A DNA stretch of 64,000 bases from an uncultured Acidobacteriaceae bacterium (lineage in GTDB: Bacteria; Acidobacteriota; Terriglobia; Terriglobales; Acidobacteriaceae). The stretch is taken from assembly GCA_964249715.1 (NCBI GenBank), contig CAXUDN010000002.1:14801-78800 (forward strand), given 5' to 3'. A program made the translations under genes and the position numbers. The notes below the pieces were generated by a model that made no database searches, was not told the origin of the DNA, and saw nothing but the letters and a program-made list of their open reading frames with translations. Below, in pieces: positions 1-64,000 of this stretch (the first letter of the stretch is position 1; each line of letters begins with the position of its first letter).

Positions 1-10
1 CTGAAAAGTT

Positions 11-451
11 TCAGTGAGTCTCATTGACCGAATCAGTCAACAAGTTCAACTGGCTCACGCCGCCGGTACGCAGACCGTCGATCGCATCCATCACGTTGCC
101 ATAATTGGCACGCGTGTCGGCCCGGAAATAGACCGAGTGATCGTCACCCGGGTTGGTTTTTCTAGATTCGAGATCAGCGACCTTTTGGCCGATTTGGTCC
201 TTGGTAACCCTGTCGCCGCCTACAAACAGACCGCCATCACGGGTGACCGCAACGTTAATCGCGTCTTCCTTGTTGGCGTTGTCCATGATGGTGGCTGCCG
301 TAACGACCGGCAGGTCGACGTTTACCTTGTTGTTCAACATGGGGGTTACCACCATGAAGATGATCAACAGCACGAGCATCACGTCCACCATCGGTGTGAC
401 GTTGATGTCGGAATTGACCTTTTTTCCTTCGTCCCGCTTGGCAAGTGACAT
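11..451 (-). CDS. exbD: Biopolymer transporter ExbD/TolR
   Basis: N-terminal INVTPMVDVMLVLLIIFMV motif and C-terminal RADxxxxYG; start taken at MSLAKR (ATG 451); follows exbB. Confidence 0.9.
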   Translation of the reverse strand: MSLAKRDEGKKVNSDINVTPMVDVMLVLLIIFMVVTPMLNNKVNVDLPVVTAATIMDNANKEDAINVAVTRDGGLFVGGDRVTKDQIGQKVADLESRKTNPGDDHSVYFRADTRANYGNVMDAIDGLRTGGVSQLNLLTDSVNETH

Positions 452-559
452 TGTGTTGGCTCCGTCCGGATCCGGTGATCCAGCCTGGTAGCTTGTTTCA
501 GCTACCGTTCTTGCGCCGGGTGTGAGAAAAGCTCCCACACCCGGCAGACTTCATACGGC

Positions 560-1312
560 CTAGCGGTGCGACTGCTTGATGAAGTAATCCACGAGCTCCG
601 AGGAACTGTTATCCATCTCCACGTCAAAGGCCTCGACCTTGTTGGTGAAGTAGTTGAACAGCATTACGGCTGGGATCGCGACGAGCAGACCGAACGCGGT
701 GGTGACCAGGGCCTCTGAGATACCGCCGGCAACAGCGCCGATGCCGGTAGCCTTGGAGCTTGCGATCGACTGGAACGCGTTCAAGATGCCCATCACGGTG
801 CCGAGCAGGCCGATAAACGGCGCAGTGGAGCCGATCGTGGCAAGACCACCAAGGCCCTTCTTCAGCTTGGAGTGGACGATCGCCTCAGAGCGCTCGAGTG
901 CGCGCTTGGAGCTCTCCACCTGCTCTTCGGTGATGGCGCCGCCCGAACCGAAGGAGCGAAACTCGGTGAGACCGGCGGTCACGACTTCCGCAAGATGCGA
1001 TTTCTTGCTCTTGTCGGCGACCTTGATCGCCTCGTCCAGACGACCTTCCTTCAGGGCATTCGCGACACGAGGGGCGAACTCGCGCGACTGCTTACGGGCA
1101 GCCGAAAAGTAGATGGCGCGGTCAATGATCACAGCCAACGACCAGATCGACATGATGAATAGAATGATGACGATGGCCTTGGCAAAGAGACCCATGTGGC
1201 CCCACATCTGCATCGGGCTGAAGCCTACTTCACCAGCAGGTGCATCTTGGAAAAACATGGCGAGAGGCGCGAGGGACACATGGGCGGAATGGGCGAGATG
1301 AGCGAGAATCAC
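560..1312 (-). CDS. exbB: MotA/TolQ/ExbB proton channel protein
   Basis: LATIGSTAPFIGLLGTVMGI and GISEALVTTAFGLLVAIPA signature helices; lies between tonB and exbD. Confidence 0.9.
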   Translation of the reverse strand: MILAHLAHSAHVSLAPLAMFFQDAPAGEVGFSPMQMWGHMGLFAKAIVIILFIMSIWSLAVIIDRAIYFSAARKQSREFAPRVANALKEGRLDEAIKVADKSKKSHLAEVVTAGLTEFRSFGSGGAITEEQVESSKRALERSEAIVHSKLKKGLGGLATIGSTAPFIGLLGTVMGILNAFQSIASSKATGIGAVAGGISEALVTTAFGLLVAIPAVMLFNYFTNKVEAFDVEMDNSSSELVDYFIKQSHR

Positions 1313-1543
1313 GGACTAACTCCTCCTGATCACAGGGTGCGAGTGGTTACTTTGTGGTACCGGATGTACCGTTTGCCGGTACAACGCGAGACGAGGCAAC
1401 GACAGCGAGGCTATCAAGAAAAGCTCAGAGTGTTCGGGATGACCTCAGGCTGCCGAATCGTTGCTGGGTGTGAGACTATCCCTGCCCGGTGGTGGTAACC
1501 CATCCCCCAGGCAGGGCGGTAACGTACGCGCTTGAGCTAGAGT

Positions 1544-2308
1544 CTAGCCGCCGCTGTTGAGGTTAAAGTTCACGGTGATCTGAGTTTGAACTTCGGTAGG
1601 CTCTCCGCTGAGCATGAATGGCTTGTACCGCCACTGCTTCACGGCATCGATCGCTGCCCCGGTCAACATGGCAGGTCCGCTCACAACGGTGAGATTTTGG
1701 ATCGTACCGGTCTTCGAGATGGTAGCGGCAAGGGTCACGATGCCGCTCAAACGAGCCGACCGCGCGATCGCCGGGTAGACGGGCTGTACCCGGGTCACCA
1801 ATTGACCCTGTGCCACACCGCCCGAGATACGCAGGGGACCTTTTGGCTTGGCAGCCGCAACGACCGGTCCACCCGTCCCTGATCCGGTACCTGAGGGGCT
1901 ACCGAAGAGCGAAGCAGGATTGCCGCCCGAACCGCTGGAGAGATCAGCCGAGGCCGATCCTGGAGGCGGCGGCGGTCCGGTATCCTTCATCATGTTGATG
2001 TTCTTGGGGATCTTGGCGGGTGCCCGCAGCGTCTGGTCGATCTCCGATGGTGCAGCCGCAGCCGCATGAGGAACCACGGTCTGTACGGGTGGCGGTGGCG
2101 GAGGGGGCGGCGGCGGAGGAGGGGGCGGCGGCGGGGGCGCCGTCAACGATGCCGTCAGGGAATTCTTCGGCAACGCCTCCGGATATAGAAGGGGAATCAG
2201 GATCAGCAGAGCCAAAATCGCGCCGTTAATCCCAAACGTCAGGATCATCCAGTACTTCGACTTGCTTTGGATCCTGCCGGTCGATTCAACCAGAGAGTCT
2301 TCAAACAT
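1544..2308 (-). CDS. tonB: Energy transducer TonB
   Basis: N-terminal TM anchor, long poly-Pro tract, TonB C-terminal domain (PVYPAIAR...AIDAVKQWRYKP). Confidence 0.9.
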   Translation of the reverse strand: MFEDSLVESTGRIQSKSKYWMILTFGINGAILALLILIPLLYPEALPKNSLTASLTAPPPPPPPPPPPPPPPPPVQTVVPHAAAAAPSEIDQTLRAPAKIPKNINMMKDTGPPPPPGSASADLSSGSGGNPASLFGSPSGTGSGTGGPVVAAAKPKGPLRISGGVAQGQLVTRVQPVYPAIARSARLSGIVTLAATISKTGTIQNLTVVSGPAMLTGAAIDAVKQWRYKPFMLSGEPTEVQTQITVNFNLNSGG

Positions 2309-2346
2309 AAGAGCAACCTCGGGGCTTGCGAGCGCAGCTTGCAGGC

Positions 2347-2375
2347 TTAGACACCGGGGTCATCAGATTTGTTCC
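2347..2375 (-). promoter_or_regulatory. Putative ECF (sigmaE-like) promoter of tonB-exbB-exbD
   Basis: Minus strand GGAAC-N18-GTCTAA ending 38 nt before the tonB ATG. Confidence 0.5.
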
Positions 2376-2561
2376 CGGAATTCTCATAGAAGCGCATCGC
2401 GGCGTCACGGCATGCTTCGGATCGCCATCGCGGCATGCCTTCCAATGGCCGGATCAGCTTCGCCCCGGAGCGACGTAGAGGTGTTTGGGTGAGGGTGTGC
2501 CCACCCGGGTAAATGATGCAAAGTCCTCAAATCAGATACTTTAGGTGCGGACTTCCAAGCC

Positions 2562-2578
2562 TTTTCGATGATCGAAAA
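2562..2578. promoter_or_regulatory. Perfect 8-1-8 inverted repeat, candidate operator
   Basis: TTTTCGAT-G-ATCGAAAA in the secF-tonB intergenic region. Confidence 0.4.
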
Positions 2579-2658
2579 TTGCACCATTCTGGGGCAGCCT
2601 GGACGACAGGATACCTGACGGAGGCACGCCCGCGCAGCGAGCGTGCTGGGAGCAGGAG

Positions 2659-3633
2659 CTACCGACGCACCACCCGCGCTGCCGGCAGCGCCGCCCGCTT
2701 GCCCTGGCTGCTCCGCCAGTCCTGGTAGGCGACCAGCATGGGGGCGGCAACCGCGATCGACGAATACGTACCAATCAGAATGCCGATCACCAGCGCGAAG
2801 GAAAAGCCGTGCAGCACCTCGCCGCCAAAAAGGAGAAGGCTGAGCACCGTCAGGAAGGTCAGACCGGAGGTCAGAACGGTTCGGCTTAGCGTCTGGTTGA
2901 TCGAGCGGTTCACCACCTGCGAGAGCGTTTCGCGCCGACTGAGGGCGAGATTTTCCCGGATGCGGTCGAAGACGACGATCGTGTCATTCATGGAATAGCC
3001 GATCAGCGTCAGGATCGCAGCAATAACGGTAAGCGTGATCTCCTGGTTCGTCAGGGAGAAGGCGCCTACCGTGATCAGCGTGTCGTGGAAGACGGCAACC
3101 ACGGCGGCAACGCCGTAGATGAGCTCGAAGCGGAACCAAAGATAGATCAGCATGCCGATCAGTGAATAGACCGTCGCCAGCCAGGCCTGCCGCTGCAGCT
3201 GTTTGCCGGCCGTGGGACCCACGATATCGACAGCCTGGACCGAAAATCCGGAGTCATGGTAATTGGTCCGGAGCGCGTTCTCCACCTCGGCCCGGCCCTG
3301 GTCGTGCGCCGTGTCCTGGGCGGTGGATTGCGGCAGACTGATGATCTCATTGTTGGCCGCACCCACGTTCGTGGCGCTGTTGGCCGACGAGATCGCCTGC
3401 GTGCGGAAGTCCCTGACGCCTGCGGAAGCCAGGGCCGCACGGACGTGATCCTCGTTCGGCTGAGAATCAAAGTGGACCGTTACCTGGGTGCCGCCGCGGA
3501 AGTCCACTCCCAGCGGAATGTGGTGCCAGAACAGCATACTGAAGATGCCGGCAACCGAAAAAATGAGAGAGAAGGCCAGGAAATACCATTTCCGTCCCAG
3601 CCAGTCGACCTTTACCTCGCGAAACAGTTCCAC
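2659..3633 (-). CDS. secF: Protein translocase subunit SecF
   Basis: LGVDFRGGT, HDTLIT and GYSMNDTIVVFDRIRE motifs. Confidence 0.97.
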   Translation of the reverse strand: MELFREVKVDWLGRKWYFLAFSLIFSVAGIFSMLFWHHIPLGVDFRGGTQVTVHFDSQPNEDHVRAALASAGVRDFRTQAISSANSATNVGAANNEIISLPQSTAQDTAHDQGRAEVENALRTNYHDSGFSVQAVDIVGPTAGKQLQRQAWLATVYSLIGMLIYLWFRFELIYGVAAVVAVFHDTLITVGAFSLTNQEITLTVIAAILTLIGYSMNDTIVVFDRIRENLALSRRETLSQVVNRSINQTLSRTVLTSGLTFLTVLSLLLFGGEVLHGFSFALVIGILIGTYSSIAVAAPMLVAYQDWRSSQGKRAALPAARVVRR

Positions 3634-3749
3634 GTGATTTGCTCTATCCTTTGCGCGGCGATGGTGCCATCCGCGCGGGTTCCTTCTTCGCTGCCCAGCC
3701 CGCTTCGGCCAGCAGCGGATCCCTTACGGGACCCCTCAAAACGAAAGAC

Positions 3750-5333
3750 TTAGATCGACAACGCCGCACCGCGCTCGCGCCTGGTCAAAAGCCAGTCGAA
3801 GATCACGCGCGAGACGAAGACGGCAGTGAAGAGGTTCGCCAGCAGACCGAAGACCAGGGTGACGGCGAAGCCTTTGACAGGGCCCGTACCGAAGATGAAC
3901 AGAATGCCGGCGGAGACGATCGTTGTGATGTGGGTATCGATAATTGTGATCCAGGCGTGGGCGAAGCCGTCCTGAATGGCGGTCGCGGAGGTCTTGCCCA
4001 GGCGTAGCTCTTCGCGGATGCGCTCGAAGATCAGCACGTTGGAATCGACGCCCATACCGATGGTCAGGATGACGCCCGCAATCCCCGGCAGCGTCAGCGT
4101 GGCGTGGCTGTAGCCCATAAACCCAAGCAGAATCACCAGGTTGAGCATCAGCGCCAGGTCGGCGTTGATGCCCGCGCCACGATAGTAGATCAGCATGAAC
4201 GCCATCACGGCGAGCATGCCGGCTACTGCGGCGACGATTCCCTGGTGAATGCTGGCTGCGCCGAGCGACGGACCGACGGTACGGGTTTCCAGGTACTTGA
4301 TCGACGCAGGAAGCGACCCGGTACGCAGCATCATGCTGAGATCCCCGGCCTGCTGCTGGCTGAAGCCGCCGGTGATGCGGCCCTGGTCGCGGATGGCGCC
4401 CTCGATCGTGGCTACCTCGCGAACCTTGTTCTCGAGCACAATGGCCATCTGCCCCGTGCCCTTGTTCGCGTCTGTGTACTTGAAGAAGCGGTCACCCGCT
4501 TCGGTCGTCAGCGTAAAACCGATATCGGGCCGGCCATTCTCGTCCTGCGACGGCGTCGCATCGCGGAAGTCCGGACCCTGTACGACCGCGGCCCGCTTCA
4601 GGACCCAGGCCCGGTCGGGTGTTCCCGGCGCGCCTACACCCGGAACGATCTCTTCGTCCGGCGGCACAACGCCGTTCAGAGCGGTAAGTGCCTGCTGCGG
4701 GTCGGGATAGCTGTTGACCACCTCATGAATCTCAAGCTTGGCGGTGGACTGAATGATGCTCTCTACGCGATCCGGGTTATCGACGCCCGGAAGCTGCACC
4801 AGAATCTGGTTGTCCCCCAAACCGTACTGCTCGATGACCGGTTCGGAGACGCCGAGCGAATCCACGCGCTGCCGAATCGTCTCGATGGACTGCTGCAGCG
4901 TGCGCGCTTCCGTATCGCGGATGGCGGCTTGCTTCATCGTCATCAGAAGCACCCCGTTAGGACCCGTGCTGATGTCGTAGGCCGAGTATTCATTGGCGCC
5001 GATCACGTCACGCACAGCCGATACCTGCGTCGGCGGAAAGCCGGAAACCGTGATGACCTCCGGATGGGCCGGATCCATCTTGGCTGCTTTCGCGCCTGTC
5101 ACGGCGAGCGCGGTGTTCAGGCGCTGCGCGTCGGTATCCGTGGCCGAATTCACGGCCTCCGCGACCTGCACCTGCAAAACCAGATGTGTGCCGCCCTTGA
5201 GATCCAGTCCGAGGTGGATACGATCCGTCAGTGACTGCTTGAGGCTGCCGTGCGGTATTCCGAAGATCCCGTACACGAAGATCACCAGCACCGCGACGAT
5301 GAAGCCTGCTTTTCCGGCTAGATTTCTGCCCAT
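3750..5333 (-). CDS. secD: Protein translocase subunit SecD
   Basis: LGLDLKGG, VGPSLG and GMGVDSNVLIFERIREE motifs. Confidence 0.97.
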   Translation of the reverse strand: MGRNLAGKAGFIVAVLVIFVYGIFGIPHGSLKQSLTDRIHLGLDLKGGTHLVLQVQVAEAVNSATDTDAQRLNTALAVTGAKAAKMDPAHPEVITVSGFPPTQVSAVRDVIGANEYSAYDISTGPNGVLLMTMKQAAIRDTEARTLQQSIETIRQRVDSLGVSEPVIEQYGLGDNQILVQLPGVDNPDRVESIIQSTAKLEIHEVVNSYPDPQQALTALNGVVPPDEEIVPGVGAPGTPDRAWVLKRAAVVQGPDFRDATPSQDENGRPDIGFTLTTEAGDRFFKYTDANKGTGQMAIVLENKVREVATIEGAIRDQGRITGGFSQQQAGDLSMMLRTGSLPASIKYLETRTVGPSLGAASIHQGIVAAVAGMLAVMAFMLIYYRGAGINADLALMLNLVILLGFMGYSHATLTLPGIAGVILTIGMGVDSNVLIFERIREELRLGKTSATAIQDGFAHAWITIIDTHITTIVSAGILFIFGTGPVKGFAVTLVFGLLANLFTAVFVSRVIFDWLLTRRERGAALSI

Positions 5334-5367
5334 TCTCTTCCCTAAACCTCTGCCTTGTATTTGGCCG

Positions 5368-5712
5368 CTAGCTCTTTGCGGGTTCGTCGGCGGTGACCGC
5401 CGCTATGGCCGTCTTCACGCATTCCAGCTTCACGCCATCCGGCTGCGTGCGCAAAATAAGCGCATCATCCTTCATAGTGACGATCGTTCCGCGAATGCCC
5501 CCCGTGGTGGTCACGCGATCGCCCGGTTTGAGAGCCGCGAGCTGGCTTTGCCATTGCTTTTGCTTCTTCTGGTTGGGTGCGATCAACAAAAAGTACATGG
5601 CTGCAAACATCAGCAGCAGCAGCGGCAGGCCGGTGATGGAGCTCAGAATGCCTCCCCCCGCACCGCCCGCAGCCAGCACCCAAAAGGCCAGCGTCGATAA
5701 TCCTATGATCAC
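5368..5712 (-). CDS. yajC: Preprotein translocase subunit YajC
   Basis: TM helix then PNQKKQK and LKPGDRVTTTGGIRGTI; directly upstream of secD. Start uncertain. Confidence 0.93.
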   Translation of the reverse strand: MIIGLSTLAFWVLAAGGAGGGILSSITGLPLLLLMFAAMYFLLIAPNQKKQKQWQSQLAALKPGDRVTTTGGIRGTIVTMKDDALILRTQPDGVKLECVKTAIAAVTADEPAKS

Positions 5713-5920
5713 TTCCGCACATCATGTTCCGGCGCGACACAGCGCACCAGGAACCCTTCTCCAACGAAATCGGTACCGCACGTTACCCTGGCTACGTTTC
5801 ACCGGAAGGCAAATACACAGCCGAGCCCAAGACACACCGAGGCCGGGCAACGCGCACCTAAGCTTTCAGCATCGGGGTTGCGGGTCAGCCTGTCAAGGTT
5901 CCTGGCCGGAACCGATATCT

Positions 5921-7117
5921 TTATGGCGAAGAAGTGGCAGGGGTCACGGTGATCGAAATCCCGGTAAGGTCCGTGTCGGCCACGGTTACGGATTCCTGAA
6001 CCGGCCCGAACCGCACCGAAGGGTCAGACGACGATCCTCCGCGACCGTAGGAGGCTGCCTGGGAGCTGGCGCTGACGCGCAGGGTGTAGTTGCCGGCAGG
6101 AACGTACGGCACCACGAAGCTGCCGTCCGAGGCAATTGCCCCGGTCCGATTGAGGCTGCTGTCCGTCTGATCCGTGAGGTTTACTGTGCCGGAACGAACC
6201 GAGGCGCTGCTCGCACTCACGATGCCCGAAACGTTGTGCAGCGCCGCCAGCGCCAGAAGAACGTTCACGTCGTCCCGCTCCTCGCCGGCAGCCAGGACGA
6301 TCGGCGTCGCGTCGGTTCGGCGGACCTTGTCGGGCGCGTAAACGGAAAGGGTCAGGGTGCGCCCAAAGTTCCGGTCATCTGCCCGGGCCGGCCCCGGCGC
6401 CTGCACGCTGGCCCGCAGGTAATAGCTGCCGGGAGCAAGCCCACTCAGCCGGAAGTGGCCGCGGTCGTCGGTCTGGCCGCCTGCAAAGCCCCCATTGAAG
6501 CCGCCGCCCGGGCCGCGCCCGGGGGTGGGCAGTTGCGCCAGGGTCGTCGAGGTGGCGCCGGTCGTGCTGCTTGCCGGCACAGGCTGTGCGCTGACACCGA
6601 TCCCCGCGCCGGGCGTGCCGTCATCCCATTGGACTGCCCCGGCGATGACGCCGCCACGCTGCAGACTCAAGGCCGTAGCCCCGCCGCCGGCGCCCACATG
6701 CACAAGCGGTACCCCGGAGAGCGCAGACCCCGGGTCGGCGCCGGCGCTGAGCGTGTTTTGGACCAGGGTTGCCATATTGACGTATCCCGTCAGCGAAGCG
6801 GTCACGTAGTAATCTCCCGGCGAAACGGCCGGAAGCAGAAAGTTGCCGTCAAGATCAGTCCGCGCCGAAAGCCGGCCTCCGCCGCGAAAACCGCCGTCCG
6901 ATTCGCCCGCGCCAATCAGGGTTACCTGCGCGAAGCGCGCGGCGCGCTGCGTGTCCGCGCAAGTGACGCGGCCTGTTACGGGATAGCCCGAGACGGCGGG
7001 TGGGGGCGGGGGTGGAGGAGCGCTTAGGGTCGGAGACACCTCTTGCGCCCAGAACGGACAGGACAAGCCAGCCCATGCCGTCGACAGTAGAAACACAGCC
7101 CGTAGACCGAGCCTCAT
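5921..7117 (-). CDS. Secreted protein with repeated carboxypeptidase-regulatory-like (beta-sandwich) domains
   Basis: Signal peptide, three units of type TDxxGxF...V(S/A)PGxY (TDLDGNF, TDDRGHF, ASDGSF). Confidence 0.75.
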   Translation of the reverse strand: MRLGLRAVFLLSTAWAGLSCPFWAQEVSPTLSAPPPPPPPAVSGYPVTGRVTCADTQRAARFAQVTLIGAGESDGGFRGGGRLSARTDLDGNFLLPAVSPGDYYVTASLTGYVNMATLVQNTLSAGADPGSALSGVPLVHVGAGGGATALSLQRGGVIAGAVQWDDGTPGAGIGVSAQPVPASSTTGATSTTLAQLPTPGRGPGGGFNGGFAGGQTDDRGHFRLSGLAPGSYYLRASVQAPGPARADDRNFGRTLTLSVYAPDKVRRTDATPIVLAAGEERDDVNVLLALAALHNVSGIVSASSASVRSGTVNLTDQTDSSLNRTGAIASDGSFVVPYVPAGNYTLRVSASSQAASYGRGGSSSDPSVRFGPVQESVTVADTDLTGISITVTPATSSP

Positions 7118-7208
7118 GAACCCTCACTTCGGTAAGACACTGATTGGACGCAGACAGGCGCTGCCCGGGACGCAGGGAGTTGCAGGGCTAAGCCGACCCA
7201 GGCTCGTT

Positions 7209-8363
7209 TCAGGCTGCCGCCAGCGCCAGTTCCGCGCGAACCCGGGTCATCGTTTCCAGGTAAAAGGCCAGATTGTGGATGGAATTCAGCGTCGCTCCCA
7301 AGGGCTCGCCGCTGGCAAACAGATGGCGGAGATAGGCCCGGGTGTAGCGCCGGCAGACGAGGCAGCTACAGCCCTCATCCGGGGGACGCTGATCTTCCAT
7401 GTTTTCTGCCCGCTTGATGTTCAGGCGAACGACCGCGCTGCGACGATCCTTTGGGTCTTCGCGGATAAAGAGAAGCCCATGCCGCCCAGCCCGCGTGGGG
7501 AGCACGCAATCCATCATGTCGACGCCCATCCGGGCGTATTCCTCGATCTCGTCCGGGTAGCCGACGCCCATCACATAGCGCGGCTTATCTGGGGGCAGGA
7601 ACCCGAGCGTGTGCGCGATCATCTCGCGGGTGACCTCGCGCGGCTCGCCCACCGCCAGGCCGCCGATCGCATAGCCAGGGAACTCCATTTCGACGAGCTG
7701 CTCCGCCGATTCCTGACGCAGGTCCTTGTACATCCCGCCCTGCACAATGCCGAAAAGCGACGGGTAGGAGCCGGGGGGAAGATCCCACGGCACCTCCTGC
7801 CGATGCGCTTTCCAATAGTCGACTGAGCGCTGCGCCCAGGCATGCGTCAGCCCCATGGAGTCGCGGGTGCGTTCCCAGCTTGCGGGCGTTTCGACGCACT
7901 CATCGAAGGCCATGATGACGTCCGCGCCGAGGGCGATCTGCACGGCGATGGAGTGCTCGGGCGAGAAAAAGTGCTTGGAGCCGTCCAGGTGGGAGCGGAA
8001 CTCTACGCCGTCCGGAGTGACTTTGCGCAATTTGGCGAGCGAAAAAACCTGAAAACCGCCGGAGTCGGTCAACATGGGGCGTTGCCAACTCATGAACCGG
8101 TGCACACCGCCGAGCCTCTGGATCAGCTGATGTCCCGGCCGAAGGTAGAGGTGATAGGTGTTGGCCAGGATGATCTCGGCCCCGCGTTCGTCCGCCCCGA
8201 GGGTCTCCAGGACGCCTTGCTCGACCGTCTTCACGGTAGCCGCTGTGCCCACCGGCATAAAGACCGGGGTCTGCACCGTGCCGTGCGGCAGATGCAGCGC
8301 GCCGCGGCGGCCACCTTCCGCGCTGACCGCGGTTACGTCAAAGATGAGGGACATCGCCTTCAT
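7209..8363 (-). CDS. tgt: tRNA-guanine(34) transglycosylase (bacterial preQ1 type)
   Basis: TPVFMPVGT, ANTYHL, DSGGFQ, FDEC, GGLAVGE and the CSCLVC...H zinc site; canonical position upstream of yajC-secDF. Confidence 0.97.
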   Translation of the reverse strand: MKAMSLIFDVTAVSAEGGRRGALHLPHGTVQTPVFMPVGTAATVKTVEQGVLETLGADERGAEIILANTYHLYLRPGHQLIQRLGGVHRFMSWQRPMLTDSGGFQVFSLAKLRKVTPDGVEFRSHLDGSKHFFSPEHSIAVQIALGADVIMAFDECVETPASWERTRDSMGLTHAWAQRSVDYWKAHRQEVPWDLPPGSYPSLFGIVQGGMYKDLRQESAEQLVEMEFPGYAIGGLAVGEPREVTREMIAHTLGFLPPDKPRYVMGVGYPDEIEEYARMGVDMMDCVLPTRAGRHGLLFIREDPKDRRSAVVRLNIKRAENMEDQRPPDEGCSCLVCRRYTRAYLRHLFASGEPLGATLNSIHNLAFYLETMTRVRAELALAAA

Positions 8364-8408
8364 TGTAGAAGGGTGGGGCGGAGTCCTTAGACCTCAGGAT
8401 CTCTACTG

Positions 8409-9284
8409 TTAGAGAACTCGCGGGCTAATTTGCGGAGCTACCGGTGTGGACGGGGCACTCTGCGGGGGAGGCGCTTGGGGCGCGGGCGGAGCGGCTGGAA
8501 CCGATGGCGCGGGCGGAACGGCGGGTATTTCAGGTATCACCATCCCTTCAGGCAGGTTCTGCCAAATTCTCATGCCCTTTTGCGCAAGCAGCACTTCGTT
8601 CTGAAGTTCCTCCGTGTTCAGTTGGGGCATGTCCAGGTTCAAGTGCTGGAGGTCGCCAAGCTGTACCTGGACGGCCGCGCTGGTTGCCGCCACCTCCGCC
8701 TGTGCAGCCGCAAATTCCGGCTGCATCATCGCCATCAAGGCACCTGGCGGGAGGTGATTGAACAGATCCGGCATGCTGCCCAGGTCAAGGCTTCCGCCCT
8801 GTCCGTTGCTGCGCTTTATGGTGTGGATGAACGTCAGCTCTTTCGGTTCCACCGTGATGATGGCCTGTTCCATCATGCCGTCGGTACGCCGCTTGTAGCA
8901 GATGTCCGTACTTTCGCCGCTCTTCAGGTCGCGCGTGTGCACGGAGCAGTGCCAATCGCCCGTGTTCAGGCGTTTTCGGATCTCTTCGACATCGGCAATG
9001 TTGTACATGCCGGGTTTTGGGTACTCATAGGTTCGCACCACGTTGAGAACCATGTTGCGCGCGCGTTTGGCGTCCTTGCCCCCGACCATGTCCAGCGTGT
9101 CCGGGTCCATGGTCACCTCGGTGACATCGCTTGCCCCGTTGGCGAACTTCTCCGTCCCGGCAAACAGATCATCCTTCACCGGCGAGCTGGTCTGGGCCTG
9201 CATCATGCCTTTGCCGCTGGCCATTGCCGCCGTAAGAACCAACGCAGTCATCCAGTTCATCGCTCCCACACGCCGTATCACCAT
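8409..9284 (-). CDS. Secreted DUF4252-like protein with Pro-rich C-terminus
   Basis: AGGAGG before ATG 9284, signal peptide, ASDVTEVTMD...VRTYEY...EPKELTFIH pattern; third gene after ECF sigma and anti-sigma. Confidence 0.6.
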   Translation of the reverse strand: MVIRRVGAMNWMTALVLTAAMASGKGMMQAQTSSPVKDDLFAGTEKFANGASDVTEVTMDPDTLDMVGGKDAKRARNMVLNVVRTYEYPKPGMYNIADVEEIRKRLNTGDWHCSVHTRDLKSGESTDICYKRRTDGMMEQAIITVEPKELTFIHTIKRSNGQGGSLDLGSMPDLFNHLPPGALMAMMQPEFAAAQAEVAATSAAVQVQLGDLQHLNLDMPQLNTEELQNEVLLAQKGMRIWQNLPEGMVIPEIPAVPPAPSVPAAPPAPQAPPPQSAPSTPVAPQISPRVL

Positions 9285-9354
9285 CTTCCGCCTCCTGTGT
9301 CTTTGCCGAAAAATTCTTCCTTTGAATGAAGCTCCAGGGTGCGAGCCCTGAGAT

Positions 9355-9708
9355 TTAATCTTCCCTAAAAATTCCTGCCCGCTCCAACTGCTCCCGCGTG
9401 TGCGCCAGCGTTTGATCGGTGATGCGCGTCGCCGTCTCAAACTGCTGGTTGGCGGTGGCCCGCTCGCGCGCCTGTTCGCGGCGATGCTGAAACGTTCCTG
9501 CCAGGAACGTCGCAGCGATCACGCTTGCGGCCATCGCTCCGCTTACGGCTGTCCGCCACCTTGGGAAGGCCAGCATCGTCGCCCGCTTCGGCGGTGTCGC
9601 CCGCGCCATCACCCGATCCGCAAAGCCGGCGGGCGCGTCGGTGTGTCGCAGAGCCGCGGTCAAATCACGCTCCAATGCGCTCTCCTGTTCCCTCTCTGTT
9701 CGGTCCAT
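9355..9708 (-). CDS. Putative single-pass anti-sigma factor
   Basis: APAGFADRVM motif, one TM segment, immediately downstream of the ECF sigma gene. Confidence 0.65.
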   Translation of the reverse strand: MDRTEREQESALERDLTAALRHTDAPAGFADRVMARATPPKRATMLAFPRWRTAVSGAMAASVIAATFLAGTFQHRREQARERATANQQFETATRITDQTLAHTREQLERAGIFRED

Positions 9709-9712
9709 CGCC

Positions 9713-10243
9713 TCAGGCCCCCTGTCCACGCACATACTCCTTCATCGTTACGGCGGCTTTCTGCCGAAGCAGTTTCAGCCCCCGTTGCAAATTGCTCTTC
9801 ACCGTCGCCGGGGGTTGCCCCAGCGTTTGGGCAATCTCCTCGGCTGACATATCTTCGCCGTACTTCAACACCACCGCCACGCGCATGGCTTCCGGCAGGC
9901 TGCCGACCATTGTTTCAAGCCGATTCGCCACACGGTTGTGTACGCCGGCATCCGGCGCCGCGAAGCCGTGCTGCTCTTCCATCCACATCTCGGCGCCGGC
10001 TTCGGGCTGCCGTGCATGCCGGCGAAGGGAGTCGGTTGCCCGGTGAACGGCGACGCGACGCAGCCAGTAGCGAATATGGTCTTCACTCTGCAGCCGCTCC
10101 GCCGAGCGGTAAAGCTCAAGAAACACGTCCTGCGCAACCTCCTCGGCATTTCCATGGTCACGGACGATGCGCAGCGCAATGGAAAACACCATACGCTGAT
10201 GCTGCTCCACCAGTTTTCGGAACTCGCCCGGGTCGATCGTCAT
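9713..10243 (-). CDS. ECF-family sigma-70 factor
   Basis: Region 2 (AEEVAQDVF...WLRRVA) and region 4 (EIAQTLGQPPATVKSNLQRG); AAAGGA before ATG 10243. Confidence 0.92.
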   Translation of the reverse strand: MTIDPGEFRKLVEQHQRMVFSIALRIVRDHGNAEEVAQDVFLELYRSAERLQSEDHIRYWLRRVAVHRATDSLRRHARQPEAGAEMWMEEQHGFAAPDAGVHNRVANRLETMVGSLPEAMRVAVVLKYGEDMSAEEIAQTLGQPPATVKSNLQRGLKLLRQKAAVTMKEYVRGQGA

Positions 10244-10258
10244 CGTTGTTCCTTTGCC

Positions 10259-10288
10259 TATACGCCGGCGGGGAACCTCCCGGATGCA
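10259..10288 (-). promoter_or_regulatory. Candidate autoregulated ECF promoter
   Basis: Minus strand TGCATCC-N17-CGTATA ending 15 nt before the sigma ATG. Confidence 0.4.
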
Positions 10289-10365
10289 GAAAGTATCGAC
10301 AGCCATGCTCATGCTCTAAACGGTGCTTCCTCTCCGCGAGCAAACGGCCGAAGGATCACGCTTTC

Positions 10366-10902
10366 TTACGGCGTGGTCTGCTTTGCCCCGGTCCATTCCA
10401 GATAGGGTCGCCAAGCCGTCTGCCCGGGCATTTGCATGGCAAAACTGCCCGCCATCGACCCGTTCCTGAAGGTGTACATCAACCGAAACTGCGGTCCGCC
10501 ACCAGCGCCTTCCGACAGAAACACCACGCTTCCAGGCTCCGGCACGCTTACGCCGTAATGAATGACATGACCCTCGTTATCGAAGTAGATCGCCTTGAGC
10601 GGCTGTCCGGGCGCGTCGGGGTAGATGTAGAGAAGGTCGCCGTGTTCGCAATCGAACTGCGCGGGCCCCTTGCACCCTGCCACCTGGGCATGCCGGGCCA
10701 GGATATGGCCACCCAACTCCCGCCGAAACGTGTAGGCGCCGTCCGACGAAGCTCCCTGTCCTGACCCATGCGCACTCCAGGAGCCTTCCAGGAACCCCAA
10801 GGACGCGAACGCATCCTGGCCCGTTGCCATACCTTGCGCCGTAGCGCCCGGACCGCACAGCCCCGCGGTCATCACCATCGCACAAAGAAAACCCTTCAGC
10901 AT
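10366..10902 (-). CDS. Secreted hypothetical protein (beta-rich, FLEGSW motif)
   Basis: Signal peptide, YFDNEGHVIHY motif, normal codon usage. Confidence 0.7.
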   Translation of the reverse strand: MLKGFLCAMVMTAGLCGPGATAQGMATGQDAFASLGFLEGSWSAHGSGQGASSDGAYTFRRELGGHILARHAQVAGCKGPAQFDCEHGDLLYIYPDAPGQPLKAIYFDNEGHVIHYGVSVPEPGSVVFLSEGAGGGPQFRLMYTFRNGSMAGSFAMQMPGQTAWRPYLEWTGAKQTTP

Positions 10903-10930
10903 GGGAGCAAGATATCAGTACCATGAACGA

Positions 10931-12496
10931 ATGAGTCTCCGCCCCGGCGCCTTTGCGCTCCTGCTCGCCCTCACGTTCCCGGTCGGCCTTCCGGCCTCTG
11001 CACATGCACAGCGCGGCGAACGAGCGCCCCAGGACACCCCCGCTCCGGGCGCCATTTCAGCCCCTGCCAACACCCCCAAACAGCCCGAAGAACCGAAGAC
11101 GCTTCCCGACCGCCTGCCGCCCGACAAGTCCGTTCCGCAGAGTATTACCGTGAACGGCAAGACCATTCATTACACCGCCACGGTCGGCACCATCGACCTG
11201 AAGGCGAAAGACGGCAAGACCACCGGCCAGGTCATGTACATCGCGTATATCGCCGACACCCCCAAGGGCCAGCCCAGTTCGCGCCCCGTCACCTTCGCTT
11301 TCAACGGCGGCCCCGGGGCCAGCTCTACCTATCTGAATTTCGGCGCGATCGGCCCCAAGCACATCGCCTTCGCCAACGCCGGTGATTCCGCTTCCGACCC
11401 TGCCGTGGCGAGCGACAATCCCGGTACTTGGCTCGACTTCACCGACCTCGTCTTTCTCGATCCCATCGGCACCGGCTTTTCGCGTTCGCTTGTTGATGAC
11501 AATGAGACCAAGAAGCTCTTCTACGGCCCGACCCCTGACGTCGAATACCTCTCACTGGTGATCTACAAGTGGCTCGTCAAAAGCGACCGCATGCTGGCCA
11601 AGAAGTATCTCATCGGCGAAAGCTACGGAGGCTACCGCGGCCCGCGCATGACGTACTTCCTTCAATCCCAGCTCGGCGTAGGCGTCAACGGGCTTTTCCT
11701 TGTAAGCCCGTACCTCAATCCGGACTTTGGCGATGGTACGCTCAGTCCGGTTCCCTGGATGACCACCCTTCCGTCCATCACCGCCGCGCATCTTGAAGCC
11801 CAGAACAATCTCACGCCCGAGGCTATGCGCACGGTGATCGACTACACCGAGGGGCCGTACGCCACCGCACTCATCGGCGGTCCACAGAATAAAGCCGCCA
11901 CAGAAACCATGATCGACACCGTCACGAAGATGACCGGACTCGATCCCAAATTCGTCCGCTACTCCGGTGGCCGGCTCGACACTCGCGCTTACCTTCGCGA
12001 GGTCCATCGTGAGCAGGGCGAGATCGGCTCTGTCTATGACAGCAACGTCACCGCGCCCGACCCGTTCCCCTATTCCCCCGAGTTCGAGTCCAACGATCCC
12101 ATCCTCGACGGCATCATCGCCCCAACCACGGAGGCCGCCGTCGACTTCATCACTCATGTTGTGGGCTGGAAGACGGACGCCCGCTATAACGCGCTTTCCT
12201 ATGAGGTCAACCGCCAATGGGACCGCGCCGGCAACCAGGACCTCCGCCACGGATCCGTTCCCGCCCTGCGCGAAGCCATTGCCGCTGACCCCAAGCTGAA
12301 GGTTGTCATCGTCCACGGCTGGAACGACCTCTCCTGCCCTTTCATGGGCAGCATTCTCACCCAGAACCAACTTCCCGCAACCCTGGCCAAACAGGTCGAA
12401 ATCCATGAGTTCCCAGGCGGACACATGTTTTACACCCGCGCCCAGAATGGAGCGGGGTTGCACAGTCTCGCGGAGGGGACCGTAACGGCCCACTGA
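10931..12496 (+). CDS. S10 family serine carboxypeptidase, secreted
   Basis: FNGGPGASS, DPIGTGFS, nucleophile GESYGG and GGHMFY motifs; signal peptide. Confidence 0.93.
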   Translation: MSLRPGAFALLLALTFPVGLPASAHAQRGERAPQDTPAPGAISAPANTPKQPEEPKTLPDRLPPDKSVPQSITVNGKTIHYTATVGTIDLKAKDGKTTGQVMYIAYIADTPKGQPSSRPVTFAFNGGPGASSTYLNFGAIGPKHIAFANAGDSASDPAVASDNPGTWLDFTDLVFLDPIGTGFSRSLVDDNETKKLFYGPTPDVEYLSLVIYKWLVKSDRMLAKKYLIGESYGGYRGPRMTYFLQSQLGVGVNGLFLVSPYLNPDFGDGTLSPVPWMTTLPSITAAHLEAQNNLTPEAMRTVIDYTEGPYATALIGGPQNKAATETMIDTVTKMTGLDPKFVRYSGGRLDTRAYLREVHREQGEIGSVYDSNVTAPDPFPYSPEFESNDPILDGIIAPTTEAAVDFITHVVGWKTDARYNALSYEVNRQWDRAGNQDLRHGSVPALREAIAADPKLKVVIVHGWNDLSCPFMGSILTQNQLPATLAKQVEIHEFPGGHMFYTRAQNGAGLHSLAEGTVTAH

Positions 12497-12624
12497 GGCA
12501 TCAGTTTCCCTCGGCAGTGAATCCATCTTCGTGGGAATGAATCAGTTGAACGGCGGAAGACTGAGCTGAAAGCTCTCCCATCCGCAGTTCGTTCCTCTCC
12601 CTCAACGAAGATCAGCGGTGATTA

Positions 12625-13980
12625 GTGCACAATAATGCTGTGTCGCAGATTGAGGGCTTCGCGGGCAAACGGAACCTGCGAAGCAGGCGACGGAACCTTG
12701 GTGTCGCGCTGGTGCTTCTCGCTTTCACGGCACTGGGCATAGCGCGGCATCTGCACATGTATGGCGAAGACCTTGCCTCGTCTTACGTTGGGTGCAGGCT
12801 TTTGGCGGCGGGAGAAGGAGATCATCTTTACAGCCGCAGCGCTGTGAACTTCAGCAAGGTGGCCGATCCGGTGTGGGATGATATGGCTCGCCGAACCGGT
12901 TATCAGATGATCGTATTGCTGCATCCGTACGTGCAGACCCCTCTTTGGGCCTACTCGCTTGAACCGGTCTGCACCCGCATGGATTTCAGGCATTTCTGCG
13001 ACTGGTACATGATTTTCTTTATGCTTTCCACGTCGGGTACGATCTGGCTGGTTGCCCGGTACTGGACGCCCGCCCTGTTTCACCCGGGATGGATTGTGCT
13101 GGTCTACTTCTGCTTCTACCGGTCGGAACCGTTCAAATACGCGATCTTTCTATCGCAAACTCACATACTCTACCTGTTCATGACGGTGCTGGCCTTGATA
13201 CTCGCCGAGCGCCGGAGGCCCGTGGGAGCGGGCGTCCTCTTGGCGCTTGCCGCCGCGGTCAAGATCACTCCAGGATTCCTCCTCCTCTACTGGTTGCTGA
13301 CCCGGAGATACAAGGCTGCTTTCTGGTTCGTGGCGAGCTCCGTTGTTCTGGTAGCCCTGACATTCCTCCTGCTCGGTTCGGGGATGATGCACGCGTATCT
13401 TCAGTCGCTATCGCAAAACTCGAACGTGCTCCTGCTTGCCTTCAATAACCAGTCCTTCCCGGCATGGTTGGTGGGCCTCCGTTCACCTAAAACAGAGGCA
13501 TTGCACTGGTACATCCACCAGATGCCGGTTGGAGTGAAAGTGCTCTCCCTGTCGCTGGGTGTGACAAGCACGATTGCGGGAGGGTGGCTGGATCGCAGGA
13601 CGGAGAAGGTGGGCAGACCGGACGAACGGGTGCGCGAACCCTATGGAGCAGTCTTCGCCATGCTGGGTGCGACGATCTTTGCGCCCATTGCGTGGACGCA
13701 CTACTTTATCCTGCTGGTCATCCCCGTGATGATGTTCCTGCAAAAGGGCCGGCAACGGCGATCCTGGGGATGGATTGCCGTCATTTTGTTCATCTTCCTT
13801 CTGAATCTCTACCCCATCAGCTTCGGCTCCGTGCATTTCCGATACAAGAGCTTCACGATCGTTCGCAGCCAGTTCTACTCCGGGGTGCTGGCCATGCTTG
13901 GGCTCGCGGTGCTGGGCTATGAGAAGCAAAGGCGTGAGTTGAGTCTGCCGCCAGCTACGGTACTCCCCTCCCAGCCCTGA
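12625..13980 (+). CDS. GT87 (DUF2029)-like polytopic glycosyltransferase
   Basis: Multi-TM; HPYVQTP, LAAAVKITP, NNQS and PIAWTHY motifs typical of GT87. Confidence 0.8.
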   Translation: MHNNAVSQIEGFAGKRNLRSRRRNLGVALVLLAFTALGIARHLHMYGEDLASSYVGCRLLAAGEGDHLYSRSAVNFSKVADPVWDDMARRTGYQMIVLLHPYVQTPLWAYSLEPVCTRMDFRHFCDWYMIFFMLSTSGTIWLVARYWTPALFHPGWIVLVYFCFYRSEPFKYAIFLSQTHILYLFMTVLALILAERRRPVGAGVLLALAAAVKITPGFLLLYWLLTRRYKAAFWFVASSVVLVALTFLLLGSGMMHAYLQSLSQNSNVLLLAFNNQSFPAWLVGLRSPKTEALHWYIHQMPVGVKVLSLSLGVTSTIAGGWLDRRTEKVGRPDERVREPYGAVFAMLGATIFAPIAWTHYFILLVIPVMMFLQKGRQRRSWGWIAVILFIFLLNLYPISFGSVHFRYKSFTIVRSQFYSGVLAMLGLAVLGYEKQRRELSLPPATVLPSQP

Positions 13981-14098
13981 ATTGCGCTACGCAAAGACGG
14001 GTCGAGCCAGCTGGAACGGGCGGCTCACATGAGAAAATAGGCTCGTGCACCGGCGCTCTGCGTTCCGGGTACGATGTTGAGTACGGAACGGGTCGTAA

Positions 14099-15784
14099 TT
14101 GAACGCGCAAGGTCCAGCGAGCAGCATCAACAGCCGAGTCTCCATGCCTCTGGTGGCATCGGCGTCAGTAAACGTCTCGAAGGTCAATCTGGCGAAGAAC
14201 GGACAAGCATCGCCGCCGACAGGGGAGAAAGCCGGCCTTTTTTCGAGCAAATTCCTGCAACAGCTGCGCTGGATAGCGTGTCTTCTTTCCGTTGGCCTCT
14301 TTGCCTTGTACGTGCACGCTTCCCTGCACTGGCCCGTTCTCTGGGACGGCGCCACCATGCACTACATCGTTTTTCTTCTGCGTCACGGCTTCCAGCCCTA
14401 CTCTGATATCACAGACATGAACCTGCCCGGCTGCTACCTCATGGAGGGCTGGGCGATGAATATTTTTGGCTGGGGTGACCTTTCCTGGCGGATTTACGAG
14501 TATTTCCTTATGCTCGTGCTCGCGGCCAGCGGCATGGTCATCGGAGGCCGCAGGCGCTGGATGGCCGGGGTCTACTGCGCGCTTTATTTCACGTTGATGC
14601 ATGGTGCCGAAGGCCCCGCCATGGCGGTGGAACGGGATGAAGTGATGACCGTGCTCCTGGTAATTGCCACCGCTTTCTTTTTCATGGCGCTGCGAAAGCG
14701 CAAGGCGTGGCTGCTCTTTCCCTTTGGTCTGCTGTGTGGGTTGGCTGAAAGCATGAAGCCTGGCGCCGCGCTCGTGGCAGTTGTTCTGACGGCCCTCGCC
14801 CTTGTCGTCGTACGGCGGCGAGGTCTCTCGGTCTGGCCAAGCCTTCTCCTGGTGCTGAGCGGTCATCTCGTGGTGCTCGCGATGATGCTCGGTTTCCTTT
14901 TCAAGCACCATGCCTTCGCCGGTTTGCTCTTTATCGTGCGAGACGTTTTGCCCTCGTATGCCAAAGAGAAGAACTTTGGGCACCTCTACCTGCTTCGTCA
15001 CCTGACACCCGTGCCGTTGATTCCGATCACAGCCGTTGCTCTGGTTGCAGCCTATGTGCGCCGGGAGCGCTGGCATTGGGAGCGGAGTGCCCTTCTTCTG
15101 GTTGTTGCAACAAGTGCCCTCACCTACTGGCTGCAGGCCAAGGGGTATCTTTACCATCGCTACACCTATACCGCGTTTCTGCTGCTCTGGGTCGGGTGGG
15201 AGTTAAGCGGCTCGGAAGTCCTGCGTCGAAGAATGCCCGCACTGCTGGAGATAAGCGGACTTCTTCTTCTGTTTCTGGTTGCCGTTCCTTTCTACGTGCA
15301 TCGCATTGAGGTTTACCCAACGATTGTCCCGCAACCTCAAACGATCGGTTACTCGCTGGAACGAGACCTTACAAGCCTGGGAGGAGATCGCCTCCAAAAT
15401 CAGGTACAGTGCCTCGATCTGGTGAACGGATGTCTCACCGCGCTCTACCATTTGCGCCTGGTGCAGAACACTGGAACCACAGGCGATCTGCTTCTTTTTT
15501 CACCAGAGGGCGGGGCCGCTGTGGACTTCTATCGCCATTGGTTTTTGACACAGGAGCTCGCGCATCCGCCCGACGTTGTTGTTTTGGGAAATGAGTGGTA
15601 TTTCGAATACAAAGCAAGGGGCAACAAGCTCGACACATGGCCTGTTTATGCAGCTTTTCTGCATGACAACTATCTGCCGGTGGGCAGCCGCGTCTTTGGT
15701 CCCATGGAGCATGCTCCTGCTTATGAGATCTATCTGCGCAAGGGCAGCACCGTGCTCGCCGAGGAGCAAAAGCACCCTCTGTAA
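14099..15784 (+). CDS. Polytopic GT-C-fold glycosyltransferase-like membrane protein
   Basis: Multi-TM with acidic first loop (WD...PYSDITDMNLPG), ERD, MKP and YHRY motifs plus a periplasmic C-domain; start uncertain. Confidence 0.65.
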   Translation: MNAQGPASSINSRVSMPLVASASVNVSKVNLAKNGQASPPTGEKAGLFSSKFLQQLRWIACLLSVGLFALYVHASLHWPVLWDGATMHYIVFLLRHGFQPYSDITDMNLPGCYLMEGWAMNIFGWGDLSWRIYEYFLMLVLAASGMVIGGRRRWMAGVYCALYFTLMHGAEGPAMAVERDEVMTVLLVIATAFFFMALRKRKAWLLFPFGLLCGLAESMKPGAALVAVVLTALALVVVRRRGLSVWPSLLLVLSGHLVVLAMMLGFLFKHHAFAGLLFIVRDVLPSYAKEKNFGHLYLLRHLTPVPLIPITAVALVAAYVRRERWHWERSALLLVVATSALTYWLQAKGYLYHRYTYTAFLLLWVGWELSGSEVLRRRMPALLEISGLLLLFLVAVPFYVHRIEVYPTIVPQPQTIGYSLERDLTSLGGDRLQNQVQCLDLVNGCLTALYHLRLVQNTGTTGDLLLFSPEGGAAVDFYRHWFLTQELAHPPDVVVLGNEWYFEYKARGNKLDTWPVYAAFLHDNYLPVGSRVFGPMEHAPAYEIYLRKGSTVLAEEQKHPL

Positions 15785-15822
15785 ACAGCAAAGGGGCGAC
15801 CGTAGGCCGCCCCTTTGCTGTT
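15784..15822. terminator. Bidirectional intrinsic terminator
   Basis: 15-bp perfect stem AACAGCAAAGGGGCG / CGCCCCTTTGCTGTT between convergent genes. Confidence 0.85.
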
Positions 15823-15842
15823 CCTGCGATGCTTTAGCTAAG

Positions 15843-18800
15843 TTAGTGGATGTCGAACTGCTCCGGGTGCAGGCTTGGATCGCTCTTGACCAGAATGGTT
15901 TTGCCGGCAATCTCTTCCATCTCCCCCAGCCACTTTGCGTTGTTCGCCTTCAGTTGCTTCACGACCTCCGGATTCACCCGTAGCATGACGTCGCCCTTGT
16001 CCAGTTGCTTGTGCATCTTGCGCAGCTCGATGTAGATCTCGTTGCACACGGTCACGGGGGATTTTGTCATGCCTGTGCCGGCACAGATGCCGCAGGTCGT
16101 CGACAGCGTCCGCTCCAGGCTTTGCTTGACGCGCTTGCGCGTAATCGCCACCAGACCGAAGTCATTGAACTGGAGAACCTTGGACGGCGCACGATCCTTC
16201 TTGAGCTCTTCTTCAAGCGCAATCAGCACCTTCTGCCGGTTCTTGCGATCGTCCATATCGATGAAGTCGATTACGATGATGCCGCCCAGATCGCGCAGCC
16301 GAATCTGCCGCACAATCTCCGGAATCGCATCCAGATTCGTCTTCACAATCGTGTCTTCGAGACGCGCCGTCTTGCCGACATACTTGCCGGTGTTGATGTC
16401 GATCGCCACGAGAGCTTCAGTCTGGTTGATCACGATCGATCCACCCGACTTCAGCCATACCTTGCTGCGCAATGCCTTGTTGATTTCCTCGGAGATGCCG
16501 AACTGCTCGAACAGCGGCGTGTCCTTGGTGTACAGCTTCACGCGCCGCATCAGGCTCGGCTCGAAGCGCTGCAGAAAGCGCAGCACGCGCTCGTATTCGG
16601 TCTCGGTATCGCACCAGATCGCAGAGAAGTTCTCGCTGACCTGATCGCGCAGAACGCGTTCGATCAGGTTGAGATCGTGGTAGATCAGCGCCGGCGACTT
16701 GGAGCCTTCCGACCTCTGCTTGATGTCCGACCACAGGTTCAGCAGAAAGCGCAGATCGCTGCGCAGCTCCTCCTCACTTGCGCCGGACGCCGCGGTGCGC
16801 ACGATGAACCCGCCCGCAGCCTCGCCCTTCTCGCTGAGCAGAATCTCTTTCAAGCGGCGACGCTCGCTATCGGACTCGATCTTGCGGCTCACACCGACGT
16901 GATTCACCGTCGGCATAAACACCAGAAAACGCCCAGGCAAGGCGATGTGCGAGGTGATCCGCGCACCCTTCTTCGCAATCGGTTCCTTGGCGATCTGCAC
17001 AAGAACTTCTTGCCCAGGCTTCAGCAGATCGCTGATCGCGGGCAAGTCGGTTGTCTGCATCGAGTGCCGGCTTTGCCGTCCCCCTGAGCGAGACCCGGCC
17101 ATGCCACGCCGGTCGCGGCTGCCCCGGTCGCGATCGCGTCCACCGCGGTCACGATCGCCGGGGCGCCGGCTCTCGCGCCGCACTTCGCCGCCACGATCCT
17201 CGGAGCCGCTGCGCCGGAGTTCACGCGGCGCGCGCTCTTCGGTGAACTCCGGGAAGTCACCCATGGTCGACGCTGCCGGCTTCTCGCTCTCTTCCTCGAA
17301 AGCCGCCTCTTCGCCTTCGAGAACCTCGTCCTCTTCGACTTCCGAGATCTCACTCGCCGTAACCTCTTCGGTGCCGTCGAGTTCGTCTTCCTCCATCTCC
17401 TCTTCGTCGATGTCGAAGTCCTCGTCCTCTTCGTCCAGCACGGAGCTGTCGGCCGAGGTTATCTCGTCCAGGGCACGATCGCGCACCAGCGATCCAAGCT
17501 GCATGCCGATCTCGGCGCCGGCTTCGAGCGTCTCCTCTTCGATGTCGTCGCCGTAGCTTGCCGCCACGTCCAGCACCTCGGTGTCGTCCTCATCCAGGTA
17601 TTCTTCCTCGAGCTCGCCCTGCCCTGGCGCAAAGGCCTGTTCGCCGGGTTCTACTCCTCCCGTCTCGCCCGGTGCGGCGGGCGCTTCGGAAATCGCCTCG
17701 CTTCCACGTTCTGAAAGTACCGCCGTCTCGTGCTCGATGGGGTTGGTCGGATCTTCACCGGCTTCCGGCACCGTCACTTCGCCGGGCAGCTCCGAAAGCA
17801 TCTCGCCCGCATTATCGATCGTGGTGTATTGGTGCTCGGTCCCTGCGTAATCGGCTTGGACCTCCGCATTTCCGGCCTCGACGTCATCGTCGGCAATGCC
17901 GCTTTGCCGAAATTCGCTAGGCCCGGCAGGATCAACGCGGTACGACGCGGAAGCTTCTTCACCCGGCTCATACTCCTGGGTCTCCTCGTGAAACTCCTCG
18001 CCCGCATGCGCCGGCTCCAACGCAATCCCGGCATGCATGGCGTTCACCGCCGCAAGCACCTCGGGCGCCGGCCCGTCCGGCTGGATCGCATCTGTCGAAG
18101 GCTCGTACACGACATCGTCGGCGACGGCATCCTCTGCCGTAAGCCTTGCCTCATACGCCTCAATGACAAATCCGGGGACATCATCCGACGCTCCTACCGG
18201 AGACAGTGCACTCTCCATCGGCAGCTTCACGGCTTCCGCTTCATGCTCCGAGCTAACCCCTGGTTGCGCCGCTTCCATCGGGGACAGCGTCTCGTGCAGC
18301 ACCGCCCCGGAATGGAACGAGGATGGCACCTCTTCGGCCGCGGCTTGCGGCGTCGCTTCTTCCCCCCGCCCTGACCGGCCGCGTTGCCGGTCACGGTCGC
18401 GGCGGCGGTCCGAGCCACGGCGGCTCCCGCCTTCGCCAAGATCGTCTTGTGCAGCGTCCGTCACAGATGTTGCGGCAGCGGCTGTGCGCCCGCCAGTGGC
18501 GCTGTCCTCGGCTCCACGGCGCCGCGAAAGCGACTCACCCGGCAGCACAAAGCCGCCATCCCAGGCTCCGGCCGAGATGTTGATCTCCGTCGATGGACGC
18601 GTGACCAGGGGAAGAACGGATGCCTTCGGCGCAACGCTTGCTGACGCAGCCACGCCCGGCTCTTCCCCGTCCTTGCGATACCGGGAAAGCGACTCACCCG
18701 GCAGAATCATAGGTTGAACGCCATCCGCCGTCTCCGATGCGCTTTCTACCGGGCGTTCTGGACGCCGTTCCCGCTCGCCCCCGCTATCCGAGCGATCCCG

Positions 18801-19622
18801 ATCCCGTCCGCGGCCACCCCGGTCGCGGTTACGTTCGCCACCGCGGTCGCGTCCACTGCGGCCCCGTTCTCCGCGGGGTTCTTCGCGCCCCGCTGTTTCT
18901 TCCTGCCCGAAGACGCGCTCCAGGGAACCGCTTTCCATTTCTTCCGGCGCATCTGTAGACGGCAACTGCTCATCGCCCTCTACCGCGACCTGCGCTTCAG
19001 GCGCGGCACCGCTCTCCTCGCCACCTCGGCCGCCACGACGCCGGCCGCGGCGCCCGCGCCAGCGACGGCTTCCTTCGCCCCCATCCTCGGTTGCCTGTTC
19101 CACTGGCTCCGCCACGCCCTCGGAGGGGCTGTCGAAGTCAGGCGACTGAAGAATGGTTGTCTCACCCGTCGTCGCAAAGCTCTCACGAGGAAGATCCCGC
19201 GGCACAGCCTCGCGGCTACGCTCCGGGCGTTCCCGGTCCCCACCACTGCGACGCCCGCCGCTACGTTCCCCTCGCGGCCGCTCGCCGCTGCGATCGGACC
19301 CGCTGCGATCGGAACCATTACGCTCAGACCCGCTGCGCTCGGATCCACTGCGGCGGCCTTCGCTGCTCTCAAACTCCGCAGAGTCCTCACCCTGCTCTTC
19401 CATGAAGTCGGTGATGTACAGGAACGCATCGCGCTCCAGCCCGACATCCACAAATGCCGATTGCATGCCCGGCAAAACACGGGTGACGCGCCCGTTATAA
19501 ATTGACCCCGCGAGCGTGTACTCGTTTTCACGCTCGTAATAGATCTCACTGAGTTCTTCTTTTTCAACAATCGCCAGCCGCGTCTCGTGCGGTGTGCTGG
19601 AAATGTATATTTCTTTCGACAT
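15843..19622 (-). CDS. rne: Rne/Rng family ribonuclease with very long disordered insertion in the S1 domain
   Basis: N-terminal GSIYNGRVTRVLPGMQSAFVDVG; C-terminal QIAKEPIAKKGAR, IDINTG, RLRDLGGIIVIDFIDM and the CxxCxG Zn-link. Confidence 0.95.
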   Translation of the reverse strand: MSKEIYISSTPHETRLAIVEKEELSEIYYERENEYTLAGSIYNGRVTRVLPGMQSAFVDVGLERDAFLYITDFMEEQGEDSAEFESSEGRRSGSERSGSERNGSDRSGSDRSGERPRGERSGGRRSGGDRERPERSREAVPRDLPRESFATTGETTILQSPDFDSPSEGVAEPVEQATEDGGEGSRRWRGRRGRRRGGRGGEESGAAPEAQVAVEGDEQLPSTDAPEEMESGSLERVFGQEETAGREEPRGERGRSGRDRGGERNRDRGGRGRDRDRSDSGGERERRPERPVESASETADGVQPMILPGESLSRYRKDGEEPGVAASASVAPKASVLPLVTRPSTEINISAGAWDGGFVLPGESLSRRRGAEDSATGGRTAAAATSVTDAAQDDLGEGGSRRGSDRRRDRDRQRGRSGRGEEATPQAAAEEVPSSFHSGAVLHETLSPMEAAQPGVSSEHEAEAVKLPMESALSPVGASDDVPGFVIEAYEARLTAEDAVADDVVYEPSTDAIQPDGPAPEVLAAVNAMHAGIALEPAHAGEEFHEETQEYEPGEEASASYRVDPAGPSEFRQSGIADDDVEAGNAEVQADYAGTEHQYTTIDNAGEMLSELPGEVTVPEAGEDPTNPIEHETAVLSERGSEAISEAPAAPGETGGVEPGEQAFAPGQGELEEEYLDEDDTEVLDVAASYGDDIEEETLEAGAEIGMQLGSLVRDRALDEITSADSSVLDEEDEDFDIDEEEMEEDELDGTEEVTASEISEVEEDEVLEGEEAAFEEESEKPAASTMGDFPEFTEERAPRELRRSGSEDRGGEVRRESRRPGDRDRGGRDRDRGSRDRRGMAGSRSGGRQSRHSMQTTDLPAISDLLKPGQEVLVQIAKEPIAKKGARITSHIALPGRFLVFMPTVNHVGVSRKIESDSERRRLKEILLSEKGEAAGGFIVRTAASGASEEELRSDLRFLLNLWSDIKQRSEGSKSPALIYHDLNLIERVLRDQVSENFSAIWCDTETEYERVLRFLQRFEPSLMRRVKLYTKDTPLFEQFGISEEINKALRSKVWLKSGGSIVINQTEALVAIDINTGKYVGKTARLEDTIVKTNLDAIPEIVRQIRLRDLGGIIVIDFIDMDDRKNRQKVLIALEEELKKDRAPSKVLQFNDFGLVAITRKRVKQSLERTLSTTCGICAGTGMTKSPVTVCNEIYIELRKMHKQLDKGDVMLRVNPEVVKQLKANNAKWLGEMEEIAGKTILVKSDPSLHPEQFDIH

Positions 19623-20100
19623 AGTCTCTGCTTTCTGCCCGGGTTACGGGCAGGCAGGACAGGCGAAGACCACGCCCCGAAGAGTATTTAGCTCTTTAGG
19701 GCTGCCTCCCTTGCTGGGGACAGGAGATGAGAGGCGCTGGCTGGAAAGGAGATGTTTGCCGCCCCGGCCCGAAGGCCGAAGACCAGGCGAGACCGGCGAA
19801 CCGCCCTGTGCGGGATCGCGAGCCTGCGCTCAAAAACAAATGTGTCCAGAGTGCTTGCCTTGGCCCGGGAACGCCCTGCGGCGCCTTCGGGATCAACGCC
19901 TGGAACGGAGTTTGTGACCGCAACAGCCGTCGAAGGCGGGGTCGTTAACCGTCCGTTCACATGCATGCTCAAACCTGTCCGGCCCGCGAGTGAGTTGATC
20001 TGCCTGGCCGGCCTTCGGTAATAAACTCGTTCGCTGCGCTGGGTATGGTCTCGTCCAGGGCAGCGGGTCCGCGTCGCCCAGCCCTGAAGGCCGGATGACT
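19623..20100 (-). promoter_or_regulatory. Long structured 5' leader of rne
   Basis: No credible CDS; minus-strand hairpins GGCC-UUCG-GGCC (19766-19777), CUC-UUCG-GGG (19675-19684) and a 7-bp stem at 19635-19653. Confidence 0.5.
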
Positions 20101-20187
20101 GATCCTAGTATGCACGAAAATGGGTAGTGGGCACAGAACAAGAAAAGAGCGAGTTTCCGCTCCGTTGACGCTGGGACGGGGGAATAG

Positions 20188-20445
20188 ATGGAGTCAGCAC
20201 TCACCAGCAAGGGTCAGACGACCATTCCCAAGGCCGTCCGCGAGTATCTCCACCTGACCCCGGGTGATCGGGTTAAATTCTTTTTTCATCCGGACGGAAG
20301 CGTCGTTCTCCTTCCCAAGATCCCCATCACGGCACTGAAGGGACTCCTTCAACGACCCTCGGAAAAGCCCAGTTGCGTTGAGCAGAAGGATGACGCCATT
20401 GGGAACGCCGTCTCAGAGAGAGATCGGAACTCACGCCAGAGATGA
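20188..20445 (+). CDS. vapB: AbrB/MazE/SpoVT-family antitoxin (VapB-like)
   Basis: LTSKGQTTIPKAVRxxLxLxPGDRV swapped-hairpin motif; ATGA overlap with the PIN gene. Confidence 0.9.
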   Translation: MESALTSKGQTTIPKAVREYLHLTPGDRVKFFFHPDGSVVLLPKIPITALKGLLQRPSEKPSCVEQKDDAIGNAVSERDRNSRQR

Positions 20446-20916
20446 CGGGGTTGGACCCAAATGTTCTCGCACGGTACTTCCTTCAGGACGATCCGGCACA
20501 GTCTTTAAAGGCCGGCAACCTTTTGGAGCACCTCCTTACCGAGCGAGAGCCCGGGTTCGTCAGTATTGTCTTGCTGGCGGAACTGGTTTGGGTCTTGACC
20601 AGCACACACGGGCGAACAAGAGAGGAAGTCGTAAGCACCCTGGAGCACATGCTACAAGCAGAAAAACCTGATGTTGCAGAATGAGCAAGAGGTCTTCGCG
20701 GCCTGCATGAGCCTGAAGGCAGGAAGTGCTTCGTTCCCGGACGCTTTCATCGGCGAGGTGAACACCTCAGCGGGCTGCGGAACGACACTGACTTTCGACA
20801 AACGGGCTTCCATGCTGAACAAGTTCCGCCTTCTTTCAGGAGGAAGAACTCGTCGCGCTAGTTCACGAATCGCCGCATCCTTATATTCATCACAATCCCG
20901 AGCCCCAAAAAGGTAA
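20442..20916 (+). pseudogene. vapC: PIN-domain toxin (VapC-like), split by a +1 frameshift
   Basis: N half MTGLDPNVLARY...ELVWVL (20442-20684); C half NEQEV...FPDAFI...TLTFDK (20671-20916); removing one A from A5 at 20662-20666 fuses them. Confidence 0.8.
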
Positions 20917-21961
20917 ACAGCACGCTCGACCCTCCATAGCTCATCAACGGCAGCGGAATTCCCGTCACCGGCATCAAGCCGACGCACATTCCTATATTGA
21001 CCGCCACTTGGAATAGCAGAACCGCCGCGACGCCCATCACGATCAGCGTACCCGGCGGGTCGGCGGCACCCTGCGCGTTATCGATCAGCCTGACCAGGAT
21101 TAGAAAATACAACAGCAGTACCCCCAGCGCGCCGACGAACCCGTGCTCCTCGCAAAAGGCGGCGAAGATGAAATCCGTGTATGGAATGGGCAGAAAATCT
21201 CCCTGCGTCTGCGTTCCTTTGTTCGCGCCCTTGCCCCAGACCCCGCCCGACCCCACCGCAATCAGACTTTGCCGGATCTGGTACCCCGACCCTTTCGGGT
21301 CCGTATCCGGATTCACGAACGCCGTCAGGCGGGCCTTCTGATACGGCTTCAACACCTTGCCGCTTCTCCAGATGCCGCCGGCCAACAGCAGAAAAGCCAG
21401 AAGAATGACCGCCGCCTGCCGCACGCGAATGCCCCCCAGAAACAAACCGACAAGCAGCACAGGCGCATACGTCAGCGCCGTACCCAGGTCAGGCTGCGCC
21501 AGCACCAGGAGCATGGGCAGCCCGATGAGAGCGAAGGCCTTGGTCACATCCAGCCACTTCAGCGGACGCTTGTTCGCGATGAACGTCCAAAAAAACCGCG
21601 CTGAGGCCAGAATCAGCACCAGCTTCACCCACTCTGACGGTTGAAAATGAGCACCCCCGCCCAGGTTGATCCAGCGCCGCGCCCCCAGCACCTTCTGCCC
21701 CACCACCTTCACGGCAACCAGACTTCCCAGGCCGATCCCGTAAGCCCAGGGCACCACGTCCAGCAGCCTGTGGTAATCCACCGCCGCCGTGAGAAACATC
21801 AGCAGGAACCCTGCCAGCAGAAAGCCCATCTGTTTGTACTGGAATCCATGAAATTTCGTCATCGCGGTGGCCGACCGGATCTCGGTCACGCTCAAAACGC
21901 TCAACACGAGCACAAAGCTCAGTAAGGTCCAGTCAAAATCACGAAAACGCGTGCGAAACAC
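20858..21961 (-). CDS. rodA: Rod shape-determining SEDS protein RodA
   Basis: GARRWI, QPSEWVK, QPDLGT, TDFIF and GIPLPLMSYGGSS motifs; downstream of mrdA. Confidence 0.96.
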   Translation of the reverse strand: MFRTRFRDFDWTLLSFVLVLSVLSVTEIRSATAMTKFHGFQYKQMGFLLAGFLLMFLTAAVDYHRLLDVVPWAYGIGLGSLVAVKVVGQKVLGARRWINLGGGAHFQPSEWVKLVLILASARFFWTFIANKRPLKWLDVTKAFALIGLPMLLVLAQPDLGTALTYAPVLLVGLFLGGIRVRQAAVILLAFLLLAGGIWRSGKVLKPYQKARLTAFVNPDTDPKGSGYQIRQSLIAVGSGGVWGKGANKGTQTQGDFLPIPYTDFIFAAFCEEHGFVGALGVLLLYFLILVRLIDNAQGAADPPGTLIVMGVAAVLLFQVAVNIGMCVGLMPVTGIPLPLMSYGGSSVLFTFLGLGIVMNIRMRRFVN

Positions 21962-22140
21962 AGCCCCAGTGTACCCATCCTGAGAATCTCCTTGACGGAA
22001 GAGCTCCAGGCCGCGTTGCCCTCACGACCATACCCTCAGAGGTCAGCGCACGCTCCGACGCGTAGAAACCACCGGCGATTCGAACTCCAGGTCATTGGCC
22101 GGCGCCCTCGTTCGGCCGCTAATCCGGCAGTCCCGCGACT

Positions 22141-24108
22141 CTACTGCCCGCCAGCGGACGGCGTCGTCGCCGCCCGCGCAACCGCCTTCACGCTCGGCAC
22201 ATCCGCGTCCGGCGCAGCCACCGTCTTCCCATCCTGCGACGGCTTCGGCACCGGCGTCGTCTCCGCCAAGCGCATTACGTTCCCCGCCCGCGACCGCTGC
22301 TTGTTCACATACGCCGCAATCACCTGCGCCGCCAACTTCGCCGAATTATTTCCCCAATTCCCGTGCTCCCACAACACCGCCACGGCGATGTCCGGGTTCC
22401 GCCGCGGCGCCATCCCCACAAACCACGCATTCGGCTCGGTATTGTGGCCCTTCCCGGTCTTCGACAGCGCCGTGTGACTCATGACCTGTGCCGTTCCGGT
22501 CTTCCCCGCAAAATCCACACCCTCCAGCCGCGCCGCATACGCCGTCCCAATCGGACTCGACGTCACATTCGCCATCGCATCCGTAATCAGCTCCCAATTC
22601 TCCGGGGACAGTGGGATCCGCTTATCTCCCGACCCGGGATAGCTCTCCTTCACCGCTTCCAGCTCCGCCGGCGAAATCTCCTGCGGAAAAACCACATGCG
22701 GCCGCCGCAGGACGCCCCCTGAGGCAATCCCGCTCAGCGCTCGAACCAGCTGCAACGGCGTTACCTGGATCGCCCCCTGGCCGATGCCCACCGAGATCGT
22801 CTCGCCCGCATACCATTTATCGTGCTGCGTCTTCAGCTTCCACTCCGTACTCGGCATGATGCCCGCGGCCTCGTCCGGCAGGTCCACCCCCGTCTTTACC
22901 CCGATGCCGACCTCGTTGCCGTAGCGCGCGATCGTGTCGATTCCCAGCCGGTTCGCCAGCGTGTAATAGAACGTGTCGCAGGAGTACGGAATGGCCGTGT
23001 GGATATCGACGCCGCCATGGTGCCGGTCACAGGCAAAAAAGTGACCGTAGAAACTCGCGCCGCCATTGCACTGCACATGCATGGTCTGCGCCACATCCTG
23101 CTGCAGCCCCGCCAATGACATGATGATTTTGAACGTCGACCCCGGCGCAAGCTGCGCCTGAATGGCCTTGTTCAGCAGCGGATGATCCGGGTTATCCAGG
23201 ATGGTCTGCCAGTACGCCTTCGTCAGCCGCACCGAAAACTCATTCGGGTCGAAGGTAGGCCGCGACACCATCGCCAGAATTTCGCCGGTATGCGGGTCCA
23301 GCGCCACCATCGCGCCGATCTTGCCCTCCATCGCCCCCTCCGCTGCCCGCTGGATGTCGAGATCCACGGTCAGCCGCAGGTCCTGACCGGGCTTCGCATA
23401 CTCCTCGCCCATCACGCCGACCTCGCGCCCGTGCGAGTTCACAATCATGTCCCGCGACCCATCCTGTCCGCGCAGAATCTCGTCGTAGGCCTCTTCCACC
23501 CCACTCTTGCCGACCACATCGCCCGGCTCATAGAACGCGAATTTCGAATTATTCAGGTCCGCCTCGGAGACCTCCCCCACATATCCGATCATGTGCGCCG
23601 CAAAGCCGTCCCGTGGGTATAAGCGCCGCTGCTCATCCAGCGTATCGAGCTCCGGCAACTCGTCCCGGTGCGCCGCCAGGAACGCCTGCTCGTCCGGCGT
23701 AATGTCCTGCTTCAACGGAATAGGTTGATACTTCGGCGCAAACTCGAAGTGCTTGAGAATGGACCGGATCCCATCCGGCTCCATGTGCAGCCCCTGCGCA
23801 ATCAGCGGCAGATCCTGCTCCACCGCGCTCATCTGCTCGCGCAGCAGATAGCAGGTCACCGACGGGTAATTGTCCACAATCACCCGGCCCTCGCGATCCA
23901 GAATGCGCCCCCGCGCCGCCAGTACCGGCACCTTGCGCACGCGGTTCTGCTCCGCGAGCACCCGGTACTCCGCCGCGCCGAGCACCTGCAGCCGCCAAAG
24001 TCCAATGCCCAGCACCAGCAGAACCAGCGCCACGGCATACTGCAGAGCCGCCAGCTTCCCCGCCGAGACTTTCTCTTTTCGCCCTAAACCTGTCGCTTCC
24101 GGGGACAT
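22141..24108 (-). CDS. mrdA: Penicillin-binding protein 2
   Basis: RGRILDR dimerisation domain; STFK, SCD and KTGT transpeptidase motifs. Confidence 0.95.
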   Translation of the reverse strand: MSPEATGLGRKEKVSAGKLAALQYAVALVLLVLGIGLWRLQVLGAAEYRVLAEQNRVRKVPVLAARGRILDREGRVIVDNYPSVTCYLLREQMSAVEQDLPLIAQGLHMEPDGIRSILKHFEFAPKYQPIPLKQDITPDEQAFLAAHRDELPELDTLDEQRRLYPRDGFAAHMIGYVGEVSEADLNNSKFAFYEPGDVVGKSGVEEAYDEILRGQDGSRDMIVNSHGREVGVMGEEYAKPGQDLRLTVDLDIQRAAEGAMEGKIGAMVALDPHTGEILAMVSRPTFDPNEFSVRLTKAYWQTILDNPDHPLLNKAIQAQLAPGSTFKIIMSLAGLQQDVAQTMHVQCNGGASFYGHFFACDRHHGGVDIHTAIPYSCDTFYYTLANRLGIDTIARYGNEVGIGVKTGVDLPDEAAGIMPSTEWKLKTQHDKWYAGETISVGIGQGAIQVTPLQLVRALSGIASGGVLRRPHVVFPQEISPAELEAVKESYPGSGDKRIPLSPENWELITDAMANVTSSPIGTAYAARLEGVDFAGKTGTAQVMSHTALSKTGKGHNTEPNAWFVGMAPRRNPDIAVAVLWEHGNWGNNSAKLAAQVIAAYVNKQRSRAGNVMRLAETTPVPKPSQDGKTVAAPDADVPSVKAVARAATTPSAGGQ

Positions 24109-24225
24109 AGGTACCGAACTTCAGTCTACCTCCGGAAACTCCGAGGTCTCTATTCGACGTATTCGGCCAGCCAACGGAATCGTGAGATGCTGGCAACACA
24201 GGCACAAGGCAGGGCAGGAGACCCC

Positions 24226-25374
24226 ATGAAACTCTGGCGCATCGCCGCAGCACTCTGCTGCGCACTCTCCATCGGCAGCACGCAGGCGCAGGCACCTGAA
24301 CCAACGCCACCCGCCTCCACCCGGCACGAGTTCATTCTGCATCACTTCAAGACCGAGAGCGGCGCCGTTCTCCCCGAAGCCAAAGTCGTCTACGGCACCT
24401 ATGGCACCCTGGACGCCGCCAAAGACAACGTTGTCCTGCTGCCGTCGCATTACATGGCCAAGTACCGCGGCTACGAGTGGCTCATCGGCTCGCCCACTGG
24501 CGCCGAGCCGAAATCCCTCGATCCTACGAAGCTTTTTCTCGTCTGCACCGAGGAGTTCGGCAACGGCAGTTCCTCCTCTCCCAGCAACACGCCCGAACCT
24601 TTTCACGGCCCACGCTTCCCCGTCATGACCATCCGCGACAACGTGGAAGCGGTTCACCGGCTGCTCACCGAAGAGCTCGGCGTGAAGCACATCCGCGCCG
24701 TAGTCGGCTTCAGCATGGGCGCCCAGCAGGCCTTCCAGTGGGCCGTGAGCTATCCGGACTTTATGGACCGCATCGTCGCGACCAGCGGCACCGCCCGCAC
24801 CTACCCGCACGGCATCGCGCGGAACGAAAGCGAGATCGCCGCTATCGCCGCGGATGAAGACTTCAAGGCCGGCGACTACACCACCGAACCCAAACGCGGC
24901 ATCTCCGCCTTCGGCATGGTCTGGGGCGCCTGGCTCTACTCGCAGGAGTGGTGGCGCGACGAGCTATGGAAGACTGAAGACCCCAACGCCACACTCGATA
25001 AAGTGCTAGCCCAGTTCCGCGACAACTTCATCCCGGACGCCGACGCCAACAACCTCATCCTGCAGCTTCGCACCTGGGAAAAACACGACGTAGGCACCAC
25101 CCCAGGCTTCAACGGCGACACAAAGAAGGCGCTCGCCTCCATCAAGGTCCCGGTCCTTTACATGCCTTCCGCCACCGACCTCTACTTTCCCGTCGGCGAC
25201 GCCCGCTACGAATCCCAATACATCCCGAAGGTCACCCTGAAGCCCATACCTTCGCTATGGGGCCATCCCGCGGGCGCCGGCGCAGGCCCGGGCGACTTGA
25301 AGTTTCTGAACGACAACATCGGCGCATTCCTGCGCGGCGAGCCGGTTCAAGGTGAAGCGGTAGGCCAGCATTAG
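24226..25374 (+). CDS. Alpha/beta hydrolase, homoserine-O-acetyltransferase-like, with signal peptide
   Basis: AGGAG SD, AQA signal cleavage site, YGTYGTL, GFSMG nucleophile elbow, DANN, DLYFP and WGH motifs. Confidence 0.85.
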   Translation: MKLWRIAAALCCALSIGSTQAQAPEPTPPASTRHEFILHHFKTESGAVLPEAKVVYGTYGTLDAAKDNVVLLPSHYMAKYRGYEWLIGSPTGAEPKSLDPTKLFLVCTEEFGNGSSSSPSNTPEPFHGPRFPVMTIRDNVEAVHRLLTEELGVKHIRAVVGFSMGAQQAFQWAVSYPDFMDRIVATSGTARTYPHGIARNESEIAAIAADEDFKAGDYTTEPKRGISAFGMVWGAWLYSQEWWRDELWKTEDPNATLDKVLAQFRDNFIPDADANNLILQLRTWEKHDVGTTPGFNGDTKKALASIKVPVLYMPSATDLYFPVGDARYESQYIPKVTLKPIPSLWGHPAGAGAGPGDLKFLNDNIGAFLRGEPVQGEAVGQH

Positions 25375-25382
25375 CGGAGCTT

Positions 25383-27047
25383 CTAGGGTGTCGGCGAGCC
25401 TGCAGCCGGAGCAGTCGAGGCGGCCTGCGGCGGATGCAACAAATCCACGTCCGCCGAGCCCATCCGGCCGTTTGCATTGTTGCGCACCACAAACCTTGCC
25501 CGCACCGCTTTAGGGTTCGACGCGAGGATATAGTCAATGGCCACAGCCCGGTCCAGATGCCCCGTCGCAGGTACGGTGGTGGGCGCGGACACATTGATCA
25601 CCATCGTTTTTAACTCCAGCGGCTTATCCTTTTTATCGAACGTCGTCACGGAAAGGACCAACCTGGCCTGCCGTGGCGCCGTGTCCGTCGCATACGTCCA
25701 GGTGACCCCGTTTGCGTCCACATGGACGACGTATTTTCCAGGTATTTGCGTCGACTCCGCCACCGAAATGGGCACCGCATCGTAGACCATCCTGCTGGTC
25801 TCCGCGCCGGCCATCTCCAGTTCCATGCGCTTGTTCATCTGGCCGTCAGCCGTCAGCCGAGCCGGGGCACGCGAATCAAAGTAGCCCTGCCGTGTGACCA
25901 CTTTCAAATCTGGCTGCCCGACCACTGACACGCTGATCTTGCGAAAATGCGTGATGTCCCGCTGTGAATCCGTAGGCCGATAGGTCAGCGTATAGAAACT
26001 CGCTCCATCACGAATCGAAGTGCCAATCTCCGCGTCGACATCGTTGCGCCCGTAAAGATTACGGCCCCCGGTCGCGGTCGCTATCTTCTGAAAATTCGGC
26101 TCACCCCCAAACGGATCGTAAATGGCAGCCTCGGAGCCATACCTCCCCGGATCCACCATCAACCCTGCCGGGTCGATCGTGTACAGCGTCACGCGCGCAT
26201 CCCGCAGTTCGTTCACAGTCTGCTGCATCGCGTTGTGCACCCGGTCCTGGTCCACGGACGCGAACCGGACCCAGTTCACATTCGGGAAGCCACGGCCGAT
26301 CCAGATCATGTTCTTATGCCCAACATGGCCGGCAGACGCCTCCGCCACGCGGCGCAGCGTGAAGAACGCCGTCGACATCCGCTCCGACACCCAGGCGTAG
26401 TTGTGCGCCTGCCAGGGATAGGCCACGAAATGATGATCGAGCGCGGAAAGGATCTCGGCTTTGTTCTGCGTGTAATCGTGCAGAACCTCGAATTTCTCCA
26501 GGCTCACCGACACCAGCATGGTCGGCGTATCCAGCTTGTCCGGCTGCGACTTCAGCCATCTCTGCAGCGAATAGCGCGCAAACGCCATATCTTCAAACAG
26601 CGTGTTGAACTCATCCAGGCAAATGATGTTCACCGGCGCGCGCGGCGCCAGGCGATCCAGATCGGCCGTGGAATCGATCGTGAGATCGGGCGTAGGCGTG
26701 TAACGTCCCGGAGGCGTAAAGTTCAACATCGTCTGGTCCGCCCCATCCTCCTGAATGTGAAACTGATCCCTACTCAGGTTCGTGATGGCATTACCCTTTT
26801 TATCGACCACGACGGCATCCAGAACGACAAGACGGGCGTTCGTGCGAATCGTATTGGTCGCGGTAGGAGGCGCCGCAGCCTGGCCGTTGGGCGCGGTAGG
26901 TGACGTGCCCTGCATTTGGATGGCAGGAGACGGGGTTGCCGCGGGCTGTTGGGTGCTGGGAAGAGCAACCGGGGCGTCCGGCTGCTGCGCGCAAAGGACG
27001 GGAAGAATGCTTGCGAGAACCACACCAAGGGCAGACCGCACGTTCAT
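25383..27047 (-). CDS. Secreted VWA-domain protein (acidobacterial VWFA-related family)
   Basis: GGAGG SD, signal peptide, ARLVVLDAVVVDKKG, KNMIWIGRGFP, ATGG and YTLTYRP motifs. Confidence 0.85.
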   Translation of the reverse strand: MNVRSALGVVLASILPVLCAQQPDAPVALPSTQQPAATPSPAIQMQGTSPTAPNGQAAAPPTATNTIRTNARLVVLDAVVVDKKGNAITNLSRDQFHIQEDGADQTMLNFTPPGRYTPTPDLTIDSTADLDRLAPRAPVNIICLDEFNTLFEDMAFARYSLQRWLKSQPDKLDTPTMLVSVSLEKFEVLHDYTQNKAEILSALDHHFVAYPWQAHNYAWVSERMSTAFFTLRRVAEASAGHVGHKNMIWIGRGFPNVNWVRFASVDQDRVHNAMQQTVNELRDARVTLYTIDPAGLMVDPGRYGSEAAIYDPFGGEPNFQKIATATGGRNLYGRNDVDAEIGTSIRDGASFYTLTYRPTDSQRDITHFRKISVSVVGQPDLKVVTRQGYFDSRAPARLTADGQMNKRMELEMAGAETSRMVYDAVPISVAESTQIPGKYVVHVDANGVTWTYATDTAPRQARLVLSVTTFDKKDKPLELKTMVINVSAPTTVPATGHLDRAVAIDYILASNPKAVRARFVVRNNANGRMGSADVDLLHPPQAASTAPAAGSPTP

Positions 27048-27269
27048 GGACACCTCCACCAGGACCCGCATTCGGAACCCTCTACAGGCCCGGACGATAG
27101 GACGAAGCCAATCGCTGGAAAGTTGAGCCGCTGCACAAATTTTCATCCTTGCGGATAGGGCGGCAGAGACACCCTTAGCACCCTGATCCCAGCCCAAACA
27201 GCAGGGTAATGCCCCACTCGTGGGCTACGCGGGCGAAGAAACGGCGACTATGATGGGGTAGCCACCTGG

Positions 27270-29435
27270 ATGTCGCCCCTGACCCAACTCGTCGAGCGCA
27301 AGTCCCCGCTCAGCGAAGCGCGAGAGGCCAAGCTACCCAGCCTGCAGGATTTCTTCACTGCTGGCGGCCTTCTGGCTCAGTCCGCGCTGCCTTTTGAACA
27401 CCGCCCCGGCCAGGTCACCATGGCCAAAGCCATAGAACAGGCATTCAAGGACCGCCGCCACCTGATCGTCGAAGCCGGCACCGGCACGGGCAAAACTCTG
27501 GCTTACCTTCTGCCAGCCCTGCGCTTCGCCCGTGAGCACAAGCAGCGTGTCATCATCTCCACCGGCACCAAAAACCTGCAAGAGCAGCTCGCGCTCAAAG
27601 ACATCCCGTTCCTGGAATCGATCCTCGGCCCGTTGCGCGTTTGCGTCATGAAAGGCCGCGCCAATTACCTTTGCAAGCAGAAGCTCTACGCCCTGCGCGA
27701 CAACCCTGTCCTCTCCGGCCTCGACGACATCCAGCAGTTTCACGCCATCCTGCAGTGGGAACGGCGCACCGAAACCGGCGACCGCGCCGAGATCGACGAA
27801 CTCCCGGAGACCTCCCTCCTCTGGCCCAAGCTGGATGCTCGCACCGAGGTATGCCTCGGGCAGACCTGCCCCAATGCGGAGACCTGCTTCATCACGGCCA
27901 TGCGGCGTAAGGCGATGGAAAGCGAACTCATCATCGTCAACCATCACCTCTTCTTCGCTGACCTGAATATCAAACAGCAGGCCGGCGACGCCCCCGATGC
28001 AGGCATACTCCCCGAAGCCGCCGCCGTCATCTTCGACGAAGCCCATGAACTCGAAGACGTCGCCAGCCAGTACTTTGGCGTAGCGCTGTCCAACGCGCGC
28101 TTTGACGAACTCGCCCGCGACACCGAGAACATGCTGAAGGCAAAGGGCGCGAGCTCCTCCGCCATCGAGTCCGCCACCGCCCAGGTTCGCGACCGCTCCA
28201 AAATGTTCTTCGGCTCCCTGCCCGTCGGCCCTTCCCACCTCGGCCGCCTGGAGTTCACCGGCCGGGCCGACTTTCTGGAGGCCCGCGGCGACGCCTATCT
28301 CGGCACCTCGAACGCCCTTACGCGCCTGGAAGGCGAACTCGACCGCCTGAAGGAAGTGGACGAAGCTCCCGGCCTGCGCAAACGCGCTGCCGACATTCGC
28401 AATCATCTGAAATTTCTCCTCGAATCGACCGACAAGAACACCGTTTTCTGGATCGAGCGGCGCCCCACAGGCGGCCTTCGCAATGCGGCACGCAACCAGC
28501 CCCGCGCTACATCGCTCACCGCAGAGCTGTCATCTCGACCGGAGCGGACATCTGTCAGCGCAGTGGAGAGACCTGCGGGTTTGGCTGCCGCCGAATCCGG
28601 GCCAAACTACCAGAATTTCTCCACCCATCTGCAAGCCACGCCGATCGACGTCTCCGAACTGCTTTCCGACACCCTCTTTCAGCGTTTCGGCAGCGTCATC
28701 TTAACGTCGGCAACCCTGACCGTAGCTGCCAAGGACGGCGCACCCGGGTTCGAACATCTCCGCAAGCGCCTGGGCGTGCCTCTCCCCAAAGAGCTGGTGG
28801 TGCCAAGCCACTTCGACTATCCCAGGCAAGCGCTCCTGTATCTGCCGCCCACAATGCCCGACCCGCGCGATCCGGCATTCGTCCGCCAGGCCGCTGAAAA
28901 AATCCGGCGCATTCTGGAGATCACGCAAGGCCGCGCCTTCTGCCTTTTCACCAGCTACGCACAAATGCGCGATCTGCACGACTGCCTGCTCTGCGAAATT
29001 CCTTACCCGCTCCTCCTGCAAGGCACGGCGCCGCGCCACGTGCTGCTTGAGCAGTTCCGCTCTACGCCCAATGCCGTTCTCTTCGGCACAGGCTCCTTCT
29101 GGCAAGGCATCGACGTCCAAGGCGAGCAGCTAAGCTGTGTGATCATTGACCGGCTTCCCTTCGCCGTCCCCACCGATCCCATCACCAAAGCCCGCACGGA
29201 GGCCATCGCCGCAGCCGGCGGCAATGCGTTTAACGACCTTCAAATTCCGCAGGCCGTCTTAACGCTGAAACAGGGCTTCGGTCGCCTGATCCGGTCGCTG
29301 CACGATCGCGGCGTTCTGATGCTCCTGGACCCCCGCATCCGCACGACGCGGTACGGCGCGATCTTCCTGGACTCCCTGCCACCTTACCGTCGCACAACCG
29401 ACATTGCCGACGTGGAACGCTTCTTCGAGAGCTGA
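27270..29435 (+). CDS. DinG/YoaA-family ATP-dependent DNA helicase
   Basis: RPGQ, EAGTGTGKT, Fe-S cysteines, DEAH, SAT and QGFGRLIR motifs. Confidence 0.93.
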   Translation: MSPLTQLVERKSPLSEAREAKLPSLQDFFTAGGLLAQSALPFEHRPGQVTMAKAIEQAFKDRRHLIVEAGTGTGKTLAYLLPALRFAREHKQRVIISTGTKNLQEQLALKDIPFLESILGPLRVCVMKGRANYLCKQKLYALRDNPVLSGLDDIQQFHAILQWERRTETGDRAEIDELPETSLLWPKLDARTEVCLGQTCPNAETCFITAMRRKAMESELIIVNHHLFFADLNIKQQAGDAPDAGILPEAAAVIFDEAHELEDVASQYFGVALSNARFDELARDTENMLKAKGASSSAIESATAQVRDRSKMFFGSLPVGPSHLGRLEFTGRADFLEARGDAYLGTSNALTRLEGELDRLKEVDEAPGLRKRAADIRNHLKFLLESTDKNTVFWIERRPTGGLRNAARNQPRATSLTAELSSRPERTSVSAVERPAGLAAAESGPNYQNFSTHLQATPIDVSELLSDTLFQRFGSVILTSATLTVAAKDGAPGFEHLRKRLGVPLPKELVVPSHFDYPRQALLYLPPTMPDPRDPAFVRQAAEKIRRILEITQGRAFCLFTSYAQMRDLHDCLLCEIPYPLLLQGTAPRHVLLEQFRSTPNAVLFGTGSFWQGIDVQGEQLSCVIIDRLPFAVPTDPITKARTEAIAAAGGNAFNDLQIPQAVLTLKQGFGRLIRSLHDRGVLMLLDPRIRTTRYGAIFLDSLPPYRRTTDIADVERFFES
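28527..28580 (+). repeat. REP/RPE-like palindromic element embedded in frame in the helicase
   Basis: CTGTCATCTCGACCGGAGCG...GCGCAGTGGAGAGACCTGC; resembles GTCATC-headed palindromic repeats (recalled, not searched); lies inside a non-conserved-looking insertion. Confidence 0.55.
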
Positions 29436-29508
29436 CCGCAGGATCGCGCCTGTTTTAAAGTGCATCCCCCGTGACCCATTCTTCGTCTCAAGCTCCCAGG
29501 ACAGGATC

Positions 29509-29694
29509 ATGTACGCTGCCAACTTCCAATGCGCCGGCTGTTTTGAGTGGGTCGAAACGACCGTCGACGAATCCGGCGGCTCCCGGCAGGAGTACGTGGA
29601 AGACTGCCAGGTCTGCTGCAAACCAAACGTCCTTACCATCCGCTGGGACCCCTCAGAGGGGGAATACACCATTACAGCGGAGTTGGAAAGCTGA
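29509..29694 (+). CDS. CPXCG-motif cysteine-rich small protein
   Basis: CAGC...QEYVEDCQVCCKP pattern; 61 aa. Confidence 0.88.
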   Translation: MYAANFQCAGCFEWVETTVDESGGSRQEYVEDCQVCCKPNVLTIRWDPSEGEYTITAELES

Positions 29695-29768
29695 AACGGA
29701 AGCGACGGCGTACTTCATCGCACGAACCTGGCACGCAAGCCAACCGCTTATGCTGGTAGAGACAGCCA

Positions 29769-30026
29769 ATGGGACGGAACCTCTACATTCTCGCAGGGAC
29801 CTTGGGAACGCTCGCGATCGTGTCTGTGATCGTCAGCTTCACCAATATCGCCGGGCAGCCCGGATCCCCAGGCGATATGCTTCTTTGGCGCACCACGGGC
29901 ATTGCCCTGCTCGCGATAGCGTTGATTATCGGTCTGGCGGGCATCCTGTCCACGTTATTCGGACAGGCAGAACGCCGGGCCGAAGATGAGCGCCGGGCGC
30001 GCCGCAGCCGCCGCCCCGAGGCATGA
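29769..30026 (+). CDS. Small two-TM hypothetical protein
   Basis: Two hydrophobic helices and an Arg-rich tail; same strand as neighbours. Confidence 0.7.
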   Translation: MGRNLYILAGTLGTLAIVSVIVSFTNIAGQPGSPGDMLLWRTTGIALLAIALIIGLAGILSTLFGQAERRAEDERRARRSRRPEA

Positions 30027-30085
30027 GCGCACAGCGATAAAATAGCTGTTGGCGCAGATGGGCGCCCCTTGGAGCACCAGGCGTC

Positions 30086-30463
30086 ATGTTTGAAATCACC
30101 GTGCAGGCCGGATTCTCTTCCGGGCACTATCTCCGGGACTACTACGGCAAATGCGAAAACCCGCACGGCCATAACTACCGCGTTCTTGTCACGCTTATCG
30201 GCGCGGAGCTGGAACCCAACGGCTTGCTGCTCGATTTCAAGCTGCTGAAACAGGTCCTGCGGCCTACCGTCGAGTACCTCGACCACCGCATGATCAACGA
30301 TCTTGAACCGTTCACAACCGTGAATCCCTCGGCTGAGAATCTCGCCAAGTACTTCTTCGATCAAACCGCGCAGGAGCTCACCGCAATGACCTCCGGCCGC
30401 GTGCGCGTGAAAGACTGCACAATCTTCGAAACCGACACCAGCTTTGCGCGCTATTACGAGTAG
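30086..30463 (+). CDS. queD: 6-carboxy-5,6,7,8-tetrahydropterin synthase
   Basis: GHxL...KCENPHGHNY, LDH and PSAEN motifs; adjacent to queE. Confidence 0.95.
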   Translation: MFEITVQAGFSSGHYLRDYYGKCENPHGHNYRVLVTLIGAELEPNGLLLDFKLLKQVLRPTVEYLDHRMINDLEPFTTVNPSAENLAKYFFDQTAQELTAMTSGRVRVKDCTIFETDTSFARYYE

Positions 30464-30544
30464 CTCTTCCAGCACATGTTTGAAATCTTGTCCCAACCCG
30501 CTGCCGACCTGCACGTCACGCCCCAGCCACAGGTCCGCACCGCC

Positions 30545-31234
30545 ATGCGCTCCCTACGCCTGATCGAGCTCTACAAATCCGTCCAGGGCGAGAGCTCCTT
30601 CGCGGGCATCCCGTGCATCTTCGTGCGGCTCGCAGGATGCAACCTACGCTGCTCCTGGTGCGATTCCGAGTACACCTTCACCGGCGGCCAGCCCTTCACC
30701 AACGACGAGATCGTCGCGCAAATCGAAGCCCTGCAGCCCTGCAAGCTCATCGAGTTCACCGGCGGCGAGCCCATGCTGCAGGCACGCGAGTTGCTGCCCC
30801 TCATGCATCGCCTGCTGGATGCCGGCTACGAGCTGATGATCGAGACCTCCGGCGAACGTTCCCTTGCCGAAGTCCCGCCAGCCGTGCATAAGATCGTCGA
30901 TGTGAAATGCCCAGGCTCCGGCATGGGTGGAAGCTTCCAGCTCGAAAACCTGCAATCGCTCACGATGCAGGACGAGATCAAGTTTGTGCTCGCCGACCGC
31001 ACAGATTATGAGTTTGCCCGTGACTTCCTGGGTGAACACGATCTGAAGTCGAGATGCGGAGGAATCCTTCTCTCCCCAGCCTTCCGCAAGGACGCAGGCG
31101 ACGCACGCAGCGCAGACAACATGCTGCTGGACCCGCGCGTCCTGGTCGGGTGGATGCTGGCCGACGGCCTGCCGGCGCGCCTGAGCCTGCAAATCCACAA
31201 GTTTATTTGGGAGCCGCGCAAAAAGGGCGTATAA
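30545..31234 (+). CDS. queE: 7-carboxy-7-deazaguanine synthase (radical SAM)
   Basis: SVQGE, FVRLAGCNLRCSWCD, TGGEP, ETSG and LQIHK motifs. Confidence 0.93.
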   Translation: MRSLRLIELYKSVQGESSFAGIPCIFVRLAGCNLRCSWCDSEYTFTGGQPFTNDEIVAQIEALQPCKLIEFTGGEPMLQARELLPLMHRLLDAGYELMIETSGERSLAEVPPAVHKIVDVKCPGSGMGGSFQLENLQSLTMQDEIKFVLADRTDYEFARDFLGEHDLKSRCGGILLSPAFRKDAGDARSADNMLLDPRVLVGWMLADGLPARLSLQIHKFIWEPRKKGV

Positions 31235-31253
31235 GCCCGTTGCATCCCAGCGA

Positions 31254-33323
31254 TCACGGAACAACAACGCGCCGCCCCGTCCAATGAAGCACAGGCAGCA
31301 GACTCGAATACTCGTCCGTCCAGAGCTTCACCTGAGGCAACGTAGGGATGGGCCGAGCTCTCCCGAGCATTGGCTGATCGAAGAAGCCGGCGCGATCGGT
31401 AAGCAGCACCCAGGAGGCAATGGATTCGCCTCGGCTCTCCACGCCCGCACTATCGATCTCACGAGCGATCAGCGGACGCGCGTCCTGCGTACTTGCCGCC
31501 AGTCGCGCGAGCACCGGGGCAAGGTCAAGGTACTGGTTCGAGATGTGGAAGGCCAGCACGCCGCCAGGGACAAGATGCCGCCTGTAGAGCGTCAGCGCCT
31601 CCCGCGTAAGCAGGTGCGTCGGGATGCTGTCGCCGGAAAATGCATCCACCACCAACACGTCGAAGTTCTGCGGCGGCTCGGCTGCGAGCGACAACCGGGC
31701 ATCGCCAGGCACGATCTCCACCGAGGCCGCTGTGTCGCGCGTGTACGTGAACAGGTGCTCGGCAATGTCGATCACCAACGGGTTGATCTCGTAGAAGCGG
31801 ATCACGTCGCCCGCACGGCCATAGGCCGCCAGTGTTCCCGCCCCCAGGCCAATCACACCGATGCGTCGCGGACGCTCCGGATCGCAACAACCCGCGAGCG
31901 CCAGCCCAACCCCGCTGTCCGGAGCATAGTAGGTCAGCGGTGTGCGATGGAACTCGCTGCTGAACCACTGCATTCCATGCTCGATGTGACCGTTGTACAG
32001 CGTGCGCGAGAGCAACGCCTGGGGCGGCGCCTGCGTTTGTTTCACTCGAAGTGTGCCGTAGAAATTGCGCGCCCGGAAAAGGGCGTCGTGAGCATACGCC
32101 GCGTGGATCACGACGAGCAGATACACCGCCAGAACCGACCCCGCTGACCATACCAGCCGCTGCGGCCAACCTTCCGTCCACACCAGGAGCAGGATGATGG
32201 CGGCCGTGAGCAGAAACGCAAACGGCAGGTCGAAGTTCGAGTCGGTAAGCAGCGGGGACAGCACCGCGACCGCCAGCGTCCCGGCTGCTCCGCCAGCCGC
32301 CATCCACAGGTAGAAGCGCGTGCTCGCGGCGGCCCCGGCAGGACGGAGCGCATAGAACTCCGCATGGCAGAACCACGACGCAAACAAGAGCTCCGCCGTA
32401 AAGAGAACAATGCTGATCCCGATGGGAACGCTGAAGGCCGTCTGCGCGAGAGAGTAGCCCAGCGCAAACAGCAGCACCGCCAGGAAGCGCAACGTGAATC
32501 CGCGATGATAAAGCCGGGGAAGCTCAAAGGCCAGCACGAACGAGAGCAAATAGGCCGCCAAAGGAAGCATCCACAGCAGGGGCAGCGAGGCAACGTCCTG
32601 CGTAAGGTGACTGGTGACTGCGGCCAGCTGAAACGACGCTACCGCGGGCAGAGCAAACCACAACCATCGGCGCTTCCCGGGCGATGAAAGCCCGGAGTCC
32701 ATCTCTGACAAAGGACTGGCATTCTCTGCCGCACTTACGGGTGCTGACCGCATGCGCAACGTAAGCGCAATCGTAAGCAGCGCATACCCCGCAAACGCAA
32801 CCTTCCACACAAGAAATGCCGGACGAAGCCGCAGATGCGGTTCGATGACCAGAGGGTAAGCCAGCAGTGCCGCCAGCGAACTCAGGTTCGACAGCGCAAA
32901 GAAGCGATACGGCGTCGGCCGGTGTTCGCGCCGGGCATACCACGCCCCCAGCAAGGGCGAGGTCGTGCTCAGAGCCACAAACGGCAACCCGATCAGCAAA
33001 GAAAGCCGGAGAAACAGCACACCCTGCGGATGCTGGGAGGAAGTCGAGTGAACCCGCCAGGCCGGCAGCAGCAGCGAAGCTACCGCCAGCAAGATCAGCC
33101 CAAGATGAAGCACGATCAAGCCCCGGCGCTCAACCGATGCCCGCGCCACGGCAACGGCATACCCATATCCCAACAACAAGGCCAACTGAAAGAAGGAAAG
33201 CGCCGTGATCCACACAGCCGAGGAGCCCCCCACCAACGGCAAGAGGGCACGCGCGGCCATCGGCTCCACGCCCAACAGCAGAAAAGCAGAGAGCCCGATG
33301 CTCAAGCCGTACAGGAGCTTCAT
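31254..33323 (-). CDS. Fused MFS-like membrane domain / spermidine-synthase-like methyltransferase
   Basis: Multi-TM N half, then IGLGAGT, YEINP, GDAR and VDAFSGD SAM-binding motifs. Confidence 0.88.
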   Translation of the reverse strand: MKLLYGLSIGLSAFLLLGVEPMAARALLPLVGGSSAVWITALSFFQLALLLGYGYAVAVARASVERRGLIVLHLGLILLAVASLLLPAWRVHSTSSQHPQGVLFLRLSLLIGLPFVALSTTSPLLGAWYARREHRPTPYRFFALSNLSSLAALLAYPLVIEPHLRLRPAFLVWKVAFAGYALLTIALTLRMRSAPVSAAENASPLSEMDSGLSSPGKRRWLWFALPAVASFQLAAVTSHLTQDVASLPLLWMLPLAAYLLSFVLAFELPRLYHRGFTLRFLAVLLFALGYSLAQTAFSVPIGISIVLFTAELLFASWFCHAEFYALRPAGAAASTRFYLWMAAGGAAGTLAVAVLSPLLTDSNFDLPFAFLLTAAIILLLVWTEGWPQRLVWSAGSVLAVYLLVVIHAAYAHDALFRARNFYGTLRVKQTQAPPQALLSRTLYNGHIEHGMQWFSSEFHRTPLTYYAPDSGVGLALAGCCDPERPRRIGVIGLGAGTLAAYGRAGDVIRFYEINPLVIDIAEHLFTYTRDTAASVEIVPGDARLSLAAEPPQNFDVLVVDAFSGDSIPTHLLTREALTLYRRHLVPGGVLAFHISNQYLDLAPVLARLAASTQDARPLIAREIDSAGVESRGESIASWVLLTDRAGFFDQPMLGRARPIPTLPQVKLWTDEYSSLLPVLHWTGRRVVVP

Positions 33324-33560
33324 TCAGTGCGGCAGCATAGCACCCGCGCGCTGTCCGTGGCCCGCGTTCTTTTGCCCGCTCGGCTAAACTGCAAGGCTTG
33401 GCAGGCCTCCGGAGCAGTCACAACAAAAGCGCTGGTGAACGGCAACAACGCTACAGGTGGTCCCATAGACGAAACCGTTTTCGATGGCACGTAGGGGACC
33501 CGCTTCCAAAGCGCGTTCCAGGCGGTCTGGCGAGCCGCAAAGGCATCGATGAGACCACGT

Positions 33561-35069
33561 CTAGACCGCCTTCAGCGCCTCCGGCAGGACGAAGCCCCTC
33601 TCCTCCGACACAGACAGGCAGGCTGTCTGCTCGGGAGGAGCAGGCAACGAAAGGATGAACCGCGTTCCTGAGGAACCTGGCTCCGTACTGCTGACCAGAG
33701 TGAGTCTGCCTTCATGTCGCGCAACGATTTCAGCAGAAATGGAGAGCCCCAGTCCAGTACCTCGAATGCCCTTTGTAGTGAAGAACGGCTCGAAAATTTG
33801 GTTCTGCACCTCTGGTGAGATACCAGCACCGGTATCCCGAACTTCGATCTCGATTTCGTTTTGAACCCGACGTGTGCACAACGTGAGAACGCCCCCTTGC
33901 GGCATCGCGTCAACAGCATTGCTTACCAGATTTGCGAAAACCTGGCGCATCTCGCCAGCTTTACAGAAAATTGTCCCCACCTCCGGGTGCCAGGAGCACT
34001 CAACCTCAATGCCTGCCCGCTGTAACCGAGGTGCGAATAAGGTGAGAGCCGTCTCGAAAAGATCAGGGACGTCGGTTGACTCAGCTGCACCCTGTTGCCG
34101 GTAGAACTTAAGGGTGTGCGTGGTGATTGCTGCAATGCGGCCAATCTCGTTCTGTGCTTGCTTCAGGTAATCACGACTATCGCCCTCGAGCTTACCGACC
34201 CCGATCAGGTACAGCAGGTTGACCACCGCCTCGAGCGGGTTATTGATCTCGTGCGCGATGGAGGCGGCAATCTTGCCTGCCGACGCTAATCTCTCCGCCT
34301 GCATGGCCGCTTCATGAGCCTCCTGCCGGGCATTGTGAGCCATTTGCATCCACCGGCTGCTCTGACGGTAGGAGAGCACAAGCAAACCAAAGGTAAGAAA
34401 CAAAACGTTACTGAGGCCAAGCCGCGACAGTACGTACCCGTTTACGGCGTGAGCTGCCGCGATGGATCGCATAGCCGGGCCCATGATCATCGCCCGCATG
34501 GCAAAGAAGTGCATGCCGGTGATGGCGCATCCAAGGGCGCCAGCGCCCATGAGCCGCAAACCGAGACCCGACGACCGGCTATTGCTAAGGTGCAGTAACT
34601 GGAAACCGCAATATGCAGCACTCATTGCAAAAAAGACAGTTCCCGCAGCCCATACCGGCTGCCACCGGACTTGAGGCACAAGATGTAATGCCGCCATCCC
34701 GGTGAGGTGCATCGCAGCCACCCCGGCGGTGAAAATAAGAGCGGCGGCGAACTTCGGCAATCCCTTACCGGCCGATCCCATGCTGGAAATCGAGAGAGAG
34801 GCCCACGATGCCAGCACCGCTATGACTGCCGAGAGCAGTACGAAACGGACGTCGTAATGTAGCCGAAAAGCCGCATGCCACCCCAACATGCCGAAGAAGT
34901 GCGTGGACCAGATACCAGCCCCGAGTGTCAGGCCGCCGAGGCCGGTCCACATTGGGGTCCGCTTTGTGTTGTGCTTGGCTTGTTCAAGCGATTCGAACGC
35001 AACAAAGGCGCAAACAGTACCGATCAGTAGAGCGAGAACGATCCTGGTCCACTCAGACGCATGCATCAT
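33561..35069 (-). CDS. MHYT-domain sensor histidine kinase
   Basis: IWSTHFFGM, MHLTGM and MHFFAM repeats; AHEINNPL H-box, NLVSNA, DTGAG, PFFTTK and GTGLGL. Confidence 0.9.
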   Translation of the reverse strand: MMHASEWTRIVLALLIGTVCAFVAFESLEQAKHNTKRTPMWTGLGGLTLGAGIWSTHFFGMLGWHAAFRLHYDVRFVLLSAVIAVLASWASLSISSMGSAGKGLPKFAAALIFTAGVAAMHLTGMAALHLVPQVRWQPVWAAGTVFFAMSAAYCGFQLLHLSNSRSSGLGLRLMGAGALGCAITGMHFFAMRAMIMGPAMRSIAAAHAVNGYVLSRLGLSNVLFLTFGLLVLSYRQSSRWMQMAHNARQEAHEAAMQAERLASAGKIAASIAHEINNPLEAVVNLLYLIGVGKLEGDSRDYLKQAQNEIGRIAAITTHTLKFYRQQGAAESTDVPDLFETALTLFAPRLQRAGIEVECSWHPEVGTIFCKAGEMRQVFANLVSNAVDAMPQGGVLTLCTRRVQNEIEIEVRDTGAGISPEVQNQIFEPFFTTKGIRGTGLGLSISAEIVARHEGRLTLVSSTEPGSSGTRFILSLPAPPEQTACLSVSEERGFVLPEALKAV

Positions 35070-35468
35070 CTACTTGACCCCGAAACAGCGCATCCCGGAA
35101 CAAACTTATGGGCCTGAGCCGTTGGGGGAAGTGTACTGAATCTGGAGTACGTACACCCTGAGACGAAAGTTGTAGTGCTCCTTGTGAGAGATTTGGTGAG
35201 CGCCGGCTCTAGACGACATTGCAGTGCCCGGGCGTTGGGCGCTTTGAATATTGGGCAGTGTACGTTCCCGGTCCCATTCGTTCCAGACAACCAGGGCGAC
35301 TCGGCCTCTTCAGCCAACTTGATGCGCCGCTTGAGCAAGCGCGCGCAGTGCACTCTTGAAGATCGCTCCCTCACGCTCCGGAGATCGCAATCCACTTTGG
35401 TCACCCAAACGTAGTTACCTAGCAGGGTCTTGTAGAGCAGCTTACTGGCCCGGAAAGCGTGGGACGGA

Positions 35469-35702
35469 ATGATGGCTATCGCTCAGACAAAGCATTCAGA
35501 GCAGTTTCTTTTTGGTGAAGCATCAGCAAATGCGATGATCAGCCCAGAGGACATGCCAGGGGAAGCGCGGCTTGGGGCAGTACTGGCAAGAGCGCTTGTT
35601 CAACACATCAGTACCATGCGGGCCGTCGGCTATGAAGACGAGATCGTGGTGGACGGTGATGTTTGGAGTGTGGAAGTCAGACGCAAGTCGCCCACCAGCT
35701 AA
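35469..35702 (+). CDS. Small hypothetical protein (77 aa)
   Basis: ATG with upstream GGGACGGA; protein-like composition; no family recognised. Confidence 0.45.
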   Translation: MMAIAQTKHSEQFLFGEASANAMISPEDMPGEARLGAVLARALVQHISTMRAVGYEDEIVVDGDVWSVEVRRKSPTS

Positions 35703-35858
35703 AACGCCTTACTTCTCTCACCAACCCCTGAGAGCATGATGACGCAAGAACAGCTTCAGCAGAGCCATGCGAAGATCGCTTGATTCAGGGGCAGAGATTG
35801 CGCAAATCCGGGTTATCTGGGCCCAGAGATCCTTAACTGAAGCTTGTGACGGTTGCAC

Positions 35859-36014
35859 CTACTCTCCAGCATGCGCTTCGTCGGTGTGTTCCCGGTAGCA
35901 GTGCAGGGCTGTAAGCTCCGCTGCAGTGTAGAGGGAAACTGTGCCGTCCGAGAAGTAAACGAGGATCGAACCGTCGAGCCGTTCTACCTGGATGATGGTT
36001 GGCTGCGGTTCCAT
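35859..36014 (-). CDS. Small hypothetical protein (MEPQPTIIQVERLDGSILVYFSDG...)
   Basis: 51-aa ORF with a beta-hairpin-like LVYFSDGTVSLY pattern; family not confirmed. Confidence 0.45.
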   Translation of the reverse strand: MEPQPTIIQVERLDGSILVYFSDGTVSLYTAAELTALHCYREHTDEAHAGE

Positions 36015-36440
36015 GCTGTGATGAAGTTTAGGCGCACATCGCGCGGTACACCGTCTGCTATCCAACACTGACTCACATCAGGAACGCCCGCTACCGCATC
36101 ACGCGCTCAAGAACCATTCACGCCAGCGCGACGTTCTTGCAAAGCTAGACTAAGCTGCTGGCTGAGGTTGATCTGTTCCCCTCCCGCGTGAGCCATACAG
36201 CTGGGCTGAGCTAAGTGCAACAGCAAATCAGCCGACAACGCGACAGAAAGCACGCCGCAAAACGTATTTGCCCGGGTTATAGCCGCAGGCTGTTTTGTAG
36301 TCGTGGCAGGATCAGTTCTCAACAGCGTTCGCAGTAGACAAGCGCTGTTACAGAAGCGGGTGAGGCTTTATCTCGCGCCCTAGCGTCAGCGTGTTGCCCA
36401 CGATGGAGAGCAGGGCTGTGCCGTTGTTTTGGAAAAGTCG

Positions 36441-38759
36441 CTAGTGGATCGACACAGTCAACGCAAACGTAGCCGAGTGCGTCAGTACGCCATCCGTTGC
36501 AGTAACTGTGTAGGTGTAGGTGCCGGCTTTGGTATAGTCTGCGGCGAACGGTACAGCGACATCCCCGCAACCTGCGAGACCTCCGGAGGCCAGCGCCAGG
36601 CCGAGCGCGACTACGCCGAGGCGCGCTAACACCAAAACTTTGTGGTTGAAGCGCTTGCGCAGGAGTACCAGCCCGGTAAAGAACGCGATCACGCTGCCGA
36701 ACCAGCCGCGTCCCACGCTGGCCTGGCCGGCAAAGGGGGAAGCGGTGCTGATTGTCACAAGGTAGTTGGTGCCCCCGGTGGCGGAGCTTATACCTGCAGC
36801 CACGTTACAGGTGGAATCCGCTGCGTTCGTCGTGCAAGCAAGGGCAACGGCATTGGCGAAACCTGCAATGGGGGTCAGCAGGCCCTGAGTGGTCGCGCTG
36901 CCCCCGGCGGTTACCGAGCCTGTGGTGGGGCTCAGGGCGAGCGTGAAATCTACGCCCGTACCTGTCAGCGCTGCGGACGCAAGATTGAGAGCCGCGTTGG
37001 CAAAGCTGATGGCGCCGGAGCGCGTTCCGGTGGTTGAGGGCTTGAAAGTGATGGAAATGGCGCAGCTTGAAAAGGGGGCGAGCGTGGCGGCGCAACCGCT
37101 TTGCTCCGTGAAGTCGCCTGTCAGTGTGAGCGCGGGCAGCGGCGAGGAAAACGAGGTGTTGTTGCTCAGGGTCAAAGTCTGCACGGCACTGCCGGTGATG
37201 TCCACCTTGCCAAAATCGAGCGCTGGTGCCGAAAGGATGAGTGGGCTACTGCCGGTGCCGGTCAGCGCCGCCGTCAATGGCCCTGTGTTGGCGTTGACGG
37301 TCAAGGTGCCGTTGTCCGCGCCAAGAACCGTGGGCGCGAAAGTGACACTGATCACACAGCTCGCCGCCGGAGCAACGGTCGAGCAGCTGTTGTTGGTTAC
37401 CCGGAAGTCGCCGCCCGCATTGGCAGAGCTAACCTCCACCGGGAATGGTGTTTTGTTGGTCCAGGTAAACGTCTGCATCCCGCCGGTGGTGTTGACCAGA
37501 GCAGAGCCAAAGTTTCCGCTGGAGGGAGTGAGCGTCGGCGGACTCCCGTCCGCCGTCAGGTCGAAGAGGTTGTACTCCAGCAGACGTTCCTGCGGAGTCA
37601 ACCCGCCCGTATCGCACTCCGCAGGGAAGGCCAGCCCGGAACCGGACGTCCGGTTCTCCACATGGTATTCGTCATACAGCACGCGTCCGCAGCCTGTGCT
37701 CGGGGAGTTGACGGGTGTGTCGAAGGTGAACTGCATGACCGGATTGCCGAGGACGGCATTGTTCAGGGTCAGCCACGACTGGGTACCGGCGTTCAGACCG
37801 CTAAAGTCTTCGCGGAGTGTCGAGATAGGAATCTGCCCGGGCGTGTTGGACGCGCCAGTGACCGTGAGCCATTGCGACAGGATCTGGCCCTTGGCGAAGC
37901 TGGTGTCGACCGTGGCCGTGCCATTCGGGATGTCATTCTGGTTCTCTGTCCATTGCACTACATTCTCGAAAGGTGGATTCTGGTAGAGCCAGGTATAGCT
38001 GAAGTGCGTGGCATAGATGCGCCCGCCTGCGTTGGCATACTGCACGAGGTTCTGTAACTGCTCGGGTGTTTTTGGGATGGCCGAACCCTCGCAGGGCAGC
38101 ATGAGTACGTCGTAACTGGCGAGCGAGACGGTCGTGGCGAGCGTACTTATATTCGGCGTGCCGGCGTCAAGCTTGGAGCCATTGCTGACGAAGAGATTGA
38201 TACGCCCTGTGCCACCCGGGTCCGTGAACTCCGCATCGTCAAGGCCCACCTTGCGGAGTACACATTCCACAGCATCGGCCTTTCCGGTCACCAGAGCGAT
38301 TTTGGGTATGTCACCCTCACTCTGGTTGCGCGGCAGGTTCATGGGGAATGTGGTGTTGGCGCAGGCCTGGACAGTGGGGATTGTCATCTGCCGACGCCAG
38401 TGACCGGACTGCACCACAACCGGGATGTTGGAGCCAACGGGAACATTGGCCAGCGTGAACGTACCGTCGACTGCCGTCGTTGTGCCCACGAGAGGTGATC
38501 CCGAGGGTTGCTGTCCCGTATTGGAGCAGCTCACCCCTGGGGTGAAAGGCGCCACCGCCGCATTCGGGATATACACCAGGGCGCCCGGGATAGGATCGGT
38601 GCCGTTCGGTGCGTACACTTTGCCGCTAAGCGTCGTGGTACCGCCGCCGGGGCAGCTCACCTGTTGCAGGCAAAGTCCGGTACACCCCTGACCCGGCGAA
38701 ATCGCCGGCCAAAAGAAACATATGAGGAGGACGAGAAAGAGCGCGAGCCGGGTGAGCAT
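36441..38759 (-). CDS. Large secreted/surface protein with choice-of-anchor-D (ASH-like) and Ig-like domains
   Basis: Signal peptide, Cys-containing N-domain, two xxFGxxxV...SCxIxxTFxP repeats, C-terminal TM pair with LAGC. Confidence 0.85.
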   Translation of the reverse strand: MLTRLALFLVLLICFFWPAISPGQGCTGLCLQQVSCPGGGTTTLSGKVYAPNGTDPIPGALVYIPNAAVAPFTPGVSCSNTGQQPSGSPLVGTTTAVDGTFTLANVPVGSNIPVVVQSGHWRRQMTIPTVQACANTTFPMNLPRNQSEGDIPKIALVTGKADAVECVLRKVGLDDAEFTDPGGTGRINLFVSNGSKLDAGTPNISTLATTVSLASYDVLMLPCEGSAIPKTPEQLQNLVQYANAGGRIYATHFSYTWLYQNPPFENVVQWTENQNDIPNGTATVDTSFAKGQILSQWLTVTGASNTPGQIPISTLREDFSGLNAGTQSWLTLNNAVLGNPVMQFTFDTPVNSPSTGCGRVLYDEYHVENRTSGSGLAFPAECDTGGLTPQERLLEYNLFDLTADGSPPTLTPSSGNFGSALVNTTGGMQTFTWTNKTPFPVEVSSANAGGDFRVTNNSCSTVAPAASCVISVTFAPTVLGADNGTLTVNANTGPLTAALTGTGSSPLILSAPALDFGKVDITGSAVQTLTLSNNTSFSSPLPALTLTGDFTEQSGCAATLAPFSSCAISITFKPSTTGTRSGAISFANAALNLASAALTGTGVDFTLALSPTTGSVTAGGSATTQGLLTPIAGFANAVALACTTNAADSTCNVAAGISSATGGTNYLVTISTASPFAGQASVGRGWFGSVIAFFTGLVLLRKRFNHKVLVLARLGVVALGLALASGGLAGCGDVAVPFAADYTKAGTYTYTVTATDGVLTHSATFALTVSIH

Positions 38760-39196
38760 AGGACGCTTTCACGGGATAATTCCAGGCCAGGGTTCTGCGG
38801 CGCTTCCGGCACAGTCTGAGCAGTACGTGTGTTGAGTTCAGAGAGTAGGACGTATGGCATTCCGCGAAGGAGTACATTTGCGACCGAGGTTTCTGGGTCC
38901 CCAAATTGCCATGGTTCACGGGTACCCCCTGCAATCCGTTAACCTCGCCCATGAACTCTTTCATCGCGTCTTCCGGCATGTGCGCCGCGGAATCCCAAAG
39001 AGCGAGCAATAGGCTGACCAGCGGCACCTCTCGCCATTCGGGGAATCGGGACAGAAGGCGCTCAGAAGCCGCTCTAGGCCCAATCCGGGAATCCCATCCA
39101 CACGTGGATACCACAACGCTGCTTTACGGCTCCACTCTCTCGACAGGCTGCTCCCATCGCAGAGGAGAGCGGGCTTTTGCTGCTTTGGCTAAATTT

Positions 39197-39272
39197 TGGA
39201 GCACCGGATCAGATTTGAACTGATGAATACTGGTTTTGCAGACCAGCGCGTTAGCCACTTCGCCACCGGTGC
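39197..39272 (-). tRNA. tRNA-Cys (GCA)
   Basis: Full cloverleaf: acceptor GCACCGG/CCGGTGC, anticodon arm CTGGT-CTGCAAA-ACCAG, T arm ATCAG-TTCAAAT-CTGAT, U73, encoded CCA. Confidence 0.95.
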
Positions 39273-39287
39273 CTGGACAATGCCGCC

Positions 39288-39944
39288 CTACCGCGGCTGC
39301 GCCGTTGTGCGCAGGTAGGGCTTCACCGTCTTGTAACCCGGGAAGATCTTCTCGGCTTCTTCGTTGCTCACGGCGCCGGTGATAATCACATCCTCGCCCT
39401 GCTTCCAGTTCGCGGGTGTTGCGACCTTGTGCTTCGCCGTCAACTGCATGGAGTCCAGCACGCGCAGTACCTCGTCGAAGTTCCGGCCCGTGGTCATGGG
39501 ATAGGCCAGGTGCAGCTTGATGCGCTTGTCCGGCCCGATCACAAACACGGTACGTACGGGCGCGTTCAGCGCCGCGGTGCGGCCCCCTTCCACGTCACCG
39601 GCATCGCCCGGCAGCATGTCATAGAGCTTGGCAATCTTCAGTTCCGGATCGCCGATCATCGGGTACTTCACCGGCGAGCCGCCCACATCTTCGATGTCCT
39701 TGGCCCACTTCTGGTGACTCTCCACCGGGTCCAGCGAAAGGCCGATCACCTTCGCGCCGCGTTGCGCAAACTGGCTTTCCAGGCTCGCCATGGCGCCCAG
39801 TTCGGTTGTGCAGACCGGCGTAAAATCCTTGGGGTGCGAAAACAGAACAGCCCAGCCGTCCCCAATCCACTCATGAAAATGAAGGGTGCCCTGGGTTGTT
39901 TCGGCGGAGAAGTCCGGCGCTATATCGTTGATGCGAAGAGACAT
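39288..39944 (-). CDS. 1-Cys peroxiredoxin (Prx6 / LsfA-like)
   Basis: FSHPKDFTPVCTTE active site, YPMTTGRN and ATPANW; only one Cys in 218 aa. Confidence 0.95.
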   Translation of the reverse strand: MSLRINDIAPDFSAETTQGTLHFHEWIGDGWAVLFSHPKDFTPVCTTELGAMASLESQFAQRGAKVIGLSLDPVESHQKWAKDIEDVGGSPVKYPMIGDPELKIAKLYDMLPGDAGDVEGGRTAALNAPVRTVFVIGPDKRIKLHLAYPMTTGRNFDEVLRVLDSMQLTAKHKVATPANWKQGEDVIITGAVSNEEAEKIFPGYKTVKPYLRTTAQPR

Positions 39945-40062
39945 CAGATCCCTTTCCATGTCGAGCGCCTGAGGCAGGCGGAAGTGGCATTTGCAAAGAG
40001 GCGCATGCCTCGCGTTCAAAAGGTTAGATTCGTTGAAGTGCGTTCCGTCGCGGGCCGGCATG

Positions 40063-40095
40063 CAAAGACCCACCCGGCTCAGCCTGGGTGGGTCT
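40063..40095 (-). terminator. Putative attenuator (3:4) hairpin upstream of the peroxiredoxin
   Basis: Minus strand AGACCCACCC-AGGCTGAGCC-GGGTGGGTCT then TTG; 10-bp perfect stem with only a short U tract. Confidence 0.6.
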
Positions 40096-40133
40096 GGACT
40101 TGCTTTTTGACGCCTTGCTCTTTCGTCTCTAGC

Positions 40134-40211
40134 TCATCCGCTCACCCCTGCCAGGCCGCAGCAACAGCAGCGGCAGAGACAGCGGGTCGGGATGGACGAA
40201 GAGGAAAGCAT
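40134..40211 (-). CDS. Putative poly-cysteine leader peptide MLSSSSIPTRCLCRCCCCGLAGVSG
   Basis: ATG 40211 to TGA 40134; 6 Cys in 8 consecutive codons; overlaps alternative hairpins ahead of a peroxiredoxin and tRNA-Cys. Confidence 0.7.
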   Translation of the reverse strand: MLSSSSIPTRCLCRCCCCGLAGVSG

Positions 40212-40334
40212 GTCATTCAATCTGCACCGCAGGGGCAGGTTGGTCCCCTTTGCGGTGAACCCAAGGTACGAAACGCGCGGCGCGCTGTCAACTGAGATCG
40301 GGCTGCGCACCCACCAACTCGCTAGACTGGCAGC

Positions 40335-41252
40335 ATGGAAACACGCCTCAGTTACTCCGTTCTCGACGTCTTCGCGGAGGCGCCGCTCGAGGGCAATCCC
40401 CTGGCGGTCTTTCACGATGGCCGCGGCCTCACCGGCCTTCAAATGCAGGCCCTCGCGCGCGAAACCAACCTCTCCGAAACCACCTTTATCCTGCCCTCGG
40501 AAGACCCCGAGCAGGACCGCACCGAGGGCGTGCGCGTCCGAATCTTCACCACGCAGGAAGAACTGCCGTTTGCCGGTCATCCCACCCTGGGTACGGCGAG
40601 TTGGTTGCGCCTGCATCATTCTCCCGTGCGCGGCGCCGAGACAGTGACCCTTCGACTGAACGCAGGCCCCGTGCCGGTGCACTTCCCCCCGGAATCGCGG
40701 GGCAACCAGAAAGGCGTCTACGGCTCAATGCATCAGCCTGACCCAGCGTTCGGCCAGGAGTTCGCACCGGCTGAGGTGGCAAAGATCCTCGGGCTGGACG
40801 AAGCCGATCTGCTGCCCGGCTACAGGCCGCAGGCTGTTTCGACCGGCAACGCCTTCTGCGTCGTGGCCCTGCGCTCCGTCGCGGTGCTGGGAACCCTTGC
40901 CATCCCGCAGCGCGAGGCCACAGAGTGGCTCCACGCGCGCGGCATCCGCTGGTTCTACTGCATAGCCCAGGATGGGACGGGCAGCAGCCAAGACACCTGG
41001 CGCGCCCGCATGCAATGGCACAGCGGCGAGGACCCGGCCACAGGCTCGGCCGCAGGACCTTGCATCGCCTGGCTTGTACGGCACGGCTTGGCGGGATCGG
41101 GGCGGCCGATTGAGATTCATCAGGGGGTGGAGATCATGCGCCGGAGTCGTCTGATTGTGCAAGCAACCTCGATTGACAAGGCAATTCGCGAGGTACGGGT
41201 AGCAGGCCGCACCATTCCCGTGGCAACCGGAGTTTTTCTCCTCCCTTCCTAA
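40335..41252 (+). CDS. PhzF-family (diaminopimelate-epimerase fold) protein
   Basis: DVF...GNPLAV, NLSETTF, ELPFAGHPTLG and EDPATGSA motifs. Confidence 0.93.
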   Translation: METRLSYSVLDVFAEAPLEGNPLAVFHDGRGLTGLQMQALARETNLSETTFILPSEDPEQDRTEGVRVRIFTTQEELPFAGHPTLGTASWLRLHHSPVRGAETVTLRLNAGPVPVHFPPESRGNQKGVYGSMHQPDPAFGQEFAPAEVAKILGLDEADLLPGYRPQAVSTGNAFCVVALRSVAVLGTLAIPQREATEWLHARGIRWFYCIAQDGTGSSQDTWRARMQWHSGEDPATGSAAGPCIAWLVRHGLAGSGRPIEIHQGVEIMRRSRLIVQATSIDKAIREVRVAGRTIPVATGVFLLPS

Positions 41253-41363
41253 CGCGGGATATGCACAGAGGCGCGAACCTTAAACGTCAGTAACTGCAAT
41301 GGTTCGCGCTCTTTTCCGTGGATGCGCTGTAAACAATAGGTGAATCTTCGCCTTTTCTTCGGA

Positions 41364-41392
41364 TTGCCGCGGCGGTTGCCTGTCCGTATGCT
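41364..41392 (+). promoter_or_regulatory. Putative sigma70 promoter of the response regulator
   Basis: TTGCCG-N17-TATGCT. Confidence 0.5.
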
Positions 41393-41741
41393 CAGGCAAT
41401 CGCACCTCGCACCTACAACCTCTGTATTGTGCGAATCAGACTTCGGTTCAACTCCATTTTCCTCGATTTACGCGGCTTCCAAGCCGTGTCGGCCTGGTTG
41501 TGTTCACTTGTTCGGGAGCCTTCCGGGAAGCACCTTTAACGCGCCGTTCCTTTGCGTCCGGCGCGCCTGCACCCTCGCGCTTGAGCTCCTCTCGCGGTCT
41601 GCAGGACAGCCAAGATCTCGGGTAGTTCCGGGTGTCCTTCGCGACGCCTGCGGCCTCCCTCGTCCTTTTACCCAGGCGGCTCCCCCGAGCCACTCGAAAC
41701 CTACCAGCCGGAGCCGACCGGCAGAGAGACGACCCCAACCA

Positions 41742-42170
41742 ATGCGCCCCCGTAAGACCATTCTGTGCGTAGAAGCCAATGAGCAGATCCTTTCCGTTCG
41801 CAAATTCATGCTGGAAACGCGCGGGTATCGCGTAATCGCCCTGACCAGCTCCTATGCGGCGCTCGAGTACCTGGAAGGCACCCCGCCCGGATCGGTCGAT
41901 CTCTTGCTCTCCGATCTGCTCCTGCCCGGCATGGACGGCAATGAACTGGCCCGTCGCGCCAAGGGAATGCATCCCGGCATCCCCACGTTGCTCGTGTCGG
42001 GAATGGTCTCCAACTATGACCGCGCCGGAGCAGCCGATGCCTTTCTACCCAAGGGTGCCTGCACCCCCGCCGAAATGCTGGACCGCATACGCGTCCTGGC
42101 CACACGCAAGCGAGGCCCCAAGAAGCAGGTGCCCTTCATGACACCCCTTGCTGTGCCCGTCGCAGGCTAG
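41742..42170 (+). CDS. Single-domain response regulator receiver
   Basis: ILCVE, LLLSDLLLPGMDG (phospho-Asp), LVSG and FLPK motifs; short basic RKRGPKK tail. Confidence 0.9.
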   Translation: MRPRKTILCVEANEQILSVRKFMLETRGYRVIALTSSYAALEYLEGTPPGSVDLLLSDLLLPGMDGNELARRAKGMHPGIPTLLVSGMVSNYDRAGAADAFLPKGACTPAEMLDRIRVLATRKRGPKKQVPFMTPLAVPVAG

Positions 42171-42190
42171 CTAGCGAAGCGCCGCCTGGC

Positions 42191-44686
42191 CTAGGCCTCA
42201 ACCAGGCCATAGCGGCGCTGCCATTGCTGCCTCAAGCGATTCCAGACAGCGGCGCGCTCCTCCGCCGTCAGTGCTGGATCGGGTTGCTCCACGAAGCGTG
42301 CCGCCTCGGCTTTCGCGAGTTCCAGAACCTGGCGGTCGCGAGACAAATTCGCAACGCGAAACTCGGGCAAACCTGCCTGACGCGTTCCGAAGAACTCCCC
42401 GGGACCGCGCTGCGCAAGATCGAACTCCGCAAGCTGGAAGCCGTCCTGGGTTTGCACCATGACGTCCAGCCTGGCTTCTGCCTCCGGGGTAATTCGCTCG
42501 CCCGTCAGTAAAACGCAGAAGCTCTTCGCACTTCCCCGGCCCACGCGCCCACGCAGCTGATGAAGCTGCGCCAGGCCAAAGCGCTCGGCGTGCTCGATCA
42601 CTATCACCGTGGCATTCGGTACGTCCACGCCGACTTCAATCACCGTGGTCGCCACCAGCACATCGATCTCGCCTCGCTTGAAGCGGGCCATGGTCACTTC
42701 TTTCTCATCCGCGGCCATGCGTCCGTGCAGCAATCCCAGCCGCAGCCCCGCCAGCGGACCCTGCGCAAGCTCATCGTGCATTTCCACCGCGGAGCGCAGC
42801 TTGGGGCGGTTCGCCTGGCGCACCCTCGCACCCTTCACCGCGGCGAGAGATTCGCCTTCCGCACGGTTCGCCGCTCCCTTTGCAGAAGCACTCTTCTTCG
42901 CGGCTTTCCGCAAAGCAGCCTCCGCCCCGGTGAGGCCTGAAGCCGACGCACTGGCTCCCTCGCCCGCTGCCTCGCTCTCATCGTGAGCAAAGTCAAGCTC
43001 CGGCTGATCGTCCTTGCCACCCTCGATCAGGGGATACACGATGTATGCCTGTCGCCCCGCCGCCACCTGCTTACGCACAAAGGTCCACGCTTCGGCGGCA
43101 CGCTCGGCGGGCAGGCGCCGCGTCGTGATCGGCGTGCGGCCCGGCGGAAGCTCATCCAGAATGCTCGCCTCCAGATCGCCGTACATCGTCAGCGCCAACG
43201 TCCGCGGAATGGGTGTCGCCGTCATGACCAGCACATCCGGCTCCGTCGCAACGCCATCCGGCCCCGGCTTCCGCATCAGCTTGTAGCGCTGCTGCACACC
43301 AAACCGGTGCTGCTCGTCCATGATCACCAACCCCAGATTGTCGAAGTCCACCTTCTCTTCGACCAGCGCGTGCGTGCCGATCGCCAGATCAGCTTCCCCA
43401 CGAAAAATCCGTCCCCGCGCCTCGCGTTTCGCGCGCTGGTCCAGCGACCCGGTCAGCAGCGTAACCCGGTATCCGCGCCCGCTGCTCGGCGAAACCGCAT
43501 CTCCCAGCAGCTTGCGCGCCGAAAGATAATGCTGTGTCGCCAGGATCTCCGTCGGCGCCATCATCGCAACCTGGTAGCCGTTTTCGATCGCAATCAACGC
43601 CGCTTCCAGCGCCACAATCGTCTTGCCCGAACCCACATCGCCCTGCAGCAAACGCCGCATCGGCCGAGGCTCGCGCATGTCGTGTGCGATCTCAGCCAAC
43701 ACTCGTTTTTGCGCCTTCGTCGGCTTGAACGGCAAGACCTGCTTCAACGCCTCCCGTACCTTGTCGTCCGTCTGAAAAGCAGTCCCTTGCCGCTCACGAA
43801 GCTTCTTCCGCTTCAGCTCCAGCCCCAGCTCCAGGTACCAGAGCTCCTCGAAGATCAGCCGCCGGTGCGCCGGGGTGCGCGCCTCCTGCAAATCAGCCAA
43901 CGGCGTCTCCGCAGCCGGAAAATGCAGATCGCGGAGCGCCTGCATCCGGCTCGGCAAACCGAGTCGTTCCACCAGCGCGCGCGGAAGGGTCTCCACGGCC
44001 TCCACGTTGGCCTCCGCCAGCTCGCGAAACAGCCCCCAGATCACCCGCCGGAGCCAGCGCGAAGTCAGCTTCGCGCCCCACGCCGTGGTGCCCCCAAGTG
44101 AGCTATACACGGGCACAATGCGGCCCATCTCCAGCGTGGTGAACTCGGCGTCATCGCCATTGCTTTGCCCAGGCTCGGGCAGGATCTCAAAGGTCGGCTG
44201 GATCATCTTCCAGCGCGCCGCTCCCGGACCCGCACCGGGCGCCGTCCCGGAGCGCGAACCCTCCAGCTTCCCGTACAACGCAACCTGCTGCCCGGATTTG
44301 AATCGATCCCGCAGGTACGTGCCGTTGAACCAAAGACACTTGATCGTCTCAAGAATCGGCGGACTCGATAACATGGTCCCGGCTGTCGCAGCGTCTGCCG
44401 TCTCGGGCGCCCCCGGTCGCAGACCAACCGTCATCTCAAAGATCGGCTTGGACCGCGTACGCAGCAAAACAGCCCCGCGCACCTCGCCCACCACCGACGC
44501 CATATCCCCGGCCTGGTATTCCGACAGCGGTTTGGGATGAACCCGGTCCTCATAGCGGAAGGGCAGGTGGTACAGCAGATCTTCCACGGTCTCGACCCCG
44601 CGCTCGGCCAGGCTCCCCGCCACCCGCTCGCCGACGCGCTTGAGAAATTTCACCGGGGTATCGAGCGTAAGCACCACAGCTCCCAT
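42191..44686 (-). CDS. recG: ATP-dependent DNA helicase RecG
   Basis: LPFRYED, QGDVGSGKT, DEQHRFG, TATPIPR, QLRGRVGRG and DLAQRGPGE...Q motifs. Confidence 0.96.
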   Translation of the reverse strand: MGAVVLTLDTPVKFLKRVGERVAGSLAERGVETVEDLLYHLPFRYEDRVHPKPLSEYQAGDMASVVGEVRGAVLLRTRSKPIFEMTVGLRPGAPETADAATAGTMLSSPPILETIKCLWFNGTYLRDRFKSGQQVALYGKLEGSRSGTAPGAGPGAARWKMIQPTFEILPEPGQSNGDDAEFTTLEMGRIVPVYSSLGGTTAWGAKLTSRWLRRVIWGLFRELAEANVEAVETLPRALVERLGLPSRMQALRDLHFPAAETPLADLQEARTPAHRRLIFEELWYLELGLELKRKKLRERQGTAFQTDDKVREALKQVLPFKPTKAQKRVLAEIAHDMREPRPMRRLLQGDVGSGKTIVALEAALIAIENGYQVAMMAPTEILATQHYLSARKLLGDAVSPSSGRGYRVTLLTGSLDQRAKREARGRIFRGEADLAIGTHALVEEKVDFDNLGLVIMDEQHRFGVQQRYKLMRKPGPDGVATEPDVLVMTATPIPRTLALTMYGDLEASILDELPPGRTPITTRRLPAERAAEAWTFVRKQVAAGRQAYIVYPLIEGGKDDQPELDFAHDESEAAGEGASASASGLTGAEAALRKAAKKSASAKGAANRAEGESLAAVKGARVRQANRPKLRSAVEMHDELAQGPLAGLRLGLLHGRMAADEKEVTMARFKRGEIDVLVATTVIEVGVDVPNATVIVIEHAERFGLAQLHQLRGRVGRGSAKSFCVLLTGERITPEAEARLDVMVQTQDGFQLAEFDLAQRGPGEFFGTRQAGLPEFRVANLSRDRQVLELAKAEAARFVEQPDPALTAEERAAVWNRLRQQWQRRYGLVEA

Positions 44687-44774
44687 GCTAACGGCTGGCC
44701 TGAGCCAGGACGCGGCCAGGACGCGGCAATGAAATAATGCACTTGAGCCCAGCGAGGGGCTCCGTAAACTCCGG

Positions 44775-45947
44775 ATGGATACCTTTCTCGGCCGTTTCAA
44801 GAACCCGTTGGTGCTGCTGGCCGTAGTTCTGCTGCAGACGCTCTGGCTCGCCACGCAGGTGCAGCATCCCTTGCAGCCTGGCCTTGGATTTTCAAGCGGC
44901 GAAGACGGCCACAAGGTCACCCTGCTGCGCTCCTGGGCCATGGCGGTGGCCGCACCGGTAGAGCGCGTCTCCCATGGGGCCGGGCTCGGCATCCGCTACA
45001 CCTGGACCAACTACGTCGATCTCCGCGGAGCCCGCGAGCAAAACGGGGCGCTCAAAGAAGAGGTCGCCCGCCTGCGCCTCGAGCAGGCCGCCTTCGCCCA
45101 GGATGCCGCCGAAGGCCGCCGCCTGCAAACCCTGCTCGCCTTCAAGCAGCACTATGTCACCTCCACCATTGCCGCGCAGGTGATCGGGAGCAGCGGCTCC
45201 GACCGCTCGCACGTCTTCTGGATCGATAAAGGGTCAGCCGACGGCCTTCGCCCGGAGCAGGCCGTCATCACACCCGACGGTGTTGTCGGCAAACTCCGCG
45301 ACGTCATGGCCCACACCGCGCAGCTCCTGCTCATCGACGATCCCAACTCAGGCGCCGGCGTCATCCTGCAATCCACGCGGGTACGCGGCATCGTACGCGG
45401 CACCGCAGCCGGCGAAGTCGTCATCAACAACCTGACCGCCGACGACCGGATCCGGCCCGGCGAACAGGTCATTACCTCGGGCGGCGACGAGGTCTTTCCC
45501 CGCGGTCTGCCGGTCGGTACCATCGCTTTCATCGAACCCGACCCAAGACACCAGCCCTACACCCTCATCCATCTCAAACCGGCGGCCAACCTTCGCCAGC
45601 TCGAAGAGGTCCTGGTCATCACCGGAACCGATGCGACGCTCCCCGCGGTAGCCCAAAGCGACGCCGCCCAGGCACAGGCCACCGCCGAAGCCAACCAGCG
45701 CGCCGCGGACCTCGTCGCCGCCCGCCTCCCGAGCCTGCATGACGACGACGCCGAGGCCGGCGCCCCAGCCGCAACCGGCGCCGAAGCCGGCAAGGCCGCC
45801 GAAGCCGCCGGCGGGACGAGCGGACCGGTACCCGGTGTTCCCAACTCCGGTATGCCCAAAGTCAAGCCGCCCGTGCACACCGACCGTTACTCGCCAGGCT
45901 CTACGCCCTCCGCCGAAGACCTCACCCCCGGAGCGCCAAGGCCCTAG
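44775..45947 (+). CDS. mreC: Rod shape-determining protein MreC
   Basis: TM anchor, coiled coil, IDKGSADG, GVVG and VITSG...FPRGLPVG motifs; Ala/Pro-rich tail. Confidence 0.93.
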   Translation: MDTFLGRFKNPLVLLAVVLLQTLWLATQVQHPLQPGLGFSSGEDGHKVTLLRSWAMAVAAPVERVSHGAGLGIRYTWTNYVDLRGAREQNGALKEEVARLRLEQAAFAQDAAEGRRLQTLLAFKQHYVTSTIAAQVIGSSGSDRSHVFWIDKGSADGLRPEQAVITPDGVVGKLRDVMAHTAQLLLIDDPNSGAGVILQSTRVRGIVRGTAAGEVVINNLTADDRIRPGEQVITSGGDEVFPRGLPVGTIAFIEPDPRHQPYTLIHLKPAANLRQLEEVLVITGTDATLPAVAQSDAAQAQATAEANQRAADLVAARLPSLHDDDAEAGAPAATGAEAGKAAEAAGGTSGPVPGVPNSGMPKVKPPVHTDRYSPGSTPSAEDLTPGAPRP

Positions 45948-45973
45948 CCAGTATGCTGGGACGGAAGCCCTGA

Positions 45974-46501
45974 ATGCCTGAGCACAGCTATACCTCCCGG
46001 CGCGAGCTGGAACAATACCACTTCCACCCGCTGGTCACGGTGCTGGCGCCCTTGCTCTGCGTGCTTCTGGGCGCCATGCTCCCGCGGGTCTGGCCCAGGC
46101 TGGATATCCTCGACCTTCCCCTTATTGCCACGGTCTTCTTCGCCGTCTCGCGCCGCAGCCCGGTTGCCGGCACGCTGACCGGCACAGCCATCGGGCTCCT
46201 GCAGGACGCCTTCACCGATCTACCCTTCGGCGTCAACGGCATTGCCAAAGCCATCATTGGCTACGTCGCCGCAAGCCTCGGGTTCGCGATCGATGTAGAA
46301 AATATTCTCAATCGCGTCCTTATGAACTTCGTCGCCAGCCTGCTGCAGAGCGGCATCCTCTACCTGATCACCCGCCGCCTGCTGGGCGATGCCACGGTAC
46401 AGCTACGACCCGTGCACGAACTCATCCGCGCTGCCGTCAACACGGTCGCAGCTCTCCCCATCTTTCTCCTACTGGACCGGTTTCGCGTTCTGGAAGACTA
46501 G
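45974..46501 (+). CDS. mreD: Rod shape-determining protein MreD
   Basis: Hydrophobic 175 aa with DLPL and GLLQD...G motifs; directly after mreC. Confidence 0.9.
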   Translation: MPEHSYTSRRELEQYHFHPLVTVLAPLLCVLLGAMLPRVWPRLDILDLPLIATVFFAVSRRSPVAGTLTGTAIGLLQDAFTDLPFGVNGIAKAIIGYVAASLGFAIDVENILNRVLMNFVASLLQSGILYLITRRLLGDATVQLRPVHELIRAAVNTVAALPIFLLLDRFRVLED

Positions 46502-46530
46502 ACTGGCGCTGTCCGCCTTTCTCGTTCCGC

Positions 46531-47472
46531 CTAGCGCGTTCCGCCCAATAGTTGTACGAACCGCCGAAACCCCGCCTGCCGCGCCGCCGCGTTCGGAGCA
46601 CTTGCATCCGGAGCCTCGCCGGCCCGCATGAAGCCATGCCCCGCCCCGTCGTACACAACCGGCTCGTACGTCTTCCCGGCTGCCTTCATCGCATCCTTGG
46701 TCCCTTCGACGGTGGACGTGATTCGCGCATCATTGCCCGCGTAAAACCCATACACCGGCGCAGTGATGTTCTTCATCAGCTCGGGCGCCGGAGGAGGTCC
46801 ATAGAACACAAAGGCCGCACTCAGATCATGCCGGTGTGTGGCAAACAGAAACGACTTACCCCCACCCCAGCAAAATCCACCCACAAACAGCTTGCTGCTC
46901 GCCGCCGGTAGATGCTTTCCATAATCCGCAGCCGCATCCAGGTCGTTCGTCACCTGCGCTTCAGGTAATGCCGACACCGCCTTCACGACCGCACCCTGAT
47001 CTGGGAATGCGCTCGTTCCACCGGGCGTTGCCGGCACATACGGTGCGCCGCTTCCTCCCTGGCCCATTTTCATCTGGGTGTCGGACGTAAGCACGAACCG
47101 CGGAGCGGCATTCTCCCGGACGTGCGCCGAAGCAGCGGGTGGCGCGCCCAACCCGCTCAACAGATCCGGTTCAACAACGATGTACCCAGCTGCCGCGACC
47201 TCATCCGCCATCTCCCGCGCCCAATCGCTCAAGCCAAAGATTTCGTGAATCAGCACCACCACCGGCGCCTTGCCCCTGGTCTCCGGATACACCACCCAGG
47301 CCTGCAGATCGCGCCCGCCCGTCTCATGTATCGTCACAAACTCGCCATGCCGGGAACTCTTCGCGAGATTGGCTTTGGCCCAGTCCTGGGCGATACACCG
47401 GCCAGTGCAAAGAACCGGGCACATCATGAGGGCGGCGAGCCCGCCCGCGCTGGTACGCAGAATGCTTTTCAT
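46531..47472 (-). CDS. Dienelactone hydrolase family protein, secreted
   Basis: HEIFGL, GFCWGG and AGHGF motifs; signal peptide from MKSILR. Confidence 0.92.
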   Translation of the reverse strand: MKSILRTSAGGLAALMMCPVLCTGRCIAQDWAKANLAKSSRHGEFVTIHETGGRDLQAWVVYPETRGKAPVVVLIHEIFGLSDWAREMADEVAAAGYIVVEPDLLSGLGAPPAASAHVRENAAPRFVLTSDTQMKMGQGGSGAPYVPATPGGTSAFPDQGAVVKAVSALPEAQVTNDLDAAADYGKHLPAASSKLFVGGFCWGGGKSFLFATHRHDLSAAFVFYGPPPAPELMKNITAPVYGFYAGNDARITSTVEGTKDAMKAAGKTYEPVVYDGAGHGFMRAGEAPDASAPNAAARQAGFRRFVQLLGGTR

Positions 47473-47568
47473 CGGTCCGAGTCTAGTCCTTCCGTGTAAA
47501 CGCTTGCGCATAGGAGACGGCACGGCCGCGTATCGCACATTCGCGCAGCGTCCTTAAGAGCTCTCGCC

Positions 47569-48060
47569 TTACGCGATCGGGAAACCGCTCTGCCTGGAAG
47601 CAAACTCGCTGATCACCGGCAGCTTCATGTAGCTCCCCTGCGAAGCTTTTACCAGGCAAAGCACCCAGAGCACCAGCATCGCCAGCCAGCCGACCAGAAA
47701 CACAATCTGCCCAAGAATTGGAATGATGTTGAACAAGCTGAGGCAAACTCCCAGCAAAGCGAGCCCCAGGCACTGGAACGCATGGAACTTCACAAACGGC
47801 CGCGTGTTGTACGGAGCCAGCACCAGAAACAGGATCGCCGGGATGATCGTTACATAGGCCAGTGCGCCGGCCGCCGTATCGCTTAAGCCCTGGTCGGCCG
47901 GAACAATCCCCGGCCGCGGCGGGTACGGCTGCTGAACATAGCCGTTGGTTCCATTCGGTGGGTAGGACTGCGGGTTATAGGGCTGCTCGGGGTAACTCTG
48001 CGGCGGAGCCTTGTATACATCCTCTGGAGGCACTTGGCCCCCCATCTGCGGATCCTGCAT
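47569..48060 (-). CDS. DUF4870-like membrane protein
   Basis: Pro/Gln/Tyr-rich N-tail, AGALAY, FVKFHAFQ and KLPVI motifs; three TMs. Confidence 0.8.
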   Translation of the reverse strand: MQDPQMGGQVPPEDVYKAPPQSYPEQPYNPQSYPPNGTNGYVQQPYPPRPGIVPADQGLSDTAAGALAYVTIIPAILFLVLAPYNTRPFVKFHAFQCLGLALLGVCLSLFNIIPILGQIVFLVGWLAMLVLWVLCLVKASQGSYMKLPVISEFASRQSGFPIA

Positions 48061-48214
48061 GCTGCGCCTCACTTCTCCTGATCGATCATCGCGAGCGGTC
48101 TACTTCAGCCGGGGTAGCCCGCTCACTCGAATGACCCTTAGGAAGTGCACCCGTTGTACACCCGCAGAGACTACGGCGTCGTCGTCTATAGCCGTCAGCC
48201 ACTGCGCCGGAGCG

Positions 48215-48976
48215 CTACCGGTCCAGCAGCGAGCTCACGATGCCGCCAATCACTGCCCCGGTGCCCACATCCCGCGGCCGCTCGCCCCCACCCGAAGGCA
48301 GATACGGCTGCAGGGCATGGGCCAGATTCGCAAGTGGCAGCGTCTGCAGCCACACCCGCCCCGGCCCGGTCAACGCGCCCAGAAAGATCCCATCCCCACC
48401 AAAAAACATGTTCCGGATACCCTGGATGCGCGTGATGTTGAACGCCACCTGGGACTGAAACGCTCCCACATGCCCCGGGTGCACACGCAGGGTCTCCCCC
48501 GGCGCCAGGTCGCGCACCACCACCTCGCCGCTCAACTCCAACCAGGCCGTGCCCACGCCGGTAATCTTCTGCAGCAGGAAGCCATCCCCGCCAAAGATGC
48601 CCGCGCCCAGCGACTGTTGGAACCCAACCCCCAACTGGATCTGCGGCGTCGCGCACAGAAACCCGTGCCGGTGAATCATGAACTCATGCCCGGGTCCCAC
48701 TTCGATGGGCAGGATGTGCCCTGGAACCTTGGTCGCAAAAGCCACCTCGCCCTGGTATCCCTGCGCCTGGTACTCGGTCATAAACAGCGTTCCGCCGCCC
48801 GCGATGCGCTTGATCGCGCCAAAGAAGCCGCCCCCGCCGCCGAACTGCGTGTGCGTCGTCATCGCAATCGCCTGCGACATCCAACTCAGCTCTCCCGCCT
48901 CGGAAATCACACTCTCGCCCGGATCCAGCAGCAATTCCAGCACAGGCATCGTCGTGCCCACAATTCGGCTTTGCAT
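48215..48976 (-). CDS. AIM24 / TIGR00266-family protein
   Basis: LDPGESVISEAG, GIFGGDGF, FFGGDG and GPGRVWLQT motifs. Confidence 0.9.
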   Translation of the reverse strand: MQSRIVGTTMPVLELLLDPGESVISEAGELSWMSQAIAMTTHTQFGGGGGFFGAIKRIAGGGTLFMTEYQAQGYQGEVAFATKVPGHILPIEVGPGHEFMIHRHGFLCATPQIQLGVGFQQSLGAGIFGGDGFLLQKITGVGTAWLELSGEVVVRDLAPGETLRVHPGHVGAFQSQVAFNITRIQGIRNMFFGGDGIFLGALTGPGRVWLQTLPLANLAHALQPYLPSGGGERPRDVGTGAVIGGIVSSLLDR

Positions 48977-49247
48977 CGCTCACGCTCTCGAGCCCAGCCA
49001 GCCAGGCTCCGCATAACAGCACGAGAATACGCCGGAACCGTTCCGCTGGTTCCACGAACCTCACCACTCACCCGGATCCGTAGGCTGCCCAATCCGGCCC
49101 ACGTTGTCGATGTGCTCCAAAAAGCGTTCCCCGTTCCCCGTTCCCCGCCAGATCATCCGGCCGAATCTCCAGCCCATCATCAAGCAAGAACAGCAAAGGA
49201 GCATTCCCGTCCTTGTAGTGAGGTCACCCTTCGTTTAGCGCGTCTTC

Positions 49248-50129
49248 CTAGCCGTGGAATGCGTTCAGAACCATCTGCCTCGCCGTCCTCAACGCCAGCA
49301 CCGGATCCCCCGTAGGGTAAAACTCCATCGCAATCCACCCCCTGTACCGCAGCGCCGCCAGCTTGTGATAGATCACGTCGTAGTCGATCTCCCCCGTCCC
49401 CGGCTCATGCCTCCCCGGCACATCCGCAACATGGATCAATCCCACCAGATCAATGTTTTTCTCGAGCTTCTCCAACAAATTCCCTCGCCCGCGCTGCTCA
49501 TGGTAAAGGTCGTACAACACCTTCACGTTGGGCCGATTTACCGCGCGCACCAGCGGAAAAGCCTCCGCTACACTCTGCAGAAAAATCGTCGGGTTTTCCA
49601 GCGGATCGATGGGCTCGATCACAATCTCAACCCCCTCCGCCGCCGCCAGCTCCGCAGCCTTGGTCAAATTCGCAACAGCCGTCTCCCGCTGCGCCGCAGG
49701 CCCCGCTGCACCCGCAACCGGCCCTGAAAGCAGAATCACCCGCCGGCACCCAAGCTGCTGCATCGCACGCAGTTGCTCTCGGAAATCAGCCAGAAACGCG
49801 TCATCCGCCCCCGGCACCGCAAATCCCGTCTTCACGCCACTCGCCGCGTCCACCACCAGCCCAAGCCTTCCCAGCAGCGCCGTGATCCTCGCCATCTCCT
49901 CCGGCGACCACCGCTGAAACTCCCCCACCAGCTCCACACCCTGATACCCAGCCTCCGCAACCATCTCCACCGCGCGATCAAACGGTGCGAGCTTTTGCAA
50001 AGTCCATAGCATGCAGGAAAGCCTAGGTGCCGGAACAGATTGCTGCCCTCGCGCCAACAGCGGCAAAGCCGCCGATCCCAACATCAGCTTAGAGAACCTG
50101 CGACGATTCAACCGCATCATTCGCGGCAT
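49248..50129 (-). CDS. Hydroxypyruvate-isomerase-like TIM-barrel protein with Tat signal
   Basis: NRRRF Tat motif; IEPI, YDLYHEQ, HVADVPGRHEPGTGEI and MEF motifs. Confidence 0.88.
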   Translation of the reverse strand: MPRMMRLNRRRFSKLMLGSAALPLLARGQQSVPAPRLSCMLWTLQKLAPFDRAVEMVAEAGYQGVELVGEFQRWSPEEMARITALLGRLGLVVDAASGVKTGFAVPGADDAFLADFREQLRAMQQLGCRRVILLSGPVAGAAGPAAQRETAVANLTKAAELAAAEGVEIVIEPIDPLENPTIFLQSVAEAFPLVRAVNRPNVKVLYDLYHEQRGRGNLLEKLEKNIDLVGLIHVADVPGRHEPGTGEIDYDVIYHKLAALRYRGWIAMEFYPTGDPVLALRTARQMVLNAFHG

Positions 50130-50130
50130 C

Positions 50131-52134
50131 CTACGCTTCCTTCTTGTTCCGCGCCTTCACCTTGAACCAGATCGGGCTGCCGATAAACCGGAACGACTTT
50201 CGAATCTCGTTCTCCAGAAAGCGCTCGTAACTGAAGTGCAGCTTCACATCCCGATCCGTAAACAGCACGAACGTAGGCGGCGCTACCGCGGCCTGCGTCA
50301 TGTAATAGATCCGCACCCGCTTCGACATCGGCACCGAAGCCCGCCCAAAATCGACCCTCTCCAGAAAGCGATTCATGTTGCCCGTCGTGATGCGCTTGCG
50401 CCGCTCCCGCGCAACCAGTTGCACCTTCTTGAAGACCTCTTCCAGCCCCTTGCCTTCCGAAGCCGACACAAACAACAGTGGCGCGTAGTCCAGATATTTC
50501 AGCGCATCCCGCACCTGCTCCTCGAAGACCTTCTTGTCCGCAGGCTGCTTTCCATCAAACGGCCGGGTGCCGTCAGCATTCAATTTGCTCTTCGGCGGCG
50601 CGACCAGATCCCATTTGTTCACCACAATAATTACCGACCGCCCGCTCTCATGCGCGTAGCCGCCAATCGTGGCATCGGACCCCGTTACGCCTTCCGTCGC
50701 ATCGATCATCAACAACGCCACATCCGCCGCCTCCAGATGCTTGCGGCTCATAATCACGGACAGCTTCTCGGCCATCAGCGTCGTCTTTCCTTTGCGCCGA
50801 ATGCCCGCCGTGTCGATGAATCGAAAGTCATGCCCCTCCCGCGTGACAATCTCGTCCACCGCGTCGCGCGTCGTGCCCGCAATCGGGCTCACAATCGCCC
50901 GGTCGGTTCCGGTCAGCGCATTCAACAGCGTGGACTTGCCCACATTCGGCCGCCCGATGATTGCGATCTTGGTCTCCCGCTGAATGTGCTCGCCATGCGT
51001 TCGAAGCCGGCGCTCCGGCTCTTCTTGCGCCGACCCGAAATCCGGCTCTACGCCGCTTCCTCCCGTTGGCGCTTCGAAATCCGGCTCCCCTACCGGCGGC
51101 GCATCCACCCCCGCCGGTTCGTCGGCCGTAGCCGCCTCACCCTCCAGCAGATCCTCATACATCGCCCGGGGATCAAGGGCAGCCCGGTCCGCCAGCAGGT
51201 CCCCCTCATCCTCCGCAGCTTCGTCCGTCTGCGTCGGCATCACCTCTTCCGGCTCTTCTCCGTCTGGCGCCGCATGATCTTCCAGCCCGCCCGCCGCCGG
51301 TAAAACCTCCCACACCGCATCCAGCAGATCCCCAATCCCGGATCCATGCTCCGCCGATACCGGGTATACGTTCTTGAACCCAAGCGTACGGAAATTCTCC
51401 GCTCCGCTCTCCAACTGCGCCGTATCCATCTTGTTCACCGCCAGAAAGAGCGGCTTCCCACCACGCAGCAATAATTGGGCCAACTCTTCATCGGAAGCCC
51501 CCAGGTCCGTCCGCCCGTCGACCACCATCACAATGGCGTCGGCCTCCTCGAGCGCCACCCTGGCCTGCCGAAAAATCTCGCTCGGAATCAACGCTTCCTC
51601 ATGGGGTATCACGCCCCCGGTGTCCACCAGCCGCACCTCCCGGCCGCCCCACTCCACCTCGCCATAGATCCGGTCGCGCGTGATGCCCGGCTCATCTCCC
51701 ACGATCGACCGCCGGGTTCCCGTGAGCCTGTTAAACAGGGTCGACTTGCCTACATTCGGCCGCCCGCAGATCGCAACCAGCGGCTCGTGCAACTTCGGCG
51801 CCGCTTCCCCCAGTTGATGGCTGCTCACGCCAGTGTGGGTAGCCCGCACCGCCCGCGCATCGGCCCGTTTGCTGCGAACCGGCGCATCTTCCAGATCGCC
51901 AACAATAATCCTGTGCTCATTCTCCGGACTACGCGTCGGCGTAAGCCGCGCCCTGGCCGCCGCCGCCTTCTTCGCCGCCGCTTCCTTGCGCTGCTTGGGC
52001 GAGATCGCCCCCGTACTCGCGGAAGCCTTGCGTGCCCCCGTCGCAGGCCCCTTGCCCAGCCGCGGGCGGGTGCTCGCCTGCCGGTGCTTCTTGCCCATCC
52101 GTTTCTTCTGCTCGCGCCGTGGAGCCATGATCAC
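50131..52134 (-). CDS. der: Ribosome biogenesis GTPase Der (EngA)
   Basis: Two GRPNVGKS G-domains (DTGG/NKMD and DTAG/NKWD) plus a KH-like C-domain. Confidence 0.97.
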   Translation of the reverse strand: MIMAPRREQKKRMGKKHRQASTRPRLGKGPATGARKASASTGAISPKQRKEAAAKKAAAARARLTPTRSPENEHRIIVGDLEDAPVRSKRADARAVRATHTGVSSHQLGEAAPKLHEPLVAICGRPNVGKSTLFNRLTGTRRSIVGDEPGITRDRIYGEVEWGGREVRLVDTGGVIPHEEALIPSEIFRQARVALEEADAIVMVVDGRTDLGASDEELAQLLLRGGKPLFLAVNKMDTAQLESGAENFRTLGFKNVYPVSAEHGSGIGDLLDAVWEVLPAAGGLEDHAAPDGEEPEEVMPTQTDEAAEDEGDLLADRAALDPRAMYEDLLEGEAATADEPAGVDAPPVGEPDFEAPTGGSGVEPDFGSAQEEPERRLRTHGEHIQRETKIAIIGRPNVGKSTLLNALTGTDRAIVSPIAGTTRDAVDEIVTREGHDFRFIDTAGIRRKGKTTLMAEKLSVIMSRKHLEAADVALLMIDATEGVTGSDATIGGYAHESGRSVIIVVNKWDLVAPPKSKLNADGTRPFDGKQPADKKVFEEQVRDALKYLDYAPLLFVSASEGKGLEEVFKKVQLVARERRKRITTGNMNRFLERVDFGRASVPMSKRVRIYYMTQAAVAPPTFVLFTDRDVKLHFSYERFLENEIRKSFRFIGSPIWFKVKARNKKEA

Positions 52135-52278
52135 ATCCTCGTCTCAACATCGTCGCATGCGCAATGGCAGGACGACCCGCAACGATGTGGTCAGTCCAGG
52201 CGATCCAACCTGCCGGAAGAGGACGGCTGGGCCACTCCAGACCTACGCGATCAACCTGACTACAAACCGTGACGACAG

Positions 52279-52902
52279 CTAAGACTTGCGGCGGCGGCTC
52301 CGGGCAAATCCCGCAAGTCCCAGAAAACCCGTTCCCATCAGCAGAATCGAGTCAGGCTCCGGAGAGACCGCGGAGGCTTCCACGACCGGGTCGGGCGTCG
52401 CGGCATTCAGGTCGATGGACGGCGCAGGGCCAAGCAGCCCCCCAGTTCCCAAAAACGCCACGTTCGACGTAGAGCCGTCAGGCGAGTTCCCATTGAAGCT
52501 CACGTCGAATATCCCCTCCGACGCCGCTTCTCCGTTGAAGGTGTAGTACCCCGTCTCGTTCAACGTGACATCCAGATTGCCTGAGGTGTCATAAAAAAGG
52601 ACGGGCGCATTCACCTGATCCCAGAACGCGAGCACGTTGTTACCTGACGTGATCGTGAAGGCCTCTACCGTCTGCGGCAGTCCATAGATGTAAGGAACCG
52701 TCCCCAGCATGTAATTGACCGTTCCCCCGGCAAAGGCGCTGAAAATGCCGCTGTCCGCCTGCGTGGCAAACGGCGGCGCAAACGTCAGGCTCGAAGGCGT
52801 AAAGCTCACATTGCCAGTTACGGAAACTGAATCAGCAAGAGCGAACGGCGAGCAAACAGCAAAACAGGTACTGCAAACCACAAGGGGAACAAAGCCGCGC
52901 AT
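52279..52902 (-). CDS. PEP-CTERM sorting-domain protein
   Basis: AGGAG SD, signal peptide, C-terminal SPEPDSILLMGTGFLGLAGFARSRRRKS. Confidence 0.9.
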   Translation of the reverse strand: MRGFVPLVVCSTCFAVCSPFALADSVSVTGNVSFTPSSLTFAPPFATQADSGIFSAFAGGTVNYMLGTVPYIYGLPQTVEAFTITSGNNVLAFWDQVNAPVLFYDTSGNLDVTLNETGYYTFNGEAASEGIFDVSFNGNSPDGSTSNVAFLGTGGLLGPAPSIDLNAATPDPVVEASAVSPEPDSILLMGTGFLGLAGFARSRRRKS

Positions 52903-53210
52903 AAAACTCCTAAAGTGTGGGTCGATGTTGCTTGTAAGGAAGATGCCTCGATCTTCCGGAGATGTTGCTGGTGTTTCACCCTCAAGTGCCCTATTCCCCT
53001 GAAATTCACAAGGCCTCCTAAGTGGTAGGCGTAAACACAAAAGTCGCAGAAAAGTTCCTCTCAGCTACATGTTTCTTTGCCACGCTATCCCGGTTTATAC
53101 TTGCCTCGCGCCTATGACTGTCTTCGGACGCTAGCTTCGGCTGATGCGAGCAGCACTCCCCGTGCATGCTGCGCTCCTCTGCGCCCCGAACCTGCTCCGG
53201 AGACAATCCC

Positions 53211-53732
53211 ATGATCCTCGACGACATCCTGACGCCGCGCCTCCGCCTCGTCGCCTTCTCCACACCGTTGCTTCAAGCGGACTTCGGAGGCGACCTGCCT
53301 CGTTTCGCGTCCCTGCTCGGCGCCCAAATTCCTGCCTGCTGGCCTCCCGAAAACTGGGAACCCCACTGCTTCGACTGGATCCAGAATATGGCCGCCCATC
53401 ATCCACACATCCATCGGTGGAACCGCTACATCCTGCTTCGCGAGCCCCACCCCATCCTTCTTGGCACCGTGGGCGCCTTTCCCCGCACGGATACGGAAGC
53501 GGAGATCGGCTACGGCATTCTTCCTCCCTGGCGACGGCAGCGTTACGCGACCGAAGCCGCGCGGGCACTGATCGGCGCACTCTTCAGCTCGGCCGGTACC
53601 CAGACCATCACCGCGCAAACCTTTCCGCACCTCATAGGCTCCGTACGCGTCATGGAGCGCTGTGGCATGCAACCCGCCGGACCCGGCGACGAACCCGGCA
53701 CGGTTCGCTACCGGCTCCAGAGGACGCCTTAA
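53211..53732 (+). CDS. GNAT (RimJ/RimL-like) N-acetyltransferase
   Basis: TPRLRL, AEIGYG, RRQRYATEA and SVRVMERCGM motifs. Confidence 0.88.
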   Translation: MILDDILTPRLRLVAFSTPLLQADFGGDLPRFASLLGAQIPACWPPENWEPHCFDWIQNMAAHHPHIHRWNRYILLREPHPILLGTVGAFPRTDTEAEIGYGILPPWRRQRYATEAARALIGALFSSAGTQTITAQTFPHLIGSVRVMERCGMQPAGPGDEPGTVRYRLQRTP

Positions 53733-53899
53733 CCTTCGGCTCGGGCGCCGACGCGCGAACGATTCTCTGTAGCAGCACCCTCCCGCTTCTCGCGGACCTT
53801 GCGCGAAAGTCTGGTGCAGCCGATCCGTGTGCACTCCAACGCCACGGTAAGCACGATGAGAAAGGGCAAAATCAGAATGGCAATCAGGGTATCGGACAC
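53729..53899 (-). CDS. Putative 56-aa single-TM small protein
   Basis: GGAGG-N6-GTG start; MSDTLIAILILPFLIVLTVALE followed by a basic tail. Confidence 0.5.
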   Translation of the reverse strand: MSDTLIAILILPFLIVLTVALECTRIGCTRLSRKVREKREGAATENRSRVGARAEG

Positions 53900-54118
53900 G
53901 GCAAACCTCCAAGTTCTAAGTGAAGTGCCATGCGTTCCAAATGTTGGTCTTCGGCTCAACACAGGGCACACTTCACCTGAGAATGCGTAGAGCTGGGAGG
54001 AAAAGGGCCAAGTTCTTCTTTCGTCCCAGGGGCCAGCCTGGGCAGGCGCACGAGCTTCGGCAGATTGCCGCAGGGTGATCGGAGCTAATTCAGGAAAGGT
54101 GGGACCGAAGAATTTCCC

Positions 54119-55444
54119 CTACTCGTACTTCAGCGTCGTGACCGGGTCCAGCTTCGCCGCCCGGTTCGCCGGCAGCGTCCCAAAGATCACGCCAACGACG
54201 ATAGCCGTCACCAGCGAGATGATCGCACTCCAAGGAGAGATCGGGATTTTCAAATCCGTGAAAACACTCACAGCAAAGGGCAAGGCAAGGCCCAGCAGTG
54301 TCCCCACCAGCCCGCCGGCCAGCGACAAAAGTACACTCTCGGTTAGGAACTGAATCCGGATCTCGCGACTCGTCGCCCCCAGCGCCTTGCGTATCCCGAT
54401 TTCCTTGATCCGCGACTGCACATTCGCCAGCATGGAATTCATGATGCCCACGCCCGAAACCACCAGCGTAATCGCGGAAGCCAGCGTCAACACAATCATC
54501 AGCATCGTCGAGATCTGACCCATCACCTGCAACACCGTGGTGAGCGTGAACGCCGTAAACGTGTTCCCCGCCCGGTGCCGCGAAACGATGATCTGCTCGA
54601 TCTTCCGCGCCACCGGCTCCACATCCGACGAGTTCGCCACGGTAAAGAAGATCTGCTTCAGGTTGTCCGTTCCCTGAAAGTACCGTGCCACCGGGTACGG
54701 GATCAGCATCGTCTGATTGCTCACCTCGCTCATGCCGAAGGTGGTCACGCCCTCTTTAAAAACGCCGATCACCGTAAAAGGAATCCCGCTCACGCTGATC
54801 GTCTGATCGATCGCTGCGCCCGAACTGCCATACAGCTCCTGAGCCAGCGGCTCCACCATCACCGCGACCTTGGCGTGCGTTAAATCGTCCTGATCGTCAA
54901 AGAAGCGCCCCGCGACAACCTTCAGATTACGCACCTTCTTGTACTGCGGGCTCACGCCCAGCATCATGGCCTCTTTTACCTTGCCATTTTCTACAGGGAT
55001 CCGGTCGTGCCACTCCAGCATGGGAGAGCTCGCCGTAATCCACGGCCCAATCTGATCCAGAACAGCCGTCATATCATCGCGCGTCATGTAATCCGGCACG
55101 CTCACGTTATCCGGCCCGTTTACAAGGCCGCCGCCGCCCTGCATCTCGATCATGTTCGGCCCGATGGACGCAATCAGATTCAACGCATACTGCCGTCCCG
55201 TCAACCCCAGCGTCGCTACCAGAATCACCGACGCCGACCCGATCACCATACCCAGCATGGTCAGCAGAAAACGCGCCTTGCTGGCGCAAAAGGTGTCGAT
55301 AGCCTGGGCGACAATCTCCCGAAAAGCAACCGTAGAGCCCGCACTCCGCAGCGTTCTCTCGAAGGTGTCCCGGCTTAAGGACGGCCGAGGCGCATGGCGG
55401 CGCGCAGCTTCTGCCGGTACGGGTTCCTGTACGCTGGTCGCCAT
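54119..55444 (-). CDS. ABC transporter permease, MacB/FtsX family
   Basis: LTMLGMVIG, GRFF, GVGIMN, RIKEIGIRKALGA and PANRAAKLDP motifs. Confidence 0.93.
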   Translation of the reverse strand: MATSVQEPVPAEAARRHAPRPSLSRDTFERTLRSAGSTVAFREIVAQAIDTFCASKARFLLTMLGMVIGSASVILVATLGLTGRQYALNLIASIGPNMIEMQGGGGLVNGPDNVSVPDYMTRDDMTAVLDQIGPWITASSPMLEWHDRIPVENGKVKEAMMLGVSPQYKKVRNLKVVAGRFFDDQDDLTHAKVAVMVEPLAQELYGSSGAAIDQTISVSGIPFTVIGVFKEGVTTFGMSEVSNQTMLIPYPVARYFQGTDNLKQIFFTVANSSDVEPVARKIEQIIVSRHRAGNTFTAFTLTTVLQVMGQISTMLMIVLTLASAITLVVSGVGIMNSMLANVQSRIKEIGIRKALGATSREIRIQFLTESVLLSLAGGLVGTLLGLALPFAVSVFTDLKIPISPWSAIISLVTAIVVGVIFGTLPANRAAKLDPVTTLKYE

Positions 55445-55594
55445 CCCTCGCCTAGTCCTCGGGGCCTGGTTGCACCCCCGCCTTCCTGCCCAGTATCGCA
55501 GCCCCGGGTGTCCGCAGGCTGACACGCCGGAGTCTATAGCTTAGTCTTCAGATACGTCCGGGCATCCGCAGGATGCAACATTAGAACGAGCGAC

Positions 55595-58063
55595 TCACGC
55601 TTTCGGTTTCACCGCCGCAATCTCCTGCTTCGGCGGCTCGGAATGGATGCTGATCTCCTGATTGCGTCCCAGCCACCGGTTGTCTCCCGGCCAGTACATC
55701 GTAAACACGATGCTTCCCGTCTGCTCCGCCCCTGCCGTGATGTCCGCGAAGGAGCCCGGATGCCCCAGCTCCTCTGAGTCGGTCCGGTTCGTCGTCGCCC
55801 AGTTATCGGCAGTCCAGACCAGTTGAAAGCGCTCCTCGTCCGCCACCCGCAGTGTCCCTCCCTGCACCATTGTGCTGATCGGACGGTTTACGCGAAAGAT
55901 CTCCATCCGGCTCCGGAAGCTGCGTTGCTCCACGGGCACCGCATAGCGTTTTTCCACCACCGAAATCCGGTCAAACACCTTGCCGTCCGCCACCGACCGC
56001 AACAGCTTCAGGTACTCCGCATGCGCCCACACCAGCGGTTGCGCCGAGCCCGCCGACCGTCCGCAGTACATCCCCTCACTAGGCAGATCGTCACGATCCC
56101 ACACCTGCTCCGGCAGCATCCCGCCGATGGACGAAAACCGCTCCATCGCCCGCAGCAACGGCTTCACATCACGCCCGGCCTCGAGCTCATAATGCGCCCT
56201 CTCGCCGGTGAGAATCGGCCATGCGCGCCCCTGGCCATACCCGGTAAACGGCCCGCCGTCCTTCCGCTGGCCATAGCCATCATGGTTGTACCGCCGCCAG
56301 CACGGCCCATACGGCGTCTCGATCTTCAGGATCTTATCCACCACTTTCAACGAGTCAACGATCAGCGGATCGTCTGCCCGGCGTATCCCGTACCGCACCA
56401 GTTCCAAAAACCCCGCATCGATGACCGCTCGCGCCTCAAACGTGAATTGTTCCCCCGGCTCGCGGTTGGCGATCATCACATTTCCCGGTGGAATCGTCGG
56501 GTTGTGAAACGGCTCGCCCTCCGCCGGCGGCCGGATGCGCATGTAGTGGTACGAGACGTCCGGATCCAGTACCCCACGGTTCGTGGTCGTCCACTCGTCC
56601 AGGTGCGCCTCGATCCAGTCGGCATACTCCTCCAGAAAGCTGCCCAGTTCCCCGGAACCGAAGCTTCGGCTAATATCCGCCGCGCACAGCAGTCCGGAGA
56701 TCACCGCCGCCAGCGTCGAGGGCGAATACCCGGCGTCCTCTTCCCAGCGCTCCTGCTGCGTCACCGGTGCATACCGCACCAGAAAGCCGGCAGCCCGGGT
56801 CACGAAGGGGAAGATATCGAACTCGCCCAGCGCGTCCGCCTTCCAAAGCCGCCACGCCAGCATCATCGGAAAGGCGACCTCGTCCAGCTGGATCCCGGAC
56901 CAGTACGGGATCCCGTCAATCCAAAAATTCTGCGAAAACCCGCCATCGGGATGCTGCGTGCACGCCAGGTACACCAGCGCCCGCAGGGCTGTATCGTTGC
57001 GCCCGCAGGCCATCATCGCCGTCGCGGACTGGATCATGTCCCGCGTCCACACCAGGTGGTAGCCGCCCAGATCGTCATCGCCCTTCGCATTGCCCCACGG
57101 AATCGATGCCGATGCGATGAAAGCGCCGGAGTACGTCTTGTCCTCGTGCGTCAGGATCATGCTCTGCGACACACGCGCCAGTTTTCCCCCATCCGTCGAG
57201 GCATCCGCCAACAGCTTCGGACTCGTAGCGCGTTTCCACTGATCGATAAATCGCGCCCGGTGCACGTCGAACGGCGTCGACAGCGTCTGCATCATGCCGG
57301 AGAGCGCCGCATGCGGGGCGTTCCCGAACGCGATCGCGATGGTGAACTCACGATATTTTGCGATATCGATCTCGCCGGTGATGGCGACGTTGCCGTCCAT
57401 CGCCTCCCCGTACTCCCATTGCATGCTCAGGTTCCGCGTCAGATCCTGGTATCCATCGCTGACACCCACAAATCCACAGGAGGTCCTCGAAAACCCGCAA
57501 CTTGCGCCAAAAGCCAGCCGCGCATCATTCTTCCAGGCAAGAACAGCTCGTTTTCCGGCTATGTTCAACGCGCGCGCTGAGTTGCCGGCACCGCCCCCGT
57601 CCAGGTGCGGCGCGAGCAAGGCATAACACTTCAGCCGGGACAAAATCTCCTCGTCGCCGTCCAGGCGTACATGCATCAGCACCACCGGATGGTGCGGATC
57701 GGTGATGAAATCCTTGGTCACCGTGTAGCGGCCATCCAGGTCGCTCGCCACCACGCGAACTGCCAGGGCTTCGTCATCTATGTAGTGAAAGTCGTACTCA
57801 AAATCCCGCTTCTCCTCGTGGACAAAGCTCTCTCCGTCCGAGAAAAGCAGCTCCATGTCGCGCATCTGCGGGCGATCGATGGTGGGGTAATACACCTCGT
57901 TCAGAGTCCCATGCGACAGCGTGAACCACACCCGGCTGGACGCCGCATACGCCGTGCAGACCGCGTCTTTTTTGCTGGAGGTCCAGCGCGGCGGCAGCCC
58001 CGGGCCACCCGGTGCGGCCCCGCCGTCTTCCACCCAGTCGTACACCACTTCTCCGGTTTGCAT
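55595..58063 (-). CDS. GH15 glucoamylase / glucodextranase-like glucosidase
   Basis: APGGPG N-domain, ASASIPWG, GGYHLVWTRD, QLDE, QERWEE, LPEQVW and PLVWAHAEY motifs. Confidence 0.93.
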   Translation of the reverse strand: MQTGEVVYDWVEDGGAAPGGPGLPPRWTSSKKDAVCTAYAASSRVWFTLSHGTLNEVYYPTIDRPQMRDMELLFSDGESFVHEEKRDFEYDFHYIDDEALAVRVVASDLDGRYTVTKDFITDPHHPVVLMHVRLDGDEEILSRLKCYALLAPHLDGGGAGNSARALNIAGKRAVLAWKNDARLAFGASCGFSRTSCGFVGVSDGYQDLTRNLSMQWEYGEAMDGNVAITGEIDIAKYREFTIAIAFGNAPHAALSGMMQTLSTPFDVHRARFIDQWKRATSPKLLADASTDGGKLARVSQSMILTHEDKTYSGAFIASASIPWGNAKGDDDLGGYHLVWTRDMIQSATAMMACGRNDTALRALVYLACTQHPDGGFSQNFWIDGIPYWSGIQLDEVAFPMMLAWRLWKADALGEFDIFPFVTRAAGFLVRYAPVTQQERWEEDAGYSPSTLAAVISGLLCAADISRSFGSGELGSFLEEYADWIEAHLDEWTTTNRGVLDPDVSYHYMRIRPPAEGEPFHNPTIPPGNVMIANREPGEQFTFEARAVIDAGFLELVRYGIRRADDPLIVDSLKVVDKILKIETPYGPCWRRYNHDGYGQRKDGGPFTGYGQGRAWPILTGERAHYELEAGRDVKPLLRAMERFSSIGGMLPEQVWDRDDLPSEGMYCGRSAGSAQPLVWAHAEYLKLLRSVADGKVFDRISVVEKRYAVPVEQRSFRSRMEIFRVNRPISTMVQGGTLRVADEERFQLVWTADNWATTNRTDSEELGHPGSFADITAGAEQTGSIVFTMYWPGDNRWLGRNQEISIHSEPPKQEIAAVKPKA

Positions 58064-58081
58064 ACCTTCCTAGGATGCCTC

Positions 58082-58103
58082 GCGTTCCTGAATTCAGGAA
58101 CGC
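58082..58103. promoter_or_regulatory. Perfect 22-bp palindrome in the divergent glucoamylase/sodA promoter region
   Basis: GCGTTCCTGAATTCAGGAACGC equals its own reverse complement. Confidence 0.5.
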
Positions 58104-58226
58104 CAGTGTCAAGAAATCGCTCTACCCCGCTCTTACGCATCCAACAGCCGTGCTCGGAAGCTCGCGCCGGCAATTCGCCGGTGACGAGTCCCCTGCCTTG
58201 CCCGACCGATTCTAAGGAGAAGATGC

Positions 58227-58841
58227 ATGGCGTTTGAACTTCCTCCCCTGCCCTACGATTACGCTGCCCTTGAGCCGCACATCGATGAAGCAACCATGAA
58301 GCTGCACCACGACAAGCATCACCAGACCTACGTCACCAATCTCAATGGCGCCGTCGAAAAACACCCCGACCTCGGCAAGAAAACCCCGGAAGAGTTGTTG
58401 AAAGACCTCGCGGGTGTGCCGGAAGAGGTTCGCACCATCGTCCGCAACAACGGTGGCGGTCACGTCAACCACACCATGTTCTGGCAGATCATGAAGCCGG
58501 GCGGCGGTGGCGATCCCATAGGCGCGATCTCAAGCCAGATCGGAGAGGATTTCGGCACCTTCGACGCTTTCAAAAAGCAGTTCAATGAAGCTGCTGCCAA
58601 GCAGTTCGGCTCCGGCTGGGGATGGCTCGTGTACCGCGGCGGCAAGCTCGAAATCATCACCACCCCCAATCAGGACAGCCCCTTGATGCAGGGCCTCTTT
58701 CCCATCCTCGGCAACGACGTCTGGGAACACGCCTACTACCTCAAGTACAACAACCGCCGCCCCGATTACCTGGCCGCCTGGTGGAACACCGTGAACTGGG
58801 AAGAGGTCAATAAGCGTTTCGAACAGGCAAAAAAGGTTTGA
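58227..58841 (+). CDS. sodA: Superoxide dismutase, probably Mn type
   Basis: [15 protein letters not shown] (Mn-type GGG), FGSGW, NQD and DVWEHAYY motifs. Confidence 0.93.
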
Positions 58842-58867
58842 TCTTTTTCTAAAATATCGAAGCAAAG

Positions 58868-58898
58868 AGGAGGCGTTTATCGCGCCTCCTTTTCCTTT
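58868..58898 (+). terminator. Intrinsic terminator of sodA
   Basis: AGGAGGCG-TTTATCG-CGCCTCCT followed by TTTCCTTT. Confidence 0.75.
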
Positions 58899-58989
58899 AT
58901 CGTCGCGGGCCTCGCCACGCGGAAGAGTCCTGAGACTTGCTTCCTGCGTCATATCAGTAACCGATCGCAAGTTCGTTTGAGGCCCTTGC

Positions 58990-61900
58990 ATGTGGATTGT
59001 CCGGCTGGCCCTGCGCCGCCCTTACACCTTCGTCGTTCTTTGCATGCTAATTGCCCTGCTGGGCATCGGCTGCGCTCTGGAAACGCCGAAAGACATCTTT
59101 CCCAACATCAACATTCCGGTCGTCTCCATCGTCTGGACCTATACCGGACTGACCCCGACGGAGATGGATGGCCGCGTCGTTACGGTGTGCGAGCGCGCGC
59201 TCACCACCACCGTCAACGACATGGAGCACACCGAAAGCCAAAGCTACTCGGGCGTCGCCGTCATCAAGGTCTTCTTTCAGCCGAATGTGCAGGTTGACCT
59301 CGCGCTCGCGCAGGTGACTGCTGTCGTCCAGACCATCCTGCGCGTTCTACCCCCAGGCTCGTTTCCGCCCTTTGTTCTCAAATATGACGCATCCACGGTG
59401 CCGGTTCTTGAACTCGGCCTAAGCGGCCAGGGGCTTAGCGAAGCCGATCTCTACGACGACGGCCTCCAGTTCATCCGTCCCCGTCTTGCCAATGTGAAAG
59501 GTGCCAGCGTACCCCTTCCTTACGGCGGCAAGGTCAAGCAGGTCATGGTCGATACCGACCCGAACCTGATGTTCTCGCATCACCTCTCGGCACAGGACGT
59601 CTCTAGCGCCGTTAACGCCCAGAACCTGATTTTGCCCGCCGGCACCGCCCGCATCGGCGACCGCGAATACATCGTTCGAACCAATTCCAGCCCGGCCGAC
59701 GTGGCTGCCCTGAATGACTTGCCCATTCGCGCCTCCAATGGTGCCGTCGTCTATATCAAGGACGTTGCCGAGGCCCACATGGGCTTTGCCGAACAGACCA
59801 ACATCGTCCGCGAAGACGGCCGCCGCTCCGCCCTGCTCACCGTACTTAAGAACGGCGACACCTCGACCCTGGACATCGTCTCCCAAACCAAGCAGATGAT
59901 TCCGCAACTCAGCGCCGGTCTCGGTAGCCTCAAAATCACGCCGCTCTTCGATCAGTCCATCTTCGTCCGTACCTCCATCAGCGAAGTCGTCCGTGAAGCC
60001 TGCATCGCTGCCGCCCTGACCGGCCTGATGATCCTGCTGTTTCTCGGTTCCTGGCGCTCCACGGTCATCGTCTGCATCTCCATTCCGCTCTCGATTGCGA
60101 CCTCCCTGATCATCCTCACCGCCTGCGGTCAGACCATCAACGTCATGACCCTCGGCGGCCTCGCGCTCGCGGTCGGCATCCTGGTCGATGATGCCACCGT
60201 GGAGATCGAAAACACCCACCGCAACATGGCCGAGGGCCTGCCTCTCACCCGCGCCATTCTGCACTCCGCGCAGCAGGTTGCCGCGCCCGCCTTCGTTTCC
60301 ACGCTCAGCATCTGCATCGTGTTCGTGCCGGTCGTCTTGCTCACGGGCGCGGCTAAATACCTCTTTACCCCGCTCGCCATGGCCGTCGTCTTCGCCATGC
60401 TCGCCAGCTACTTTCTCTCGCGCAGCCTCCTGCCCACCATGATGCACTTCATGCTCGGCAGCGAGATCGGCCTCTACCAGGACCCCGGCGAAAGCGAAAA
60501 GGAAGAACGCCGCAGCTTCGTCTGGCGTTGGCACTCCCGCTTCGACCGCCAGTTCGAACGCTTCCAACACGGCTACAAGTCCGTGCTCGCCTGGTGCCTG
60601 GAGAACGCCGGCCTGACCATTCTTCTCTTCGCTCTACTCGTCGTCCTCTCGCTTCCGCTCACCTTCTTCATCGGTCGCGACTTCTTTCCCTACGTCGACT
60701 CCGGTCAGATGAACCTGCATGTCAACCCGCCCCCGGGCCTGCGCCTCGAAGACTCCGAGCAGTACTTCGCCGACGTAGAGCGGGAGATTCGACAGGTTGT
60801 CCCCGCCGAACGCATCCAGCTCATCCTCGACAACATCGGCCTTCCCAACTCCGGCATCAATCTCGCTTTCAGCAGCTCAGCCGTCATCTCCAACACGGAC
60901 GGCGACATCCAGATCGCCCTGAAGCCCGGCAAAAAAGATACGCAGATGTACATGCGTCAACTTCGCGCCGATCTAACCCGGAAGTTCCCCGACGCCACCT
61001 TCTTCTTCACCCCTGCCAACATCACGAACCAGATCCTCGACTTCGGCCTGCCCGCACCCATCGACCTCCAGGTCAGCGGCCACGGCAAAGACAACTACCA
61101 GCTCGCCGCCAAGCTCTCCAAGCAGATCTCTCTTATCCCCGGTGCGGTCGACGTTCACGTCCACCAGCAGGTGCAATACCCCACCATGCTGATCAACGTA
61201 GATCGCAGCAAGGCACAGCAAATCGGCCTGCAGCAGCGCGATGTCGCCAACTCCGCGCTCGTGTCCCTGAGCGGAACCGGCCAGACTGCCCCCAACGAGT
61301 GGCTCAATCCCGCGAACAACGTCAACTACCAGATCGTCACCCAGACCCCCATCTACCGCATCAGTTCCCTGCCGGAGCTCTCGCGTACACCGATCACCTC
61401 GCCCAACGGCAACGCCTCGCAACTGCTTGCGAACCTTGCCAACTTTCGCCGCGATCAATCGCCCATCATCACGGACCACTACAACATTCAGCCGGTCTTT
61501 GACGTCTACGCCGACGTCGATCAACGCGACCTTGGCTCGGTCTCCAACGCGATCGAAAAAATCATGAACGATACCGACAAAACCCTGCCCAAGACCACCA
61601 CTCTGGCCTTGCGCGGTGAAGTCGCAACCATGAACGATTCGTTCCTGCGCCTCGGTCTGGGCATGATCTTCGCCATTCTGCTCGTGTATCTCCTCATGGC
61701 CGTGAACTTCCAGTCCTGGCTCGATCCACTCATCATTCTCATGGCCCTGCCCGGCGCCTTTGCCGGCATTCTCTGGATGCTCTTCGTCACCCAGACCACC
61801 TTCAGCGTGCCCTCCCTGATGGGGGCCATCATGACCGTGGGCGTAGCCACCGCCAATTCCATCCTGATGGTCGTCTTCGCCAATGACGAGCGCCTCGCCG

Positions 61901-62238
61901 GAGCCGACCGCAAGGAAGCCGCCCTGAACGCCGGCCACACCCGCCTTCGTCCCGTCCTCATGACCGCCCTCGCGATGATCATCGGTATGCTGCCCATGGC
62001 GCTGGCCTTCGGCGAAGGCGGCGAACAGAACGCGCCCCTCGGCCGCGCGGTCATCGGCGGCCTCCTTTTCGCCACACTCGGAACCCTCTTCCTCGTGCCC
62101 ACCATCTACTCGCTCCTGAAGAAGGAAGCTCCGGTCGACTTCGCCGAGATTGTGACACGCGAGGCCCCCGACGAGATGAACCCGAACCACAATTTCGCGC
62201 GACCCCGCGCCGGACAACCGCAGGAAGGTACGGCCTGA
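58990..62238 (+). CDS. RND efflux transporter permease (AcrB-like)
   Basis: 1082 aa; DIFPNI, AVGILVDDATVEIEN, RLRPVLMT and PLGRAVIGGL motifs. Confidence 0.95.
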   Translation: MWIVRLALRRPYTFVVLCMLIALLGIGCALETPKDIFPNINIPVVSIVWTYTGLTPTEMDGRVVTVCERALTTTVNDMEHTESQSYSGVAVIKVFFQPNVQVDLALAQVTAVVQTILRVLPPGSFPPFVLKYDASTVPVLELGLSGQGLSEADLYDDGLQFIRPRLANVKGASVPLPYGGKVKQVMVDTDPNLMFSHHLSAQDVSSAVNAQNLILPAGTARIGDREYIVRTNSSPADVAALNDLPIRASNGAVVYIKDVAEAHMGFAEQTNIVREDGRRSALLTVLKNGDTSTLDIVSQTKQMIPQLSAGLGSLKITPLFDQSIFVRTSISEVVREACIAAALTGLMILLFLGSWRSTVIVCISIPLSIATSLIILTACGQTINVMTLGGLALAVGILVDDATVEIENTHRNMAEGLPLTRAILHSAQQVAAPAFVSTLSICIVFVPVVLLTGAAKYLFTPLAMAVVFAMLASYFLSRSLLPTMMHFMLGSEIGLYQDPGESEKEERRSFVWRWHSRFDRQFERFQHGYKSVLAWCLENAGLTILLFALLVVLSLPLTFFIGRDFFPYVDSGQMNLHVNPPPGLRLEDSEQYFADVEREIRQVVPAERIQLILDNIGLPNSGINLAFSSSAVISNTDGDIQIALKPGKKDTQMYMRQLRADLTRKFPDATFFFTPANITNQILDFGLPAPIDLQVSGHGKDNYQLAAKLSKQISLIPGAVDVHVHQQVQYPTMLINVDRSKAQQIGLQQRDVANSALVSLSGTGQTAPNEWLNPANNVNYQIVTQTPIYRISSLPELSRTPITSPNGNASQLLANLANFRRDQSPIITDHYNIQPVFDVYADVDQRDLGSVSNAIEKIMNDTDKTLPKTTTLALRGEVATMNDSFLRLGLGMIFAILLVYLLMAVNFQSWLDPLIILMALPGAFAGILWMLFVTQTTFSVPSLMGAIMTVGVATANSILMVVFANDERLAGADRKEAALNAGHTRLRPVLMTALAMIIGMLPMALAFGEGGEQNAPLGRAVIGGLLFATLGTLFLVPTIYSLLKKEAPVDFAEIVTREAPDEMNPNHNFARPRAGQPQEGTA

Positions 62239-64000
62239 TGCCGCAGAATCCCAACGACCCGATCGACCCCAACAAAAAAAATCTGCCCTGGCCCGAAGAG
62301 AGCGATCCCCGCAACCTCGGTGAGCGTTTTGAACATGCCGCATCTCCCGAAGATCGCGAGCTGGGCAACAGCTTCGAACGCAGTTCCGAGGCCGACCGGA
62401 ATGAGCTCGGCCGCGAGTTCTCCGACCCCAGCTACGCGGAAAATCGCAAACTCGGAGCCAGCTTTGCGGACCCCAATGCGACCGACGACGCACGCCTCGG
62501 CAGGAGCTTCGAAGAAACCGAATCCAGCCGCAAAAAGCCACCCCTTAAAGAGCGCGTCCACCTGCCCCACGCTCCCCAGGGACGCAGCCGCCGCGTCTTC
62601 TGGCTCGTCCTTCTGGCTGCGGCGATTCTCTTCGTTATCGTTCTTTTCGCCGGCTGGCTACCCCGCCACGAGATGAACAAGCACAATGAACAGGAAGCCA
62701 ACCAGCGCCGCGACGCCAAACCGATCGTCGAGGTCGCCAAGGTCATGCGCTCGGGCAGCAGCCCCGGTCTTGTCGTGCCCGGCACCACCCTTCCGCTCAC
62801 CGAGGCCTTCATCTACGCCCGCGCCAACGGCTATCTCACCAAGCGCCTCGTCGACATCGGCGACCATGTCCATAAAGGCCAGCTGCTCGCCATCCTCGAC
62901 GCACCGGACCTCAACGCTTCCGTTGCGCAAGCGCTCCAGCAGCTCCGTCAGGCTCAACAGCAACTCGACCAGCAAAGAGCCCAGCTCGCCCTTGCTACCG
63001 TTACCGTCAACCGCTACCGGGTGCTCGTGGCCAAGGGCGTGTTCTCCCGCCAGGACGGCGATACCCAGGAAACCAACTATGGCTCGCAACTTGCGCTCGT
63101 GGCCGCCGCCCAACGCAACGTCGATGCCTTTCAGGCCAATTACCAACGCAATAAAGCATTACAGGATTTCGAGTACGTACGCGCTCCCTTCACAGGCGTG
63201 ATCACTCAACGCAATGTCGATGTCGGCGCGCTGATCAACTCCTCCGGCACCAGCTCAGGCTCGTCCAGTGGGCCGGCTCCCATGGGCCAGACTTCCACCT
63301 CGGGCGGCACCACAGAGGCTGCCCAGACCAACGGCGGCGGTACCGCCGGTTCCACCAGCGGGGCCGCCACCTCCGCCCAATCCCCCGGCCAGGCCGGCGC
63401 GCTGTTCGCTGTCGCCGACAACACCCGTCTCCGTATTCTCGTCTCTGTTCCCGAGGGGTACACCACCGCCATCCACGTGGGCACCACGGCACAACTTGCC
63501 TTTCAGGAGTTTCCCGACCAGCCCTCCTTCGGCAAGGTCACCCGCACCGCCGACTCCGTGGACCCGAACACCCGCACCGAACTGGTTGAAGTGCAGGTCG
63601 ATAACCGAGGTGGCAAGCTCGTGCCCGGCATGTATGTCGTCACCACGTTCGCCCCTCCGCCCAACCAGCAATCCCCGCTCCTTATCACCGGCGAAGCCAT
63701 CGCCATCCGCAACGACACCTCTACCGTCGCCAAAGTAATTAACGGCAAAATCCAGTACGTGCCCGTGATCCTCGGCCGCGATCTGGGCTCCGCTGTAGAG
63801 ATCATGAGCGGGCTCCACGAAGGTGACTTCATCGTCACCAACATCACCGATGAAGTCCGCGACAACGCCGAGGTCCAGCCACACATGACGAAGGGTCCCA
63901 CGGAGCAGCCCTCTGCGCCCCCGTCACAAAAGACGCCTCCCGGCGGCAGTACGCAATATGGCAATCAGGGCATGACTGACCAGAATCTTCAGGGCAAGCA
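62238..64000 (+). CDS. RND periplasmic adaptor (membrane fusion protein), 3'-truncated by window edge
   Basis: ATG overlaps the RND stop (TGATG); hand translation gives a TM helix then IYARANGYLTKRLVDIGDHVHKGQLLA, RAPFTGVIT and LVPGMY; absent from the ORF track because there is no stop in the window. Confidence 0.92.
   Translation, partial: MPQNPNDPIDPNKKNLPWPEESDPRNLGERFEHAASPEDRELGNSFERSSEADRNELGREFSDPSYAENRKLGASFADPNATDDARLGRSFEETESSRKKPPLKERVHLPHAPQGRSRRVFWLVLLAAAILFVIVLFAGWLPRHEMNKHNEQEANQRRDAKPIVEVAKVMRSGSSPGLVVPGTTLPLTEAFIYARANGYLTKRLVDIGDHVHKGQLLAILDAPDLNASVAQALQQLRQAQQQLDQQRAQLALATVTVNRYRVLVAKGVFSRQDGDTQETNYGSQLALVAAAQRNVDAFQANYQRNKALQDFEYVRAPFTGVITQRNVDVGALINSSGTSSGSSSGPAPMGQTSTSGGTTEAAQTNGGGTAGSTSGAATSAQSPGQAGALFAVADNTRLRILVSVPEGYTTAIHVGTTAQLAFQEFPDQPSFGKVTRTADSVDPNTRTELVEVQVDNRGGKLVPGMYVVTTFAPPPNQQSPLLITGEAIAIRNDTSTVAKVINGKIQYVPVILGRDLGSAVEIMSGLHEGDFIVTNITDEVRDNAEVQPHMTKGPTEQPSAPPSQKTPPGGSTQYGNQGMTDQNLQGK

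Follow-up and report, generated by a model that had tools for sequence, protein, structure and literature searches.

A putative cysteine-responsive leader-peptide attenuator before a 1-Cys peroxiredoxin gene and a spare tRNA-Cys in an uncultured Acidobacteriaceae bacterium

Features of the locus

The locus was analysed within a window of 64,000 nt (the whole stretch of DNA under analysis; contig CAXUDN010000002.1, positions 14,801 to 78,800; coordinates below are those of the window). On the minus strand the following were found, in the order of reading: a promoter-like site, a structured 5' RNA element, a poly-Cys leader ORF, a mini-ORF overlapping its stop, a terminator hairpin, a peroxiredoxin gene and a tRNA-Cys gene. 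The poly-Cys ORF, hairpins, peroxiredoxin and tRNA-Cys singled out in an earlier, preliminary description of this DNA were all recovered in place.

The leader ORF (minus strand, 40134..40211, 25 codons) starts at ATG 40211 and encodes MLSSSSIPTRCLCRCCCCGLAGVSG; six Cys fall within codons 11–18 (Cys codons 40181–40158). There is no clear SD sequence before the ATG, and no NCBIfam model matched the leader peptide. Stop-to-stop frames with at least 5 Cys in 8 codons number 79 in the 4-Mb assembly; the Cys run alone is thus not above chance, and conservation is the real test. An alternative out-of-frame ORF was seen in the ORF listing (minus strand, 40142..40216, 24 codons, Ala-rich, 1 Cys); its ATG (40216) was not found in the closest relatives (L002–L004), and the ORF, if translated, could blunt the switch.

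Of 36 genomes belonging to the genus, 28 contain a match to the 401 nt of upstream DNA, and none of 24 genomes taken from a different family within the order does; second matches in G035 and G036 were rejected as a coding region and a repeat. The genus set was formed from the best 20 of the matching loci, window included. Conservation, on which the preliminary description had made its reading depend, was found throughout this set: Cys ORF, promoter, terminator stem, Prx6 and tRNA-Cys were present in 20/20 genus loci (ORF parsed by script in 19 and by eye in L004; tRNA-Cys called by ARAGORN in 18, and in 2 visible in the spacer, cut by a contig end or Ns). The leader loci are related to each other, and their counts are therefore not independent. 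The ORF stop lies 7 codons past the last Cys in 17/20 genus loci; the codons preceding that run differ freely from locus to locus.

A sigma70-type promoter, TTGACA-N17-TACCTT, is predicted at 40263..40291 (minus strand); TTGACA followed after 17–18 nt by a TAnnnT hexamer was present in 20/20 genus loci, and a generic promoter scanner did not call the site of the window. The promoter ends 51 nt upstream of the leader ATG in this genome, so that in this genus the ORF is preceded by a 5' leader; transcription would start near 40257–40255. For this genome the leaderless transcript suggested at first was accordingly not borne out, since the ATG has upstream of it both the conserved promoter of sigma70 type and structured 5' RNA. 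The motif CAGATT (minus strand, 40219..40224) is indeed present 7 nt before the ATG as had been noted, but is not a likely −10 box; the −10 of a leaderless start was rejected for the genus, the conserved promoter sitting upstream of AGATT. Before the start codon of related loci AGATT or, in other clades, AAGGATT in its place was found, and the motif is likely a weak ribosome-binding signal or its remnant. Leaderless-like spacing does occur in other clades: the ORF starts at most 8 nt from the −10 box in 36 of 92 loci of the pattern scan described below.

The 5' RNA element (minus strand, 40225..40257; folding and covariation) consists of stems P1 and P2, the latter with a CAACCU loop, and begins 6–8 nt past the −10 box. 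In most relatives it is a three-way junction, the third stem of which (P3) is variable and is missing in L001–L004, whence the shortened form here. P1 (ACCGC/GCGGU) is nearly invariant, and the P2 loop contains AAC. In the alignment 95% of cells were paired and 9 of 18 pairs showed two-sided change; 1 of 500 shuffles scored as high and slid controls gave at most 58% paired, related sequences inflating such counts. Rfam covariance models at gathering score matched neither the window leader nor the full-length L019 element; a known riboswitch (T-box included) was ruled out, there being no Rfam match. Of 121 family genomes, 17 matched at E 0.05 or better with a model (R1) that behaved largely like a sequence profile and could overlook copies that have diverged; the strongest 4 all sit at Cys leaders. 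Four of the weaker matches (L196–L199) lie away from Cys leaders and look like chance, and the reading of the element as a mobile or multi-gene motif was rejected. Further 5' elements were found in Edaphobacter- and Granulicella-labelled loci; one locus (L225) has cleanly lost the element and kept the remainder of the system, and some other clades carry unrelated 5' hairpins instead. It is likely an accessory structure that protects the RNA end or aids initiation.

The peroxiredoxin (minus strand, 39288..39944, 218 aa, active-site motif PVCTTE) is of the 1-Cys Prx6 type; as had been claimed, the catalytic Cys is the only one in the product. The best NCBIfam model was PRK13189, under its cut-off; in the PDB the best match was 6p0w (E 1e-75), together with peroxiredoxin-6 entries. 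The top matches, 6p0w and 7kuu, are presumably LsfA. Thiol-dependent peroxidase activity would be expected from the family. The gene starts 123 nt past the terminator here, 60–153 nt among the genus loci.

Pairing within the leader RNA

Three helices compete in the leader. Segment 1 (minus strand, 40172..40185) can pair with segment 2, the 5' arm of the antiterminator (minus strand, 40132..40155; core GGGUG 40147–40143, GGUG invariant in alignment A1); segments 3 and 4 (minus strand, 40063..40098) form the terminator hairpin 40095–40066, the CACCC of which (40090–40086) is shared with the antiterminator. Energies were as follows: 1:2 −20.5 kcal/mol, 2:3 −16.3 kcal/mol, 3:4 hairpin −23.7 kcal/mol. 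The mutual exclusion of 1:2, 2:3 and 3:4, drawn by hand in the preliminary description, held in both duplex energies and masked folding. The 211-nt leader was more stable than 200/200 shuffles (z −3.96). The aligned loci do not keep a shared register for 1:2, and none emerged when RNAalifold was applied to the MAFFT alignment. GGUG begins 10 nt past the last Cys codon in 17/20 genus loci, and the earlier worry that a ribosome on that codon would hide segment 2 is thereby largely answered.

Folding with the ribosome-covered part removed was carried out for 137 loci, capture being scored where CACC was paired upstream at P>0.5. Before arm 4 is made and with a mask reaching 6 nt past the last Cys, CACC was captured in 120/137 loci (85% with 9 nt); with the mask 6 nt past the stop, in 1/137. 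When segment 2 was dinucleotide-shuffled, capture was 60% vs 120/133 for the unique loci observed; the control is high because segment 2 is G-rich. Composition explains part of the effect, which nonetheless exceeds the control. Whichever Cys codon of the window's six is taken as the stall site, the antiterminator is predicted to form (−36.7 to −22.0 kcal/mol). At full-length equilibrium with the Cys run masked, the terminator wins in 91–93% of the 137 loci, window included. The switch foreseen from ribosome-masked folding was thus obtained before arm 4 and not at equilibrium with it, and must be kinetic, since the terminator wins once arm 4 exists. The 2:3 helix of the trp attenuator likewise acts kinetically. 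Conserved Cys-rich sORFs and covarying helices upstream of Prx6 had been named as marks to look for: the sORFs are conserved, and covariation in terminator and antiterminator is almost nil (2/25 pairs), their cores being nearly invariant.

At its overlap with an ATG (ATGA), the leader stop opens a mini-ORF2 (minus strand, 40129..40137), which reads MS* here, the usual stop being lost and an earlier one used, and has 5–6 codons in most relatives. The overlap occurs in 41 of 134 unique loci. The ORF2 frame closes before the terminator in 39/41 of these vs 22/93 for the same frame elsewhere, mostly after 5–6 codons and with TAA, TAG or TGA; the other two frames do so in only 4/45 and 6/45. The median gap from leader stop to terminator is 43 nt in ATGA loci vs 32, and the ORF2 stop brings 43 to 27. 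Leader and ORF2 are fused in L013, L018, L148 and L152 with the final stop kept. The ORF2 peptide is poorly conserved, and the antiterminator stem explains part of the nucleotide conservation. Taken together, and with the loci being related, these counts are suggestive, not proof; a ribosome restarted on ORF2 may hold segment 2 covered for longer.

The caveat of a short U tract stands. The tail after the hairpin is only UUG, with 3 U in this genome (CUUUGC), the tract is weak also in L002–L004, and a terminator scanner did not call the hairpin; in most relatives the tract is longer, the kept relatives averaging 6.7 T in 9 nt. Decay of the switch in this lineage to a leaky, near-constitutive leader is a reading with which the weak tract agrees, as do the shortened 5' element without P3, the two-codon ORF2, the competing ATG 40216 and the sulfite-reductase-like and cysteine-synthase genes of this genome (G000), before which no Cys leader was found. 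It is nevertheless very hard to credit, since the six Cys codons, the exact spacing and both helices are intact, and the closest relatives retain the same design despite different pre-Cys codons.

Leader targets and the spare tRNA

Beyond the genus, the best Prx loci of other genera (n = 28) comprised 12 with leader and terminator and 2 (L036, L039) with a leader lacking arm 4; no clear leader was seen in the remaining ones. GTDB genomes were scanned with a pattern of three Cys codons and a terminator, and 120 of an estimated ~670 loci were considered; 16 were removed on visual inspection, for a non-acidobacterial title or for want of a promoter or U-tract, and 104 were kept. The same leader type was met in records labelled Granulicella or Acidobacteriaceae, in agreement with the Acidobacteria named in the preliminary description, a few kept records bearing other labels. 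An in-frame start codon was present in 100/104 kept loci. The promoter was present in 95/104 kept vs 0/16 set-aside loci, a contrast that is partly circular because the rows were set aside by eye. The leader run holds 3–7 Cys in 8 codons in related loci. TGT made up 311 of 605 leader Cys codons vs 1443 of 5908 in the long ORFs of the genome under study; such an enrichment would be expected if wobble decoding sharpens the sensing of Cys-tRNA.

In the kept loci the leader was followed by a peroxiredoxin (79/104), by a bare tRNA-Cys without prx (14/104), or by other or unknown genes (11/104). After the 79 prx genes there were 26 tRNA-Cys, 14 tRNA-Sec, 10 cases of no tRNA within the locus and 29 loci too short to tell. 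Two Prx subtypes, ~36% identical, stand behind the same leader. Sulfur genes were also found: sbp-cysT (sulfate uptake) in L095; nitrite/sulfite-reductase-family genes in L075 and L084 (scores below curated cut-offs) and in L110 and L166 (N-terminal likeness only); a YeiH-like gene in L086; cysteine synthase after prx in L080 and L137. No other convincing Cys attenuator was found among 72 promoter-like sites of G000, the assembly of which is 83% complete.

With these targets another signal can be weighed, namely that the nascent Cys-rich peptide, its thiols oxidised or metal-bound in the exit tunnel, stalls the ribosome and redox or metal stress is what is read. A peroxidase as the main target and a C-terminal tail of the leader peptide (CG-P/L-x-x-VSG) kept within the genus are in keeping with this. 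Between clades, however, the tail sequence differs while Cys count and spacing persist; its codons form the antiterminator arm; the TGT enrichment points to decoding; and the leader is common to sulfate and cysteine-synthesis genes. Stalling by the peptide is consequently held to be quite improbable, and decoding of the Cys codons is preferred as the signal.

The tRNA-Cys(GCA) gene (minus strand, 39197..39272) follows the prx stop by 15 nt, in agreement with the preliminary description, and by 15–159 nt in the genus loci, some spacers carrying hairpins. It has a cloverleaf, a GCA anticodon, a U73 discriminator and an encoded CCA. GCA and U73 are identity elements of CysRS. ARAGORN and a BLAST-type search had suggested that this was the sole tRNA-Cys; that was overturned by pattern searches, by which a housekeeping tRNA-Cys of different sequence was found behind tRNA-Gly(GCC) in 5/5 complete genus genomes (in G000 this copy is cut by the contig end). 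The extra tRNA-Cys proposed earlier is therefore retained in amended form, as a divergent spare adjacent to prx in 20/20 genus loci, beside a housekeeping copy.

In the 53 genus genomes with a completeness of 90% or more (without the unpublished G224, which is counted in the 84-of-101 totals) the housekeeping type was found in 50 and the spare type in 46; G085, likewise unpublished, enters only family tallies on which nothing here depends. The spare tRNA is absent, with the housekeeping one kept, in 7/53 (G005, G007, G008, G009, G018, G032, G241), and the same seven have no prx orthologue: four contain only a Prx of 46–49% identity without leader or tRNA, and three gave no match at 1e-30. Six of the seven were in the 36-genome leader search, and the leader was missing in all six. 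These joint absences may all go back to one event of loss.

Upstream of the spare tRNA the 20 loci share no promoter at any consistent position, and the 15-nt spacer of this genome gave no promoter match, while 4 of 5 housekeeping tRNA loci scored 7 of 9. In some spare-tRNA spacers there is a weak resemblance to a promoter, which in one case scored as high as 7 of 9. The bare leader-tRNA loci (n = 14) have leader and tRNA 26–167 nt apart. Spacers between prx and tRNA as short as 13–16 nt (L102, L081) suggest co-transcription. In a sister clade a tRNA-Sec(UCA) occupies the tRNA-Cys slot. The ARAGORN tRNA-SeC calls had been considered as Cys-anticodon variants; this was rejected, 14/14 carrying UCA and selA being found in 4/4 tested tRNA-Sec genomes (selA was not found in G000). 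In G148 and in G071 alike, the tRNA in this slot ranks first among the tRNA-Sec matches.

The attenuator might be real and control prx only, the tRNA-Cys being made from its own promoter or by unregulated basal read-through. The promoter scans were crude, a stable tRNA would blur any induction, spacers reach 159 nt with hairpins in some, and the single best-scoring tRNA-Sec of G148 and of G071, which occupies this slot and would be required for selenoproteins, might be expected to have a promoter of its own. This reading is considered unlikely in view of the 14 bare leader-tRNA loci, the promoter-free 15-nt spacer here and the joint absence of spare tRNA and prx. The link of the tRNA to the leader, put forward in outline before, is supported by adjacency in 20/20, the bare loci, the joint absences and the lack of a conserved promoter of its own, and a leader gating both genes is preferred.

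Proposed mechanism and comparison with known systems

The locus is probably a trp-type, ribosome-mediated transcription attenuator that reads charged Cys-tRNA and gates a transcript with a 1-Cys prx and a spare tRNA-Cys. Conservation, spacing, masked folding and the sulfur-gene targets uphold the attenuation proposed initially, and the weak U-tract remains its caveat. Transcription would start near 40256 and ribosomes would initiate at ATG 40211. When cysteine is ample, a ribosome would run on to TGA 40136, cover GGGUG and restart on the overlapping mini-ORF2, and the 3:4 terminator would form. With Cys-tRNA scarce, be it through sulfur starvation or an oxidative drain on cysteine, it would come to a halt within the Cys codons; GGGUG, left free, would pair with CACCC while arm 4 is still to be synthesised, and transcription would continue across prx and into the tRNA. 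To judge by its sequence, the system appears to work like a classical attenuator on all features testable here except the U-tract strength of this genome.

More tentatively, a homeostat acting on a tRNA gene may be envisaged, one possibility among several: at low Cys-tRNA the divergent spare tRNA-Cys (tRNA-Sec in the sister clade) might win scarce cysteine for translation, or might replace tRNA-Cys lost to oxidation or nuclease; leader and mini-ORF2 might act as a two-ORF relay, the antiterminator being kept closed by a ribosome that has restarted; and the 5' three-way junction might be an undescribed regulatory RNA giving a second input. If so, decoding capacity would be subject to direct feedback through an attenuator on an extra copy of the sensed tRNA, and a testable reason for two unlike tRNA-Cys genes in these bacteria would possibly be at hand. 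In a soil phylum that is abundant and poorly studied, antioxidant defence would be coupled to sulfur status with no regulatory protein in between; the tRNA-Sec variant suggests that sulfur shortage may raise selenocysteine decoding, and the coupled mini-ORF suggests a means of tightening attenuators.

The usual targets of leader-peptide attenuators are synthetases or genes of amino-acid synthesis. T-box riboswitches also sense tRNA charging through a choice of terminator or antiterminator, binding the tRNA directly, and have reportedly been predicted before clostridial tRNA genes; the present leader differs in having no T-box match in Rfam. In the literature searched, most subscription papers and comparative attenuation surveys being outside its scope, neither this element nor a leader-peptide attenuator before a tRNA gene was described. 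The main text of PMC11109978 mentions no cysteine, peroxiredoxin or Acidobacteria (its supplements could list the motif), nothing relevant to a cysteine attenuator was found in PMC4695836, and according to the available part of PMC2965389 almost no predicted acidobacterial attenuators have a function.

The classical attenuators, E. coli trp and Salmonella his, are described in the available text of bioRxiv 10.1101/834739. Shared with these are the short leader with tandem cognate codons, the exclusive 1:2/2:3/3:4 helices, an intrinsic-terminator stem (here with its weak U-tract) and the predicted kinetic control; unlike trp and his, cysteine would be sensed here, the targets would be prx and a spare cognate tRNA, and there are a coupled mini-ORF2, a conserved 5' RNA element and no clear SD. 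In the same preprint the polycysteine leaderless sORFs of mycobacteria are presented as a 'Cys ribulon' under translational control by SD sequestering, and attenuation by a cysteine uORF is stated not to have been described before 2020 (10.1101/834739, available text); mycobacterial poly-Cys leaders without terminators had been predicted earlier (PMC1262725, available part). With the Cys ribulon the present system has in common a poly-Cys sORF that would sense charged tRNA-Cys and is common to several sulfur operons; unlike that leaderless, terminator-free arrangement, it has a conserved terminator, a prx start 123 nt beyond and, in the genus, a 5' leader.

Pseudomonas aeruginosa LsfA, a 1-Cys Prx, rises more than 45-fold in sulfur starvation, and the available text of that source mentions no leader-peptide control (PMC12581299); this 1-Cys Prx6 is also the subject of PMC4199769 and PMC12141841, as far as these are accessible. 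The likeness to the present peroxiredoxin lies in the 1-Cys Prx6 type, LsfA being induced by sulfur starvation.

Of the terminator-type cysteine attenuator, of which the present leader would offer an example accessible to experiment, only a prediction was found, in the available parts of PMC8632094: uORFC-8-2 before cysS of Rhodobacterales, a Cys uORF with an intrinsic terminator and read-through at low Cys-tRNA (Brewer et al. 2021, PMC8632094). The main text and one supplementary file of that paper contain no acidobacterial mention, and a separate protein-binding candidate is predicted there before ahpC-like genes. Both systems have a Cys-codon uORF with a terminator; uORFC-8-2, as described in those parts, is alphaproteobacterial, has two tandem Cys codons at about positions 14–15 and stands exclusively before cysS. 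By this description the leader reported here is set apart by a longer Cys run and by its place before prx, tRNA and sulfur genes in Acidobacteriota. It would be a cysteine-specific attenuator whose likely targets are a peroxiredoxin gene and a spare copy of the cognate tRNA.

5' Region of the Cys leader

At locus L225 (genome G006) the three-way-junction element 5' of the peroxiredoxin gene (prx) is cleanly deleted; promoter, AGATT, poly-Cys leader, ORF2 (mini-ORF overlapping the leader stop) and terminator are all kept. Unrelated hairpins were found to open the 5' end of the leader at 13 loci (L073, L074, L079, L089, L093, L095, L096, L130, L141, L161, L170, L172 and L183), in most of them with AAGGATT or AAAGA between hairpin and leader start codon, which suggests that structure is favoured at this end irrespective of sequence.

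In the window, a rival ATG precedes that of the leader by 5 nt and opens an Ala-rich, 24-codon ORF (40142-40216, minus strand), out of frame with the leader; its stop falls within segment 2, the antiterminator 5' arm. At L036 and L039 a Cys ORF of leaderless type and the terminator 5' arm were both present 5' of prx, the terminator 3' arm was absent, and control is either different or lost.

Peroxiredoxin subtype and tRNA slot

The same leader precedes another peroxiredoxin subtype at 8 loci (L072, L093, L114, L127, L128, L140, L142 and L149), often accompanied by the same spare tRNA; the L072 and L114 proteins passed PRK13189, and the former shares about 36% identity with the window peroxiredoxin. 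In one clade, to which records labelled Ca. Sulfotelmatobacter belong, the gene 3' of the Cys-leader prx is tRNA-Sec(UCA) in place of tRNA-Cys (loci L080, L081, L085, L088, L094, L097, L099, L101, L102, L106, L120, L122, L131 and L143; genomes G148 and G071); selA was found in 4/4 tested genomes of this clade, and L080 runs on into a cysteine synthase gene.

Flanking DNA

The divergent PhzF-family isomerase gene (window 40335-41252, plus strand) holds the same position in most relatives. Locus L091, from a record labelled Rhodanobacteraceae, combines an acidobacterial-type 5' element, the Cys leader and a bare spare tRNA, adjoining phzF; either the label is wrong or the locus was transferred.

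Five matches to the anticodon-to-T-arm pattern of the housekeeping tRNA-Cys were found within 78 kb of genome G003 (G003:C1:3437531-3515224), probably remnants of repeated integration. After the window's spare tRNA follows a gene (36441-38759, minus strand) whose 772-aa product carries choice-of-anchor D domains and, at its C-terminus, a lipo-invert domain; DNA 3' of this tRNA varies between relatives, a pattern like that at an integration site.
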